Assembly (NCBI GenBank): GCA_017629595.1
Contig: JAGBWW010000068.1
Span: forward strand, 1 to 47,752
Reading direction: 5' to 3'
Length of the DNA stretch: 47,752 nt
Origin: Clostridia bacterium
Lineage (GTDB): Bacteria > Bacillota > Clostridia > Christensenellales > CAG-314
Made by a program: the position numbers and the translations under genes. Below the pieces are notes generated by a model, which saw only the letters and a list, made by a program, of their open reading frames with translations, was not told the origin of the DNA and did no database searches. Within the stretch, counting starts at the first letter, position 1. Every line of letters starts with the position of its first letter. Of the stretch, positions 1-47,752 are shown one piece after another.

Positions 1-633
1 ATGGTAGTAGTTGCGCAATTGGGCTATCCAATTTGTAACCCCTTCAAAAAGGGTTGGCATTTGGGCCTGTTGTGGGCAATTCCTTGCCTTTTTGTGGCGT
101 TGGCAAACTTCCCTTATACCGCTTTGTATTTCGGCACAGCAAAGATTACGCGCCCCGATTTGATTTGCTTGTTTATCTTGGAGTGCGTGGGAATTGGATT
201 ATTTGAAGAAACAATTTTTCGTGGATTGATTCAAACGGTTGCCTTGGAAAGGTTGCAACACAAGCCCAATGGAATTTTCTATTCGGTTGTGGCATCGTCT
301 GCCATTTTCGGTCTGGTCCACTTGTCCAATCTTTTTATGGGTGGCAACTTCAACAGTACCCTGTTGCAAGTGGGTTATTCCTTTTTGATTGGCGCAATGT
401 TGTCCGTCACTTTGATTAAGACGGAAAACTTGTGGCTTTGCGTATTTTTACACGCATTATTTGACTTTGGCGGAAAAATCATTTTGGAACTTGGTACAGG
501 CTCGGCTTGGGACACGGGTTTTTGGATTTTGACAATCGCCTGTGGTGGTGTTTGTGCTTTGCACGTCATCAACACGTTGAACAAAACAAAAAGTTGTTAC
601 ACAACAAAGGAAAGTCAAAAACAACAGAATTAA
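1..633 (+). CDS. CPBP family intramembrane glutamic endopeptidase (CAAX protease/Abi-like); 5' end may lie outside the window
   Basis: ORF starts at the window edge. Very hydrophobic multi-TM protein with CPBP motifs EETIFRGL (EExxxR) and FGLVHL (FxxxH), plus a later HALFD. Followed by a hairpin terminator. Confidence 0.75.
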   Translation: MVVVAQLGYPICNPFKKGWHLGLLWAIPCLFVALANFPYTALYFGTAKITRPDLICLFILECVGIGLFEETIFRGLIQTVALERLQHKPNGIFYSVVASSAIFGLVHLSNLFMGGNFNSTLLQVGYSFLIGAMLSVTLIKTENLWLCVFLHALFDFGGKIILELGTGSAWDTGFWILTIACGGVCALHVINTLNKTKSCYTTKESQKQQN

Positions 634-639
634 CCTTTT

Positions 640-670
640 GTGGCAAGGCGCTTTTGCCTTGCCACTTTTT
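640..670 (+). terminator. Intrinsic terminator after the CPBP gene
   Basis: GTGGCAAGGC (640-649) pairs with GCCTTGCCAC (656-665): 10-bp stem, 6-nt loop, then TTTTT 666-670. Confidence 0.8.
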
Positions 671-802
671 GTTGAAACAAAAAGTGGTGTAGCTAAAAAA
701 ACGAGTAGAAGTTTCAAAGGTTTTGTTTCGTTGACTAAAAGCACTTGTGTTAAAAAAAGAGTGCTTAAAAAAGGTGTAATCCAAGAAAAACCACTATAGG
801 AA

Positions 803-831
803 TTGACAAATCTTAAACAATTGTTTACAAT
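803..831 (+). promoter_or_regulatory. Sigma-A type promoter for the DegV-family gene
   Basis: TTGACA 803-808, 17-nt spacer, TACAAT 826-831, about 75 nt upstream of the start codon at 907. Confidence 0.55.
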
Positions 832-906
832 TTGTTATGCAAATAGGCAAAAGTGCTGATTTTACATACTCAAAGCATACAATAATAAAATAAAGGTAGG
901 TAAACT

Positions 907-1788
907 ATGTCTGCAAGAAAATTCAAAATCGTTACGGACACCGGTTGCGATATGACCAACGAATGGTTGGAAAAGCGTGACGTGCACGTCATCAAATTGG
1001 GTTTTTATATGAACGACACCGAATACGAAGGCGAATCAAACAACCATATGACACCCGAAGAATTTTACGTTCAACTCAAAGCTGGCGCAATGCCCGTTAC
1101 TTCTCAAATCAACCCTGACGTTGCAACAAAACATATGGAAGCACTTGTAAAAGAAGGCAATGACGTTTTGGCAGTTGTGTTTTCCTCTGGCCTTTCCGGC
1201 ACGGCAAACAGTTTTGAACTTGCAGCAAAAGAAATTAACGGAAAATACCCCAAGCAAAAGGTTGTAATCGTTGACTCTTTAAGTGCATCTATGGGGCAAG
1301 GCTTGTTGTTGGATTACGTCATCAAAAAGGCAGACCAAGGCGCATCAATAGAAGAAACGGCACAATATGCAAACCAAATCAAATGGTCCATCAATCACCA
1401 ATTTACGGTAAACGATTTGTTCCACTTGAAACGTGGTGGAAGATTGTCGGCAGCATCGGCCGTTTTGGGAACAATCATCAACATAAAACCCATGCTTCGT
1501 TTCAGCAACGAAGGCAAACTTTGTGTAGCCAACAAAATCATTGGCAGAAGAAAGGCATTGAACACGCTTGTGGAAAAATTCAAAGCCACGCACACTCTTG
1601 AAGAAGGCGACCCCGTCTTTATCAGCCACTCGGAAAGTTTGCAAGACGCTTTGTATTTGAAGGGCGAAATTGAAAAATTGGTCAACAACCCCATCACAAT
1701 CAACTACATTGGACCGGTTATCGGCGCTCACACAGGTTGCGACACAATTGCTCTTTTCTACAAAGGAATAGATCGCGACGCAAAATAA
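907..1788 (+). CDS. DegV family fatty-acid-binding protein
   Basis: 293 aa. N-terminal KIVTDTGCDM, with length and pattern typical of the DegV family. Purine-rich RBS (aaaggtagg) upstream. Confidence 0.85.
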   Translation: MSARKFKIVTDTGCDMTNEWLEKRDVHVIKLGFYMNDTEYEGESNNHMTPEEFYVQLKAGAMPVTSQINPDVATKHMEALVKEGNDVLAVVFSSGLSGTANSFELAAKEINGKYPKQKVVIVDSLSASMGQGLLLDYVIKKADQGASIEETAQYANQIKWSINHQFTVNDLFHLKRGGRLSAASAVLGTIINIKPMLRFSNEGKLCVANKIIGRRKALNTLVEKFKATHTLEEGDPVFISHSESLQDALYLKGEIEKLVNNPITINYIGPVIGAHTGCDTIALFYKGIDRDAK

Positions 1789-1795
1789 ATTACAT

Positions 1796-1831
1796 AAAAA
1801 AAGCACACCAGCTTGGTGTGCTTTTATTTTT
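1796..1831. terminator. Bidirectional intrinsic terminator between convergent genes
   Basis: AAGCACACC (1801-1809) pairs with GGTGTGCTT (1815-1823). A-run upstream and T-run downstream, so it can serve both the + gene ending at 1788 and the - gene ending at 1839. Confidence 0.8.
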
Positions 1832-1838
1832 GTCGTTT

Positions 1839-3017
1839 TTAGTCAGCAAAGTTTTTGAAATAGTTTTGAATCAAAATGAAAGGTGTACCCTTGTCGCCCG
1901 AGCCACTCGTCAAGTCGGAAAGACTTGCCAAAAGGTCGGTCAATTGTCTGGGGGTTGTGCCTTGTGACAAAATCGTGCCTTTCAAGTCGGCGTCTTTTTG
2001 TTTGATAATTTCTTTCATTTTTGCCGTTGCTTCGTCGCCGTCCAAATTGGCAATGGTGTTGTCGGCAACGTATTTCAATTTGATTTCGTTGGGTGTTCCA
2101 ACCAAACCGTCTGTAAATCCAGGGGAACATACGGGGTCGGCAAGTTCCCAAATTTTACCTACGGGATCTTTAAATGCGCCGTCGCCATATACCATGCATT
2201 CAAACTTTTTGCCCGTGCGTTTCAAAAGTTCGGCTTGAAGGTCATAAGCAAACTTCGTGCAATCTCTGGGGAAAAGTTTAAGGGTGTTGTCGGTAGCCAT
2301 ATTGCTTCCCAACACGCCGTATTCACTGTTGAAACCACTTCCATCAATAGGTTTGTCCATCAATTCTTCCAAATTAAGCACTTTTTCTGCGCCTGCTTGC
2401 AAAAGTACTTTTTTCGTGCGATGGCGAGAGTGGATACAAGCACAAACCACGTGTTTGGTGTGTTTCAAAATTTCTCTGGGGTTGTTTGCCAAAATGATTT
2501 CGCAGTTTGCGCCACAAAGTTCTTGGTAATAATTGATATAGTCAACGCCTGTAAAAATGTGTTTTGTGTTGGGGAAGGTTTTGTGGAAAGATTCTGCCGT
2601 AAATACGTCAGTGTAAGGGTTGATTCCCGATTGATCCAAATCGTCCAAAGTAATAAAGCTGTTGCCTACTTCGTCGGAAGGGTAGGGCAATTGAACGACG
2701 ACTTTTTTTGCGCCCATTGCAATTCCTTTAAGAATAAGGGAAAAGCGGTTTCTAGAAAAGATGGGAAACAAAACGCCAACCGTTTCGTCGCCGAATTTGT
2801 TTGCAACGTCTTTGGCAATGTCGTCACAAGAGACGTAGTTGCCTTGGGCTCTTGCTACGACGGCTTCGGTAACTGCAACGACGTCTTTGTCGTGCAATTC
2901 AAAACCGTGCGTTTTGGATGCATTTGTTACGCTGTCTGCCACAATTTGCACCAAATCATCGCCTTGGCGAATGATAGGGGCACGCAAACCTCTTGAAATT
3001 GTTCCTTGATAATCCAT
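1839..3017 (-). CDS. Coenzyme F420-0:L-glutamate ligase-like protein (CofE/FbiB-N family, long form)
   Basis: 392 aa. N-terminal LRAPIIRQGDDLVQIV and DKDVVAVTEAVVARAQG resemble the CofE signatures (lPlik.GDDLaelI and D.vvvs.kvvsKaeG). GGAGG RBS (revcomp of cctcc at 3027-3031). Confidence 0.65.
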   Translation of the reverse strand: MDYQGTISRGLRAPIIRQGDDLVQIVADSVTNASKTHGFELHDKDVVAVTEAVVARAQGNYVSCDDIAKDVANKFGDETVGVLFPIFSRNRFSLILKGIAMGAKKVVVQLPYPSDEVGNSFITLDDLDQSGINPYTDVFTAESFHKTFPNTKHIFTGVDYINYYQELCGANCEIILANNPREILKHTKHVVCACIHSRHRTKKVLLQAGAEKVLNLEELMDKPIDGSGFNSEYGVLGSNMATDNTLKLFPRDCTKFAYDLQAELLKRTGKKFECMVYGDGAFKDPVGKIWELADPVCSPGFTDGLVGTPNEIKLKYVADNTIANLDGDEATAKMKEIIKQKDADLKGTILSQGTTPRQLTDLLASLSDLTSGSGDKGTPFILIQNYFKNFAD

Positions 3018-3307
3018 TTATGATACCTCCAATGAACACCAAAATATAATAGCAAATTAGTGCTGATTTGTAAATGCTTTGCAATGTTTTTTTTACAATT
3101 AGTCCAATGTTTTTTGGCAAAAAAGACTTAAATTTTTCCTTGATTTTGCCATTTTTGAAATATGGTAGCATTTGTTTGTACGTTTTTTCAAAGTTGTTGT
3201 CAAAAGAATAAATATTATGCAAATTTACTTAAATTTTGCAACAATACCCCTTGTATTTATCTACTTATTGTGTTAAACTATATTTTGTAAATTTATGGGC
3301 TAAAAAA

Positions 3308-4297
3308 ATGAAAACAAAGTTATTCAATTTTACCGATGAACAAATAGATTGCGCCGCGCGTCTCATTCGTCAAGGGCAATTGGTTGCCTTTCCCACCGAA
3401 ACCGTCTATGGTTTGGGTGCAAACGCATTGGACGAGGAGGCGGTAAAAAGCACTTACGTTGCAAAGGGCAGACCTATTGACAATCCCGAAATCGTGCACG
3501 TTTGGTGTTCGGAACAAATTGAAACTTTTGCCCACGTTGACCAACGAGCAAAATTGCTCATTGATGCTTTTATGCCAGGAAGTTTGACGTTGGTTCTCAA
3601 AAAGAAGCCCAATCTTTCTTCCGTCGTTACGGCGGGTTTTGATACGGTTGGTGTGCGTATGCCTCAAAGTGAACAAGCAAGACGCTTTTTACAAGCATGT
3701 CGCGTACCCGTGGCGGCCCCCAGCGCAAACACGTCGGGCAGACCTTCTCCCACAAATTGGACGGCAGTAAAAGAAGACCTTGATGGAAAAATCGCAGGTA
3801 TCTTGTGTGGCGAAGATTGTGCCGTTGGTATTGAATCCACCGTGTTGGATACGACGAAAGACGGTTTGGTTGTTTTGCGTCCGGGTGTTGTTACCCCTTC
3901 GGAAATTGCCAAGGTGGTCAACCAGCCAGTAACCGTATTGACCGACCCTTTGTCAAAGGTAAACTCTCCGGGTGTTAGATACACTCATTATGCACCGTTG
4001 TGCCAAATGGTGTTAAACGTGGACGGAGACAAAGAAAAACTTATTTCTTTTTACGATAAAATTGCATCCAATGGACTCAACCCCGTGTTGCTTTGCGACG
4101 ACGTGTTGGGTTTTGGCGATAGAAACGTTCTTTCGTTGGGCAAAAGCAACGAAGAAGTGGCGCAAACGGCGTTTTCATCTTTGCGTTTTTGTGAAAAAAA
4201 CTTTGACTACATAATTTGTTCTTTTCTTCCCAAAGGAGAGTTTGGACAAAGTATTCAAAACCGCTTGATGCGTTCGGCATCCAATAAAATACTTTAA
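3308..4297 (+). CDS. tsaC: L-threonylcarbamoyladenylate synthase (TsaC/Sua5/YwlC, long form with Sua5 C-domain)
   Basis: Internal ATG at 3308 gives MKTKLFNF.. and the motif FPTETVYGLGANA. A further motif is PSANTSGRPSP. The track start at 3236 adds a non-homologous AT-rich extension. Confidence 0.9.
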   Translation: MKTKLFNFTDEQIDCAARLIRQGQLVAFPTETVYGLGANALDEEAVKSTYVAKGRPIDNPEIVHVWCSEQIETFAHVDQRAKLLIDAFMPGSLTLVLKKKPNLSSVVTAGFDTVGVRMPQSEQARRFLQACRVPVAAPSANTSGRPSPTNWTAVKEDLDGKIAGILCGEDCAVGIESTVLDTTKDGLVVLRPGVVTPSEIAKVVNQPVTVLTDPLSKVNSPGVRYTHYAPLCQMVLNVDGDKEKLISFYDKIASNGLNPVLLCDDVLGFGDRNVLSLGKSNEEVAQTAFSSLRFCEKNFDYIICSFLPKGEFGQSIQNRLMRSASNKIL

Positions 4298-4309
4298 GGA
4301 GTTATCAAA

Positions 4310-4753
4310 ATGAAAATTTCCATAGCATCTGATCACGGTGGATTTGACTTGAAACAATCGGTTATTGACCATTTGTTGGAAAACGAAGAAATTGAAGTTA
4401 CCGATTGTGGTACTTTCGGCAAAGATAGTTGCGACTATCCTCTTTTTGGTGAAAAGGCAGCACGCCTTGTATCCGAAGGCGATTGCGACTTTGGTATCGT
4501 CATTTGCACGACGGGCGAAGGAATGGCAATCACAGCCAACAAGGTAAAGGGTGTTCGCTGTGCATTGTGCATTAATTTGGATATGGCACAATTTTGCCGT
4601 TTGCACAACAACGCAAACGTAATTTCCATTGGTGCCAAATACGTTGACAACGATTTGGCAAATCAAATTGTTGACACCTTTTTGACAACTCAATTTGAAG
4701 GTGGCAGACACAACCGCCGTGTAGATCAAATTATGTCATTGGAGGCAAAATAA
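4310..4753 (+). CDS. rpiB: Ribose-5-phosphate isomerase B
   Basis: 147 aa. MKISIASDHGGFDLK.. and CTTGEGMAITANK are typical RpiB/LacAB motifs. Lies 12 nt after tsaC. Confidence 0.9.
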   Translation: MKISIASDHGGFDLKQSVIDHLLENEEIEVTDCGTFGKDSCDYPLFGEKAARLVSEGDCDFGIVICTTGEGMAITANKVKGVRCALCINLDMAQFCRLHNNANVISIGAKYVDNDLANQIVDTFLTTQFEGGRHNRRVDQIMSLEAK

Positions 4754-5061
4754 TGATTGAACAAGCAGTACAATCAATAATTGAAGCCGAAGAAGTGTCG
4801 GCGCAAAAAATTGCTCAAGCCGAAAAACAAGCAAGTGAAATTGTTTCTTCGGCACGTGAGCAAGCCGAAAAGATTTTGCAAGACGGTCAAGCCCAACTCA
4901 AACAAATGAGCATTGACTCAGCAAAACACAACGAACAAGTGGCTCAAAGTAAGGCAGACCAAGTTTTGCAAGAGCTTACTCAACAAGCCGACCAAACAAT
5001 AGAACAATACAAAGTCAACGTAGCTAAGGCGGTTGAATTGGTAAAAGGAAAGATTATCTAA
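4753..5061 (+). CDS. V-type ATPase small coiled-coil stalk subunit (G/H-like; NtpF position)
   Basis: 102 aa, A/E/Q/K-rich predicted coiled coil. Its ATG overlaps the rpiB stop (TAATG). First gene of an ntpFIKECGABD-ordered cluster. Confidence 0.6.
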   Translation: MIEQAVQSIIEAEEVSAQKIAQAEKQASEIVSSAREQAEKILQDGQAQLKQMSIDSAKHNEQVAQSKADQVLQELTQQADQTIEQYKVNVAKAVELVKGKII

Positions 5062-5063
5062 CA

Positions 5064-7106
5064 ATGGCAATTGTCAAAATGAAAAGATTGATGCTGTTGG
5101 GTTTAGAAAGCGACAAAGACAAAATTTTGGATCAAGTCGTAAAAACTCAAAGCATTCAACTCAAAAAAGACATAGTGGTAGAAAGTTTTGTTGCAAGTGA
5201 CACTTCCGAGCAACAAGCCGAATATCAATCACAATTATTGCGTGTAAACGACGCAATTGCTTCGGTATGCCAATTTGTTGATAAAATCAACTATCAAATA
5301 AAGGACAAAAAAGAGCACTTGGAACTTCCCAAAACGACCATGGCTCATCCCATGTTGGAAACGACCATTGAAGACTTGATGTCTTTGTCCAAAATTGGCG
5401 ACCAAGTGGAAAATCAACTTGCCACAATTGAAGGTGCAAAAGAAAAGATTGCCGTATTAACAAACGAGTACAATCGTTTGTGTTCCGAACAGGACAAAAC
5501 CAAAATCTTTTTGCCTTTGACAAAGAAATTCGGTTTTTATACCGACACGCAAAACACCTTCATTTTGCTTGGCGTTGTCCCCAAAGACAATGCACTTGCC
5601 TTGATGAACGTGCTTTCTGTAAACGAAAACGCTTTGTATCAACAAATCAGTCAAGACGGCGACAACGCACTTTTTGTTGTCATTGCACTCAAAGACGAAC
5701 AAGCACTTATTGACAGTTTGGCTTCTTTGGGTTTTTCTCGTGTATCTTTTGACAATGACGTTGTTCCCAAAGAAAAAATGGCACAACTTCAAAAGCGTAA
5801 AAAGGAAATTGAAAAAGAAATCAAATCTTTGCAATTGAAAGTGGCGTCTTTTAGAGAAAACTTAAATCAACTCAAACTTTATGCAGACTATTTACAATTG
5901 CAACAACGCTTAAAAGAAGCCGAAGGCACCTTCCCTGCATCAAGTTACACCTTTGTTTTGGAAGGTTGGTGTCCTGCCGAAAAGCAACTACAAGTGCAAG
6001 AACAATTGCTTTCGGTAAGCCAAAATATGTTGCTTTATTTTTACGATATAGAAGAGGAAGAATTTGCACCTACTTTGCTCAAAAACAATGGCATTGTAAA
6101 GCATTTTGAAACGGTTACAAACAGTTACTCCGTACCTCACTATCACGAACCGGATCCCAATGGCGTGATGTCCATTTTCTACTTCATCATCTTTGGTTTG
6201 ATGTTGGCAGACGTTGGCTATGGCTTCCTTCTTTTCATCGTGGGACTTTGTGCAAAGTTCTTGATTAAGCAAGAGTCAGGCCTTAAACGTTTGGCATCCT
6301 TGTTTGGTTTGTGCGGTTTGTCGGCAATGGTGTGTGGCGCGTTGTACGGAAGTTTCTTCTGTTTCCAAGTTATTCCCGCTGACAAAACAATTTTGCCTTC
6401 TTCAAGTGACTATCCAATGGTAACAATCATTTTGTCCTTGTATCTTGGCATTTTGCAAATTATGGCTGGACTTTTGTGCAACGCAAGAAAACAGTTTGCA
6501 AGAAAGCAATATTGGGATGCAGTGCTTGACGCAATCTTCTGGGAATTGCTTTTATTGGGTATTGCATTGTTTGCCCTTGAACCTGCAATGGGTATGATTG
6601 TCGGCGACGGCACAAACGTTCCCACTCAATTGCAAAACGTAACGATTCCCCCTATATTTGGCACAATCGGTATTGTTTTGGCCGTTGTCGCTTTGTTGGG
6701 CATTATGTTTACGGCAGGTCGTCACTCCAAGGGCATTTTGGGTAAAATCATTGGTGGTTTTGGTGGATTGTACGGTATCATCAACTATTTCTCTGACGTA
6801 GTCAGTTACGTTCGTATTTTCGGTTTGATGTTGTCCGGAGCAATGATTGGTGTCATTGTCAACCAACTTGCCGTCCCCATGCTTTCTTCTCCCATAACAG
6901 CCGTCTTTGGTGTAATCATTTTGGTTGTAGCCCACGTATTTAACATTGCATTGAGCTTGCTTGGCATTTATATCCACGACGCTCGTTTGCAATACGTTGA
7001 ATTCTTTGGCAAATTCTATGAAGGCGACGGTCAATTGTTCCAACCTTTGGGCAGTAAATTGAGTTACTCGGTGTTTACAACACAACAAAACGCAGTTAAA
7101 AATTGA
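5064..7106 (+). CDS. ntpI: V-type ATPase subunit I (a-subunit, membrane stator)
   Basis: 680 aa. Soluble coiled-coil N-terminal half and multi-TM C-terminal half containing VVSYVRIFGLMLSG (the conserved Arg helix). Position in the operon fits. Confidence 0.9.
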   Translation: MAIVKMKRLMLLGLESDKDKILDQVVKTQSIQLKKDIVVESFVASDTSEQQAEYQSQLLRVNDAIASVCQFVDKINYQIKDKKEHLELPKTTMAHPMLETTIEDLMSLSKIGDQVENQLATIEGAKEKIAVLTNEYNRLCSEQDKTKIFLPLTKKFGFYTDTQNTFILLGVVPKDNALALMNVLSVNENALYQQISQDGDNALFVVIALKDEQALIDSLASLGFSRVSFDNDVVPKEKMAQLQKRKKEIEKEIKSLQLKVASFRENLNQLKLYADYLQLQQRLKEAEGTFPASSYTFVLEGWCPAEKQLQVQEQLLSVSQNMLLYFYDIEEEEFAPTLLKNNGIVKHFETVTNSYSVPHYHEPDPNGVMSIFYFIIFGLMLADVGYGFLLFIVGLCAKFLIKQESGLKRLASLFGLCGLSAMVCGALYGSFFCFQVIPADKTILPSSSDYPMVTIILSLYLGILQIMAGLLCNARKQFARKQYWDAVLDAIFWELLLLGIALFALEPAMGMIVGDGTNVPTQLQNVTIPPIFGTIGIVLAVVALLGIMFTAGRHSKGILGKIIGGFGGLYGIINYFSDVVSYVRIFGLMLSGAMIGVIVNQLAVPMLSSPITAVFGVIILVVAHVFNIALSLLGIYIHDARLQYVEFFGKFYEGDGQLFQPLGSKLSYSVFTTQQNAVKN

Positions 7107-7169
7107 TAATAAAAGTTCAATTTTTTCTATAATAAAAACAAAAAAACATATTTTCGGAGGAAAATAAAA

Positions 7170-7619
7170 ATGGATGGATTTTCTATCGCAGTATTGGGCT
7201 TGGCTCTTTCAACAATTTTGTGTGGTATCGGCTCTTCTTTGGGTTTGAAATACACAGTATCCACCTTGTCCGGTGTGGCAGCAGGTGACCCTTCAAAAGT
7301 TGGCAAGTGCATGCTCATCGCATTGCTTCCTGCAACACAAGGTTTGTACGGCTTGGTCATTTCCATTATCGGTATGGGCAACTTGGCAAACGTAGCAGCA
7401 GACCCCGCAAAAGGTTATGCAATGTTCTTTGCCGCTTGCATCATGGCAATTTCCGGTTTTGCATCTGCAGTTTTGCAAGGCAAAGCCGCATCTTCTGCAA
7501 TCGTAGCAGTCGGTAAAAAAGACGAATTGTCCGGCAAATTGATGATGTACCCTGCAATGATTGAAATGTACGCATTGTTGGGCTTGGTTGCATCAATCCT
7601 TATCATGGGTGCAATCTAA
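7170..7619 (+). CDS. ntpK: V-type ATPase proteolipid subunit K (c, 4-TM duplicated form)
   Basis: 149 aa. LLPATQGLYGLVIS, VLQGKAAS and MIEMYALLGLV align with Enterococcus hirae NtpK. GGAGG RBS upstream. Confidence 0.9.
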   Translation: MDGFSIAVLGLALSTILCGIGSSLGLKYTVSTLSGVAAGDPSKVGKCMLIALLPATQGLYGLVISIIGMGNLANVAADPAKGYAMFFAACIMAISGFASAVLQGKAASSAIVAVGKKDELSGKLMMYPAMIEMYALLGLVASILIMGAI

Positions 7620-7632
7620 TCAGGGATTACTT

Positions 7633-8208
7633 ATGAATAACAAAGAAAACATTATTTCAGCAATTGCACAAAAAACCGACGTCAAGGTGCAAGAAATTAT
7701 TGCCAAAGCACAAAACGAGGCAAAAATTTTGATTGAAAACGCCGAAAGTGCCGTTCAAAAGGAAATTGCCGAATTTCAAAGCAAAGCAAAAGATGCCGAA
7801 CAAGATACAATCTCTCGTCGCATCACGGTTGCAACTCTGGATGGTAAAAAATACCTTTTGGCACAAAAGCGTCAAATCATTGACAGCGTTTATTTGCAAG
7901 TCAAAAATGACGTTGAAAACTTGCCTTTGGACCAATATAAAAAGTTCTTGGCAAAGTTAATCAGCGAAAACGCCGAAAAGGGCGAAAGTGTTGCCGTCAA
8001 CAAAAAGGACGGCAACGTCGTTACGCAATCTTTTTTAGCAGGATTCAAATTGGACTTGCACAAAGCAGACGACGTTGACATTGACGGTGGTGCAATTTTG
8101 TATGGCGACGGCTATGAAAAAGACTTGTCTTTGACGTCCTTGGTGGATGCAATAAGACAAGAAACTGAAATTGAAGTTTGCGACGTATTGTTTGGAGAAA
8201 CAAAATGA
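7633..8208 (+). CDS. ntpE: V-type ATPase subunit E
   Basis: Internal ATG at 7633 (MNNKENIISAI..). Coiled-coil N-terminus plus globular C-terminus. The track start at 7561 overlaps ntpK. Confidence 0.8.
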   Translation: MNNKENIISAIAQKTDVKVQEIIAKAQNEAKILIENAESAVQKEIAEFQSKAKDAEQDTISRRITVATLDGKKYLLAQKRQIIDSVYLQVKNDVENLPLDQYKKFLAKLISENAEKGESVAVNKKDGNVVTQSFLAGFKLDLHKADDVDIDGGAILYGDGYEKDLSLTSLVDAIRQETEIEVCDVLFGETK

Positions 8209-9197
8209 TTGACGCATATTTTGGTGCAGGCCGTGTGGGGCTGTTGACTGTAAAACTTTTTACAGCCGACAAATTTAATCGTATGTTGGAAAGCACAAAT
8301 CTTGCCGACGCAATAAAAGTACTGTACGAAAGCAACTATGGCGAAGGTATGGTACTGGCTTCGTGTGAAGATTTTGAAAAACTTTTGTCTCAAGAAAGTC
8401 AAATTGCTTGCCAATTTTTGAAAGAATTGTCATCTGACGAAAAAGCAACCGATTGTTTTTTGATGGTTTTTGACTATGACAATGCAAAAATTTTGGCAAA
8501 AAGCAAGTATTTGCGTAAGGACAGCCTTTCCCTTTGCTACGTCAACGGTTTGATGGACGCAAAAGAAATGGCACAAAAAATTGTCAACGACGATTATGAA
8601 GGTTTCCCCGTTGCAATGCAAGAAGCATTGAACAAAATTGACACGGAATTTTTTGAGGGCAACCGCACGGGCGAATTGGTTGACTTGTTGTTGGACAAAG
8701 CAATGTACAAAGACGTTTTGTTAAAACTTAAAAAGTGCAAGACCAAATCGGTGGTGCAATACTTCAAATGCGAAATTGACACCAAAAATATTTTGACGTT
8801 GTTGCGCACCAAACGTGCAGACCTTGACGAAGGCAAGTTTGCACAAATGTTTTTGGATGGTGGCAATCTCAAACAAGAGTGGTTTTTGGAACTTTTGCAA
8901 CATCCCGTAGAAAAATGGGAACAAGTTTGCCAATTTCCACAATACAAGGAATTGCTTTTGGCAGGCATAGATTGTTTGGTACAAGGAAAATCTTTGTATC
9001 AATGCGAACAACTTGCCGAAAAATACAAAGTGGCAATTCTCGTCCCCAACAAGGACAAACTCACAATTGAACCCGTAATTTGTTGGTATCTCTCCAAAAT
9101 GAGAGAAATTGACAACGTCCGTATGATTTTGGTGGGTATCAGTTGTGGTATAGAAAAAACTCGCATAAGCGAAAGATTGAAGGTGCTTTATGTATAA
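8205..9197 (+). CDS. ntpC: V-type ATPase subunit C (d-type)
   Basis: ATG at 8205 overlaps the ntpE stop (ATGA). About 330 aa all-helical protein in the canonical operon position. Confidence 0.8.
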   Translation: MIDAYFGAGRVGLLTVKLFTADKFNRMLESTNLADAIKVLYESNYGEGMVLASCEDFEKLLSQESQIACQFLKELSSDEKATDCFLMVFDYDNAKILAKSKYLRKDSLSLCYVNGLMDAKEMAQKIVNDDYEGFPVAMQEALNKIDTEFFEGNRTGELVDLLLDKAMYKDVLLKLKKCKTKSVVQYFKCEIDTKNILTLLRTKRADLDEGKFAQMFLDGGNLKQEWFLELLQHPVEKWEQVCQFPQYKELLLAGIDCLVQGKSLYQCEQLAEKYKVAILVPNKDKLTIEPVICWYLSKMREIDNVRMILVGISCGIEKTRISERLKVLYV

Positions 9198-9531
9198 CAG
9201 AGTGGGAGTCATCGGAAATATAAATAGCATTATGGCTCTCAAAGCCGTGGGTGTAGAGGTGTTCAATGCAACAAGTGCAGACCAAGCCATAGAGTTGGTT
9301 AAAAAACTCTCAAATGGCGAATTTGCCGTGTTGTTTATTGAAGAAACACTTGCCCAACAAATCCCCGACGTGTTGCAAAAGGCAAAAACGAAGCCTTACC
9401 CTGCCATTGTTCCCATCCCTTCGGCAAAGGGTGCAACAGGATTTGGTATGCAAGGCATCAAAAATGACGTAGAAAAAGCAATAGGAACAGATATTTTATT
9501 TAACAAAGAGGAAACGACAAATGGAAGGTAG
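9190..9531 (+). CDS. ntpG: V-type ATPase subunit F
   Basis: 113 aa. [21 protein letters not shown] is typical of V/A-ATPase F subunits. Overlaps both neighbouring genes. Confidence 0.85.
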
Positions 9532-11284
9532 AGTAATTAAAGTTTCAGGCCCCCTCATTGTCGCCGAAGGAATGTCCGACGTTGAAATGTTTGACGTTGT
9601 AAAAGTATCGGACAAAAGACTTATCGGCGAAGTTATTGAATTGCGTGACGACAAAGCATCAATTCAAGTTTACGAAGAAACAAGTGGTTTAAGTGTAGGT
9701 GCAGTTGTGCAATCTACCGGTTCTCCCTTGTCTGTTGAATTGGGACCTGGCCTCATTGAAGGTTTGTTTGACGGCATTCAACGCCCCTTAAAAGGCTTGT
9801 CCGACGCTTGTGGCGACCGTATTGCAACAGGTGTTGAGGTAAATGCTTTGGACAGAGACAAAAAATGGACTTTTGTTCCAACAGTTAAAGTAGGCGACAA
9901 AGTTGTTGCAGGCGACGTTTTGGGTACAGTTGACGAAACGTCCATTATCGTGCACAAAATTTTGGTACCTTACGGTGTAGAAGGCACAATCAAGTCAATC
10001 GTTGAAAAGGGTGACTACACGGTTGTTGACACAATTGCCGTTGTAGAAACGGCAAAAGGCGAACATCCCCTTACAATGATGCAAAAGTGGCCCGTCCGTA
10101 AAGCACGTCCTCACAAAGGCAAACTTTCTCCTTTCTCTCCCATGATTACAGGTCAAAGAGTTATTGACACTCTTTTCCCCATTGCAAAGGGTGGCGTGGC
10201 AGCCGTCCCCGGTCCTTTTGGAAGCGGTAAAACGGTCGTTCAACACCAATTGGCAAAATGGGCAGACGCACAAATCATCGTTTACGTTGGCTGTGGCGAA
10301 CGTGGAAACGAAATGACGGACGTTTTGAACGAATTCCCCGAACTTAAAGACCCCAAATCGGGCGAAAGCCTTATGAAGAGAACGGTGCTTATCGCAAATA
10401 CGTCGGATATGCCCGTTGCCGCTCGTGAAGCATCTATCTACACAGGCATCACCATTGCCGAATACTTCCGTGACATGGGTTACACCGTTGCAATCATGGC
10501 AGACTCCACCTCTCGTTGGGCAGAAGCCTTGCGTGAAATGAGTGGTCGTTTGGAAGAAATGCCCGGCGAAGAAGGTTATCCTGCATATTTGGCAAGCCGT
10601 ATTGCCGAATTTTACGAAAGAGCAGGTATCGTCAACGTTTTGGGCAGTGGCGACACAGTTGGCGCAATTTCCGCAATAGGTGCAGTTTCTCCTCCCGGTG
10701 GCGACTTGTCCGAACCTGTTGCACAAGGCACTTTGCGTATTGTCAAGGTATTCTGGGGTTTGTCTGCACAATTGGCATATAAACGTCACTTCCCTGCAAT
10801 TGACTGGTTGCAAAGTTACTCTTTGTACGACGACAAACTTTCAACTTGGTACGACGACAACGTCGCAAGCGACTTCTCCAAGTGCAAGACCGAGTTGATG
10901 TATATTTTGCAAGAAGAAAGCGAATTGGAAGAAATTGTTCGCCTTGTCGGTATGGACGCATTGGGCGACAAAGAAAGACTTATTTTGGAAACCTCTCGCT
11001 CCATAAGAGAAGACTTCTTGCACCAAAACGCATTTGACGAAATAGACACCTATACGTCTATGACCAAACAATACAAAATGATGAAGTTGATTTTGGACTT
11101 TTACCATTTGGCAAACGATGCTTTGCAAACGGTTGAGCTCAACCAAATCTTGGCATTGCCCGTAAGAGAACAAATCGGCAGAGCAAAATACATTCCCGAA
11201 ACTGAACTTTCCAAATTGGACGAAATTGCCAAGGCAGAAAGAAACGAAATTGGTGCACTTGTTGCAAACGGAGGGGAAAGATGA
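9521..11284 (+). CDS. ntpA: V-type ATPase catalytic subunit A
   Basis: 587 aa. Walker A GPFGSGKT, and the V-type non-homologous insert region is present. No intein. Confidence 0.95.
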
Positions 11285-12660
11285 GAAAAGAGTACAAAAC
11301 CATTCGTGAAGTTGTCGGCCCTTTGATGTTGGTTGACAACGTAGAAGGTGTTTCCTACAACGAACTTGTTGAAATTGTTGAGCATGATGGCAATATTAGA
11401 CGTGGTAAAGTTTTGGAAGTGCAAGGCAACAAAGCATTGGTACAACTTTTTGAAGGTAGCCAAGGTTTGCAAGTTTCCTCATCCAAAGCAAGATTTTTGG
11501 GACACAGCTTGGAATTGGCAGTTTCCGAAGATATGCTTGGTCGCGTCTTTTCCGGCATGGGCGAACCCATTGACGGTGGTGCAAAAATCATTGCATCCAA
11601 AAAAATGGATATCAACGGTTTGCCCATCAACCCTTATGCAAGAGATTACCCCAACGAATTTATTCAAACAGGCATTTCTTCCATTGACGGTCTTAACACC
11701 CTTGTTCGTGGTCAAAAATTGCCCGTATTTTCAGCAAGTGGTTTGCCTCACGCACAACTTGCAGCACAAATTGCCCGTCAAGCAAAAGTTTTGGGCAGTG
11801 ACGAAAAATTCGCCGTTGTCTTTGGCGCAATGGGTATCACTTATGAAGAAGCCGACTTCTTTATTCAAGACTTTAGAAAAACAGGCGCAATCGAACGTGC
11901 AGTTTTGTTTATGAACCTAGCAAACGACCCTGCAATTGAACGTATTGCAACCCCTCGTATGGCATTGACAGCCGCCGAATATTTGGCATTCGAAATGGAT
12001 ATGCACGTCTTGGTTATCTTGACTGACATCACCAACTATGCCGAAGCATTGCGCGAAACGTCCGCCGCAAGAAAGGAAGTCCCCGGCAGACGTGGTTATC
12101 CTGGATATATGTACACAGACTTGGCAAGTTTGTACGAAAGAGCAGGTCGTATCAAAGGCAAAAAGGGAAGCATCACACAAATCCCCATTTTGTCCATGCC
12201 CGAAGACGACAAAACTCACCCCATTCCCGACTTGACAGGTTACATCACCGAAGGACAAATCATTTTGTCCAGAGAACTTTACAAAAAAGGCTTTTTGCCT
12301 CCCGTTGACGTATTGCCCAGTTTGTCCCGTTTGAAAGACAAAGGTATTGGCGCAGGAAAAACTCGTGAAGACCATGCTCGTACCATGAACCAATTGTTCT
12401 CGGCATACGCAGAAGGTAAATCGGCAAAAGAACTTGCGGCAATTTTGGGCGAAGCAGCATTGTCCGATACAGACAAGTTGTACGCAAAATTTGCAGTAGA
12501 ATTTGAAAAACAATATATCAACCAAGGCTTCACAACCAACCGTACAATTGAAGAAACACTCAATTTGGGTTGGAAATTGTTGGGTATTTTGCCCAGAAGC
12601 GAACTCAAACGTATTTCCGACGCAATGTTGGACAAATATTACAAACCTTACGTGGAGTAA
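11281..12660 (+). CDS. ntpB: V-type ATPase subunit B
   Basis: 459 aa. [12 protein letters not shown].. start and typical B-subunit motifs ([21 protein letters not shown]). ATGA overlap with ntpA. Confidence 0.95.
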
Positions 12661-12668
12661 TTTTTTAG

Positions 12669-13301
12669 ATGGCTCGTTTAAACGTCAACCCCACCCGTAT
12701 GGAGTTGAAACGCCTTAAAGGCAGACTCAAAACGGCGACAAGGGGCTACCAACTTTTAAAAGATAAAACTGATGAAATGGTTCGTCGTTTTATAATAATT
12801 GCACGCAAAAACAAGCAACTTCGTCAAGAAGTGGAAAAAGAACTTGTCTTTGCGTTGCAAAACTTTGCATTGGCGAAATCTCTCACCGACTCAACACAGG
12901 TGGAAGAGGCCTTTTTGATGCCTTCAAAAACAATCAAATTGCAATGCAAAAAGTCGGTTATTATGAACGTTCCCGTCCCTGATATCACCATTTCCCAACA
13001 ACAAAGCCAAGGTTTACCTTACAGTTTTTTAAGTATGACGGCAGACATGGACAGCGTTGTCTTTGCCATGGACAAATTGTTGGAAAAAATGATTCAACTT
13101 GCCACGGTGGAAAAAACTTGCAATATGTTGGCAGACGAAATTGAAAAAAACAAACGCCGTGTCAACGCATTGGAAAACATCATGATTCCTCAAATGCAAG
13201 AAACCATCAAATACATTGCAATGAAGTTGGACGAAGACGAACGTGCATCCACGGTGCGTTTGATGAAGGTAAAATCCATTATTCAAAAGGAAAGAAATTA
13301 G
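12669..13301 (+). CDS. ntpD: V-type ATPase subunit D
   Basis: 210 aa. VNPTRMELKRLKGRLKTATRGYQLLKDK is the canonical D-subunit N-terminus. Confidence 0.9.
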   Translation: MARLNVNPTRMELKRLKGRLKTATRGYQLLKDKTDEMVRRFIIIARKNKQLRQEVEKELVFALQNFALAKSLTDSTQVEEAFLMPSKTIKLQCKKSVIMNVPVPDITISQQQSQGLPYSFLSMTADMDSVVFAMDKLLEKMIQLATVEKTCNMLADEIEKNKRRVNALENIMIPQMQETIKYIAMKLDEDERASTVRLMKVKSIIQKERN

Positions 13302-13350
13302 TTGACAACGTGTTGTTTTTCTTTACAATGGCCAACAAGTTTGCTATAAT
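13302..13350 (+). promoter_or_regulatory. Candidate guaB promoter(s)
   Basis: TTGACA 13302-13307, 16-nt spacer, TACAAT 13324-13329. An overlapping alternative is TTTACA 13322-13327, 17-nt spacer, TATAAT 13345-13350. Confidence 0.5.
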
Positions 13351-13366
13351 TTCTACAATTAAATAG

Positions 13367-14896
<1,530 letters not shown>

Positions 14897-14898
14897 AA

Positions 14899-15075
14899 AT
14901 GATTCAAAGAATAGATGGAAAAACGCCTTTCGGTGGCGATTATACTGAAATATCCTTTTTTGACAAAGAAGGAAAGGAAGTGGAAAAGCAATTTGCCACA
15001 AAGCTTGTGGTAAAGGAATTTACCAATGAAGGTAAACTTGTCCACGAAACGGTCATGACCAAAAAAGAAAAATAA
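14899..15075 (+). CDS. Hypothetical small protein (58 aa), co-transcribed with guaB
   Basis: ATG lies 2 nt after the guaB stop. Encodes MIQRIDGKTPFGGDYTEISFFDKEGKEVEKQFATKLVVKEFTNEGKLVHETVMTKKEK. The ORF ends 5 nt before the operon terminator. No SD sequence, so translation would rely on coupling. Below the 60-aa cutoff of the ORF track. Confidence 0.4.
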   Translation: MIQRIDGKTPFGGDYTEISFFDKEGKEVEKQFATKLVVKEFTNEGKLVHETVMTKKEK

Positions 15076-15080
15076 CAAAA

Positions 15081-15110
15081 AGCACAAGCAACTTTGCTTG
15101 TGTTTTTTTT
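15081..15110 (+). terminator. Intrinsic terminator of the guaB unit
   Basis: AGCACAAGCA (15081-15090) pairs with TGCTTGTGTT (15095-15104), ACTT loop, then a T8 run. Confidence 0.85.
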
Positions 15111-15223
15111 AAGGAAATATCAAATAAAAAAGGTTACAATTGTATTGCAACAAAAGAATTGCATTTTTGAATAGTCAGTGCTTTACTGAAAATTCACTTT
15201 GTTGTAAAATAGAGTAAAATTTT

Positions 15224-15237
15224 TGACCATTAGGTCA
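15224..15237. promoter_or_regulatory. Perfect palindrome (candidate operator) upstream of the protease gene
   Basis: TGACC-ATTA-GGTCA, 43 nt upstream of the ATG at 15280. Lies just downstream of a weak promoter-like TTCACT(15193)-16 nt-TAAAAT(15215). Confidence 0.35.
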
Positions 15238-15279
15238 ATAATAGATTTGTAAAGGATATCTTTTACTAAAGAGGTTATT

Positions 15280-16755
15280 ATGCGCAATAAAATTTTCAAA
15301 ACGATTGCACTTGCGTTGATATTGGTGTTTATCCTCGGCCTTACGGCAGGTTGCTTTTCCCAAGTGGAATTTGCCTACATCAACGGAGTGTTATCTTACA
15401 AAAATCAACAAGGCGAGTGGATTCCCCTTGAAGGCAACGACAGTTCCGTGTCCTTTTCCGTCATAGACGGCAATCTTTGCTATCTTGACGATTTGGGCAA
15501 TTGGGTGGAAGTTGACCAAGGCAGTGACGTCGTTTTTTCCATTAGAAATGGAAAACTTTGTTACTATTCCAACGGAAGTTGGGTGGAAGTTGGTGGCGAC
15601 AGCACGGTTACTGTGGAAGGCAACAGCCAAATTGTAGATTTATATTTGCAATCGGTACAATCAGGTTATTCGGGTTCTATTTTCGATTTCATTGACGAGT
15701 TGGAACAAGCAACCCACGATTTCCAAATACACGACGACGTTTTTGTGTCTGTACAACAAAACCTCGGTTGTGTTGTGTCAGTTTGGTGCGAAAACAACAA
15801 TGCGTCTTCGGCAGGCAGTGGCGTCATCATTGATTTGGACAAAGAAAACGGCAACGCCTACGTCATTACCAACTGTCACGTTGTCTATGACGATTACACA
15901 GGCAGATTTTTCTCGGATATTTACGTTGCATTGTACGGACAAGAATATTCCGAAACACTCATTGAAACGGAACTTGTCGGTGGTTTGCAAACGTACGACA
16001 TTGCAGTTTTGAAGGTGGAAAACAGCGACGTCATCAAAAACAGCCACGTTACACAAGCAGTCGTTTGTCAAGACCAAACGGCATACGTTGGCGAAACGGT
16101 CTATGCAATTGGCAACCCCGACGGTGCAGGTATTGCAGTCACAATGGGCATTGTCAGTGTGGACAGCGAAACAATCACAATGCCGGGCATCAAAAACAGT
16201 CGCATTGAAATTGATTACAGAGAAATTCGTGTAGATGCACCCATCAACAGTGGCAATAGCGGTGGCCCTTTGTTCAACAGCAAAGGTCAAGTCATTGGCA
16301 TTGTCAATGCAAAAAATACCGAAAATGAAAACATGGGCTACGTTTTGCCCATTAACCCCAGTTATTTGGCAGCACTCAAATTGATTGAAACCTATCAAAA
16401 CAACGGAAGCAACTCCTCCGTTGGCGTTGTTAGAAAGGTTTTGATGGGAGTCACAATTCAAATTGCCAGTTCAACGGCAGTTTTTGAAGATGGCAAGACT
16501 TTCATCAAAGAAACAATCCAAGTTGTCAGCACCGAAGCTGGTAGCGTAAGCCGTGGTGTGTTGCTTCAAGGAGATACCCTTGTATCCATCATCATTGACG
16601 GAGTGGAATACGAAATTACTCGTTTGCACACCGTTACCGAAAACATATTGCGTTGCTCAGTTGGCGATACAATTCAAATGAAACTTGTTCGCGATGGCGA
16701 AACGTTGACAGTCAGCATTACTTTTGGCGAAAGCAACACGGCAACAATTGACTAA
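15280..16755 (+). CDS. Lipoprotein trypsin-like serine protease (S1C/HtrA-like) with N-terminal triple repeat and C-terminal PDZ-like region
   Basis: 491 aa. Signal peptide with lipobox LTAGC. Catalytic triad contexts TNCHVV, YDIAVLKV and GNSGGPLF. AAAGAGG RBS. Confidence 0.85.
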   Translation: MRNKIFKTIALALILVFILGLTAGCFSQVEFAYINGVLSYKNQQGEWIPLEGNDSSVSFSVIDGNLCYLDDLGNWVEVDQGSDVVFSIRNGKLCYYSNGSWVEVGGDSTVTVEGNSQIVDLYLQSVQSGYSGSIFDFIDELEQATHDFQIHDDVFVSVQQNLGCVVSVWCENNNASSAGSGVIIDLDKENGNAYVITNCHVVYDDYTGRFFSDIYVALYGQEYSETLIETELVGGLQTYDIAVLKVENSDVIKNSHVTQAVVCQDQTAYVGETVYAIGNPDGAGIAVTMGIVSVDSETITMPGIKNSRIEIDYREIRVDAPINSGNSGGPLFNSKGQVIGIVNAKNTENENMGYVLPINPSYLAALKLIETYQNNGSNSSVGVVRKVLMGVTIQIASSTAVFEDGKTFIKETIQVVSTEAGSVSRGVLLQGDTLVSIIIDGVEYEITRLHTVTENILRCSVGDTIQMKLVRDGETLTVSITFGESNTATID

Positions 16756-16767
16756 AAAAAGTAAAAA

Positions 16768-16806
16768 TAAAAAAGCCTCAACAGTTTGTTGAGGCTTTTT
16801 GTTTTA
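16768..16806. terminator. Bidirectional intrinsic terminator (protease / fba)
   Basis: AAGCCTCAAC (16773-16782) pairs with GTTGAGGCTT (16788-16797), flanked by an A-run and a T-run. Confidence 0.85.
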
Positions 16807-16816
16807 TGCAAAACAA

Positions 16817-17740
16817 TTAGATTTTGTCGTTGGAACCCAAAACGTTGATGATCTTTCTTTTGACCATTTCTTTGATTGCTTTTCTTGCAGGAGCAAGATA
16901 GTTTCTGGGGTCAAATCCTTCGGGGTGTTCTGTAAAGTATTTTCTGATTTCTGCTGTGCAAGCAAGTCTGATGTCAGAGTCAATGTTGATTTTGCAAACT
17001 GCTCTTTTTGCTGCTTCACGCAACATTTCTTCGGGAACACCTTTTGCGCCGGGCATATTTCCGCCGTATTTGTTGATTTGTTCAACAAATTCTTGGGGAA
17101 CGGAACTTGCACCGTGCAAAACGATGGGGAAACCGGGCAAACGTTTGGAAACTTCTTCCAAAATGTCAAATCTAAGTTGAGGTTCGCCTTTGAACTTGAA
17201 TGCGCCGTGGCTTGTACCAATAGAGATTGCCAAAGAGTCAACGCCTGTGCGGTTTACAAATTCTTCAACTTGTGCAGGGTTTGTGTAACTGCCAAATTCG
17301 TTGGAAACGTGTTCTTCAACACCGGCAAGCGTACCCAATTCTGCTTCAACAACGACACCGTGTTCGTGAGCGTAATCTGCAACTTTTTTGGACAATGCAA
17401 TGTTTTCTTCAAAAGGAAGGGAGCTTGCGTCAATCATAACGGATGTAAAACCATCGTCAATACATTGTTTGCAAAGTTCAAAGCTGTCACCGTGGTCAAG
17501 GTGCAAGCAGATGGGCAAATCACTTTCGATCAAAGCTGCTTCAACCAATTTTTTAAGGTATGTAACGTTTGCGTAATTTCTTGCGCCTTTGGAAACTTGC
17601 AAGATAACGGGAGATTTTGTTTCCGTTGCTGCTTCGATAATACCTTGGATGATTTCCATGTTGTTGACGTTAAATGCGCCAATTGCGTAGCCACCTTCAT
17701 AGGCCTTTTTGAACATTTCTTTACTTGTTACAAGGGGCAT
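16817..17740 (-). CDS. fba: Class II fructose-1,6-bisphosphate aldolase
   Basis: 307 aa. MPLVTSKEMFKKAYEGGYAIGAFNVNNME.., LHLDHG, and the EAELG and HGASS motifs. GGAGG RBS. Confidence 0.95.
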   Translation of the reverse strand: MPLVTSKEMFKKAYEGGYAIGAFNVNNMEIIQGIIEAATETKSPVILQVSKGARNYANVTYLKKLVEAALIESDLPICLHLDHGDSFELCKQCIDDGFTSVMIDASSLPFEENIALSKKVADYAHEHGVVVEAELGTLAGVEEHVSNEFGSYTNPAQVEEFVNRTGVDSLAISIGTSHGAFKFKGEPQLRFDILEEVSKRLPGFPIVLHGASSVPQEFVEQINKYGGNMPGAKGVPEEMLREAAKRAVCKINIDSDIRLACTAEIRKYFTEHPEGFDPRNYLAPARKAIKEMVKRKIINVLGSNDKI

Positions 17741-17808
17741 AATTTATTCCTCCAAAATTAGTTTAGTGTTTAACGAGGCAAAGGTTTGATAATATTTAAT
17801 CAAAATTA

Positions 17809-17837
17809 TTGTCAAAACCGAAGTGCCGTGCTATAAT
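17809..17837 (+). promoter_or_regulatory. Sigma-A promoter for gap
   Basis: TTGTCA 17809-17814, 17-nt spacer, TATAAT 17832-17837. Gives a 5' UTR of about 90 nt. Confidence 0.6.
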
Positions 17838-17931
17838 ACTAAAGGTATTGTAACACAACAAAGTTTTTAAGTAAAGCAATATCAAATTATTCAATTTATG
17901 TAATTTATTAACTTGGAGGTTAACAAATATT

Positions 17932-18957
17932 ATGGCAAAGAAAAACGTAAGAGTAGCAATCAATGGCTTCGGTAGAATTGGCCGTTTGGCATTCAGACAA
18001 ATGTTCGGCGCAGAAGGTTATGAAATCGTCGCAATCAACGACTTGACAGAACCCAAAATGCTTGCACACTTGCTCAAATATGACAGCTGCCAAAAAAGAT
18101 ATGCTTTGTGCGACAAAGTTTCCTGCACAGAACATTCTATCATCGTTGATGGTCACGAAATCGAAATCTACAAAGAAAAAGATGCAATCAACCTTCCTTG
18201 GAAAGCACTTGACGTAGATATGGTTTTGGAATGCACAGGCTTCTACACAAAGAAAGAAAAAGCAGAAGCACACATTCAAGCAGGCGCAAAGAAAGTTATC
18301 ATCTCCGCACCCGCAGGCAATGACCTTCCTACAGTTGTTTACGGCGTAAACGAAAACATCTTGAAGGCAGAAGACACAGTTATCTCCGCAGCAAGCTGTA
18401 CAACAAACTGCTTGGCACCCATGGCAAAAGCACTCAACGATTATGCACCCATCCAAAGTGGTATCATGATCACAGTTCACGCATACACAGGCGACCAAAT
18501 GGTCCTTGACGGTCCTCACCGCAAAGGCGATTTGAGACGTGCAAGAGCAGCAGCATGCAACATCGTTCCCAACAGCACAGGCGCAGCAAAAGCAATCGGT
18601 TTGGTAATTCCCGAACTTTCCGGCAAACTTATCGGTTCTGCACAAAGAGTTCCCGTTCCCACAGGTTCCTCCACAATTTTGATTGCAGTCGTTAAAGGCA
18701 AAGACGTAACAAAAGAAAGCATCAACGAAGTAATGAAAGCAGCATCCAACGCATCTTTCGGTTACACAGAAGACTTGCTTGTTTCCAGTGACATCATCGG
18801 TATCACAGAAGGTTCCTTGTTTGATGCAACACAAACCATGGTCACAAAAGTTGACGACGACACATACCAAGTACAAGTTGTTTCCTGGTATGACAACGAA
18901 AACAGCTACACATCCAACATGGTTAGAACAATCAAATACTTTGCAGAACTCAACTAA
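17932..18957 (+). CDS. gap: Glyceraldehyde-3-phosphate dehydrogenase (type I)
   Basis: 341 aa. INGFGRIGR Rossmann motif, [10 protein letters not shown] active site, WYDNE C-terminal motif. GGAGG RBS. Confidence 0.95.
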
Positions 18958-18980
18958 TTTCTATAAAGTAAAAACACACA

Positions 18981-19018
18981 ATACGGAAAAACCCTTGTGG
19001 TTTTTCCGTATTTTTTTT
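18981..19018 (+). terminator. Intrinsic terminator after gap
   Basis: ATACGGAAAAACC (18981-18993) pairs with GGTTTTTCCGTAT (18999-19011): 13-bp stem followed by a T8 run. Confidence 0.9.
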
Positions 19019-19062
19019 GCTATTTTTGTCAACACTCAAATCACGCAACGAGGTGAAAAGTG

Positions 19063-21618
19063 ATGCAAAAATTGGCAACAGCAAAAGAGCTATTTGAAAA
19101 ACTTGATCAAATTTTTTCTGCAAAGTGGGACAAACAAAAGAAACTGTCTTTGTTTGCCACCGAAAAAGCACTTAACAAAGTGTGTTTGACCTCTCCCAAG
19201 ACGGAAAGACAACTCCGACTTTTTCATGAGTTTGACAACTTTGCATATTTGTTTGAAAGGGTGTTGTCTATTACAAAAAACAAACCGTTGCTCCCTGCCG
19301 ACAAAAAACAAACAAGGTTGGAAAAAATATGTCAAACCATTGCAACGTGTACGGCGTTTTGTTTGTCAAGTGAGCAATATCAACAAATAAAACTGCATTG
19401 TACCAACAGAAATCTGCTTACTCAAAAAGAAGTGGGTTTATTTGACACGGTATATGCTTTGGAGAAGTGCAATTATTATGCGCAAAGTTACTTTGACCAA
19501 AGAAACGTTGCAAAGTTGCTTTCGGGGCTTTTGCCATCACAGGCGCAAAAAAATACTCACTACACAAAGTGCGATTTTGTTTTTGACAACGTCGCATATG
19601 GGGTGGATTGTTTGGGCGAAAGTGCCGTTTTTTCAAAAGGTGAACACTTTTTGGGATTGTCGCAAAAGGTTTTTTTGAAAAAGAAAAACGTTTTGGATAC
19701 TTTTGATGCCGTTTGTTTTGGCAAAAATACTGCAACATTTGTTGCCGAAAACGAAAATCTTTCGTGTCAAGTGCAAAGAGTTTTTCAAAACGGAGATTTT
19801 CACAACCTATCCTTTCAACCAAAGAAAGACGGCGAATACGAATTTGTGTTGAATTTGTCTTTGCCCAAACATGGTGTTGTTTCTCATTTTATTTTGCATG
19901 ACGCACACTGTTTTTGCATACAGCAAAAGTCGGCAACTCGTTACGTTGGCGTGATGCTTCTCAAAGAAAATGCTCAGCCGTCTGCAAACGTTTTGCAACA
20001 AAGATACGTTTGTGATGCTCGTATTTGCCACAAAACGACGTTGGCAAAGGACAGAAAATACTCATTTTCGTGGGCCGTGGTGTATGCTGATGACGTTGGT
20101 CTTTTGGGCGAAAAACTTGCTGACGCCACTCGATTTGGCGCAACAAAACTTTGGCAAGGTTTTGACACGTTGGCAAAAGCCAAAGAGTTTGTGTATTTGC
20201 CAATTTCCAAATACAACTGCTCGTCACTTAAAGAAATCGTTTTGCCCGAAGCACAACGAAAGTTTGATTTCCGTTTGGGCGAAGGCAATTTGGCGTTGCT
20301 CGTAGATAGCAAAAAAGGAATAGCGCCCCTTTTAGACGGATTTGTTTTTGGTACAGGGGGAGTAAATTTGATTTTTGTGGACAACTTTGGCAACGTTGCA
20401 AACCTTTTGACTTCTGCTCAAAAGGTGCAAGATAACTTTGCCTTTTACAGTCAAAGTGGTGTTGAGGTGGAAATTGCTTGTCAAAATTCAATCACTATGG
20501 ATGCAAAATCCGCAAAAAACGGCAAACTTTTGTTTTTTGTAAAATTTGAAAGGCTTTCCAAAGTAAAAATGGAAAATAACGTTTTTTACGTCAACGATGG
20601 CAAACGAAAGTACACTATAAAAATAGACGGCAAAATATTTGGTTTTACCACCAATTTGTTGGAGTGTTCCATAAACAAAATGCGTTTGAAAATGTCGCAA
20701 AATATTGAAGCGGGGCAAGGATTGTGTTTGTGCTTGTCAAAGGAGGCAACCATCACTTTGCAAAACCAAGCAAGCACACCCTTTGCCGTTGCCACGCCGT
20801 TATTGAAAGAAAGCGTTTTGTCCACTTGCTTAAACTATCTAAACGACAAAAATGCTTTTGAATTGCATCATCAACTTAAAAAACCCGACGCATTGACTTT
20901 GTCTGCCATTTGCTTTACAAACCAAGATTTTGTGTATAATTACGTAAAAAAACACTTTACTCAAAATTACGTTGACACGTTTGAAAGTGCTTATTACAAC
21001 AGCGTAGGACAATTGTCTTACACACAAGATAAAATGTTGTTGCCCCTTTCTGCAATTTACTACACAATGCTTTCAGGGGATAAAAGTTTGTGGACGCCTG
21101 CTTTTGAAAGTTTTTGCAAAAATCTATTTTTCTTTTGTGACGAACAAGGGCAAAACCTTTGTGTAAAAGCGTTGGCGTTGAAAAAATATACCGAAATTTT
21201 TTCCAAAGACAAGGTGCGTGTTTTGTCGTTGTATGCGCAAATAAAAGAGCGTATTTCTTTGGACAAGGCTTTGTACCATTTTGCACAAGCGATTGGGGCT
21301 GTTCCTTTGGAAAATCCTACCAAAGAAAACCTTAAATCATTGTTTTTGCAATACAACGCAAAAGGGAGTTTTTATTACGTTTCGCAGTTGGAAAATCTTT
21401 ATGGTTTTTCTTTGGTATGCGACAAACTATCCTTTATGCCACAAAGTCAGGATTTTCAACCGGAAAGTTTGTCTCTTGTATATAAAGGCAAAAAATTCGT
21501 CACTGAATTTAATAAAGGCGAAAACAACAAAATGGTGCTAAACGGAATAACCTATTTCCAAGGTCTTGATGCAAGTCAAGTCAAAAAAGCAAACAACTAT
21601 CTCACGGTACAATACTGA
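19063..21618 (+). CDS. Large hypothetical protein (851 aa), no motif I can assign
   Basis: Uninterrupted ORF. GAGGTG RBS 7 nt upstream of the ATG at 19063 (the track starts at GTG 19060). No TM segments, signal peptide or recognisable catalytic motif. Its codon usage differs from its neighbours, with many TTA/CTA/TCA codons. Confidence 0.7.
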   Translation: MQKLATAKELFEKLDQIFSAKWDKQKKLSLFATEKALNKVCLTSPKTERQLRLFHEFDNFAYLFERVLSITKNKPLLPADKKQTRLEKICQTIATCTAFCLSSEQYQQIKLHCTNRNLLTQKEVGLFDTVYALEKCNYYAQSYFDQRNVAKLLSGLLPSQAQKNTHYTKCDFVFDNVAYGVDCLGESAVFSKGEHFLGLSQKVFLKKKNVLDTFDAVCFGKNTATFVAENENLSCQVQRVFQNGDFHNLSFQPKKDGEYEFVLNLSLPKHGVVSHFILHDAHCFCIQQKSATRYVGVMLLKENAQPSANVLQQRYVCDARICHKTTLAKDRKYSFSWAVVYADDVGLLGEKLADATRFGATKLWQGFDTLAKAKEFVYLPISKYNCSSLKEIVLPEAQRKFDFRLGEGNLALLVDSKKGIAPLLDGFVFGTGGVNLIFVDNFGNVANLLTSAQKVQDNFAFYSQSGVEVEIACQNSITMDAKSAKNGKLLFFVKFERLSKVKMENNVFYVNDGKRKYTIKIDGKIFGFTTNLLECSINKMRLKMSQNIEAGQGLCLCLSKEATITLQNQASTPFAVATPLLKESVLSTCLNYLNDKNAFELHHQLKKPDALTLSAICFTNQDFVYNYVKKHFTQNYVDTFESAYYNSVGQLSYTQDKMLLPLSAIYYTMLSGDKSLWTPAFESFCKNLFFFCDEQGQNLCVKALALKKYTEIFSKDKVRVLSLYAQIKERISLDKALYHFAQAIGAVPLENPTKENLKSLFLQYNAKGSFYYVSQLENLYGFSLVCDKLSFMPQSQDFQPESLSLVYKGKKFVTEFNKGENNKMVLNGITYFQGLDASQVKKANNYLTVQY

Positions 21619-21698
21619 TTGTTTAATTGGAATAAAAACAATATCTACAAAAAAGAACGGCCTTTAGAGCTTCACTCTAAAGGACAGTTTAAAAATAT

Positions 21699-21730
21699 GG
21701 CATACCTCTTTCGAGATATGCCGTATTTTT
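21699..21730 (+). terminator. Intrinsic terminator after the 851-aa gene
   Basis: GGCATACCTC (21699-21708) pairs with GAGATATGCC (21713-21722) with 1 mismatch, followed by GTATTTTT. Preceded by a second 9-bp hairpin at 21661-21683 that has no U-tract. Confidence 0.7.
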
Positions 21731-21788
21731 GCATTTATGTCCACAAGTGCAGTGCTTGTCAGAAAAATTGACAATACATAGATGAACG

Positions 21789-21820
21789 TAAAAAAGCCTC
21801 CCTTTAAACAAGGGAGGCTT
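21789..21820 (-). terminator. Intrinsic terminator of the Nudix gene
   Basis: AAGCCTCCCTT (21794-21804) pairs with AAGGGAGGCTT (21810-21820). The U-tract is on the minus strand only (A-run 21789-21795 on +). Confidence 0.85.
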
Positions 21821-21832
21821 GGCATTAAGCGA

Positions 21833-22282
21833 TTATTTATCGTGTTGTTTTGATAAAATGCAATTCAATTCATATAAAGCAGTCTTGTTGGAATCCCATT
21901 GCAATCTTTCTCTTGCTTCTTTGTATGGGAGCCAAACAAGTTCCGTATGTTCATCAGATAAAATAAGCTCGTCGGTACATTCAAAGCCGAATGAATATTC
22001 GGGGATGACATACATATCATCAGACCAACCATAAAAATGTCTGAGAGGGAATATCTCAACGGGAATGTGGCACATTGACTTTAGTGAAATAATATGATCT
22101 ATAGCAACACCGCCTTCTTCCATAATTTCTCTTTTTGCCGTCTCTTCTGGATTTTCTTTATCTTCGCCACCTCCGGCGATAAATTGCCACTGGTCATAAT
22201 CTGAACGATGTAAAACACAATATATAGGCGTTTCGTTTTTATATTTATATGGGATTGCAAGTATTTGAAATGGCGCTCTCAT
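21833..22282 (-). CDS. NUDIX hydrolase
   Basis: 149 aa. Complete Nudix box GGGEDKENPEETAKREIMEEGGV (Gx5Ex7REUxEExGU). GGAG RBS. Confidence 0.9.
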   Translation of the reverse strand: MRAPFQILAIPYKYKNETPIYCVLHRSDYDQWQFIAGGGEDKENPEETAKREIMEEGGVAIDHIISLKSMCHIPVEIFPLRHFYGWSDDMYVIPEYSFGFECTDELILSDEHTELVWLPYKEARERLQWDSNKTALYELNCILSKQHDK

Positions 22283-22602
22283 AACAATCTCCTTTATTAC
22301 AAGTTACAAATGAACATCAAACAATTTCTATACACCTATTATAGCAAAAAATCGCAGAAAATCAATCTGCGGTTTCTATGTTTTCATTTTCTTTGTTATG
22401 ACCAATAGAAAACTTGTGTTTCTTTCCTGTCGGCAACTAACGAACACCCAAAACGGTTCTTAAGGGTACGCTCCATTTTGTCCGTTCTTTTTGTTTAGCT
22501 AAAAAATCCACCTGCAAGGACAAGTGTAGAAAAAGGGTGTGCACAAAATTTTTATCAAACTAAATAGTGTAAAAAATGTTTTGGGAAAAGGGCAAAAGCA
22601 AG

Positions 22603-22631
22603 TTGCCATTTTGAATTAATATGTTTATAAT
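22603..22631 (+). promoter_or_regulatory. Sigma-A promoter abutting the start codon (leaderless-mRNA geometry)
   Basis: TTGCCA 22603-22608, 17-nt spacer, TATAAT 22626-22631. The ATG at 22640 lies only 8 nt after the -10 element, and no SD sequence is present. Confidence 0.5.
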
Positions 22632-22639
22632 TATACGGT

Positions 22640-23374
22640 ATGGAATTTGTAAAGATTGGCATTTTTTCAGACGTTCATGGCAACTTGGAAGCACTCAAAA
22701 AGGTTTTTCATGTTTTTGAAAGTCAAGGTTGCAGTGAAATTTTTAATCTTGGGGACACTGTCAGTTTGGGTGGTTACTCAAAAGAGTGTTTGGAATTTGT
22801 CTTGTCCAAAACCAATTGTGTAAACCTTTTGGGCAATCACGACAAAGATTATTTGGACAATACTTACGAGCAAAAGCAATATTCTCACACGACAACAGGG
22901 CACAAAAAGGCAGTTTTTGCTCAACTTGGCGAAAGCTACCGCAAATATGTAAAAGAATTTCCTTTGTACGTGGAAAAAGAATACTTTGGCTTGAAGGTGG
23001 CCTTTATGCATTATGCTTTGACGGGCAACCCCGACTGGCCTTTCCAATTTTTGCAAGTGGCACCAACAGACGAAAAATTTGACGAAATGTTTTCTTTTTG
23101 TCAAAGCGACTTGATTTTCTTTGGTCACAAGCATGAATTGTGCAATTTGGTTGGCAAAACCAACAAAATGTATTGTGACGTAGGAAGTGCAGGTTGTCAT
23201 CCCAGAAACACGGCAGAGTGTGTCGTGCTTACAATTTACGAGGACAAAAGTTATTGCCTTTCGCGCATTGCCACGCCTTACAATCGTTTTGATACTTTAC
23301 AAAAAATGCACAGTTTAGATATGCCCGATTCACAGTATATTTTTGATTTTTATTATGATCGCAAAGACGTTTAA
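22640..23374 (+). CDS. Metallophosphoesterase (calcineurin-like, YfcE/MJ0936-like)
   Basis: 244 aa. Motifs SDVHGN, GDTVSLG, GNHD and GHKH in the canonical order. Confidence 0.85.
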   Translation: MEFVKIGIFSDVHGNLEALKKVFHVFESQGCSEIFNLGDTVSLGGYSKECLEFVLSKTNCVNLLGNHDKDYLDNTYEQKQYSHTTTGHKKAVFAQLGESYRKYVKEFPLYVEKEYFGLKVAFMHYALTGNPDWPFQFLQVAPTDEKFDEMFSFCQSDLIFFGHKHELCNLVGKTNKMYCDVGSAGCHPRNTAECVVLTIYEDKSYCLSRIATPYNRFDTLQKMHSLDMPDSQYIFDFYYDRKDV

Positions 23375-23402
23375 CCAAAGCAACACGTAGGGGAGGAAAA
23401 AG

Positions 23403-24890
23403 ATGAAAATTGGTTTTGACAGCGACAAATATAAATTGTTGCAATCGCAAAAAATTGAAGAGCGCATTGAGTATTTTGGTGGCAAACTCTATTTGGAGTT
23501 TGGTGGCAAATTGCTTGACGACTTTCATGCAAGCCGAGTTTTACCCGGTTTTTTGCCTGACAGCAAAATTCAAATGTTGGCACACTTGAAAGATTCTGCC
23601 GAAATCGTCGTTGTCGTCAGCGCAAAAGATATCACGGCAAACAAGCTTAGAAGCGACCTTGGAATTACCTATCAAGAAGACGTTTTGCGTATCATTGACC
23701 TTGTTCAAGGTTATGGATTGTACGTATCAGGCGTCGTCATTTCCCACTTCCAACCGGACAATGAACAAGTGCAACACTACATCAAACGTCTTACAAAATT
23801 GGGTATGCCTGTTTACAAACACTATTACATCAAAGGCTATCCCACCGACGTTGAAAAAATTGTTTCGGAAGAAGGCTATGGCAAAAACGATTACATCAAG
23901 ACGACTCGTCCCTTGGTGGTTGTTACAGCCCCCGGTCCCGGTTCGGGCAAAATGGCAACTTGCTTGTCGCAACTTTATCACGATTACAAAAAAGGTATCA
24001 AAGCCGGTTATGCAAAGTTCGAAACCTTCCCCATTTGGAACTTGCCCCTCAACCATTTGGTAAACGTAGCATACGAAGCGGCAACGGCCGACTTGAAAGA
24101 CGTAAACATCATTGACCCTTGGCACTATCAAGCCTATGGCAAAACGGCAATCAACTACAATCGTGACGTGGAAATTTTCCCTGTCTTAAACCATTTGTTC
24201 AAACAACTTATGGGTGGCGAATCCCCTTACAAATCGCCCACCGATATGGGTGTAAATATGGTTGGTTTTTGCATCAGTGACGACCAAGCATGTCAAGAGG
24301 CCGCCCGACACGAAATCGTAAGACGCTACTACAAGGCGGTGGTGGCTCAAAGACGTGGAGCAGACAACGAAGGCGAATTGGAAAAAATCAATTTGATTAT
24401 GCACAATTTCTCCATTGACAAACACGATTTGCCCGTTGCTCGTGTTGCAAACCAATATCGTGAAAAAAACGGTGTGTCGGCAGCAGCAATTGAACTTGCC
24501 GACGGAACAATTGTCACAGGTAAAAAATCCGACCTTATTGGTTGTGCATCGGCAGTACTTCTCAACGCGTTAAAGACGTTGGCAGGCGTGAACGATTCGG
24601 TAAAACTTATTCCCCACTCGTCCTTTGAACCTATTCAAAATCTCAAAACGCAATATTTAGGAAGTTTCAACCCTCGCCTTCACACGGACGAATGTCTTAT
24701 TGCCCTTTCCATTACGGCATTGACCGACCCCGTTGCACAAAAAGTAATTCAACAATTGCCAAAGCTTAAAGGTTGCCAAGTGCATACCACCGACATTTTG
24801 TCCCCCGTTGACGAAAAGGTATTTAGAAAGTTGGGAATGTACTTAACAAGCGAACCTACTTACAGCACTAAAAAACTTTTCCACAATTAA
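23403..24890 (+). CDS. DUF1846 / UPF0371 family protein
   Basis: 495 aa. The N-terminus KLYLEFGGKLLDDFHASRVLPGF matches the streptococcal UPF0371 family signature. GGGGAGG RBS. Confidence 0.85.
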   Translation: MKIGFDSDKYKLLQSQKIEERIEYFGGKLYLEFGGKLLDDFHASRVLPGFLPDSKIQMLAHLKDSAEIVVVVSAKDITANKLRSDLGITYQEDVLRIIDLVQGYGLYVSGVVISHFQPDNEQVQHYIKRLTKLGMPVYKHYYIKGYPTDVEKIVSEEGYGKNDYIKTTRPLVVVTAPGPGSGKMATCLSQLYHDYKKGIKAGYAKFETFPIWNLPLNHLVNVAYEAATADLKDVNIIDPWHYQAYGKTAINYNRDVEIFPVLNHLFKQLMGGESPYKSPTDMGVNMVGFCISDDQACQEAARHEIVRRYYKAVVAQRRGADNEGELEKINLIMHNFSIDKHDLPVARVANQYREKNGVSAAAIELADGTIVTGKKSDLIGCASAVLLNALKTLAGVNDSVKLIPHSSFEPIQNLKTQYLGSFNPRLHTDECLIALSITALTDPVAQKVIQQLPKLKGCQVHTTDILSPVDEKVFRKLGMYLTSEPTYSTKKLFHN

Positions 24891-24910
24891 AAAGAGTAAA
24901 TTGAAACACA

Positions 24911-24946
24911 ACAAGAGCAAAAGAAATTTTGCTCTTGTTTTTTTTG
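24911..24946 (+). terminator. Intrinsic terminator
   Basis: ACAAGAGCAAAA (24911-24922) pairs with TTTTGCTCTTGT (24927-24938): 12-bp stem, GAAA loop, T8. Confidence 0.9.
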
Positions 24947-25015
24947 TGTCAACTTTCAAGCTTTGCAAAAAGAACGTTTAAATTGCAAATATTTACAAAA
25001 AAGTAAACAAGGTTG

Positions 25016-25044
25016 TTGACAAGTTCATTAAAGCAGTTTATACT
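25016..25044 (+). promoter_or_regulatory. Sigma-A promoter of the ABC importer operon
   Basis: TTGACA 25016-25021, 17-nt spacer, TATACT 25039-25044. Confidence 0.7.
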
Positions 25045-25082
25045 ACACTTACTAAACCCGTTACGGGTTAGGAAGGTTAGCT

Positions 25083-25154
25083 ATGAAAACAAATATGGTC
25101 AAATTCGCATTTGCATCTTACTACTATTTTTATTACAGCTTTATTTCGTTGTAA
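25083..25154 (+). CDS. Candidate regulatory leader peptide, 23 aa, Tyr/Phe-rich (MKTNMVKFAFASYYYFYYSFISL)
   Basis: GGAAGG SD at 25071-25076, 6 nt upstream of the ATG. 5 Tyr and 4 Phe in 23 codons, including the run YYYFYY (25119-25136). Embedded in mutually exclusive RNA pairings (see findings). Confidence 0.55.
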   Translation: MKTNMVKFAFASYYYFYYSFISL

Positions 25155-25202
25155 TATGTCTTTGTTGTAGTAAATTTGTTTTCAATTTTAGTTAAATCAA
25201 CG

Positions 25203-25236
25203 TACCGCAACAAAAAGAGTGTTGTGGTATTTTTTT
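25203..25236 (+). terminator. Leader (attenuator) intrinsic terminator upstream of the importer genes
   Basis: TACCGCAACA (25203-25212) pairs with TGTTGTGGTA (25220-25229): 10 bp with one G-U pair, 7-nt loop, T7 run at 25230-25236. Lies 43 nt upstream of the ATG at 25279. Confidence 0.75.
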
Positions 25237-25278
25237 ATTTCAACCTCTTTTTGAAAAAGAGTTTTGGAGGAAAGAATT

Positions 25279-26259
25279 ATGAAAAAATTGTTAGCAGTTA
25301 TTTTGGCAGTAGTTTTGGCTTTGTCCGTAACAACGTTGGTGGCATGTCAACCAACGGCAGATATCAACGTCGGCATTTTGCAAGTTGCCACGCACACAGC
25401 ATTGGACGGCGCAAGACAAGGCTTCAAAGAAGTTGTTCAAGCTTGGGCAGATGAAGTCGGAAAGACGGTTGCCTTCCACGAACAAAATGCAAACGGCGAT
25501 CCCAACAATGAAACTACTTTGGCACAAACGCTCGTTGCACAAAATCACGATCTTTTGTTGGGCATTGCAACGTCTTCTGCACAAGCATTGTACAGCAACA
25601 CGCAAAGCATTCCCGTTTTGTACACGGCAGTTACCAACCCTGCAGTTGACTTGGCAGGTTTGGGCACAATTCAAGGTGTAAGTGATATGAACCCCGTTGC
25701 ACAACAAATTCAATTGGTAAAAACCGTTGTTGAAGCAATGCACCCCGAAAAAGAAACAATCAAATTGGCATTTGTTTTTAACGGCAGTGAAACAAACTCT
25801 CTTGAACAAGTAAACCTTGCAAAGGCAGAATGTGCTCGTTTGGGTGGTTTTACCACGGTTGACGTTACGGCAAGTTCTTCCAACGATATTGCAACGGCAT
25901 TGGCAAGCAATCAAATGCAAGCCGTAGATTGCATTTACGTTCCCACAGACAACTTGATGGCAGAAAATATGAACATCATTTACGCATACTCCACACCCAA
26001 CAATATTCCCGTGATTTGTGGCGAATCCGGTATGTGTGATGCTGGCGAAGGTACGGCAACGTTTGGTATTGACTACTATTTGTTGGGTCAACAAGTAGGC
26101 GAAATGGCAATTGAAATTTTGGAAGGCAAAACCTTGGACAATCCTAACCAATTTTACACTCGTCAATGTGAATTTTTCATCAATGAAGAAAATGCACTTG
26201 CAATGGGTATGACACAAACACAAATTGACCAAATCAAAGACGCATTTCAAGGGGAATAA
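25279..26259 (+). CDS. ABC importer substrate-binding lipoprotein (COG2984/ABC_sub_bind; putative Trp/Tyr TrpX-type)
   Basis: ATG at 25279 behind GGAGG. Signal peptide with lipobox LVAC. VGILQVATHTALDGARQGF is the family signature. Confidence 0.85.
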   Translation: MKKLLAVILAVVLALSVTTLVACQPTADINVGILQVATHTALDGARQGFKEVVQAWADEVGKTVAFHEQNANGDPNNETTLAQTLVAQNHDLLLGIATSSAQALYSNTQSIPVLYTAVTNPAVDLAGLGTIQGVSDMNPVAQQIQLVKTVVEAMHPEKETIKLAFVFNGSETNSLEQVNLAKAECARLGGFTTVDVTASSSNDIATALASNQMQAVDCIYVPTDNLMAENMNIIYAYSTPNNIPVICGESGMCDAGEGTATFGIDYYLLGQQVGEMAIEILEGKTLDNPNQFYTRQCEFFINEENALAMGMTQTQIDQIKDAFQGE

Positions 26260-26265
26260 TTTTTT

Positions 26266-27198
26266 ATGGCACAATTTCTAAATGCATCGGTCGGTGGCAT
26301 TTCGCTCGGTCTTATTTGGGGCGTGCTTGCCGTCGGCGTATATTTGACCTATCGCATATTGGACTTTGCCGACCTTACCGTTGACAGTTCTTTGGCAACG
26401 GGTGGTGTTGTTACTGCGGTGCTTATTGCAAACGGTTGCACACCAATTTTGGCTTTGTTGGCATCATGTCTTGCAGGTTCTTGTGCAGGACTTATTACGG
26501 CATTGCTCAACACAAAACTCAAAATTCCTGCAATTTTGGCGGGTATTTTGACAATGTCGGCACTTTATTCCATCAATTTGAAAATACTTGGCAACCGTGC
26601 CAACGTATCTTTCTTTGGCAAACCCACAATCAACGGCTATTGGGCAGACCTTTTCAACTTGTCTTTGATTGACGACAAAAACGTACTTAGCATCATCACC
26701 TGCGTGATTGTTTGCAGTGCAGTAGTCGGTTTTTTGTATTGGTTTTTCGGTACGGAATTTGGTTGCTCGGTACGTGCAACAGGTTTCAACAGTACGATGG
26801 CAAAAGCACAAGGTATCAACACCGATTTGACCAAAATCGTTTGCCTTATGATAAGCAACGGCTTGGCAGGTTTGGCAGGTGGCTTGTTGGCACAACACAA
26901 CCAAAGTGGTGACGTCAATATGGGTACAGGCACCATCGTCATTGGCTTGGCATCGGTAATTTTGGCAGAAACGGTAATTCGTGATAGATTTTCTTTCTGG
27001 CTTAAACTTGCATTGGTTGTTTTGGGAAGCGTTGCCTATCGTTTGATTTTCACCTTTGCAGTTCAAATGGGCATGCACACAAACGACCTAAAACTTGTTG
27101 CCACGGCAATCATCGTAATTGCTTTGACGGTACCTTTGATTAAGAAAAAAATTGCACACAAAAAATTGAAAGGAGGTTTGAACAATGTTAAAAATTGA
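26266..27198 (+). CDS. ABC importer permease (COG4120, TrpY-type)
   Basis: 310 aa, about 8-9 TM segments, directly downstream of the binding protein. Confidence 0.85.
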   Translation: MAQFLNASVGGISLGLIWGVLAVGVYLTYRILDFADLTVDSSLATGGVVTAVLIANGCTPILALLASCLAGSCAGLITALLNTKLKIPAILAGILTMSALYSINLKILGNRANVSFFGKPTINGYWADLFNLSLIDDKNVLSIITCVIVCSAVVGFLYWFFGTEFGCSVRATGFNSTMAKAQGINTDLTKIVCLMISNGLAGLAGGLLAQHNQSGDVNMGTGTIVIGLASVILAETVIRDRFSFWLKLALVVLGSVAYRLIFTFAVQMGMHTNDLKLVATAIIVIALTVPLIKKKIAHKKLKGGLNNVKN

Positions 27199-27976
27199 AA
27201 ACCTCACAAAGATATTTAACGTCGGCGAAACAACGGAAAAAACGGCACTCAACAACGTCAGTTTGACTTTGGAAGAAGGCGATTTTCTCACCATAATTGG
27301 TGGCAACGGTGCAGGTAAATCTACTTTGCTCAACTGCATTTCCGGAGTATTGTCCGTTGACAATGGCACAATCAGTTTGGACGGAGAAGACGTCACTCAT
27401 CTTGCCGAATACAAACGAGCAAAATACGTCAGCCGTGTTTTCCAAAATCCACTGGATGGCACAGCAGGTGGCATGAACATTGAAGAAAACCTTGCATTAG
27501 CCTTCCGTCGTGGCAAAAAACGTGGTTTGGGCTGGGGAATAACCAAGGAAGAAAGAGTGCTTTTTCACAAACTTTTGTCTGAAACAGGTTTGGGCTTGGA
27601 ATCTCTTATGGCACAAAAAGTTTCCACGTTGTCGGGTGGCCAACGTCAAAGTTTGGCACTTATTATGGCAGTTTTGGTGCAACCCAAAATTTTGTTGTTG
27701 GATGAACACACGGCAGCGCTTGACCCCAAAACGGCAAAAACGGTTTTGGAATTGACGCAAAAATTCACAAAAGACAGCAAATTCATCACAATTATGGTAA
27801 CTCACAATATGAACGATGCCATCAAAATCGGCAACAAACTTGTTATGATGAACCAAGGCAACGTTGTTTTCCAAGCAAGTGGCCAAGAAAAACAAAACCT
27901 CAAAGTGGTGGATCTCATTTCCAAGTTTTCCGAAGTTGGCGCAGAACTCAACGATAGAATTTTGCTCAACAGCTAA
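27185..27976 (+). CDS. ABC importer ATP-binding protein (COG1101, TrpZ-type)
   Basis: Walker A GGNGAGKST, signature LSGGQRQS, Walker B ILLLDEHTAALD. Overlaps the end of the permease gene. Confidence 0.9.
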   Translation: MLKIENLTKIFNVGETTEKTALNNVSLTLEEGDFLTIIGGNGAGKSTLLNCISGVLSVDNGTISLDGEDVTHLAEYKRAKYVSRVFQNPLDGTAGGMNIEENLALAFRRGKKRGLGWGITKEERVLFHKLLSETGLGLESLMAQKVSTLSGGQRQSLALIMAVLVQPKILLLDEHTAALDPKTAKTVLELTQKFTKDSKFITIMVTHNMNDAIKIGNKLVMMNQGNVVFQASGQEKQNLKVVDLISKFSEVGAELNDRILLNS

Positions 27977-28000
27977 CAATTCTTTTTCTCAATACACTTA

Positions 28001-28032
28001 CAGCCGTCACAAAAGTGACGGCTGTTTTTTTT
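28001..28032 (+). terminator. Intrinsic terminator of the importer operon
   Basis: CAGCCGTCAC (28001-28010) pairs with GTGACGGCTG (28015-28024), AAAA loop, T8. Confidence 0.9.
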
Positions 28033-28068
28033 AGTTTAAACGTGATGTAAGTTAATTATTTTTATATA

Positions 28069-28096
28069 TTGAAAAATATTTAACCTGTGGTATAAT
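28069..28096 (+). promoter_or_regulatory. Promoter of the two-component operon
   Basis: TTGAAA 28069-28074, 16-nt spacer, extended -10 element TGGTATAAT ending at 28096. Confidence 0.55.
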
Positions 28097-28115
28097 AGCA
28101 TCAAGGAGAAGTCCA

Positions 28116-28793
28116 ATGAAAGTTTTGATTATTGACGATGAAAAACAACTCGTTTCGGCGTTGACAGCCATTTTCAACAAAAATCAAATAACAACCGACT
28201 GTGCTTACGATGGCGAAGAAGGATTGGAATACGTTTTGACTCAATTATACGACGTAATTGTTTTGGACGTTATGCTTCCCAAACTCAATGGCTTTGAAGT
28301 GCTTAAAAAGATGCGACAAAAGGGCATTTCAACACCCGTTTTGCTGTTGTCGGCAAAAAGTGAAACGGCAGACAAAATTGAAGGTTTGGAAACGGGTGCC
28401 GACGATTACCTTACAAAACCTTTTGACAGCAGAGAGTTGATTGCTCGTATCAAAGCATTGACAAGGCGCAAAGGGGCGTTTTTTGGCAACGATTTGTCAT
28501 TTGGCGATTTGGTGCTTAACACCGACACGCACAAACTCAGTTGTGGAAACAAAGATATTTCTTTAGGAAGCAAAGAATATCAAATTATGGAAATGCTGTT
28601 GCGCAACACAGAAAGAATAATATCAAAAGACCTTATCATTGAAAAAGTGTGGGGTTTTGATTCGGAAGTGGAATACAACAACGTAGAAGTCTATCTTTCC
28701 TTTTTGCGTCGCAAATTGACTTCACTATCAAGCAAGGTTGTTATTCGCCCCATAAGAAGTGTGGGCTATAAATTGGAACTAGAAAATGATTGA
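28116..28793 (+). CDS. OmpR-family response regulator
   Basis: 225 aa. Receiver domain (VIVLDVMLPKLNG) plus winged-helix C-terminus (VRSVGYKL). AAGGAG RBS. Confidence 0.9.
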   Translation: MKVLIIDDEKQLVSALTAIFNKNQITTDCAYDGEEGLEYVLTQLYDVIVLDVMLPKLNGFEVLKKMRQKGISTPVLLLSAKSETADKIEGLETGADDYLTKPFDSRELIARIKALTRRKGAFFGNDLSFGDLVLNTDTHKLSCGNKDISLGSKEYQIMEMLLRNTERIISKDLIIEKVWGFDSEVEYNNVEVYLSFLRRKLTSLSSKVVIRPIRSVGYKLELEND

Positions 28794-29973
28794 AAAAACT
28801 AGAAAAAAATTTGTATGGTTGACAATGTGTCTATTGGCAGTCGTTTTTTCAGCCCTTTTGTTGGGTACAAGTGCCAGTGTATACGTTATGTTTAATTACG
28901 GCATGTCGCAAAATTTGCAAGAACGTGCCGAGTTCGTTTTTGAAACGGGTTCGGCAGAACTTGGCGTGGAACAATTTGATTTGGCAGACGAAGCGCGAAC
29001 GTTTATTGCCACAAAGTCCGTTGACGGCGAGTGGGAATTGTCCTTTTCAAACGACTTTTTTGAGCAAGAAGAAGTGGAAAGGTATTTGACGAAAATTGTA
29101 CAAAATAAGAAGAACCGTGGTCATATAAACGAATTGTATTTTATCAAACAAACTCAAGGGTCGCAAACTGTTGTCGTCGGCATAGACACTTCCTTTGAAT
29201 TGATACAATTTGGCCGAATTGTGTCTTTGGGCGCAATAATGGTTGTGCTTTCTCTTTTGCTTTTGTACGTTATTGTAACGATGGTTTCGTGGTGGATAAT
29301 ACGGCCTCTTTCAACGGCGTTTACCAAGCAAAAGCAGTTTGTTTCTGATGCAAGTCACGAACTTAAAACACCCCTTACCATTATCAATGCAAACGTAGAT
29401 GCTCTGTGCAGTGACGTGGGCGAAAACAAGTGGACGGAAAACATTTTGTCCCAAACAAGACGTATGAACGGGCTTGTAGTGGACATGCTTGCTTTGGCAA
29501 AATTAGAAGAAGAACAACCGCCCAAAAGTCACAAATTTGACATGTCGTCAACAATCAAAAACACCTTGTTGTCCTTTGAATCGGTTGCCTTTGAAAAGGG
29601 AAAAACGCTTGAAATAGATGTGGAAGAAGGCGTTGAATTTGTTGGCGCAGAACAAGAAGTGCAACAAGTTGTTGCCATTTTGTGCGACAACGCCATAAAA
29701 CACGGTGACGAAAAAACCACTATTCGTGCAAATTTTTCCACTCACCCTTTGCGTTTTTCCATTTCCAACAAAGGGACGGATTTTTCCGAAAAAGAAACGC
29801 AAAAAGTATTTGAAAGATTTTGGCGAAGTGACCAATCACGCGACAGAAAAACAGGTGGCAGTGGTTTGGGATTGTCCATTGCAAGGGGGCTTTGCGACAA
29901 AAACAAGTGGAAAATTAAGGCGCAAAGTCAAGAAAACGTAATCACTTTCGTAGTAAATTTTGCCAATAAATAA
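28786..29973 (+). CDS. Sensor histidine kinase (HisKA/HATPase_c, two TM segments)
   Basis: 395 aa. H-box SDASHELKTPLT, N-box DNAIKHG, G-box GGSGLGLSI. Overlaps the response regulator gene by 8 nt. Confidence 0.9.
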   Translation: MIEKTRKKFVWLTMCLLAVVFSALLLGTSASVYVMFNYGMSQNLQERAEFVFETGSAELGVEQFDLADEARTFIATKSVDGEWELSFSNDFFEQEEVERYLTKIVQNKKNRGHINELYFIKQTQGSQTVVVGIDTSFELIQFGRIVSLGAIMVVLSLLLLYVIVTMVSWWIIRPLSTAFTKQKQFVSDASHELKTPLTIINANVDALCSDVGENKWTENILSQTRRMNGLVVDMLALAKLEEEQPPKSHKFDMSSTIKNTLLSFESVAFEKGKTLEIDVEEGVEFVGAEQEVQQVVAILCDNAIKHGDEKTTIRANFSTHPLRFSISNKGTDFSEKETQKVFERFWRSDQSRDRKTGGSGLGLSIARGLCDKNKWKIKAQSQENVITFVVNFANK

Positions 29974-30006
29974 AAGGCGTTTTTAGTTTCATTTTTATTT
30001 AAATAA

Positions 30007-30050
30007 AACCCACCGACAAGTCGTTTTTGCTTTGAGTCGGTGGGTATTTT
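30007..30050 (+). terminator. Intrinsic terminator after the kinase gene
   Basis: ACCCACCGAC (30007-30016) pairs with GTCGGTGGGT (30035-30044), 18-nt loop, then ATTTTT. Confidence 0.7.
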
Positions 30051-30194
30051 TGTTGAAAAGTTTTTATAAAAGTGTAAATTTAAACAGCAAAAATGATGAA
30101 CGAAAAAAAGTAATTTTGAGCAAATTTAGCGTTTTATCAACAAAAAATTGTCAAAATTTAGCAGATTTGACCGTTTAAGTTTGTTTTAAAACGG

Positions 30195-30659
30195 TCACTC
30201 TTTTTGTCCAAAAAGTGACTGCAAAAAGGTTTCGGGTGGGCTTTCCACAAGACAAACAAAAGGCAAAGCACTTTGGTCGGCTTGATACATATTCACGGTC
30301 AGTTGACGAGTTTGATTGACGTAAATTACACAGTTGACGATTGCCGTATTGACGTATCCTTCTTTCTCAATTAAAAGGGTTACCAAAAACCAATCAAGGT
30401 TTGTGCCATAGTGATTTTCTTGTGTTTCAATTTCAAACAAAGGCGAACGGCCTTGATTGTCACACAAAAATTTTTGTCCTGTTTCCAAGACGGTTACGGT
30501 GGCGTTTTGCAAAGGTTTTCCCTCCAAATCGCAAACGGACACTTTTAGCAAATTTGTAGAACTTTCTTGTGGAGAAAAGGTATAAGTTGTCCAAGGCAAA
30601 AGCAAAACGGTTGTCAACAAAACGATACAGGCGCAAAAAAGAGCAATTTTCCATTTCAT
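30195..30659 (-). CDS. Membrane-anchored hypothetical protein with CarboxypepD_reg-like beta-sandwich
   Basis: 154 aa. N-terminal TM/signal anchor. KVSVCDLEGKPLQNATVTVLETGQKFLCDNQGRSPLF resembles carboxypeptidase-regulatory-like domains. Confidence 0.6.
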   Translation of the reverse strand: MKWKIALFCACIVLLTTVLLLPWTTYTFSPQESSTNLLKVSVCDLEGKPLQNATVTVLETGQKFLCDNQGRSPLFEIETQENHYGTNLDWFLVTLLIEKEGYVNTAIVNCVIYVNQTRQLTVNMYQADQSALPFVCLVESPPETFLQSLFGQKE

Positions 30660-30780
30660 ATAATAAATATATTATTTTTAGTATAAAAATATTAAAAAAT
30701 TTGCATTTTTGACTATTCATATACAAATTTTTGTGCTAAAATCATTATGTATGTTCAAGACTTACAAGGAGATTTACAAA

Positions 30781-32178
30781 ATGAGTATCACAATCAATTA
30801 CAACAACATGATGGCACACAAAATCGGTGATAAGGGTTTCACTTGGGAACAAATCGTTGCAACCAAGAAACAAGCAATCCAAGCATTGAAAACAGTTCAA
30901 GCCAACCGTGGTTTGGGCATGCAAGGTTGGATGCAACTTCCTCACGCCGACAAAGCAGAAATTTCCAAAATCAAAAAGACGGCAAAACAAATTGCCAAAT
31001 CTTGTGATTATTTCGTTGTATTGGGCATTGGTGGCAGTGCACTTGGTCCCACGGCAGTATTCACAGCAATCAAACACCTTTATTTCAACCAATTACCCAA
31101 AAAGGTAAGAAAAGCACCTCAATTTTACGTAATTGACAACGTTGACCCCGAACGTATGAACGCTTTGTTTGATATCATTGATATCAAAAAGACAATTTTC
31201 AACGTGGTTACAAAGTCCGGTGCAACAAGTGAAACGATGGCTCAATACCTTATCGTTTTGGATATGCTCAAAAAAGAATTGGGCGATGGCTACAAAGATC
31301 ACATCGTTTGCACGACAAGCCAAAATCGTGGCAATCTCATCAAAATTGCAAAAGAAGAAGGTTTTGAAACTTTCTATATTCCCGATGGCGTTGGCGGAAG
31401 ATTTTCCGAACTTTGCCCCGTCGGTTTGTTGCCCGCAGCAGTAGAAGGCATTGACATTTCCGCAATGCTCAAAGGCGCAGCACACATGGATAGAATTTGC
31501 AAGAAAGCAGACCTCAAATCCAACCCTGCACTTATCACGGCAGTTTTGCAATATCTTTCTATGAAACAAGGCAAAAACATTTCCGTTATGATGCCTTATG
31601 CAGACAGCCTCAAATACATTGCCGACTGGTATGCACAACTTTGGGCAGAATCTTTGGGCAAAAACAAGGACAAAGAAGGACGTGAAATTGACCCCGTTGG
31701 CCAAACACCCGTAAAAGCATTGGGCGTAACGGACCAACACTCTCAAGTACAACTTTATGCAAACGGACCTTTTGACAAGGTAGTCACTTTCTTGGAAGTA
31801 GGCTCTTTCCGTGGCGACACAGATATTCCTCAAGGTTGCCCCGACGTTCCCGACGTAAACTTCTTGTGTGGCAACACCCTTTCCACCCTTTTGACAAACG
31901 AATTGTTTGCAACACGCTATGCTTTGACAAAAGCAAAGATGGCAAACTACACAATCAAAATGGACGTTGTTGACGAATATCACTTGGGACAATTGTTGTA
32001 TTTGTTTGAAATGCAAACAGCATATGCAGGCGAATTGTTGGGTATTGACACCTACAATCAACCCGGCGTAGAAGAAGGCAAAAATGCAACTTACGCATTG
32101 TTCGGCAAAAAAGGTTACGAAGCAAAGGCCGAAGAATTGAACAACGCACCCCAAGACAATCAAGAATATATCATTTAA
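30781..32178 (+). CDS. pgi: Glucose-6-phosphate isomerase (short Firmicute type)
   Basis: ATG at 30781 behind AAGGAG. GIGGSALGP and the VVTKSGATSET motif. The track start at 30709 is an upstream extension. Confidence 0.95.
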   Translation: MSITINYNNMMAHKIGDKGFTWEQIVATKKQAIQALKTVQANRGLGMQGWMQLPHADKAEISKIKKTAKQIAKSCDYFVVLGIGGSALGPTAVFTAIKHLYFNQLPKKVRKAPQFYVIDNVDPERMNALFDIIDIKKTIFNVVTKSGATSETMAQYLIVLDMLKKELGDGYKDHIVCTTSQNRGNLIKIAKEEGFETFYIPDGVGGRFSELCPVGLLPAAVEGIDISAMLKGAAHMDRICKKADLKSNPALITAVLQYLSMKQGKNISVMMPYADSLKYIADWYAQLWAESLGKNKDKEGREIDPVGQTPVKALGVTDQHSQVQLYANGPFDKVVTFLEVGSFRGDTDIPQGCPDVPDVNFLCGNTLSTLLTNELFATRYALTKAKMANYTIKMDVVDEYHLGQLLYLFEMQTAYAGELLGIDTYNQPGVEEGKNATYALFGKKGYEAKAEELNNAPQDNQEYII

Positions 32179-32194
32179 TCAGAGGTAACAAATT

Positions 32195-33427
32195 ATGTTG
32201 CAAAAAACACCCACCAAAGGCATGCGCGACTTTTTGCCTAGCGAATTTTCCATAAGACAACAAGTTCTCAACAGTATCATTGCAACTTATGAAAAGCACG
32301 GCTTTTTGCAAATTGAAACACCTGCAGTGGAAAACTTGCAGTTGCTCAATTCCAAACAAGGTGGCGACAACGAAAAACTTATTTATAAAATTTTGAAACG
32401 TGGCGAAAAGTTGGAAGAAGCCCAAAATGGTGGGGAACTTTGCGACTTAGGTTTGCGTTATGACTTGACCGTGCCTTTGTCTCGTTTTTACAGCAACAAC
32501 CGTGGCAAACTTCCCGCAGTGTTCAAAGCAATTCAAACGGGTTACGTATGGCGTGCAGATAGACCTCAACGTGGCAGATATCGTCAATTCCGTCAATGCG
32601 ACATGGACATCATTGGCGACGGCTCCACTTTGGCAGAAATTGAACTTATCACGGCAACTGCCGACGCATTGTACACGTTGGGCTTTGAAGACACCATTGT
32701 TCGTGTAAACGATAGAAAGTTGCTCTCTGCAATTGCCAACAAATGCGGTTTTGCACAAGAAGAACACGAAAAGGTGTTTATCGCATTGGACAAGCTTGAC
32801 AAAATCGGTGTCAACGGAGTTTTGGAAGAAATTTCCACTTTCAACAAAGAAAAGGCAGAAGTTTTTGTCAGTTTGCTTATGGAAATCACTGCATCAAGCG
32901 ATCCTTTGAACAAAGCGTTTGAAGCTTTGGGCGACTATCTTGACCCCAAAACAAAAGCATCTTTGTCGGAAATTTTGACCGTTTGCCAAACGTCAGCCAA
33001 AGCCAACGTCGTTTTTGACGTCAAACTTGTTCGTGGTATGAACTACTACACAGGCACGATTTATGAAATTGCATTGTCCGGTTTGGATATTGCAGTCGGT
33101 GGTGGTGGTCGTTATGACGAACTCATTGGCAAAATCAGTGGCACGCCTGCCCCTGCATGTGGTTTTTCAATCGGTTTTGAACGTATCGTTTTGTTGTTGA
33201 CCGAAAGAAATGCAAAGTTTAACAAAAAGGAAAAAACGGCACTTGTCTTTGCAGGTACAAACGATTTGGCAGACATTATGAAGGTTGCCCAACATTTGCG
33301 TCAAAACACCGACGTTTGCGTTGTCAAACGCATTAAAAACTTTGCATATCAAGTGCAACAACTTAAAGACGAAGGCTTTACAACCATTTATCGTTACGAA
33401 AATCAACAACTTATCAAAGTGGACTAG
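32195..33427 (+). CDS. hisS: Histidine--tRNA ligase
   Basis: 410 aa. PTKGMRDFLP, motif 2 RYRQFRQCDMDIIG, motif 3 GGGGRYDEL, C-terminal anticodon-binding domain. No T-box fits in the 16-nt gap after pgi. Confidence 0.9.
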   Translation: MLQKTPTKGMRDFLPSEFSIRQQVLNSIIATYEKHGFLQIETPAVENLQLLNSKQGGDNEKLIYKILKRGEKLEEAQNGGELCDLGLRYDLTVPLSRFYSNNRGKLPAVFKAIQTGYVWRADRPQRGRYRQFRQCDMDIIGDGSTLAEIELITATADALYTLGFEDTIVRVNDRKLLSAIANKCGFAQEEHEKVFIALDKLDKIGVNGVLEEISTFNKEKAEVFVSLLMEITASSDPLNKAFEALGDYLDPKTKASLSEILTVCQTSAKANVVFDVKLVRGMNYYTGTIYEIALSGLDIAVGGGGRYDELIGKISGTPAPACGFSIGFERIVLLLTERNAKFNKKEKTALVFAGTNDLADIMKVAQHLRQNTDVCVVKRIKNFAYQVQQLKDEGFTTIYRYENQQLIKVD

Positions 33428-35926
33428 ATGAAACAAACAACAAAGAACAACACTCAAAATTACGTCAGTTTGGAACTTGCCGAAAGGTTTGAAGTTGCAA
33501 AAACCAAAGGTTTAAGTCAAACGCAAGTGGAACAACGCCAAAACGAAGGTTTGGTCAACTTCTCCACGGACAGAAAAACAAAGAGTATTGCTCAAATTGT
33601 TGTTTCCAACGTTTTCACTTTTTTCAACTTAATTTATTTGTCCATTGCAACGGTTTTGACAATTTTTGGATTGCTTCAAGAATGTTTCTTTATGGTGGTT
33701 ATCGTTTTGAACACAGCCATTGCAATTTTCCAACAAATCCGTTCAAAAAAGACTTTGGACAAATTAAATCTTGTAACCGTCCCCACGGCAGTCGTCGTGC
33801 GTGACGGAGAAGAAATCGCAATTTCTTCCAACCAAGTCGTGTTGGACGACGTTGTAATTTTTTCAACGGGTAACCAAATTTCTTGCGACTCTATTGTTTT
33901 GGACGGCACGGTGGAAGTCAACGAATCCATGCTCACGGGCGAAAGTGACGCCGTTGTCAAAAAGAAAGGTGCTCAACTTTTTGCAGGCAGTTTTGTCGTG
34001 GCAGGCAATTGTCGTGCCAAGGTGGACAAGGTTGGCAAATACAACTACGTAGAAAGTTTGTCGGCTCGTGCAAAGGTTTATCAAAAACCCAGAAGTGAGC
34101 TTTTGCGCTCATTAAAGGGCATTTTGGTCTTTGTCGGTGTTATCATTTTGCCAATGTTATTTTTCTTGTGGCAATCCAACTCAAAAGCAAACGGCTTTGA
34201 ATGGGGACAAGACACTTTTGGCAACCCTTCATTTTTGACCACTTTGCGTCTTACAGCAGGCTCCATCATTTCCATGGTCCCTGTCGGTCCGTTGTTGTTG
34301 ACAAGTATTGCCTTGGCAAAATCGGTTGTCAGTTTGGCACGTCACAAAACTTTGGTGCAAGAATTGTATTGCATTGAAATGTTGGCAAGAGTCAACTGCT
34401 TGTGTTTGGACAAAACTGGAACGCTTACCGACGGCACAATGAAAGTTGTGGACGTGGTAGATTTGCGTACAACGGTGGAACACTACACCCTTAGAGAAAT
34501 TTTGGGAAGTTTTTTGTCTGCACAAAACGATGACAACATGACTTCTCGTGCAATGAAAAACTATTTCGGTTGTCCCAAACAACCTGCATTAAAAAGTACG
34601 GCAATCTTGCCTTTTTCTTCACAAAGAAAGTTGTCGGCAGTCAGTTTTGGGATACACGGCACCTACATTTTGGGCGCACCGGAATTTGTACTTAAAGCAA
34701 AAGACAGACGTGTGGAAGAATTTTACAAAAGATTTTCCAAAGAAGGTTTACGTGTTTTGCTTTTGGCACATTCTCCCAATGCAATTTTCAAAAGTGAATT
34801 GCCGTCGGTAAGAAAGGCAGTTTGTCTTATCGTAATTGAAGACCACGTAAGAAAAGAAGCCCCCGAAACAATTCAATGGTTCAAAGACAACGGGGTGGAA
34901 ATTAAAATTATTTCAGGCGACAATCCCCAAACGGTATCGGCAATTGCAATACGCACGGGTGTAGAAAACGCCGATAAATTTATTTCTTTGGAAGGTCTAA
35001 CTGATCAAGAAGTACAACAAGTAGCCACCGAATATAACGTATTTGGCAGGGTTTCTCCCGACCAAAAGGCAATTTTGGTAAAAGCCTTACGTGCAAACGG
35101 CAAAACGGTTGCAATGACGGGCGACGGTGTCAACGACATTTTGGCAATGAAAGAAGCCGACTGTCCCATTGCAATGGCAAGTGGTGCTGATGCTGCTCGA
35201 AACGTATCTCACTTGGTGCTTATGGACGACAACTTTGCATCTATGCCCGCAGTTGTAAAAGAAGGCAGACAAGTTGTCAACAACATACAAAACTCCACGT
35301 CAATGTACTATATGAAGACGTGGTATATAATCTTTATCAACCTTATGCTTATTGTGGCAAACTTCGGTTTTGGTATGAGTTTGGCATCGCCTTACACTTC
35401 CAACCAAATTCTTATGTTGGAAATGGTGGTTGTCGGTTTTGCAACCTTTTTCTTGGCGTTGCAATCCAACGACAGTCTTATCAAGGGAAGATTTATGTCC
35501 AACTTGCTCAAGCGCTGTTTACCTTTCTCCCTTACGTTTATCATAATGACCGTTTCGGTCTATACGTTGAAATTAAGTGGAATTGTTGAAATTGACTTGC
35601 AAACAAGTGGCGCAGTTACCGAACTTTCCACAATCGTATCCATTGCATATACCTTCTGTGGTTTGTGGGCATTGTATTATTCTTGCAAACCTTTTGATAA
35701 GAAGTGGAAGATAGCAATGTTTATTGGAATTTTTGCCGTATCAACCATCGGCATTTTGTTCTTGGCATACGCAGGACAAAACGGACTTTTGGGCTTGAAT
35801 CCCATTTACAGCATACTCAACACCGAGCAAACGTTGTTACTTATCGTCATCGTTATGGCATCGTGGTTTGTTATGACAGGTTTGGTCTCTTTGATCAAAG
35901 GCAAAGCCAAAGGTGACGCCAAATGA
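33428..35926 (+). CDS. P-type (E1-E2, HAD-IC) cation-translocating ATPase, P2-like
   Basis: 832 aa. TGES, DKTGTLT (Asp328, codon 34409-34411) and GDGVNDILAMKEAD, with about 10 TM segments. The start codon immediately follows the hisS stop. Confidence 0.9.
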   Translation: MKQTTKNNTQNYVSLELAERFEVAKTKGLSQTQVEQRQNEGLVNFSTDRKTKSIAQIVVSNVFTFFNLIYLSIATVLTIFGLLQECFFMVVIVLNTAIAIFQQIRSKKTLDKLNLVTVPTAVVVRDGEEIAISSNQVVLDDVVIFSTGNQISCDSIVLDGTVEVNESMLTGESDAVVKKKGAQLFAGSFVVAGNCRAKVDKVGKYNYVESLSARAKVYQKPRSELLRSLKGILVFVGVIILPMLFFLWQSNSKANGFEWGQDTFGNPSFLTTLRLTAGSIISMVPVGPLLLTSIALAKSVVSLARHKTLVQELYCIEMLARVNCLCLDKTGTLTDGTMKVVDVVDLRTTVEHYTLREILGSFLSAQNDDNMTSRAMKNYFGCPKQPALKSTAILPFSSQRKLSAVSFGIHGTYILGAPEFVLKAKDRRVEEFYKRFSKEGLRVLLLAHSPNAIFKSELPSVRKAVCLIVIEDHVRKEAPETIQWFKDNGVEIKIISGDNPQTVSAIAIRTGVENADKFISLEGLTDQEVQQVATEYNVFGRVSPDQKAILVKALRANGKTVAMTGDGVNDILAMKEADCPIAMASGADAARNVSHLVLMDDNFASMPAVVKEGRQVVNNIQNSTSMYYMKTWYIIFINLMLIVANFGFGMSLASPYTSNQILMLEMVVVGFATFFLALQSNDSLIKGRFMSNLLKRCLPFSLTFIIMTVSVYTLKLSGIVEIDLQTSGAVTELSTIVSIAYTFCGLWALYYSCKPFDKKWKIAMFIGIFAVSTIGILFLAYAGQNGLLGLNPIYSILNTEQTLLLIVIVMASWFVMTGLVSLIKGKAKGDAK

Positions 35927-36624
35927 AAACTGTACTTGTAACGGGCGGAAGCCGTGGAATTGGCGCACAGACGGTTAGATTGTTTGCCGAAAAAGGTTGG
36001 ACGGTTTTACTTAACTATTGCAAAAGCAAACAACAAGCCGAAGATTTACAAAAAGAACTTATAGAAAAAGGGTTTGACGTTCATTTGCTTTATGCCGACT
36101 TATCACGTCCTGATGATGTGGACAAAATGTTTGATACAATCAATCGCTTTTACCACAAATTGGACGTTTTGGTAAACAACGCAGGTAAAGCCTTGTATCA
36201 ACAAATTCAAGACGTAACTCTTCAACAATACGACGAGGTAATGGCAGTAAACTGTCGCGCACCCTTTTTGAGTTGTCAAAAGGCAAGTGAATTGTTCCTT
36301 AAACAAGGTTACGGCTCAATCGTCAACCTTTCTTCCATTTGGGGACTTAAAGGGGCAAGTTGCGAAAGTGTCTATTCAATGAGCAAATTTGCTCTTATTG
36401 GTTTGACCTTGTCTTTGCACGAAGAAATTGGCGATTTTGTCAACGTAAACTGTGTGTGTCCGTCGGTGGTGGCAACGGAAATGTGTTCGCATCTAACTGA
36501 CGAAGAATTGACCACCTTCCTAGACGAAAATGGTGGAAAGCTTTTGCGCCCCGTGGAAGTTGCCCAAGCAATTTACGACGTGGCAACGAGTGGCGAAAGT
36601 GGAAAAATAATAGAAATCAAATAA
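35923..36624 (+). CDS. SDR family oxidoreductase (FabG-like)
   Basis: 233 aa. TGGSRGIG, NNAG and YSMSK catalytic motifs. ATGA overlap with the ATPase gene. Confidence 0.9.
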   Translation: MKTVLVTGGSRGIGAQTVRLFAEKGWTVLLNYCKSKQQAEDLQKELIEKGFDVHLLYADLSRPDDVDKMFDTINRFYHKLDVLVNNAGKALYQQIQDVTLQQYDEVMAVNCRAPFLSCQKASELFLKQGYGSIVNLSSIWGLKGASCESVYSMSKFALIGLTLSLHEEIGDFVNVNCVCPSVVATEMCSHLTDEELTTFLDENGGKLLRPVEVAQAIYDVATSGESGKIIEIK

Positions 36625-36639
36625 AGGAGAACAATAAAA

Positions 36640-38307
36640 ATGAAAGTTTCTCAAATTAAATACGTACGTCCCGAAAAGGATGATATCATTGCAAAAATCA
36701 ATGAAACAAAAGAAAAATTTCTTCAAGCAAAATCTGTTGAAGAATTTTTGGAAATTCACAAACAATTCAAAAAAGAAAGTAATGCCATAGAAACAATGGC
36801 AAGTCTTGCATCCATAAGATTTACTCTCAACACCGCAGACGAATTTTATGCAAAAGAGCAAGACTATTATGACGAAGTGATGCCCGAAATAATCGTGGCA
36901 CTTAGCGATCTTAATCGTTGTTACGTGGAAAGTCCCTTCCGTAAGCAATTGGAAGAACATTTCCCCAAAGTTATGTTCCAAATTTTGGAAATGCAAATCA
37001 AAGCAAGTGATCCCATCATTTTGCAAGAAAAGGTTGAAGAAAACAAGGTTTGCACCGAATACACCCGTTTGATGTCGGAAATTTTGGTTGATTACAACGG
37101 CGAACAAATTCCTTTCCCTTCCATGTCCAAATATTTTGCCAATGAAGACAGAGAAGTAAGAAAATCCGCCATCATTGCATACGCAAAAGCCATTGAAGAT
37201 AGAAAAGACCAACTTGATGAAATTTTTGACCGTCTTGTCAAAATTCGTACCACAATGGGCAAAAAGTTGGGTTTTGAAAACTTCTCCGATTTGGGTTATT
37301 TGAGAATGCAACGCACTTGCTATTCCAAAAAAGAAATTGCTCAATTTAGAGAAAACGTAAAAAAATATTTGGTGCCTTTGGCAAGTAAATTGCGTGCAAA
37401 AGTACAAAAAGAAATGGGTTGGGACGTCCAACACTATTGGGACAACGGTGTCTATACCAAAGTAGAACCCAAACCTTTTGGCACGGTGGATCAAATTTTT
37501 GAACACGGCAGAAAAATGTACCACGAAATGGACAAAGCAACGGGCGAATTGTTTGACAAAATGTACGATGCCGAAGCATTTGACGTAATCAGCCGAAAGG
37601 GTAAATTCGGTGGTGGTTACTGCACGTGTTTGCCCGATTACAAATTGCCTTTCATTTTGGCAAACTTCAACGGCAGTTTGGGTGATATTGACGTTTTGAC
37701 ACACGAATTTGGCCACGCATACGCCTTTGCTCGTGCTTGCGAAATGGATTGCATGACGGAATTTGCCATGGAAACGGCAGAAGTTCACTCTATGAGTATG
37801 GAATTTTTGGCATATCCTTGGATTGAAGGTTTCTTTGGCGATTGCACGCCCGAATACAAATTTAATCACATTGGTGGTGCGCTTTGCTTTATTCCTTACG
37901 GTACAATCGTTGACTATTTCCAACAACAAGTTTACGACAATCCCGATATGACTTGCCAAGAAAGAAACGACTTTTACAATAAAATTGAAAAAGAGTTTTT
38001 ACCTCATATGACCACGGAAGGTATTCCTGCATTTGAAAACGGTCGCCGTTGGCAAAGACAACAACACATTTACGAATCTCCTTTCTATTACATTGACTAT
38101 TGCTTGGCACAATTTACTGCATTGCAATTCTTGGCATTGTCCCAAAGAGATTGGAAAGGTGCATTTGAAAAATATAAAAAATTCGTACACATCAACAGCG
38201 ATTTAGATTTTTGCGACACCTTGAAGGCATGCGATTTGCTTTCTCCTTTTGAAGAAGAGTCCTTTAAAGAAGTCGTAAAAGCAGTTGAAGATATCCTCAA
38301 AATTTAA
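36640..38307 (+). CDS. M3 family oligoendopeptidase (PepF-like)
   Basis: 555 aa. HEFGH zinc motif (THEFGHAY). AAGGAG RBS. Confidence 0.85.
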   Translation: MKVSQIKYVRPEKDDIIAKINETKEKFLQAKSVEEFLEIHKQFKKESNAIETMASLASIRFTLNTADEFYAKEQDYYDEVMPEIIVALSDLNRCYVESPFRKQLEEHFPKVMFQILEMQIKASDPIILQEKVEENKVCTEYTRLMSEILVDYNGEQIPFPSMSKYFANEDREVRKSAIIAYAKAIEDRKDQLDEIFDRLVKIRTTMGKKLGFENFSDLGYLRMQRTCYSKKEIAQFRENVKKYLVPLASKLRAKVQKEMGWDVQHYWDNGVYTKVEPKPFGTVDQIFEHGRKMYHEMDKATGELFDKMYDAEAFDVISRKGKFGGGYCTCLPDYKLPFILANFNGSLGDIDVLTHEFGHAYAFARACEMDCMTEFAMETAEVHSMSMEFLAYPWIEGFFGDCTPEYKFNHIGGALCFIPYGTIVDYFQQQVYDNPDMTCQERNDFYNKIEKEFLPHMTTEGIPAFENGRRWQRQQHIYESPFYYIDYCLAQFTALQFLALSQRDWKGAFEKYKKFVHINSDLDFCDTLKACDLLSPFEEESFKEVVKAVEDILKI

Positions 38308-38327
38308 AAAAGGTAGTTACAAAAGAA

Positions 38328-40064
38328 ATGTTCAAAAGATTTTTATCTTATTACAAACCCCATATGCGTTTGTTCATCATTGATATGCTGTGCGCTGTTG
38401 CAGTATCGGTTTTGAGCTTGGTATATCCCACCATCACGCAAGAAATGATGAACGTTTACGTCCCCGCCGGCGAACTTGACATGGTTTTGTATATGGCAAT
38501 TGCATTGTTAGGCTTTTTCTTGGCAAAAGCATTGCTCAATTTTGTAATTCAATATTGGGGACACCAAATGGGTGTAAGAATGCAAGCAGATATGAGAAAG
38601 GACTTTTTCCATCACGTGCAAAAATTGCCTTTCTCCTATTTTGACGAAAACAAAACGGGTACCATTATGTCGCGTATCATCAACGACTTGTTTGACGTAT
38701 CCGAATTGGCTCACCACGCACCAGAAGACTTGTTCTTATCCCTTTTGACGTTGACAGGTGCAGTTTTGTTGATTGGTTTTAGAATTGATTGGTGGTTGGC
38801 GCTTATTGCAGTTTCCTGTGTTCCTTTGATGTTTGTTTTCGTTTTGAAGACACGCCGTCAAATGCGCGAAGCCTTCAAACGCACCCGTGAACGCACAGGC
38901 GAAATCAACGCAAACGTAGAAAGTGCAATTTCCGGCATTCGTGTTTCCCGTGCATACACGGCAACTGAACACGAAATTGAAAAGTTTGATCAAGCAAATG
39001 CAAACTTTGTTACGGCTCGTGGTGGTGCTTACAAGCAAATGGGCATTTTCCACTCGGGAATGGGCTTTTTTACAGATATGGCAAACCTTGTTGCTCTTTT
39101 GGCAGGTGGCTTGTTCTTGATGTACGAGCGCATCAATCCGGCACAACTGACTGCATACATTTTGTACATATCTTCCGTCATCACACCTGTAAGAACGTTG
39201 ACGGCAATTTTTGAACAATTGCAATCTGGTATGACTGGCTTTGCACGTTTTGACGAAATTATGAATCGTGACGTGGAAGCAGAAGACAAAAATGCCATTG
39301 AAATTGGTCGTGTAAAGGGCGAAATTGAATTTAAAAACGTAAGTTTCAAATATACCCAAGACGACGTAGAAGACGACAGTTTTGTTCTCAACAACATCAA
39401 CTTGAAAATCAATGCTGGCGAAACGGTTGCATTGGTCGGTCCTAGTGGTGGTGGCAAGACAACCATTTGCCACTTGATTCCTCGTTTTTACGAACTCAAT
39501 TCAGGAACAATCTACCTTGACGGACACGACATCACAACGCTTACAAGATACAGTTTAAGAAAAAATATCGGTATGGTTTCCCAAGACGTCTTTTTGTTTA
39601 ACGGAACCATCAAAGAAAACATTGCATACGGCAATTTGGACGCAACTGACGAAGAAATTGAAGAAGCAGCAAAAAAAGCATGTATTCACGATTACATCGT
39701 GCAATTGCCTGACGGTTATTTGACGCAAGTTGGCGAAAGAGGAATCAAATTGTCCGGCGGACAAAAGCAAAGAGTATCCATTGCTCGTGCTTTCTTGAAA
39801 AATCCTCCCATCCTTATTTTGGACGAAGCAACAAGTGCATTGGACAACATTACCGAAATGGAAATTCAACGCGCACTCAACGAGTTGTCGCAAGGTCGTA
39901 CGACTTTGGTCGTCGCGCACAGATTGTCCACCGTCAAAAATGCCGACGAAATTTTGGTGGTAACCCACAAAGGTATTGAAGAACGTGGCTCTCACGAACA
40001 ACTTTTGGAAATAAAAGATGGCCTTTACAGCCATTTGTACAAACATCAATTTAAAACGGAATAG
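38328..40064 (+). CDS. ABC exporter, fused permease/ATPase (MsbA/MDR type)
   Basis: 578 aa. 6-TM N-terminal domain. Walker A GPSGGGKT, LSGGQKQR, ILILDEATSALD. Confidence 0.9.
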   Translation: MFKRFLSYYKPHMRLFIIDMLCAVAVSVLSLVYPTITQEMMNVYVPAGELDMVLYMAIALLGFFLAKALLNFVIQYWGHQMGVRMQADMRKDFFHHVQKLPFSYFDENKTGTIMSRIINDLFDVSELAHHAPEDLFLSLLTLTGAVLLIGFRIDWWLALIAVSCVPLMFVFVLKTRRQMREAFKRTRERTGEINANVESAISGIRVSRAYTATEHEIEKFDQANANFVTARGGAYKQMGIFHSGMGFFTDMANLVALLAGGLFLMYERINPAQLTAYILYISSVITPVRTLTAIFEQLQSGMTGFARFDEIMNRDVEAEDKNAIEIGRVKGEIEFKNVSFKYTQDDVEDDSFVLNNINLKINAGETVALVGPSGGGKTTICHLIPRFYELNSGTIYLDGHDITTLTRYSLRKNIGMVSQDVFLFNGTIKENIAYGNLDATDEEIEEAAKKACIHDYIVQLPDGYLTQVGERGIKLSGGQKQRVSIARAFLKNPPILILDEATSALDNITEMEIQRALNELSQGRTTLVVAHRLSTVKNADEILVVTHKGIEERGSHEQLLEIKDGLYSHLYKHQFKTE

Positions 40065-40082
40065 TCCGTTGAAGGAAAATTA

Positions 40083-41027
40083 GTGAAATATTTGGCTTTT
40101 GACATTGAAGCGGCAAACGGCTACAAATTGTACAGCATTTGTTCAATTGGCGTGGTCGTTGCCGACGAAAATTTCAACGTTTTGCACAGCACCAATATTT
40201 GGATAAACCCCAAGTGCAAATACAACTTGAACGGAACAAGACAAAACGTTGGCATAGATTTGAAATTGGACAAACAACTTTTGGACAGTTCTCCCGACTT
40301 CCCCCTTGTTTACCAAAAAATCAAAGATATGTTGGAAGATGACTCGGTGGTGGTATTGGGGCACGCAGTTGACGCAGACGTAAGAATGCTAAACGCCGCT
40401 TGCAACCATTACAGATTGCCACCCATCAACTTTAAATTTATTTGTTCGCAACTGTTGTACAAAATGTACAAAGGGGAAAAAGAAGTAAAAGCACTCAACA
40501 AAATTGCAAACGAACTGAACTTGGAATTTTCACAACACAACAGCGAATCGGACGCATGGATGTCGTTGCAAACTTTGAAATATCTCGTCCAAACGACCAA
40601 CCTTTCGTTAAATCAGTTGTTGGAAAAATATCAAATTCGCATTGGCGAAAACAATGATTTTGACCTTACTCGTTCGGTTTCATTGTTGGAAAACGTATCT
40701 AAAAAGCACGTCACTCAAAAGGCGTTGCAAAAACTTAAAGAAACGTATTATCAAACGGAACAAAAGACCAACCTTTTGAATAATGCCGTATTTGGCATCG
40801 CTCGTTCGTACGAATTGACTCAAAAAGGTGTGGAACTTGTAGAAAAAATTGCTCAAAACGGTGGAAGATACAGTACCTATTTAAAAAAGTGCAACTTCTA
40901 CGTTATGGCAGAGCCTTCCACCCAACAAGACGCTTTGCGTGAAAAACGTGTGGAAGAGTTACAAAACGAAAAGTTAATAACCATTTTGACACAAAAAGAA
41001 TTTGACAAAATGGTAAAAGGAGAATAG
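40083..41027 (+). CDS. DEDDh 3'-5' exonuclease domain protein with BRCT-like C-terminus
   Basis: GTG start. ExoI FDIEAAN, ExoII GHAVDADVRML, ExoIII HNSESDA. The C-terminal ~90 aa follow a BRCT-like pattern. Confidence 0.75.
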   Translation: MKYLAFDIEAANGYKLYSICSIGVVVADENFNVLHSTNIWINPKCKYNLNGTRQNVGIDLKLDKQLLDSSPDFPLVYQKIKDMLEDDSVVVLGHAVDADVRMLNAACNHYRLPPINFKFICSQLLYKMYKGEKEVKALNKIANELNLEFSQHNSESDAWMSLQTLKYLVQTTNLSLNQLLEKYQIRIGENNDFDLTRSVSLLENVSKKHVTQKALQKLKETYYQTEQKTNLLNNAVFGIARSYELTQKGVELVEKIAQNGGRYSTYLKKCNFYVMAEPSTQQDALREKRVEELQNEKLITILTQKEFDKMVKGE

Positions 41028-41029
41028 AT

Positions 41030-42280
41030 ATGACAACAAAAGAGTTTATGATCAATCACAAACAACACTCCGATTGCATTGATGCAGATCAACAGTTTGC
41101 CATCTTCCAACAAGAAATGGAAAACGGTTTGAAGGGCGAAACATCATCTTTGCCTATGATTCCCACCTATTTGGAACCTTCCTCCCAAATGAGAATCAAC
41201 GAAAAGAAAATTTTGCTTGATGCAGGTGGAACAAACTTCAGAAGTGCAGTAGGTTGGTTTGACGAACAAGGTCAAGCTGAAATTCGTCACTTGTCCAAGA
41301 GCGGTATGTTGACCGAACGCGTTTCCAAAGACGCATTTTACGATTACATTGCAAAACAAATCGTACCCTTGGCAGAAGAAGGTGGCGACATTGGTTATTG
41401 CTTCTCTTACAACGTAGCAATGGACAACACAATTGACGGAACGCTCGTTGCAATGTCCAAAGAATTGGACAACGAAGCACTCATCGGCACAAAAGTCGGT
41501 GCAGAAACTCTCAACGCACTCAAAAAATACAACGATACACCCAGAAAAATTTGCATCCTCAACGATACGGTTGCAACACTTATGGGAGGTATGGCATATC
41601 ACATTGACGAAAACTACTCATCCAAATTGGGCTTTATTTTCGGTACAGGCACCAATATCTGCTACGTAGAAAAAACAAGCAAAATCCAAAAATTGTCCGA
41701 CGGCAAAACGGAAGAAATGATTATCAACTGCGAAACGGCAAACTACAACAAATTGCCCCAAGGCGACTTTGACAAAATTGTCATGGCAAACACAGCTGAT
41801 CCCACGAGATCTCCTTTGGAAAAAATGACAAGTGGCAAATATTTGTCCGATTTGGCATTTGAAGTTTTGTTCGCAGCAAGCCGTGAAGGTTTGTTCACAG
41901 GTGTAACAAACATCCAACCTTTTGAAACACGTGACATTTCCGATTTCTTGATGGACAACAACAACAAACTCTATCGTATGTTCAAAAAGACGGCAGACAG
42001 AACAATCGCAAAAGAATTGCTCAACATCATCATTGACCGTTCGGCAAAAATCAGCGCCATTTCCTTGGCAGCAATTGCAATGTACGGTCACGACGGAAGC
42101 GAAAATCCCGTTGCAATCGTTTGCGAAGGTACGACTTTCCACAGACTTACCGGCTACAAAGCAAAACTTTGCGCCTATTTGGATGAAATTTTTGGCAAAC
42201 ACAACGTTTCTTACAAATTGATTCAAGACGGACAAGAACTCAACCTTGTCGGTAGCTTGTTGGCAACTTTCTCCTTGTAA
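41030..42280 (+). CDS. Hexokinase-family sugar kinase (eukaryotic-type, PF00349/PF03727)
   Basis: 416 aa. LLDAGGTNFR, GFIFGTGTNICYVE and EKMTSGKYLSDL match the hexokinase phosphate-1, phosphate-2 and adenosine motifs. Confidence 0.85.
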   Translation: MTTKEFMINHKQHSDCIDADQQFAIFQQEMENGLKGETSSLPMIPTYLEPSSQMRINEKKILLDAGGTNFRSAVGWFDEQGQAEIRHLSKSGMLTERVSKDAFYDYIAKQIVPLAEEGGDIGYCFSYNVAMDNTIDGTLVAMSKELDNEALIGTKVGAETLNALKKYNDTPRKICILNDTVATLMGGMAYHIDENYSSKLGFIFGTGTNICYVEKTSKIQKLSDGKTEEMIINCETANYNKLPQGDFDKIVMANTADPTRSPLEKMTSGKYLSDLAFEVLFAASREGLFTGVTNIQPFETRDISDFLMDNNNKLYRMFKKTADRTIAKELLNIIIDRSAKISAISLAAIAMYGHDGSENPVAIVCEGTTFHRLTGYKAKLCAYLDEIFGKHNVSYKLIQDGQELNLVGSLLATFSL

Positions 42281-42281
42281 T

Positions 42282-44075
42282 ATGAGCAAAATTTGTGAAA
42301 AAGTAACTGTTCCCGCCCGTTATTTTGGTGGAGAAAGCAATCTTCCTCAACAAAAAGAAAACGTTGACGTGCGTTTTTGCATGTGCGTATCGGATACATA
42401 CGAAGTTGGAATGTCCAACTTGGGCGTGAGAATTTTATACTTTTTAATCAACAACATAGACGGTGTCGTTTGCGAGCGCTGTTTTGCTCCTTGGTTTGAC
42501 TATGCAACGTGGCTTCAAGAACACAAACAAAAATTGTGTTCATTGGAAAGCCAAACGCCTTTGTCCGACTTTGATTTCGTTGGTTTTTCCATGCAATACG
42601 AATTGTGCTATTCCAACTTTTTCCAAATGTTGGAATTGGCGCAAATTCCCGTGTGGCAAAAAGACCGTACGGAAGACCATCCTTTCGTCGTGGCAGGTGG
42701 CCCTTGTGCAGTCAACTTGGAACCAATGGCAGACTTTTTTGATTTTATTTTCGTTGGCGATGGCGAAACGCCTTGGCCCAAAATCATCAAAGATTGGCAA
42801 AAAATGAAGTCAACCACTACAAAAAAGGACTTTTTGCGTTACGTGGACAAAACGTATTCTTGCATTTACGTTCCTTCTTTGCACCCTGTCCAATATCAGT
42901 CGGGCAAGGTAAAAAATCCTTTTGACTTTACCATCACAAAAAACACCGAAAAAGATTTAGACAGCCTTTTTGCACCCACGACACAACTAGTGCCTACCAT
43001 AGAAATAGTGCACGATCGTGCCGTTGTGGAACTTGCAAGAGGTTGTGCCAACGGTTGCCGTTTTTGTCAAGCAGGCTTCATCTATCGCCCCGTGCGTGAG
43101 CGCAGTCGCCAACAAGTGGTGGAGATTTGTCAACAATTGTTGCGCAACACCGGTTACCAAGAAGTTTCTCTAAACAGTTTGTCGGCAGGCGACTATTCCG
43201 AACTTTTAGAGTTGGTGCAAGATTTGAAACCCGTTTGCCAACAATTCAACGCGCGTTTGGGTTTGCCCAGTTTAAGAGTGGACTCTTTCAAGGGCGACTT
43301 TGTAAGTGAAAACAGAAAAAGCAGTCTTACCTTTGCTCCCGAAGCAGGAACTCAACGTTTGCGTGACGTAATCAACAAAAACGTAACCAAAGATGACGTT
43401 TTGTCGGCTTGTGAACAAGCCTTTATGCAAGGTTATTCGTCGGTCAAACTTTACTTTATGATAGGTTTGCCCACCGAAACAATGGATGACGTTGCAGGCA
43501 TTGCCGACTTGGCGTTTGAAATCAAAAATTTATATCACAAACTTACCAAAAAGGTGCTTAGAATTTCCGTATCGGTAGCCACCTTTATTCCCAAGCCCTT
43601 TACGCCTTTCCAATGGGAACAGTTTGCCAATAAACTTGACGTAGAAGAAAAGCAAACGTATCTCAAAACAAGGTTGAGAAAGGGACAAATTGGTTTTTCT
43701 TATACCGATTACGAAACGTCCTTGTTGGAAGCAATTTTGGCTCGTGGTGGACGAAACCTTGCTCCTGCATTGTATCAAGCCTACAAAAACGGTGCTTGTT
43801 TTGATGCTTGGACGGAATGTTTCAAATGGCAATGCTATCAAGATGCCTTCGTGCAACACGGAATTGACGTTGACGCAATTGTGTCAAGCAAACAAGAAGA
43901 CGAAATTTTGCCTTGGGATATGATAGATATTGGCGTTTCCAAACAATATTTGTTGTTGGAAAAACGTCGTGCCCAACAAGCAGTTGCCACTCCGTCTTGC
44001 ACACAAAAGTGCAACGGTTGCGGACTTAAAAAGCAAGGCTTTTGCTTGCAATCGGAGGGCAATAGAAAATTATGA
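42282..44075 (+). CDS. TIGR03960-family B12-binding-domain radical SAM protein
   Basis: ATG at 42282. N-terminal VPARYFGGESN. Radical SAM cluster motif CANGCRFCQAG. Confidence 0.9.
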   Translation: MSKICEKVTVPARYFGGESNLPQQKENVDVRFCMCVSDTYEVGMSNLGVRILYFLINNIDGVVCERCFAPWFDYATWLQEHKQKLCSLESQTPLSDFDFVGFSMQYELCYSNFFQMLELAQIPVWQKDRTEDHPFVVAGGPCAVNLEPMADFFDFIFVGDGETPWPKIIKDWQKMKSTTTKKDFLRYVDKTYSCIYVPSLHPVQYQSGKVKNPFDFTITKNTEKDLDSLFAPTTQLVPTIEIVHDRAVVELARGCANGCRFCQAGFIYRPVRERSRQQVVEICQQLLRNTGYQEVSLNSLSAGDYSELLELVQDLKPVCQQFNARLGLPSLRVDSFKGDFVSENRKSSLTFAPEAGTQRLRDVINKNVTKDDVLSACEQAFMQGYSSVKLYFMIGLPTETMDDVAGIADLAFEIKNLYHKLTKKVLRISVSVATFIPKPFTPFQWEQFANKLDVEEKQTYLKTRLRKGQIGFSYTDYETSLLEAILARGGRNLAPALYQAYKNGACFDAWTECFKWQCYQDAFVQHGIDVDAIVSSKQEDEILPWDMIDIGVSKQYLLLEKRRAQQAVATPSCTQKCNGCGLKKQGFCLQSEGNRKL

Positions 44076-44689
44076 TAGTTATCAAATATAAAAAGACGGA
44101 CAAAGCCTCTTTGGTTTCCCACGTGGATTTGTCCCGAGCAATTATGCGTGTGTTTAGACGTGCCAACGTACGCGTTGATTACACCAAGGGCTTCAACCCT
44201 CACCCCGACATGTACTTTTCTCCTGCATTGTCATTGGGTTGCCACAGCCTTTGCGAGTATTTGTACTTCAACGGCGAGGCAAACGTTGACCAACTTGAAC
44301 TTTTGAACCAATACGCAATGCAAGGCGTAACCTTTTTGCAATTGTTAAAAACGGACAGAGTAAAGTTGGCAGCAGACGTCACAAGCGCTACTTACGTCGT
44401 GCAAATGGAGGGCATTGGAAAAATGTTGTCAGCCATTGATTCCAACTTTTGCATTGACAAAAAAGACCAACAAGTGGCAGTTTTTGACAAAATCAAACAC
44501 GCTCAAGCAATTGACGACAACACGGCGACTTTCACGCTTGCTTGTGGAAACAAAAATCTCCGTTGCGACAAAGTGGTGCAAAGTTTGCAAAAGATACACG
44601 GCGTTGATTGCGACTATAAAATTGTCAAAACAGATATGTTCATTGGCGAACAGTCGGTAGATGATTTTTTACAAACAAAGGTTATTTAA
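44072..44689 (+). CDS. TIGR03936 / DUF2344 radical-SAM-linked protein
   Basis: 205 aa. VSHVDLSRAIMRVFRRANVRVDYTKGFNPHP matches the family signature. ATGA overlap with the radical SAM gene. Confidence 0.85.
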   Translation: MIVIKYKKTDKASLVSHVDLSRAIMRVFRRANVRVDYTKGFNPHPDMYFSPALSLGCHSLCEYLYFNGEANVDQLELLNQYAMQGVTFLQLLKTDRVKLAADVTSATYVVQMEGIGKMLSAIDSNFCIDKKDQQVAVFDKIKHAQAIDDNTATFTLACGNKNLRCDKVVQSLQKIHGVDCDYKIVKTDMFIGEQSVDDFLQTKVI

Positions 44690-44692
44690 TAT

Positions 44693-44727
44693 AAAAAAGG
44701 ATATTTGCCAAAACAAATATCCTTTTT
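44693..44727. terminator. Bidirectional intrinsic terminator
   Basis: AAGGATATTTG (44697-44707) pairs with CAAATATCCTT (44714-44724), flanked by an A-run and a T-run. Confidence 0.85.
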
Positions 44728-44729
44728 GA

Positions 44730-44894
44730 TTAACGTTTTCTTTTCAATTTAGTGCGTTTTATTTTGGGCGAGCGCGCACCCCAAGCGGACAAACGGTTGG
44801 GCAAACGATTTGGCTCTGCTCCGTCCAGATAAAAATTTCTACACGTTTCGTAGTTCATAAAATATTCGTGATCATTTAAGTAGGTTTTTGTCAT
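44730..44894 (-). CDS. Hypothetical small protein (54 aa) with a strongly basic tail
   Basis: ATG at 44894 with a perfect AGGAGG 5 nt upstream on the minus strand. Encodes MTKTYLNDHEYFMNYETCRNFYLDGAEPNRLPNRLSAWGARSPKIKRTKLKRKR. Followed by the bidirectional terminator. Confidence 0.6.
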   Translation of the reverse strand: MTKTYLNDHEYFMNYETCRNFYLDGAEPNRLPNRLSAWGARSPKIKRTKLKRKR

Positions 44895-44952
44895 GACGTC
44901 CTCCTTTTTTAATAGTGTTTGGCAAGGCAAATGAAAATATGCACTTATTTGA

Positions 44953-44981
44953 TTGACAAAAGATGCCTATTGGGGTAATAT
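44953..44981 (+). promoter_or_regulatory. Sigma-A promoter of rplU-prp-rpmA
   Basis: TTGACA 44953-44958, 17-nt spacer, TAATAT 44976-44981. Confidence 0.65.
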
Positions 44982-44987
44982 TATTGT

Positions 44988-45090
44988 CGGCCGCTTATTA
45001 AGGGTCATAAAGTTGTGCAATTTTTTCAAGCACTCACCCGAATTTTGCTTTGGCAAAAGTTAGCGAGTCTGGAGAAGGGAGGTATTTACA
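44988..45090 (+). ncRNA. Structured 5' leader of rplU (possible L21-leader type autoregulatory element)
   Basis: About 100-nt UTR between the promoter and rplU, with a small hairpin (AATTTTGC/GCAAAAGT around 45041-45061). An L21 leader is known at this position in low-GC Gram-positives. I could not verify the consensus structure by eye. Confidence 0.3.
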
Positions 45091-45393
45091 ATGTACGCAA
45101 TTGTTAAAACAGGTGGAAAGCAATACAAAGTAGAACAAGGTACAATCTTCAAAGTTGAAAAACTCAATGCAGAAGTAGGTTCCCAAGTTGAACTTGAAAC
45201 TTTGCTTGTTTGCGACGGTGACAATCTTTCTGTCGCAGCCGACGCAGCAAAAGTAAAAGTTGTTGCAACTGTACTTGAACATGGCAAGGGTGAAAAAATC
45301 AACATTTTCACATACAAACCCAAAAAGAACATTCGTCATCGTCAAGGTCACAGACAACCGTACACCAAGTTGAAAGTTGAATCTATTGGCTAA
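45091..45393 (+). CDS. rplU: 50S ribosomal protein L21
   Basis: 100 aa. MYAIVKTGGKQYKVEQG canonical N-terminus. GGGAGG RBS. Confidence 0.97.
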   Translation: MYAIVKTGGKQYKVEQGTIFKVEKLNAEVGSQVELETLLVCDGDNLSVAADAAKVKVVATVLEHGKGEKINIFTYKPKKNIRHRQGHRQPYTKLKVESIG

Positions 45394-45401
45394 AAACTGG
45401 T

Positions 45402-45743
45402 ATGACGGACATCAAAATTGAAAAAAAAGGCAATTCTATTACGAAGGTAAGTTGCTCGGGACACGCAGGATACGCTTGTGAAGGCGAAGATATTGTGTGT
45501 GCAGGCATTTCCACGTTGGTGCAAACGGCTCTTTTGGGGCTTTTGCAAGTGGCAAAAATCAACTTGGTCTTTGATAGAGATTGTCAGCAAGGCAGTTTGA
45601 ACTTTGCAATTCCTCAAAACGTAACCAAACAACAAAGGCACGATGCCGACGTAATTTTGGACACTATGTTGTGTGGACTTAGCGATTTTCAAACGGAGTA
45701 TTCCGACTATATGAATTTGGAGGTTGTTCAAAATGTTCATTAA
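45402..45743 (+). CDS. prp: Ribosomal-processing cysteine protease Prp (YsxB)
   Basis: 113 aa. Lies between rplU and rpm[16 protein letters not shown] motif with the catalytic His/Cys. Confidence 0.9.
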
Positions 45744-46014
45744 TTTACAATTATTTGCTCATAAAAAAGGTATGGGTTCCACAAAGAACGGTCGCGATAG
45801 CGAAAGCAAACGTTTGGGAGCCAAAAGAGCAGACGGACAATTTGCATCTGCAGGTAACATTCTTGTCAGACAACGTGGTACACACTTCCACCCCGGCCAC
45901 AACGTAGGCATTGGCAAAGACGACACTTTGTTTGCACTTATTGATGGCGTTGTCAAATTTGAAAGAGTCAACAAGACCAAAAGACAAGTTTCTGTTTATC
46001 CTCAAAGCAAATAA
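45733..46014 (+). CDS. rpmA: 50S ribosomal protein L27 (with Prp-cleaved N-terminal propeptide)
   Basis: ATG at 45733 lies 9 nt after [28 protein letters not shown] shows the LQLFA-HKKG cleavage context. The TTG at 45724 in the track is less likely. Confidence 0.95.
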
Positions 46015-46034
46015 GAAAAAAACTTTAGAAAGAG

Positions 46035-46066
46035 AAAGTTGCATTTTTACAATGCAACTTTTTTTA
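46035..46066 (+). terminator. Intrinsic terminator after rpmA
   Basis: AAAGTTGCATT (46035-46045) pairs with AATGCAACTTT (46051-46061), then a T-run. Confidence 0.9.
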
Positions 46067-46071
46067 TTATT

Positions 46072-46902
46072 ATGGTACAAAAATTAAGCGACAAAATAGT
46101 AATAAAAAATTGCCCCAACTTCGTGCCTCGTGACGTTTTGGAATGTGGACAGGTGTTTCGCTACAAAAAAACGCAAGAGGGCTACGTTGTGTTTTCTCGT
46201 GACAAAATGGCAAAAGTTTTGTGTGTGGGCGACGAAATTCACGTTGAAACAAATGACGTGGACTATTTTTATCACTATTTTGACTTGGAAACAAACTATC
46301 AAGACGCCATAGACCAACTGACAAAACACGGCGAAGTGATGAAACTTGCTTGCGACTATGGAAAGGGAATAAGAATACTCAATCAAGACGTGTACGAGAT
46401 GACGATATCTTTCGTTATTTCTGCCAACAACAACATAAAGCGTATTCAACAAATTATTGAAAAACTTTGCATTGCACTTGGAAGCAAAACGGATTTTGGC
46501 TATGCCTTTCCCACCCTTGACCAACTTTGTTTGGGCGACGAGCAACTTTTCAAAAACATTGGTGCAGGTTACCGAGCAAAATATTTGGTAAAGTTGGCAC
46601 AAGAGTTGCGCCACTTTGATTTGGATAGTCTAAAAGAAATGGACAGTGCAACGGCACGAAAGAAATTGCTTACGCTCAGTGGCGTCGGTCCAAAGGTTGC
46701 CGATTGCATTTTGTTGTTTGGCGCAAACGCAAAAGACGTTTTTCCCACCGATACGTGGATAAAAAAAGTATATCACCAACATTTTGAAAGTGGACTTGGC
46801 GACGGTCAAATTTCGTCATATTTTGTGGAAAAATTTGGCTCTTTAAGTGGATTGGCACAACAATATTTGTTTTATTTTCAAAGAAAGTATTTACAAAGTT
46901 GA
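46072..46902 (+). CDS. ogg: 8-oxoguanine DNA glycosylase (OGG, HhH-GPD superfamily)
   Basis: HhH-GPD motif LSGVGPKVADCILLFG with the catalytic Lys, and a downstream Asp (FPTDTWIKK). The start at 46072 is chosen because the track start at 46039 lies inside the rpmA terminator. No clear RBS. Confidence 0.8.
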   Translation: MVQKLSDKIVIKNCPNFVPRDVLECGQVFRYKKTQEGYVVFSRDKMAKVLCVGDEIHVETNDVDYFYHYFDLETNYQDAIDQLTKHGEVMKLACDYGKGIRILNQDVYEMTISFVISANNNIKRIQQIIEKLCIALGSKTDFGYAFPTLDQLCLGDEQLFKNIGAGYRAKYLVKLAQELRHFDLDSLKEMDSATARKKLLTLSGVGPKVADCILLFGANAKDVFPTDTWIKKVYHQHFESGLGDGQISSYFVEKFGSLSGLAQQYLFYFQRKYLQS

Positions 46903-46947
46903 CCATTTGTTATAATATACTATATATAACCTTTTGGAGGAATAAAA

Positions 46948-47700
46948 ATGTTGACAGGCAAAACCATCGCATTATTTATTGACGTTGACAATTGCGGTAT
47001 GCAAAAAGAACATTATGACAACGTTATTGAACAAGTTGCCAAAATGGGCGAAATTGTCATTGGCAAAGTTTACGGTGCAACCGAAAGAAAACACAAACAA
47101 ATCATTGTTGACGCAACCAATTCCGGTTACACAATTTGTTTGCCTATGCGCGTCAAAAAACGCAATTCCAAGGTTTTTGACAACAGAATCATGTGTGACG
47201 TAGTTGAAGCAATTCTCACCAACAATAAGATTGACGCAGTCGCCGTTGCTTGTGGTGGTGGCGATTTGGTATATTTCTATCGTTTGCTCAAAAAGTATGG
47301 CGTAAAAGTTATTGCATGCGACAATTCCGACGACGAAACCAACGCACTCATTGACGAAGTAATTGACACTGGTATCGTAGAAAAAATTAAATTGCCTCGT
47401 CCTCAACCCAAACGTCCTGCACCAGTTGCAAAAGCACCCCAACCCGTTGTTGAAGAAGTTGCTCCAAGCGTAGCAAAAGAAAAAGAACCCGTCATTGCAG
47501 AAGTGGAAGAAGTTTTGAAAGTTATCAACCAACAACCCGAAAAACAAGAGCAACCCGTTGTTGAAGAAACGGTTGCCTACCAACCTCAAGACGACGGCGA
47601 TATAATCAAAAAGATTGAACAAATTCGCAACAAACCCGAACAAGAAGAAGATGAACTCGTTGCGCAAATCAAAAAACTTTTGGATGAAATGAAAGACTGA
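46948..47700 (+). CDS. NYN (LabA/DUF88-like) domain protein with disordered P/E/Q-rich C-terminal tail
   Basis: 250 aa. IALFIDVDNC start of the NYN fold, with acidic residues spaced as in PIN-like nucleases. The C-terminal ~100 aa are low complexity. GGAGG RBS. Confidence 0.7.
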   Translation: MLTGKTIALFIDVDNCGMQKEHYDNVIEQVAKMGEIVIGKVYGATERKHKQIIVDATNSGYTICLPMRVKKRNSKVFDNRIMCDVVEAILTNNKIDAVAVACGGGDLVYFYRLLKKYGVKVIACDNSDDETNALIDEVIDTGIVEKIKLPRPQPKRPAPVAKAPQPVVEEVAPSVAKEKEPVIAEVEEVLKVINQQPEKQEQPVVEETVAYQPQDDGDIIKKIEQIRNKPEQEEDELVAQIKKLLDEMKD

Positions 47701-47717
47701 TAAACGTTGCTATTTTT

Positions 47718-47746
47718 GCCCACAAGATTTGCTTGTGGGCATTTTT
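47718..47746 (+). terminator. Intrinsic terminator
   Basis: GCCCACAAG (47718-47726) pairs with CTTGTGGGC (47732-47740), then ATTTTT. Confidence 0.85.
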
Positions 47747-47752
47747 ATTGAC

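Follow-up and report, generated by a model that had tools for sequence, protein, structure and literature searches.

Between a promoter and the first gene of an ABC importer, the window (the whole stretch of 47,752 nucleotides analysed here) carries a 23-codon open reading frame (ORF) rich in tyrosine and phenylalanine codons. The question is whether the reading of these codons decides if the importer genes are transcribed, and if so which amino acid is sensed. A sequence-only reading of the stretch had proposed tyrosine attenuation of the trpL/pheL type, and the comparative test reported below supports it: the leader is very probably a ribosome-mediated attenuator keyed to tyrosine, with phenylalanine secondary, that controls a three-gene importer with a tyrosine-type substrate-binding protein (SBP). 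The locus contains the following elements, from promoter to final terminator.

25016-25044, plus strand: sigma-70-type promoter, TTGACA (25016-25021), 17-nt spacer and TATACT (25039-25044), 11/12 match
25055-25069, plus strand: 5'-proximal hairpin AACCC-GUUAC-GGGUU, immediately 5' of the leader Shine-Dalgarno (SD) sequence, present in the minimum-free-energy (MFE) folds
25071-25076, plus strand: SD-like GGAAGG of the leader ORF, 6 nt 5' of the ATG, read from the sequence
25083-25154, plus strand: leader peptide ORF of 23 codons, MKTNMVKFAFASYYYFYYSFISL, ATG at 25083, from sequence and translation
25119-25136, plus strand: putative regulatory codon run TAC TAC TAT TTT TAT TAC (YYYFYY), read from the sequence
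25279-26259, plus strand: substrate-binding lipoprotein (PF04392, domain match of 165 bits) with a Tyr-type pocket, Glu249/Tyr266, by alignment to 6HNI
26266-27198, plus strand: ABC permease (BPD_transp_2, domain match of 103 bits)
27185-27976, plus strand: ABC ATPase (domain match of 108 bits)
28000-28025, plus strand: operon-end terminator, 11 pairs, 7 of them G-C, then T8

The promoter, the ORF with its GGAAGG and the YYYFYY run all lie where the sequence-only reading had placed them, and the promoter is the top-scoring promoter-like site within 24500-28500. Transcription is predicted to start at ~25051, and the ORF begins 39 nt past the -10 box, ahead of the structural genes. Its SD is mediocre: GGAAGG in the window, the weaker GGACGG in the closest relative (L001) and nearly absent from some leaders of a third sequence group (group C, see below). 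Among the 445 ATG-initiated ORFs of 10-40 amino acids in the window, only three contain a Tyr/Phe run; two of these are nested (starts at 25083 and 25095, with the stop codon of the leader in common) and the third is a 10-residue ORF. The small hairpin at 25055-25069 has counterparts elsewhere, namely a CCC/GGG stem with an altered loop in L001 and an analogous GCGG..CCGC hairpin in group C.

The downstream genes had been assigned to a TrpXYZ-type importer (COG2984), and the order of PF04392 SBP, BPD_transp_2 permease and ABC ATPase confirms this. The best PDB match of the SBP is CD0873 (6HNI; E = 2.6e-40); the aligned sequences are clearly divergent but have both specificity residues in common, Glu249 corresponding to CD0873 Glu263 and Tyr266 to CD0873 Tyr279, where the tryptophan binder SP1069 has Ala/Gln. 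In CD0873, Glu263 hydrogen bonds the tyrosine hydroxyl and Tyr279 excludes tryptophan (PMC6816091). Glu249 and Tyr266 are invariant among 36 SBP homologues, as is Cys23, presumably the lipobox cysteine. By its residues the window SBP thus appears to be of the tyrosine-binding type, within the CD0873-like subgroup. The pocket Glu also occurs in SBPs behind T-boxes with a UUC (Phe) specifier, so that the specificity may not be for tyrosine alone. The earlier expectation that the substrate is Tyr/Phe and not Trp is nonetheless supported, both by this pocket and by the UAC/UUC specifiers of T-boxes on orthologous operons. For C. difficile, the uptake of tyrosine through the homologous CD0873 is important in p-cresol production and in colonisation (PMC6816091).

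These T-boxes occupy the same position as the leader of the window. The T-box model (RF00230) detects them on the orthologues L047, L050, L065, L077, L079 and L080, and at L072 it finds a tandem pair ~1.5 kb 5' of the SBP match; the hosts are Erysipelotrichaceae and one Oscillospiraceae genome, and the specifiers are UAC or UUC. The importer family is therefore independently known as one induced by uncharged aromatic tRNAs. The sequence-only reading had referred to T-box control in streptococci, which is described for trpXYZ of Streptococcus suis and S. pneumoniae (PMC9382623). Applied to the entire window at gathering score, the same model finds no T-box, nor does it find one in 24950-25300 when the threshold is relaxed to E <= 10. 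In addition, the Trp_leader, Phe_leader, His_leader, Leu_leader, Thr_leader and leu/phe leader models match neither the window nor any of 15 orthologous loci with a Tyr leader (the Rfam scans used the gathering score on the window and 75 related loci, and E <= 10 on the leader).

The strongest evidence comes from orthologous leaders, in which a search for an aromatic-rich mini-ORF had been set beforehand as a test; the outcome was positive. In all of the 12 closest orthologous importer loci (SBP identity 43-74%; Christensenellaceae and other Clostridia MAGs), a promoter is followed by an ORF of 18-24 codons with a Tyr/Phe run, a terminator and the SBP gene. The same layout also occurs in Anaerofustis, a Eubacteriaceae MAG and Ruminococcus sp. 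CAG:382. The full set of 19 leaders (the window, L001-L012, L033, L034, L062, L162, L163 and L166) falls into at least four sequence groups that are mutually unalignable, so that the design is kept and the nucleotide sequence is not. Every leader has a Tyr/Phe run of 4-9 codons, always in the frame of the ATG and with the terminator 3' of the run; up to six consecutive Tyr codons are found in relatives. A terminator hairpin with a U run lies 22-54 nt past the ORF stop in 16/16 leaders tested, and a TTGACA box precedes all 16 orthologous leaders compared in sequence. Such runs are rare: only 18 of 5690 small ATG-ORFs have one (531 kb, both strands), and 14 of these 18 sit 159-244 nt 5' of an SBP start on the same strand. 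A metagenome scan with the single SBP as query returned no relatives, and one with the SBP alignment returned 80 loci (identity <=43%), of which two carry the leader (L082 and L101); neither scan added a close relative of the window.

The RNA of the window leader can form the following helices, in which segments are numbered as in a classical attenuator.

25075-25094, plus strand: 5' arm of helix P1, from within the SD through the AUG to codon 4; MFE pairing with 25174-25198
25118-25124, plus strand: segment 1 (UUACUAC, the first two Tyr codons); pairs with 25167-25173, probability 0.84 without a ribosome
25131-25156, plus strand: inner hairpin of UAUUACAGC (Tyr codons 5-6 plus Ser) with GUUGUAAUA (ORF end plus stop), present in the MFE folds
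25163-25173, plus strand: segment 2 (UGUUGUAGUAA), 5' arm of the antiterminator; 9/10 pairing with 25203-25212
25174-25198, plus strand: 3' arm of helix P1 in the MFE fold; would cross the 2:3 helix
25202-25236, plus strand: intrinsic terminator, with segment 3 at 25202-25212, a 7-nt loop, segment 4 at 25220-25230 and a U run to 25236; 11 pairs, -13.5 kcal/mol

All complementarities of the four-segment scheme put forward in the sequence-only reading are present. The strong terminator with its T run is present; TGTTGTAGTA (25163-25172), named as the alternative partner of the terminator 5' arm, pairs with TACCGCAACA (25203-25212) in 9/10 positions with a duplex energy of -8.0 kcal/mol; and GTAGTAA (25167-25173) is paired in the MFE fold with TTACTAC (25118-25124), over the first two Tyr codons. 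The scheme had left out P1, a 20-bp long-range helix (pairing probability 0.98 without a ribosome) that is also part of the L001 fold and competes with the antiterminator: its 3' arm would cross the 2:3 helix, and the two are thus mutually exclusive in nested folds. The arms of the inner hairpin are 25131-25139 and 25148-25156, and the latter, a second GUUGUAAUA copy, may, by the folding model, also tie up the terminator 5' arm. The leader as a whole folds with z = -5.5 relative to dinucleotide shuffles. The 2:3 helix is matched or beaten in 98 of 2000 shuffles and the 1:2 helix in 128 of 2000 (p ~0.05-0.06), a significance that is only modest for a single sequence, and the weight is carried by the comparative data. 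In the stretch from the terminator to the SBP start, a candidate hairpin that would sequester the SD was no better than shuffles and was rejected.

Comparison with other leaders shows where the constraint lies. The L001 peptide, MKTIISISFAYYYFYYSIITL, differs from that of the window by two 3-nt indels in the ORF and one synonymous TAT/TAC change. Identity between the two loci is 93% in the promoter, 97% in segment 2 and the adjoining P1 arm (25158-25190) and 97% in the terminator, as against 54% in the spacer, 60% after the terminator and 30-48% in neighbouring intergenic regions. The arms of the inner hairpin are identical, and its changed loop turns the peptide sequence SFIS into SIIT. The search for covariation had a divided outcome: group C shows it in both the terminator and a P1-like helix, and also has a perfect 2:3 helix of 8-9 bp, whereas the window and L001, the two sequences of the window type, have invariant arms and no compensatory change in any helix. 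In a swap control, the segment 3 of a leader pairs with its own upstream region better, or nearly so, than do the segments 3 of other groups in 13/16 leaders (rank 1 in 11 of them, including the window with 1 of 15, and ranks 2 and 3 in L033 and L062). Group B, whose peptides end in a conserved GDLMMR tail, yielded no convincing antiterminator by duplex search or RNAalifold.

The position of the aromatic codons within the pairing segments (UACUAC with GUAGUA) would also suit an attenuator read by a TRAP-like protein or another ligand, for which the UAY/UUU repeats would be the target and the ORF incidental. Triplet repeats are indeed the targets of TRAP-type proteins, and several leaders have weak SDs. 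The reading frame, however, is what has been conserved. The ATG 5' of the run is in the exact Tyr/Phe frame in 19/19 leaders, against 0/19 and 3/19 for the other two frames; a stop codon always follows 1-12 codons past the run; and both indels between the window and L001 are multiples of three. TAT/TAC and TTT/TTC interchange synonymously among the leaders, and the runs mix these codons (TAT 62, TAC 23, TTT 34 and TTC 4 when summed) with no fixed RNA repeat unit. Groups of wholly different RNA sequence retain only the encoded Tyr/Phe run, and a factor that reads the RNA itself is in our view very improbable.

For ribosome-mediated attenuation, the effect of a stalled ribosome was modelled by folding the window RNA from its predicted start with one ribosome as a mask, at equilibrium, and scoring the sequestration of segment 3 before segment 4 exists. 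Segment 3 is sequestered with a probability of 0.14 without a ribosome, or with a ribosome anywhere from Y17 through the stop codon; the value is 0.38 when the A site is on Y13, 0.45 on Y14, 0.70 on Y15 and 0.31 on F16. At the same time, pairing of 25118-25124 with 25167-25173 falls from 0.84 without a ribosome to 0.00 when the A site is anywhere in Y13-Y18. A ribosome whose A site is on Y15 leaves the terminator 5' arm 70% paired, segment 2 contributing just 3%, and behind a ribosome stalled on Y13 or Y14, P1 re-forms and limits specific 2:3 pairing to ~0.3 in this one-ribosome equilibrium model. The full-length MFE fold retains the terminator in every case. Because P1 re-forms and the terminator persists, the switch must be kinetic or require a further ribosome at the AUG. 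Masking with two ribosomes, of which an initiating one might remove P1, gave results that vary with position and are inconsistent. The sequence-only reading had a ribosome on the stop codon occlude segment 2 and thereby let the terminator form; in the model such a ribosome barely reaches segment 2, and the terminator does form, the cause being that the released segment 1 pairs again with segment 2.

TnaC senses tryptophan, and a nascent peptide that senses free tyrosine in a similar manner would reverse the signal: excess tyrosine would stall the ribosome and turn the importer on. The conserved GDLMMR tail could speak for such a peptide in group B, and substrate induction is conceivable in that tyrosine is fermented by gut Clostridia (p-cresol in C. 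difficile, PMC6816091). The sole feature common to all groups, however, is the codon run and not a peptide motif; the geometry, with the run over segment 1 and an intrinsic terminator, is that of a starvation-type attenuator; and orthologous operons are under T-boxes, which answer uncharged tRNA and hence shortage (PMC9382623). Tyrosine-induced stalling is accordingly very improbable. Much the same low probability attaches to the ORF encoding a genuine small hydrophobic protein, such as a membrane micro-protein or an accessory subunit of the transporter, followed by an ordinary leaky terminator. The peptides are hydrophobic, their 18-24 residues by our own assessment approximate one membrane-spanning helix, and a membrane transporter always adjoins the ORF; yet they are unrelated between groups except for the aromatic run, the terminator separates the ORF from the genes it would serve, the ORF itself takes part in the alternative pairings, and ORF codons 1-12 are 64% identical between the window and L001, compared with 97% for non-coding leader sequence. 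The weak single-sequence helix statistics might have allowed an ORF that arose by chance in AT-rich intergenic DNA beside an unrelated terminator; this reading is refuted by 19 loci that share the feature at the same position and by its near absence elsewhere.

Ribosome-mediated attenuation would then proceed as follows. Transcription would start at ~25051 and the 23-codon leader would be translated. Given ample charged tRNA-Tyr, the ribosome would pass YYYFYY and reach the stop codon; behind it a three-tier hairpin of P1, 1:2 and the inner hairpin would form, leaving segment 3 available to segment 4, and RNA polymerase would terminate in the U run at ~25236. A shortage of charged tRNA-Tyr (or tRNA-Phe) would stall the ribosome on the first aromatic codons, where it would mask segment 1. 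The freed segment 2, possibly together with the GUUGUAAUA copy at the ORF end, would capture segment 3 ahead of the synthesis of segment 4, so that the terminator would be blocked and the importer transcribed.

Tyrosine sensing is exercised by the TyrR repressor in E. coli and by T-boxes in Firmicutes. Among the amino acids sensed by leader peptides tyrosine is the odd one out, the leader of aroR being the only Tyr-containing one found in the literature. No account of a Tyr-run leader turned up in the literature searched, which covered few subscription journals, so that absence there is not proof. The sequence-only reading had called tyrosine-keyed attenuation of a transporter in Bacillota unusual, and no published example was found for this amino acid, target and bacterial group. 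On balance we incline to the view that the Tyr-run leaders are an undescribed, recurrent class of tyrosine sensors that takes the place of the T-box on PF04392 importers in Christensenellales-like Clostridia, Anaerofustis/Eubacteriaceae and an Oscillospirales lineage, probably with several independent origins. If so, a conserved run of up to six Tyr codons before a Tyr-type importer would offer a clean, testable case and one more documented leader peptide where related Firmicutes have a T-box. The importer family would have at least three tRNA-charging devices, counting a Phe-run leader in Lactobacillaceae and the Phe/Tyr/Trp T-boxes, and leader codons would track a pocket residue (a Tyr run with Glu, a Phe run with Ser). 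Both substrate and regulation would be assigned for a transporter of poorly cultured gut Clostridia (Christensenellaceae and relatives), and leader composition could predict substrates in uncultured gut bacteria.

Set beside known systems, this is a new leader family whose proposed mechanism is a known one, and the advance is one of scope, not of principle. Like the E. coli pheL-pheA and trpL-trpEDCBA leaders, it combines a mini-ORF, in which codons for the putatively sensed amino acid are clustered, with overlapping 1:2, 2:3 and 3:4 helices and an intrinsic terminator before the first structural gene, and stalling would favour the antiterminator. Unlike them, it has no sequence or covariance-model similarity to either, its codons are Tyr with interspersed Phe, its target is an importer and not a biosynthetic operon, its host is a Clostridia MAG and an extra long-range helix buries its own SD and AUG. 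The C. glutamicum aroR-aroF leader is also similar, in that a leader peptide with Tyr and Phe codons precedes an aromatic amino acid gene and acts by ribosome stalling. As far as the account of Neshat et al. 2014 given in PMC11802643 extends, however, aroR has only a Phe-Tyr-Phe triplet and answers phenylalanine, not tyrosine, limitation, whereas the window has five Tyr in six codons, serves import and not biosynthesis, and belongs to a different phylum.

Other leaders place the mechanism in bacteria beyond the Proteobacteria and Actinobacteria, and sometimes at positions where other species have T-boxes. These include the leucine-rich attenuator peptide of S. aureus ilvBNC (PMC5794164), the His leaders 5' of hisS paralogues in bacilli (PMC2965389) and uORFC-13-1, a Phe uORF 5' of aroF in Acholeplasma (PMC8632094); they concern other amino acids and targets, and none has a tyrosine run or a PF04392 importer. 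A further counterpart is the T-box of trpXYZ in S. suis, S. pneumoniae and the orthologues described here, with which the window leader shares the transporter family, the position between promoter and SBP gene, a terminator/antiterminator output and, as predicted signal, the aminoacylation state of an aromatic tRNA. The sensor is what differs: in the T-box it is RNA-tRNA pairing at the specifier codon, and in the window it would be the translating ribosome.

Judged from its sequence, the leader preceding the importer operon in the window, which comes from a 'Clostridia bacterium' MAG, is very probably a ribosome-mediated transcription attenuator keyed to tyrosine, or to tyrosine and phenylalanine. 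All elements listed by the sequence-only reading were found in place on direct reading of the sequence, and its overall interpretation is supported, although its structural model needs corrections. The leader and operon (SBP, substrate-binding lipoprotein) contain the following features:

25016-25021 and 25039-25044 (+): promoter, TTGACA and TATACT with a 17-nt spacer (11/12 match)
6 nt 5' of the ATG at 25083 (+): SD GGAAGG, read from the sequence
25083-25154 (+): leader ORF, translated as MKTNMVKFAFASYYYFYYSFISL, with YYYFYY at 25119-25136
25075-25094 with 25174-25198 (+): helix P1 of the fold, 20 bp, sequestering the leader's AUG, codons 1-4 and some of its SD
25118-25124 with 25167-25173 (+): 1:2 helix of the fold
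25131-25139 with 25148-25156 (+): inner hairpin of the fold
25202-25230 (+): terminator hairpin, 11 pairs, -13.5 kcal/mol, then a T run to 25236
downstream (+): PF04392 SBP, BPD_transp_2 permease and ABC ATPase genes, by domain matches
28000-28025 (+): strong terminator closing the three-gene operon

The promoter (25016-25044) is the top promoter-like site within 24500-28500, and the leader folds far more stably than its shuffles (z = -5.5). The operon is followed by a response regulator of the OmpR type and a histidine kinase (28116-29973), a synteny kept in L001, the closest related locus.

The closest SBP homologue, at L001 (a Logan assembly), is 74% identical, and the locus is syntenic with the same leader, whose ORF encodes MKTIISISFAYYYFYYSIITL. 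In the alignment of the two leaders both ORF-internal indels are 3 nt long, and there is a synonymous change in one Tyr codon. Far better conserved than the rest are the promoter (93%), the terminator (97%) and the block of segment 2 with the P1 3' arm (97%); the weakly conserved parts are the pre-terminator spacer (54%), the post-terminator region (60%) and the flanking intergenic regions (30-48%). A homologue scan with one genome per GTDB species yielded 80 loci. Aromatic mini-ORFs at orthologous importers, proposed as a check by the sequence-only reading, are present at L001-L012, in Anaerofustis stercorihominis (MKRRFFYYYYYYFSPAVECCAANI), in Ruminococcus sp. CAG:382 (MFANRYYYYYYTCAMECFTPAFSK) and in one Eubacteriaceae MAG, and contig look-ups added three further Tyr/Phe-run leaders (L162, L163 and L166). 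At all 11 of the next-closest loci (L002-L012; SBP identity 43-51%), from Christensenellaceae and 'Clostridia' MAGs, an ORF of 18-20 codons with a Tyr/Phe run stops 99-184 nt short of the corrected SBP start, with peptides such as MIHSATYYYFYFYFGDLMMR, MAIVKVSYYYYYFYVNLSE, MFTYTYYYYYYIGDLMMR, MLFVGKASYYFYFYRSLS and MKFTCKAHVYFYYFYCSLS. Each of the 16 leaders inspected has a TTGACA promoter on the 5' side and a hairpin with a U run 22-54 nt past the stop codon. Nucleotide sequences are unrelated between leader groups, and what is conserved across them is the design.

As a chance control, 5690 ATG-ORFs of 10-40 aa were collected from both strands of 531 kb; only 18 qualify as Tyr/Phe-run ORFs, 14 of them at this leader position. 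In all 19 leaders the Tyr/Phe frame has an ATG 5' of the run (frame +1, 0/19; frame +2, 3/19), and the run codons vary across these leaders (TAT 62, TAC 23, TTT 34, TTC 4). Taken together, the comparative results argue for ribosomal translation of the leader ORF, with its Tyr/Phe codons as the feature under selection. The only other small ORF in the window that qualifies, the 10-aa MFFCFYYRKN (7117-7149, minus strand), is probably due to chance.

Folding of the window RNA from its predicted start (25051), without a ribosome, gives four elements: P1, the 1:2 helix, the inner hairpin and the terminator. The proposed 1:2 helix is thus recovered. The proposed antiterminator could also form, with segment 2 (25163-25172) matching the terminator 5' arm at 9 of 10 positions (-8.0 kcal/mol); this 2:3 pairing scores best among swaps with the terminator arms of other groups and is only marginal against shuffles, 98 of 2000 doing equally well. 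The four-segment model lacks P1, which lies immediately 3' of segment 2 and is conserved in L001. While the leader is untranslated, P1 probably blocks the antiterminator and may enforce termination; it may also limit re-initiation.

Ribosome positions were represented by a 28-nt mask on a transcript folded as before synthesis of segment 4. At this stage, pairing of the terminator 5' arm has a probability of 0.14 without a ribosome, rises to 0.38, 0.45, 0.70 and 0.31 when the A site is at Y13, Y14, Y15 and F16, and is back at 0.14 for Y17 through the stop codon. In the Y15 case segment 3 is 70% paired, just 3% with segment 2; judging from the MFE structure, it appears to pair with the ORF end, where a second copy of GUUGUAAUA lies at 25148-25156. 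The modelled behavior fits read-through induced by starvation, the first aromatic codons being the predicted sensing site. Since P1 re-forms behind the stalled ribosome and competes with the antiterminator, which it would cross, and since the full-length RNA at equilibrium always prefers the terminator, the decision in this model must be kinetic, as in classical attenuators. A ribosome on the stop codon had been expected to occlude segment 2 and let the terminator form; the terminator does form in the model, but because segment 1 is free again, and the ribosome covers no more than 2-3 nt at the start of segment 2.

By complementarity, the attenuator logic is especially clean in group C leaders (L006-L012), in which AGCUACGAU, right after the stop codon, is a perfect complement of the terminator 5' arm AUCGUAGCU and is partly complementary to the final ORF codons. 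A P1-like helix joins early ORF codons to the region 3' of segment 2, and the consensus fold displays some covariation in this helix and in the terminator. Leaders of groups D and E have segment 2 within the ORF, immediately past the Tyr run. Group B leaders (L002, L004, L005, L162, L163 and L166) have a nearly invariant tail, G(D/G)L(M/K)MR*, and a nearly invariant hairpin (UGAUGCGGUAAAUGUUAACAGCGUCA) across the stop codon, with variable N-terminus and terminator; they may work somewhat differently, because no antiterminator complementary to their terminator 5' arm was found. At L164 and L165 (~520-640), the spacer between tandem SBP paralogues holds a group-B-like leader remnant and terminator; its aromatic frame (..IFYFYYGNDAMQ*) has no ATG, GTG or TTG start after the preceding stop codon, and the attenuator is either in decay or uses a non-canonical start.

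Among proteins of solved structure, the SBP best matches CD0873 of C. difficile (6HNI), VC_1101 (3LKV) and SP1069 (3LFT), which bind Tyr, Phe and Trp, respectively (PMC6816091). In CD0873, Glu263 hydrogen-bonds the tyrosine hydroxyl (Ala in the other two) and Tyr279 excludes tryptophan (Gln in SP1069) (PMC6816091). The window SBP resembles CD0873 in having Glu249 and Tyr266 at these positions; both are invariant across 36 homologues, and the pair occurs in every aligned Tyr-leader locus (WIN, the window's own, L001-L012, L033, L034 and L062). This pocket pair favors the earlier substrate call of Tyr rather than Trp. A role for phenylalanine is left open, because of the Phe codons within the runs and the regulation of other orthologues.

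No Rfam family, T-box included, matches the window or the Tyr leaders. T-boxes occupy the same position on this transporter family, directly 5' of the SBP gene, in Eggerthia, Catenibacterium, Massilimicrobiota, another Erysipelotrichaceae genome and one Oscillospiraceae genome. Their specifiers were read from alignments to the model (GAA, then codon, then A):

L047 2739-2957: T-box, UUC (Phe)
L050 2729-2951: T-box, UAC (Tyr)
L077 1529-1729: T-box, UUC (Phe)
L080 2731-2953: T-box, UUC (Phe)
L065 2678-2931: T-box, UUC (Phe)

A Peptococcaceae MAG (L072) has a tandem T-box pair ~1.5 kb upstream of the SBP match, putatively linked to that gene. The SBP pocket motifs of L050 and L080 are similar, and the two T-boxes differ by a single specifier nucleotide, which suggests that control switches easily between Tyr and Phe. 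SBPs behind UUC T-boxes can have Glu-type pockets too, so Glu by itself is no guarantee of Tyr-only regulation. Together with the experimentally verified Trp T-box of streptococcal trpXYZ (PMC9382623), these T-boxes indicate that in several lineages the family responds to how far aromatic tRNAs are charged.

About 35 Lactobacillaceae orthologues (L013-L074: Levilactobacillus, Companilactobacillus and Lactiplantibacillus) have a different leader (for example, L039 2690-2950), with a promoter, a good SD and an ORF of 20-23 codons. The N-terminus is variable, and the ORF end is nucleotide-invariant in ten inspected loci (CAA TTT GCC TTT AGC TTT TTC TTT AGA TAG, ..QFAFSFFFR*), followed by conserved hairpins over ~190 nt and then a terminator. 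Their SBPs have Ser in place of the Tyr-leader Glu. The arrangement resembles a leader-peptide attenuator keyed to Phe, again on this transporter family. The L039 leader has a sub-threshold match to RF02863, Enterococcus sRNA_2410 (41.7 bits, gathering score 61; E = 1.4e-5), so this sRNA may be an attenuated leader transcript of the enterococcal orthologue. In Companilactobacillus mindensis (L037 ~2500-2990), about five tandem copies of a ~90-nt unit (..cttagcgacttgttcgcttagaaagtgttatggggtcgctttagcgaccgtaaaccgagaa..) lie between the leader terminator and the SBP start, placing the leader >500 nt from the gene.

Full-text literature, with incomplete coverage, yielded no Tyr-run leader and no leader-peptide control of this importer. 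Only a few leader peptides are known from Firmicutes: His leaders in bacilli (PMC2965389), the Leu-rich leader peptide of S. aureus ilvBNC (PMC5794164) and, in Acholeplasma, a Phe uORF preceding aroF (PMC8632094). Where tyrosine is concerned, aroR of C. glutamicum comes closest, with Phe-Tyr-Phe and a reported response to Phe, not Tyr (PMC11802643). The Tyr-run leader would share its mechanism with trpL, pheL and hisL. It is a new family of a known kind, new in specificity, target and taxonomic setting and not in principle: a clean, widely conserved example that fills a gap rather than a new mechanism.
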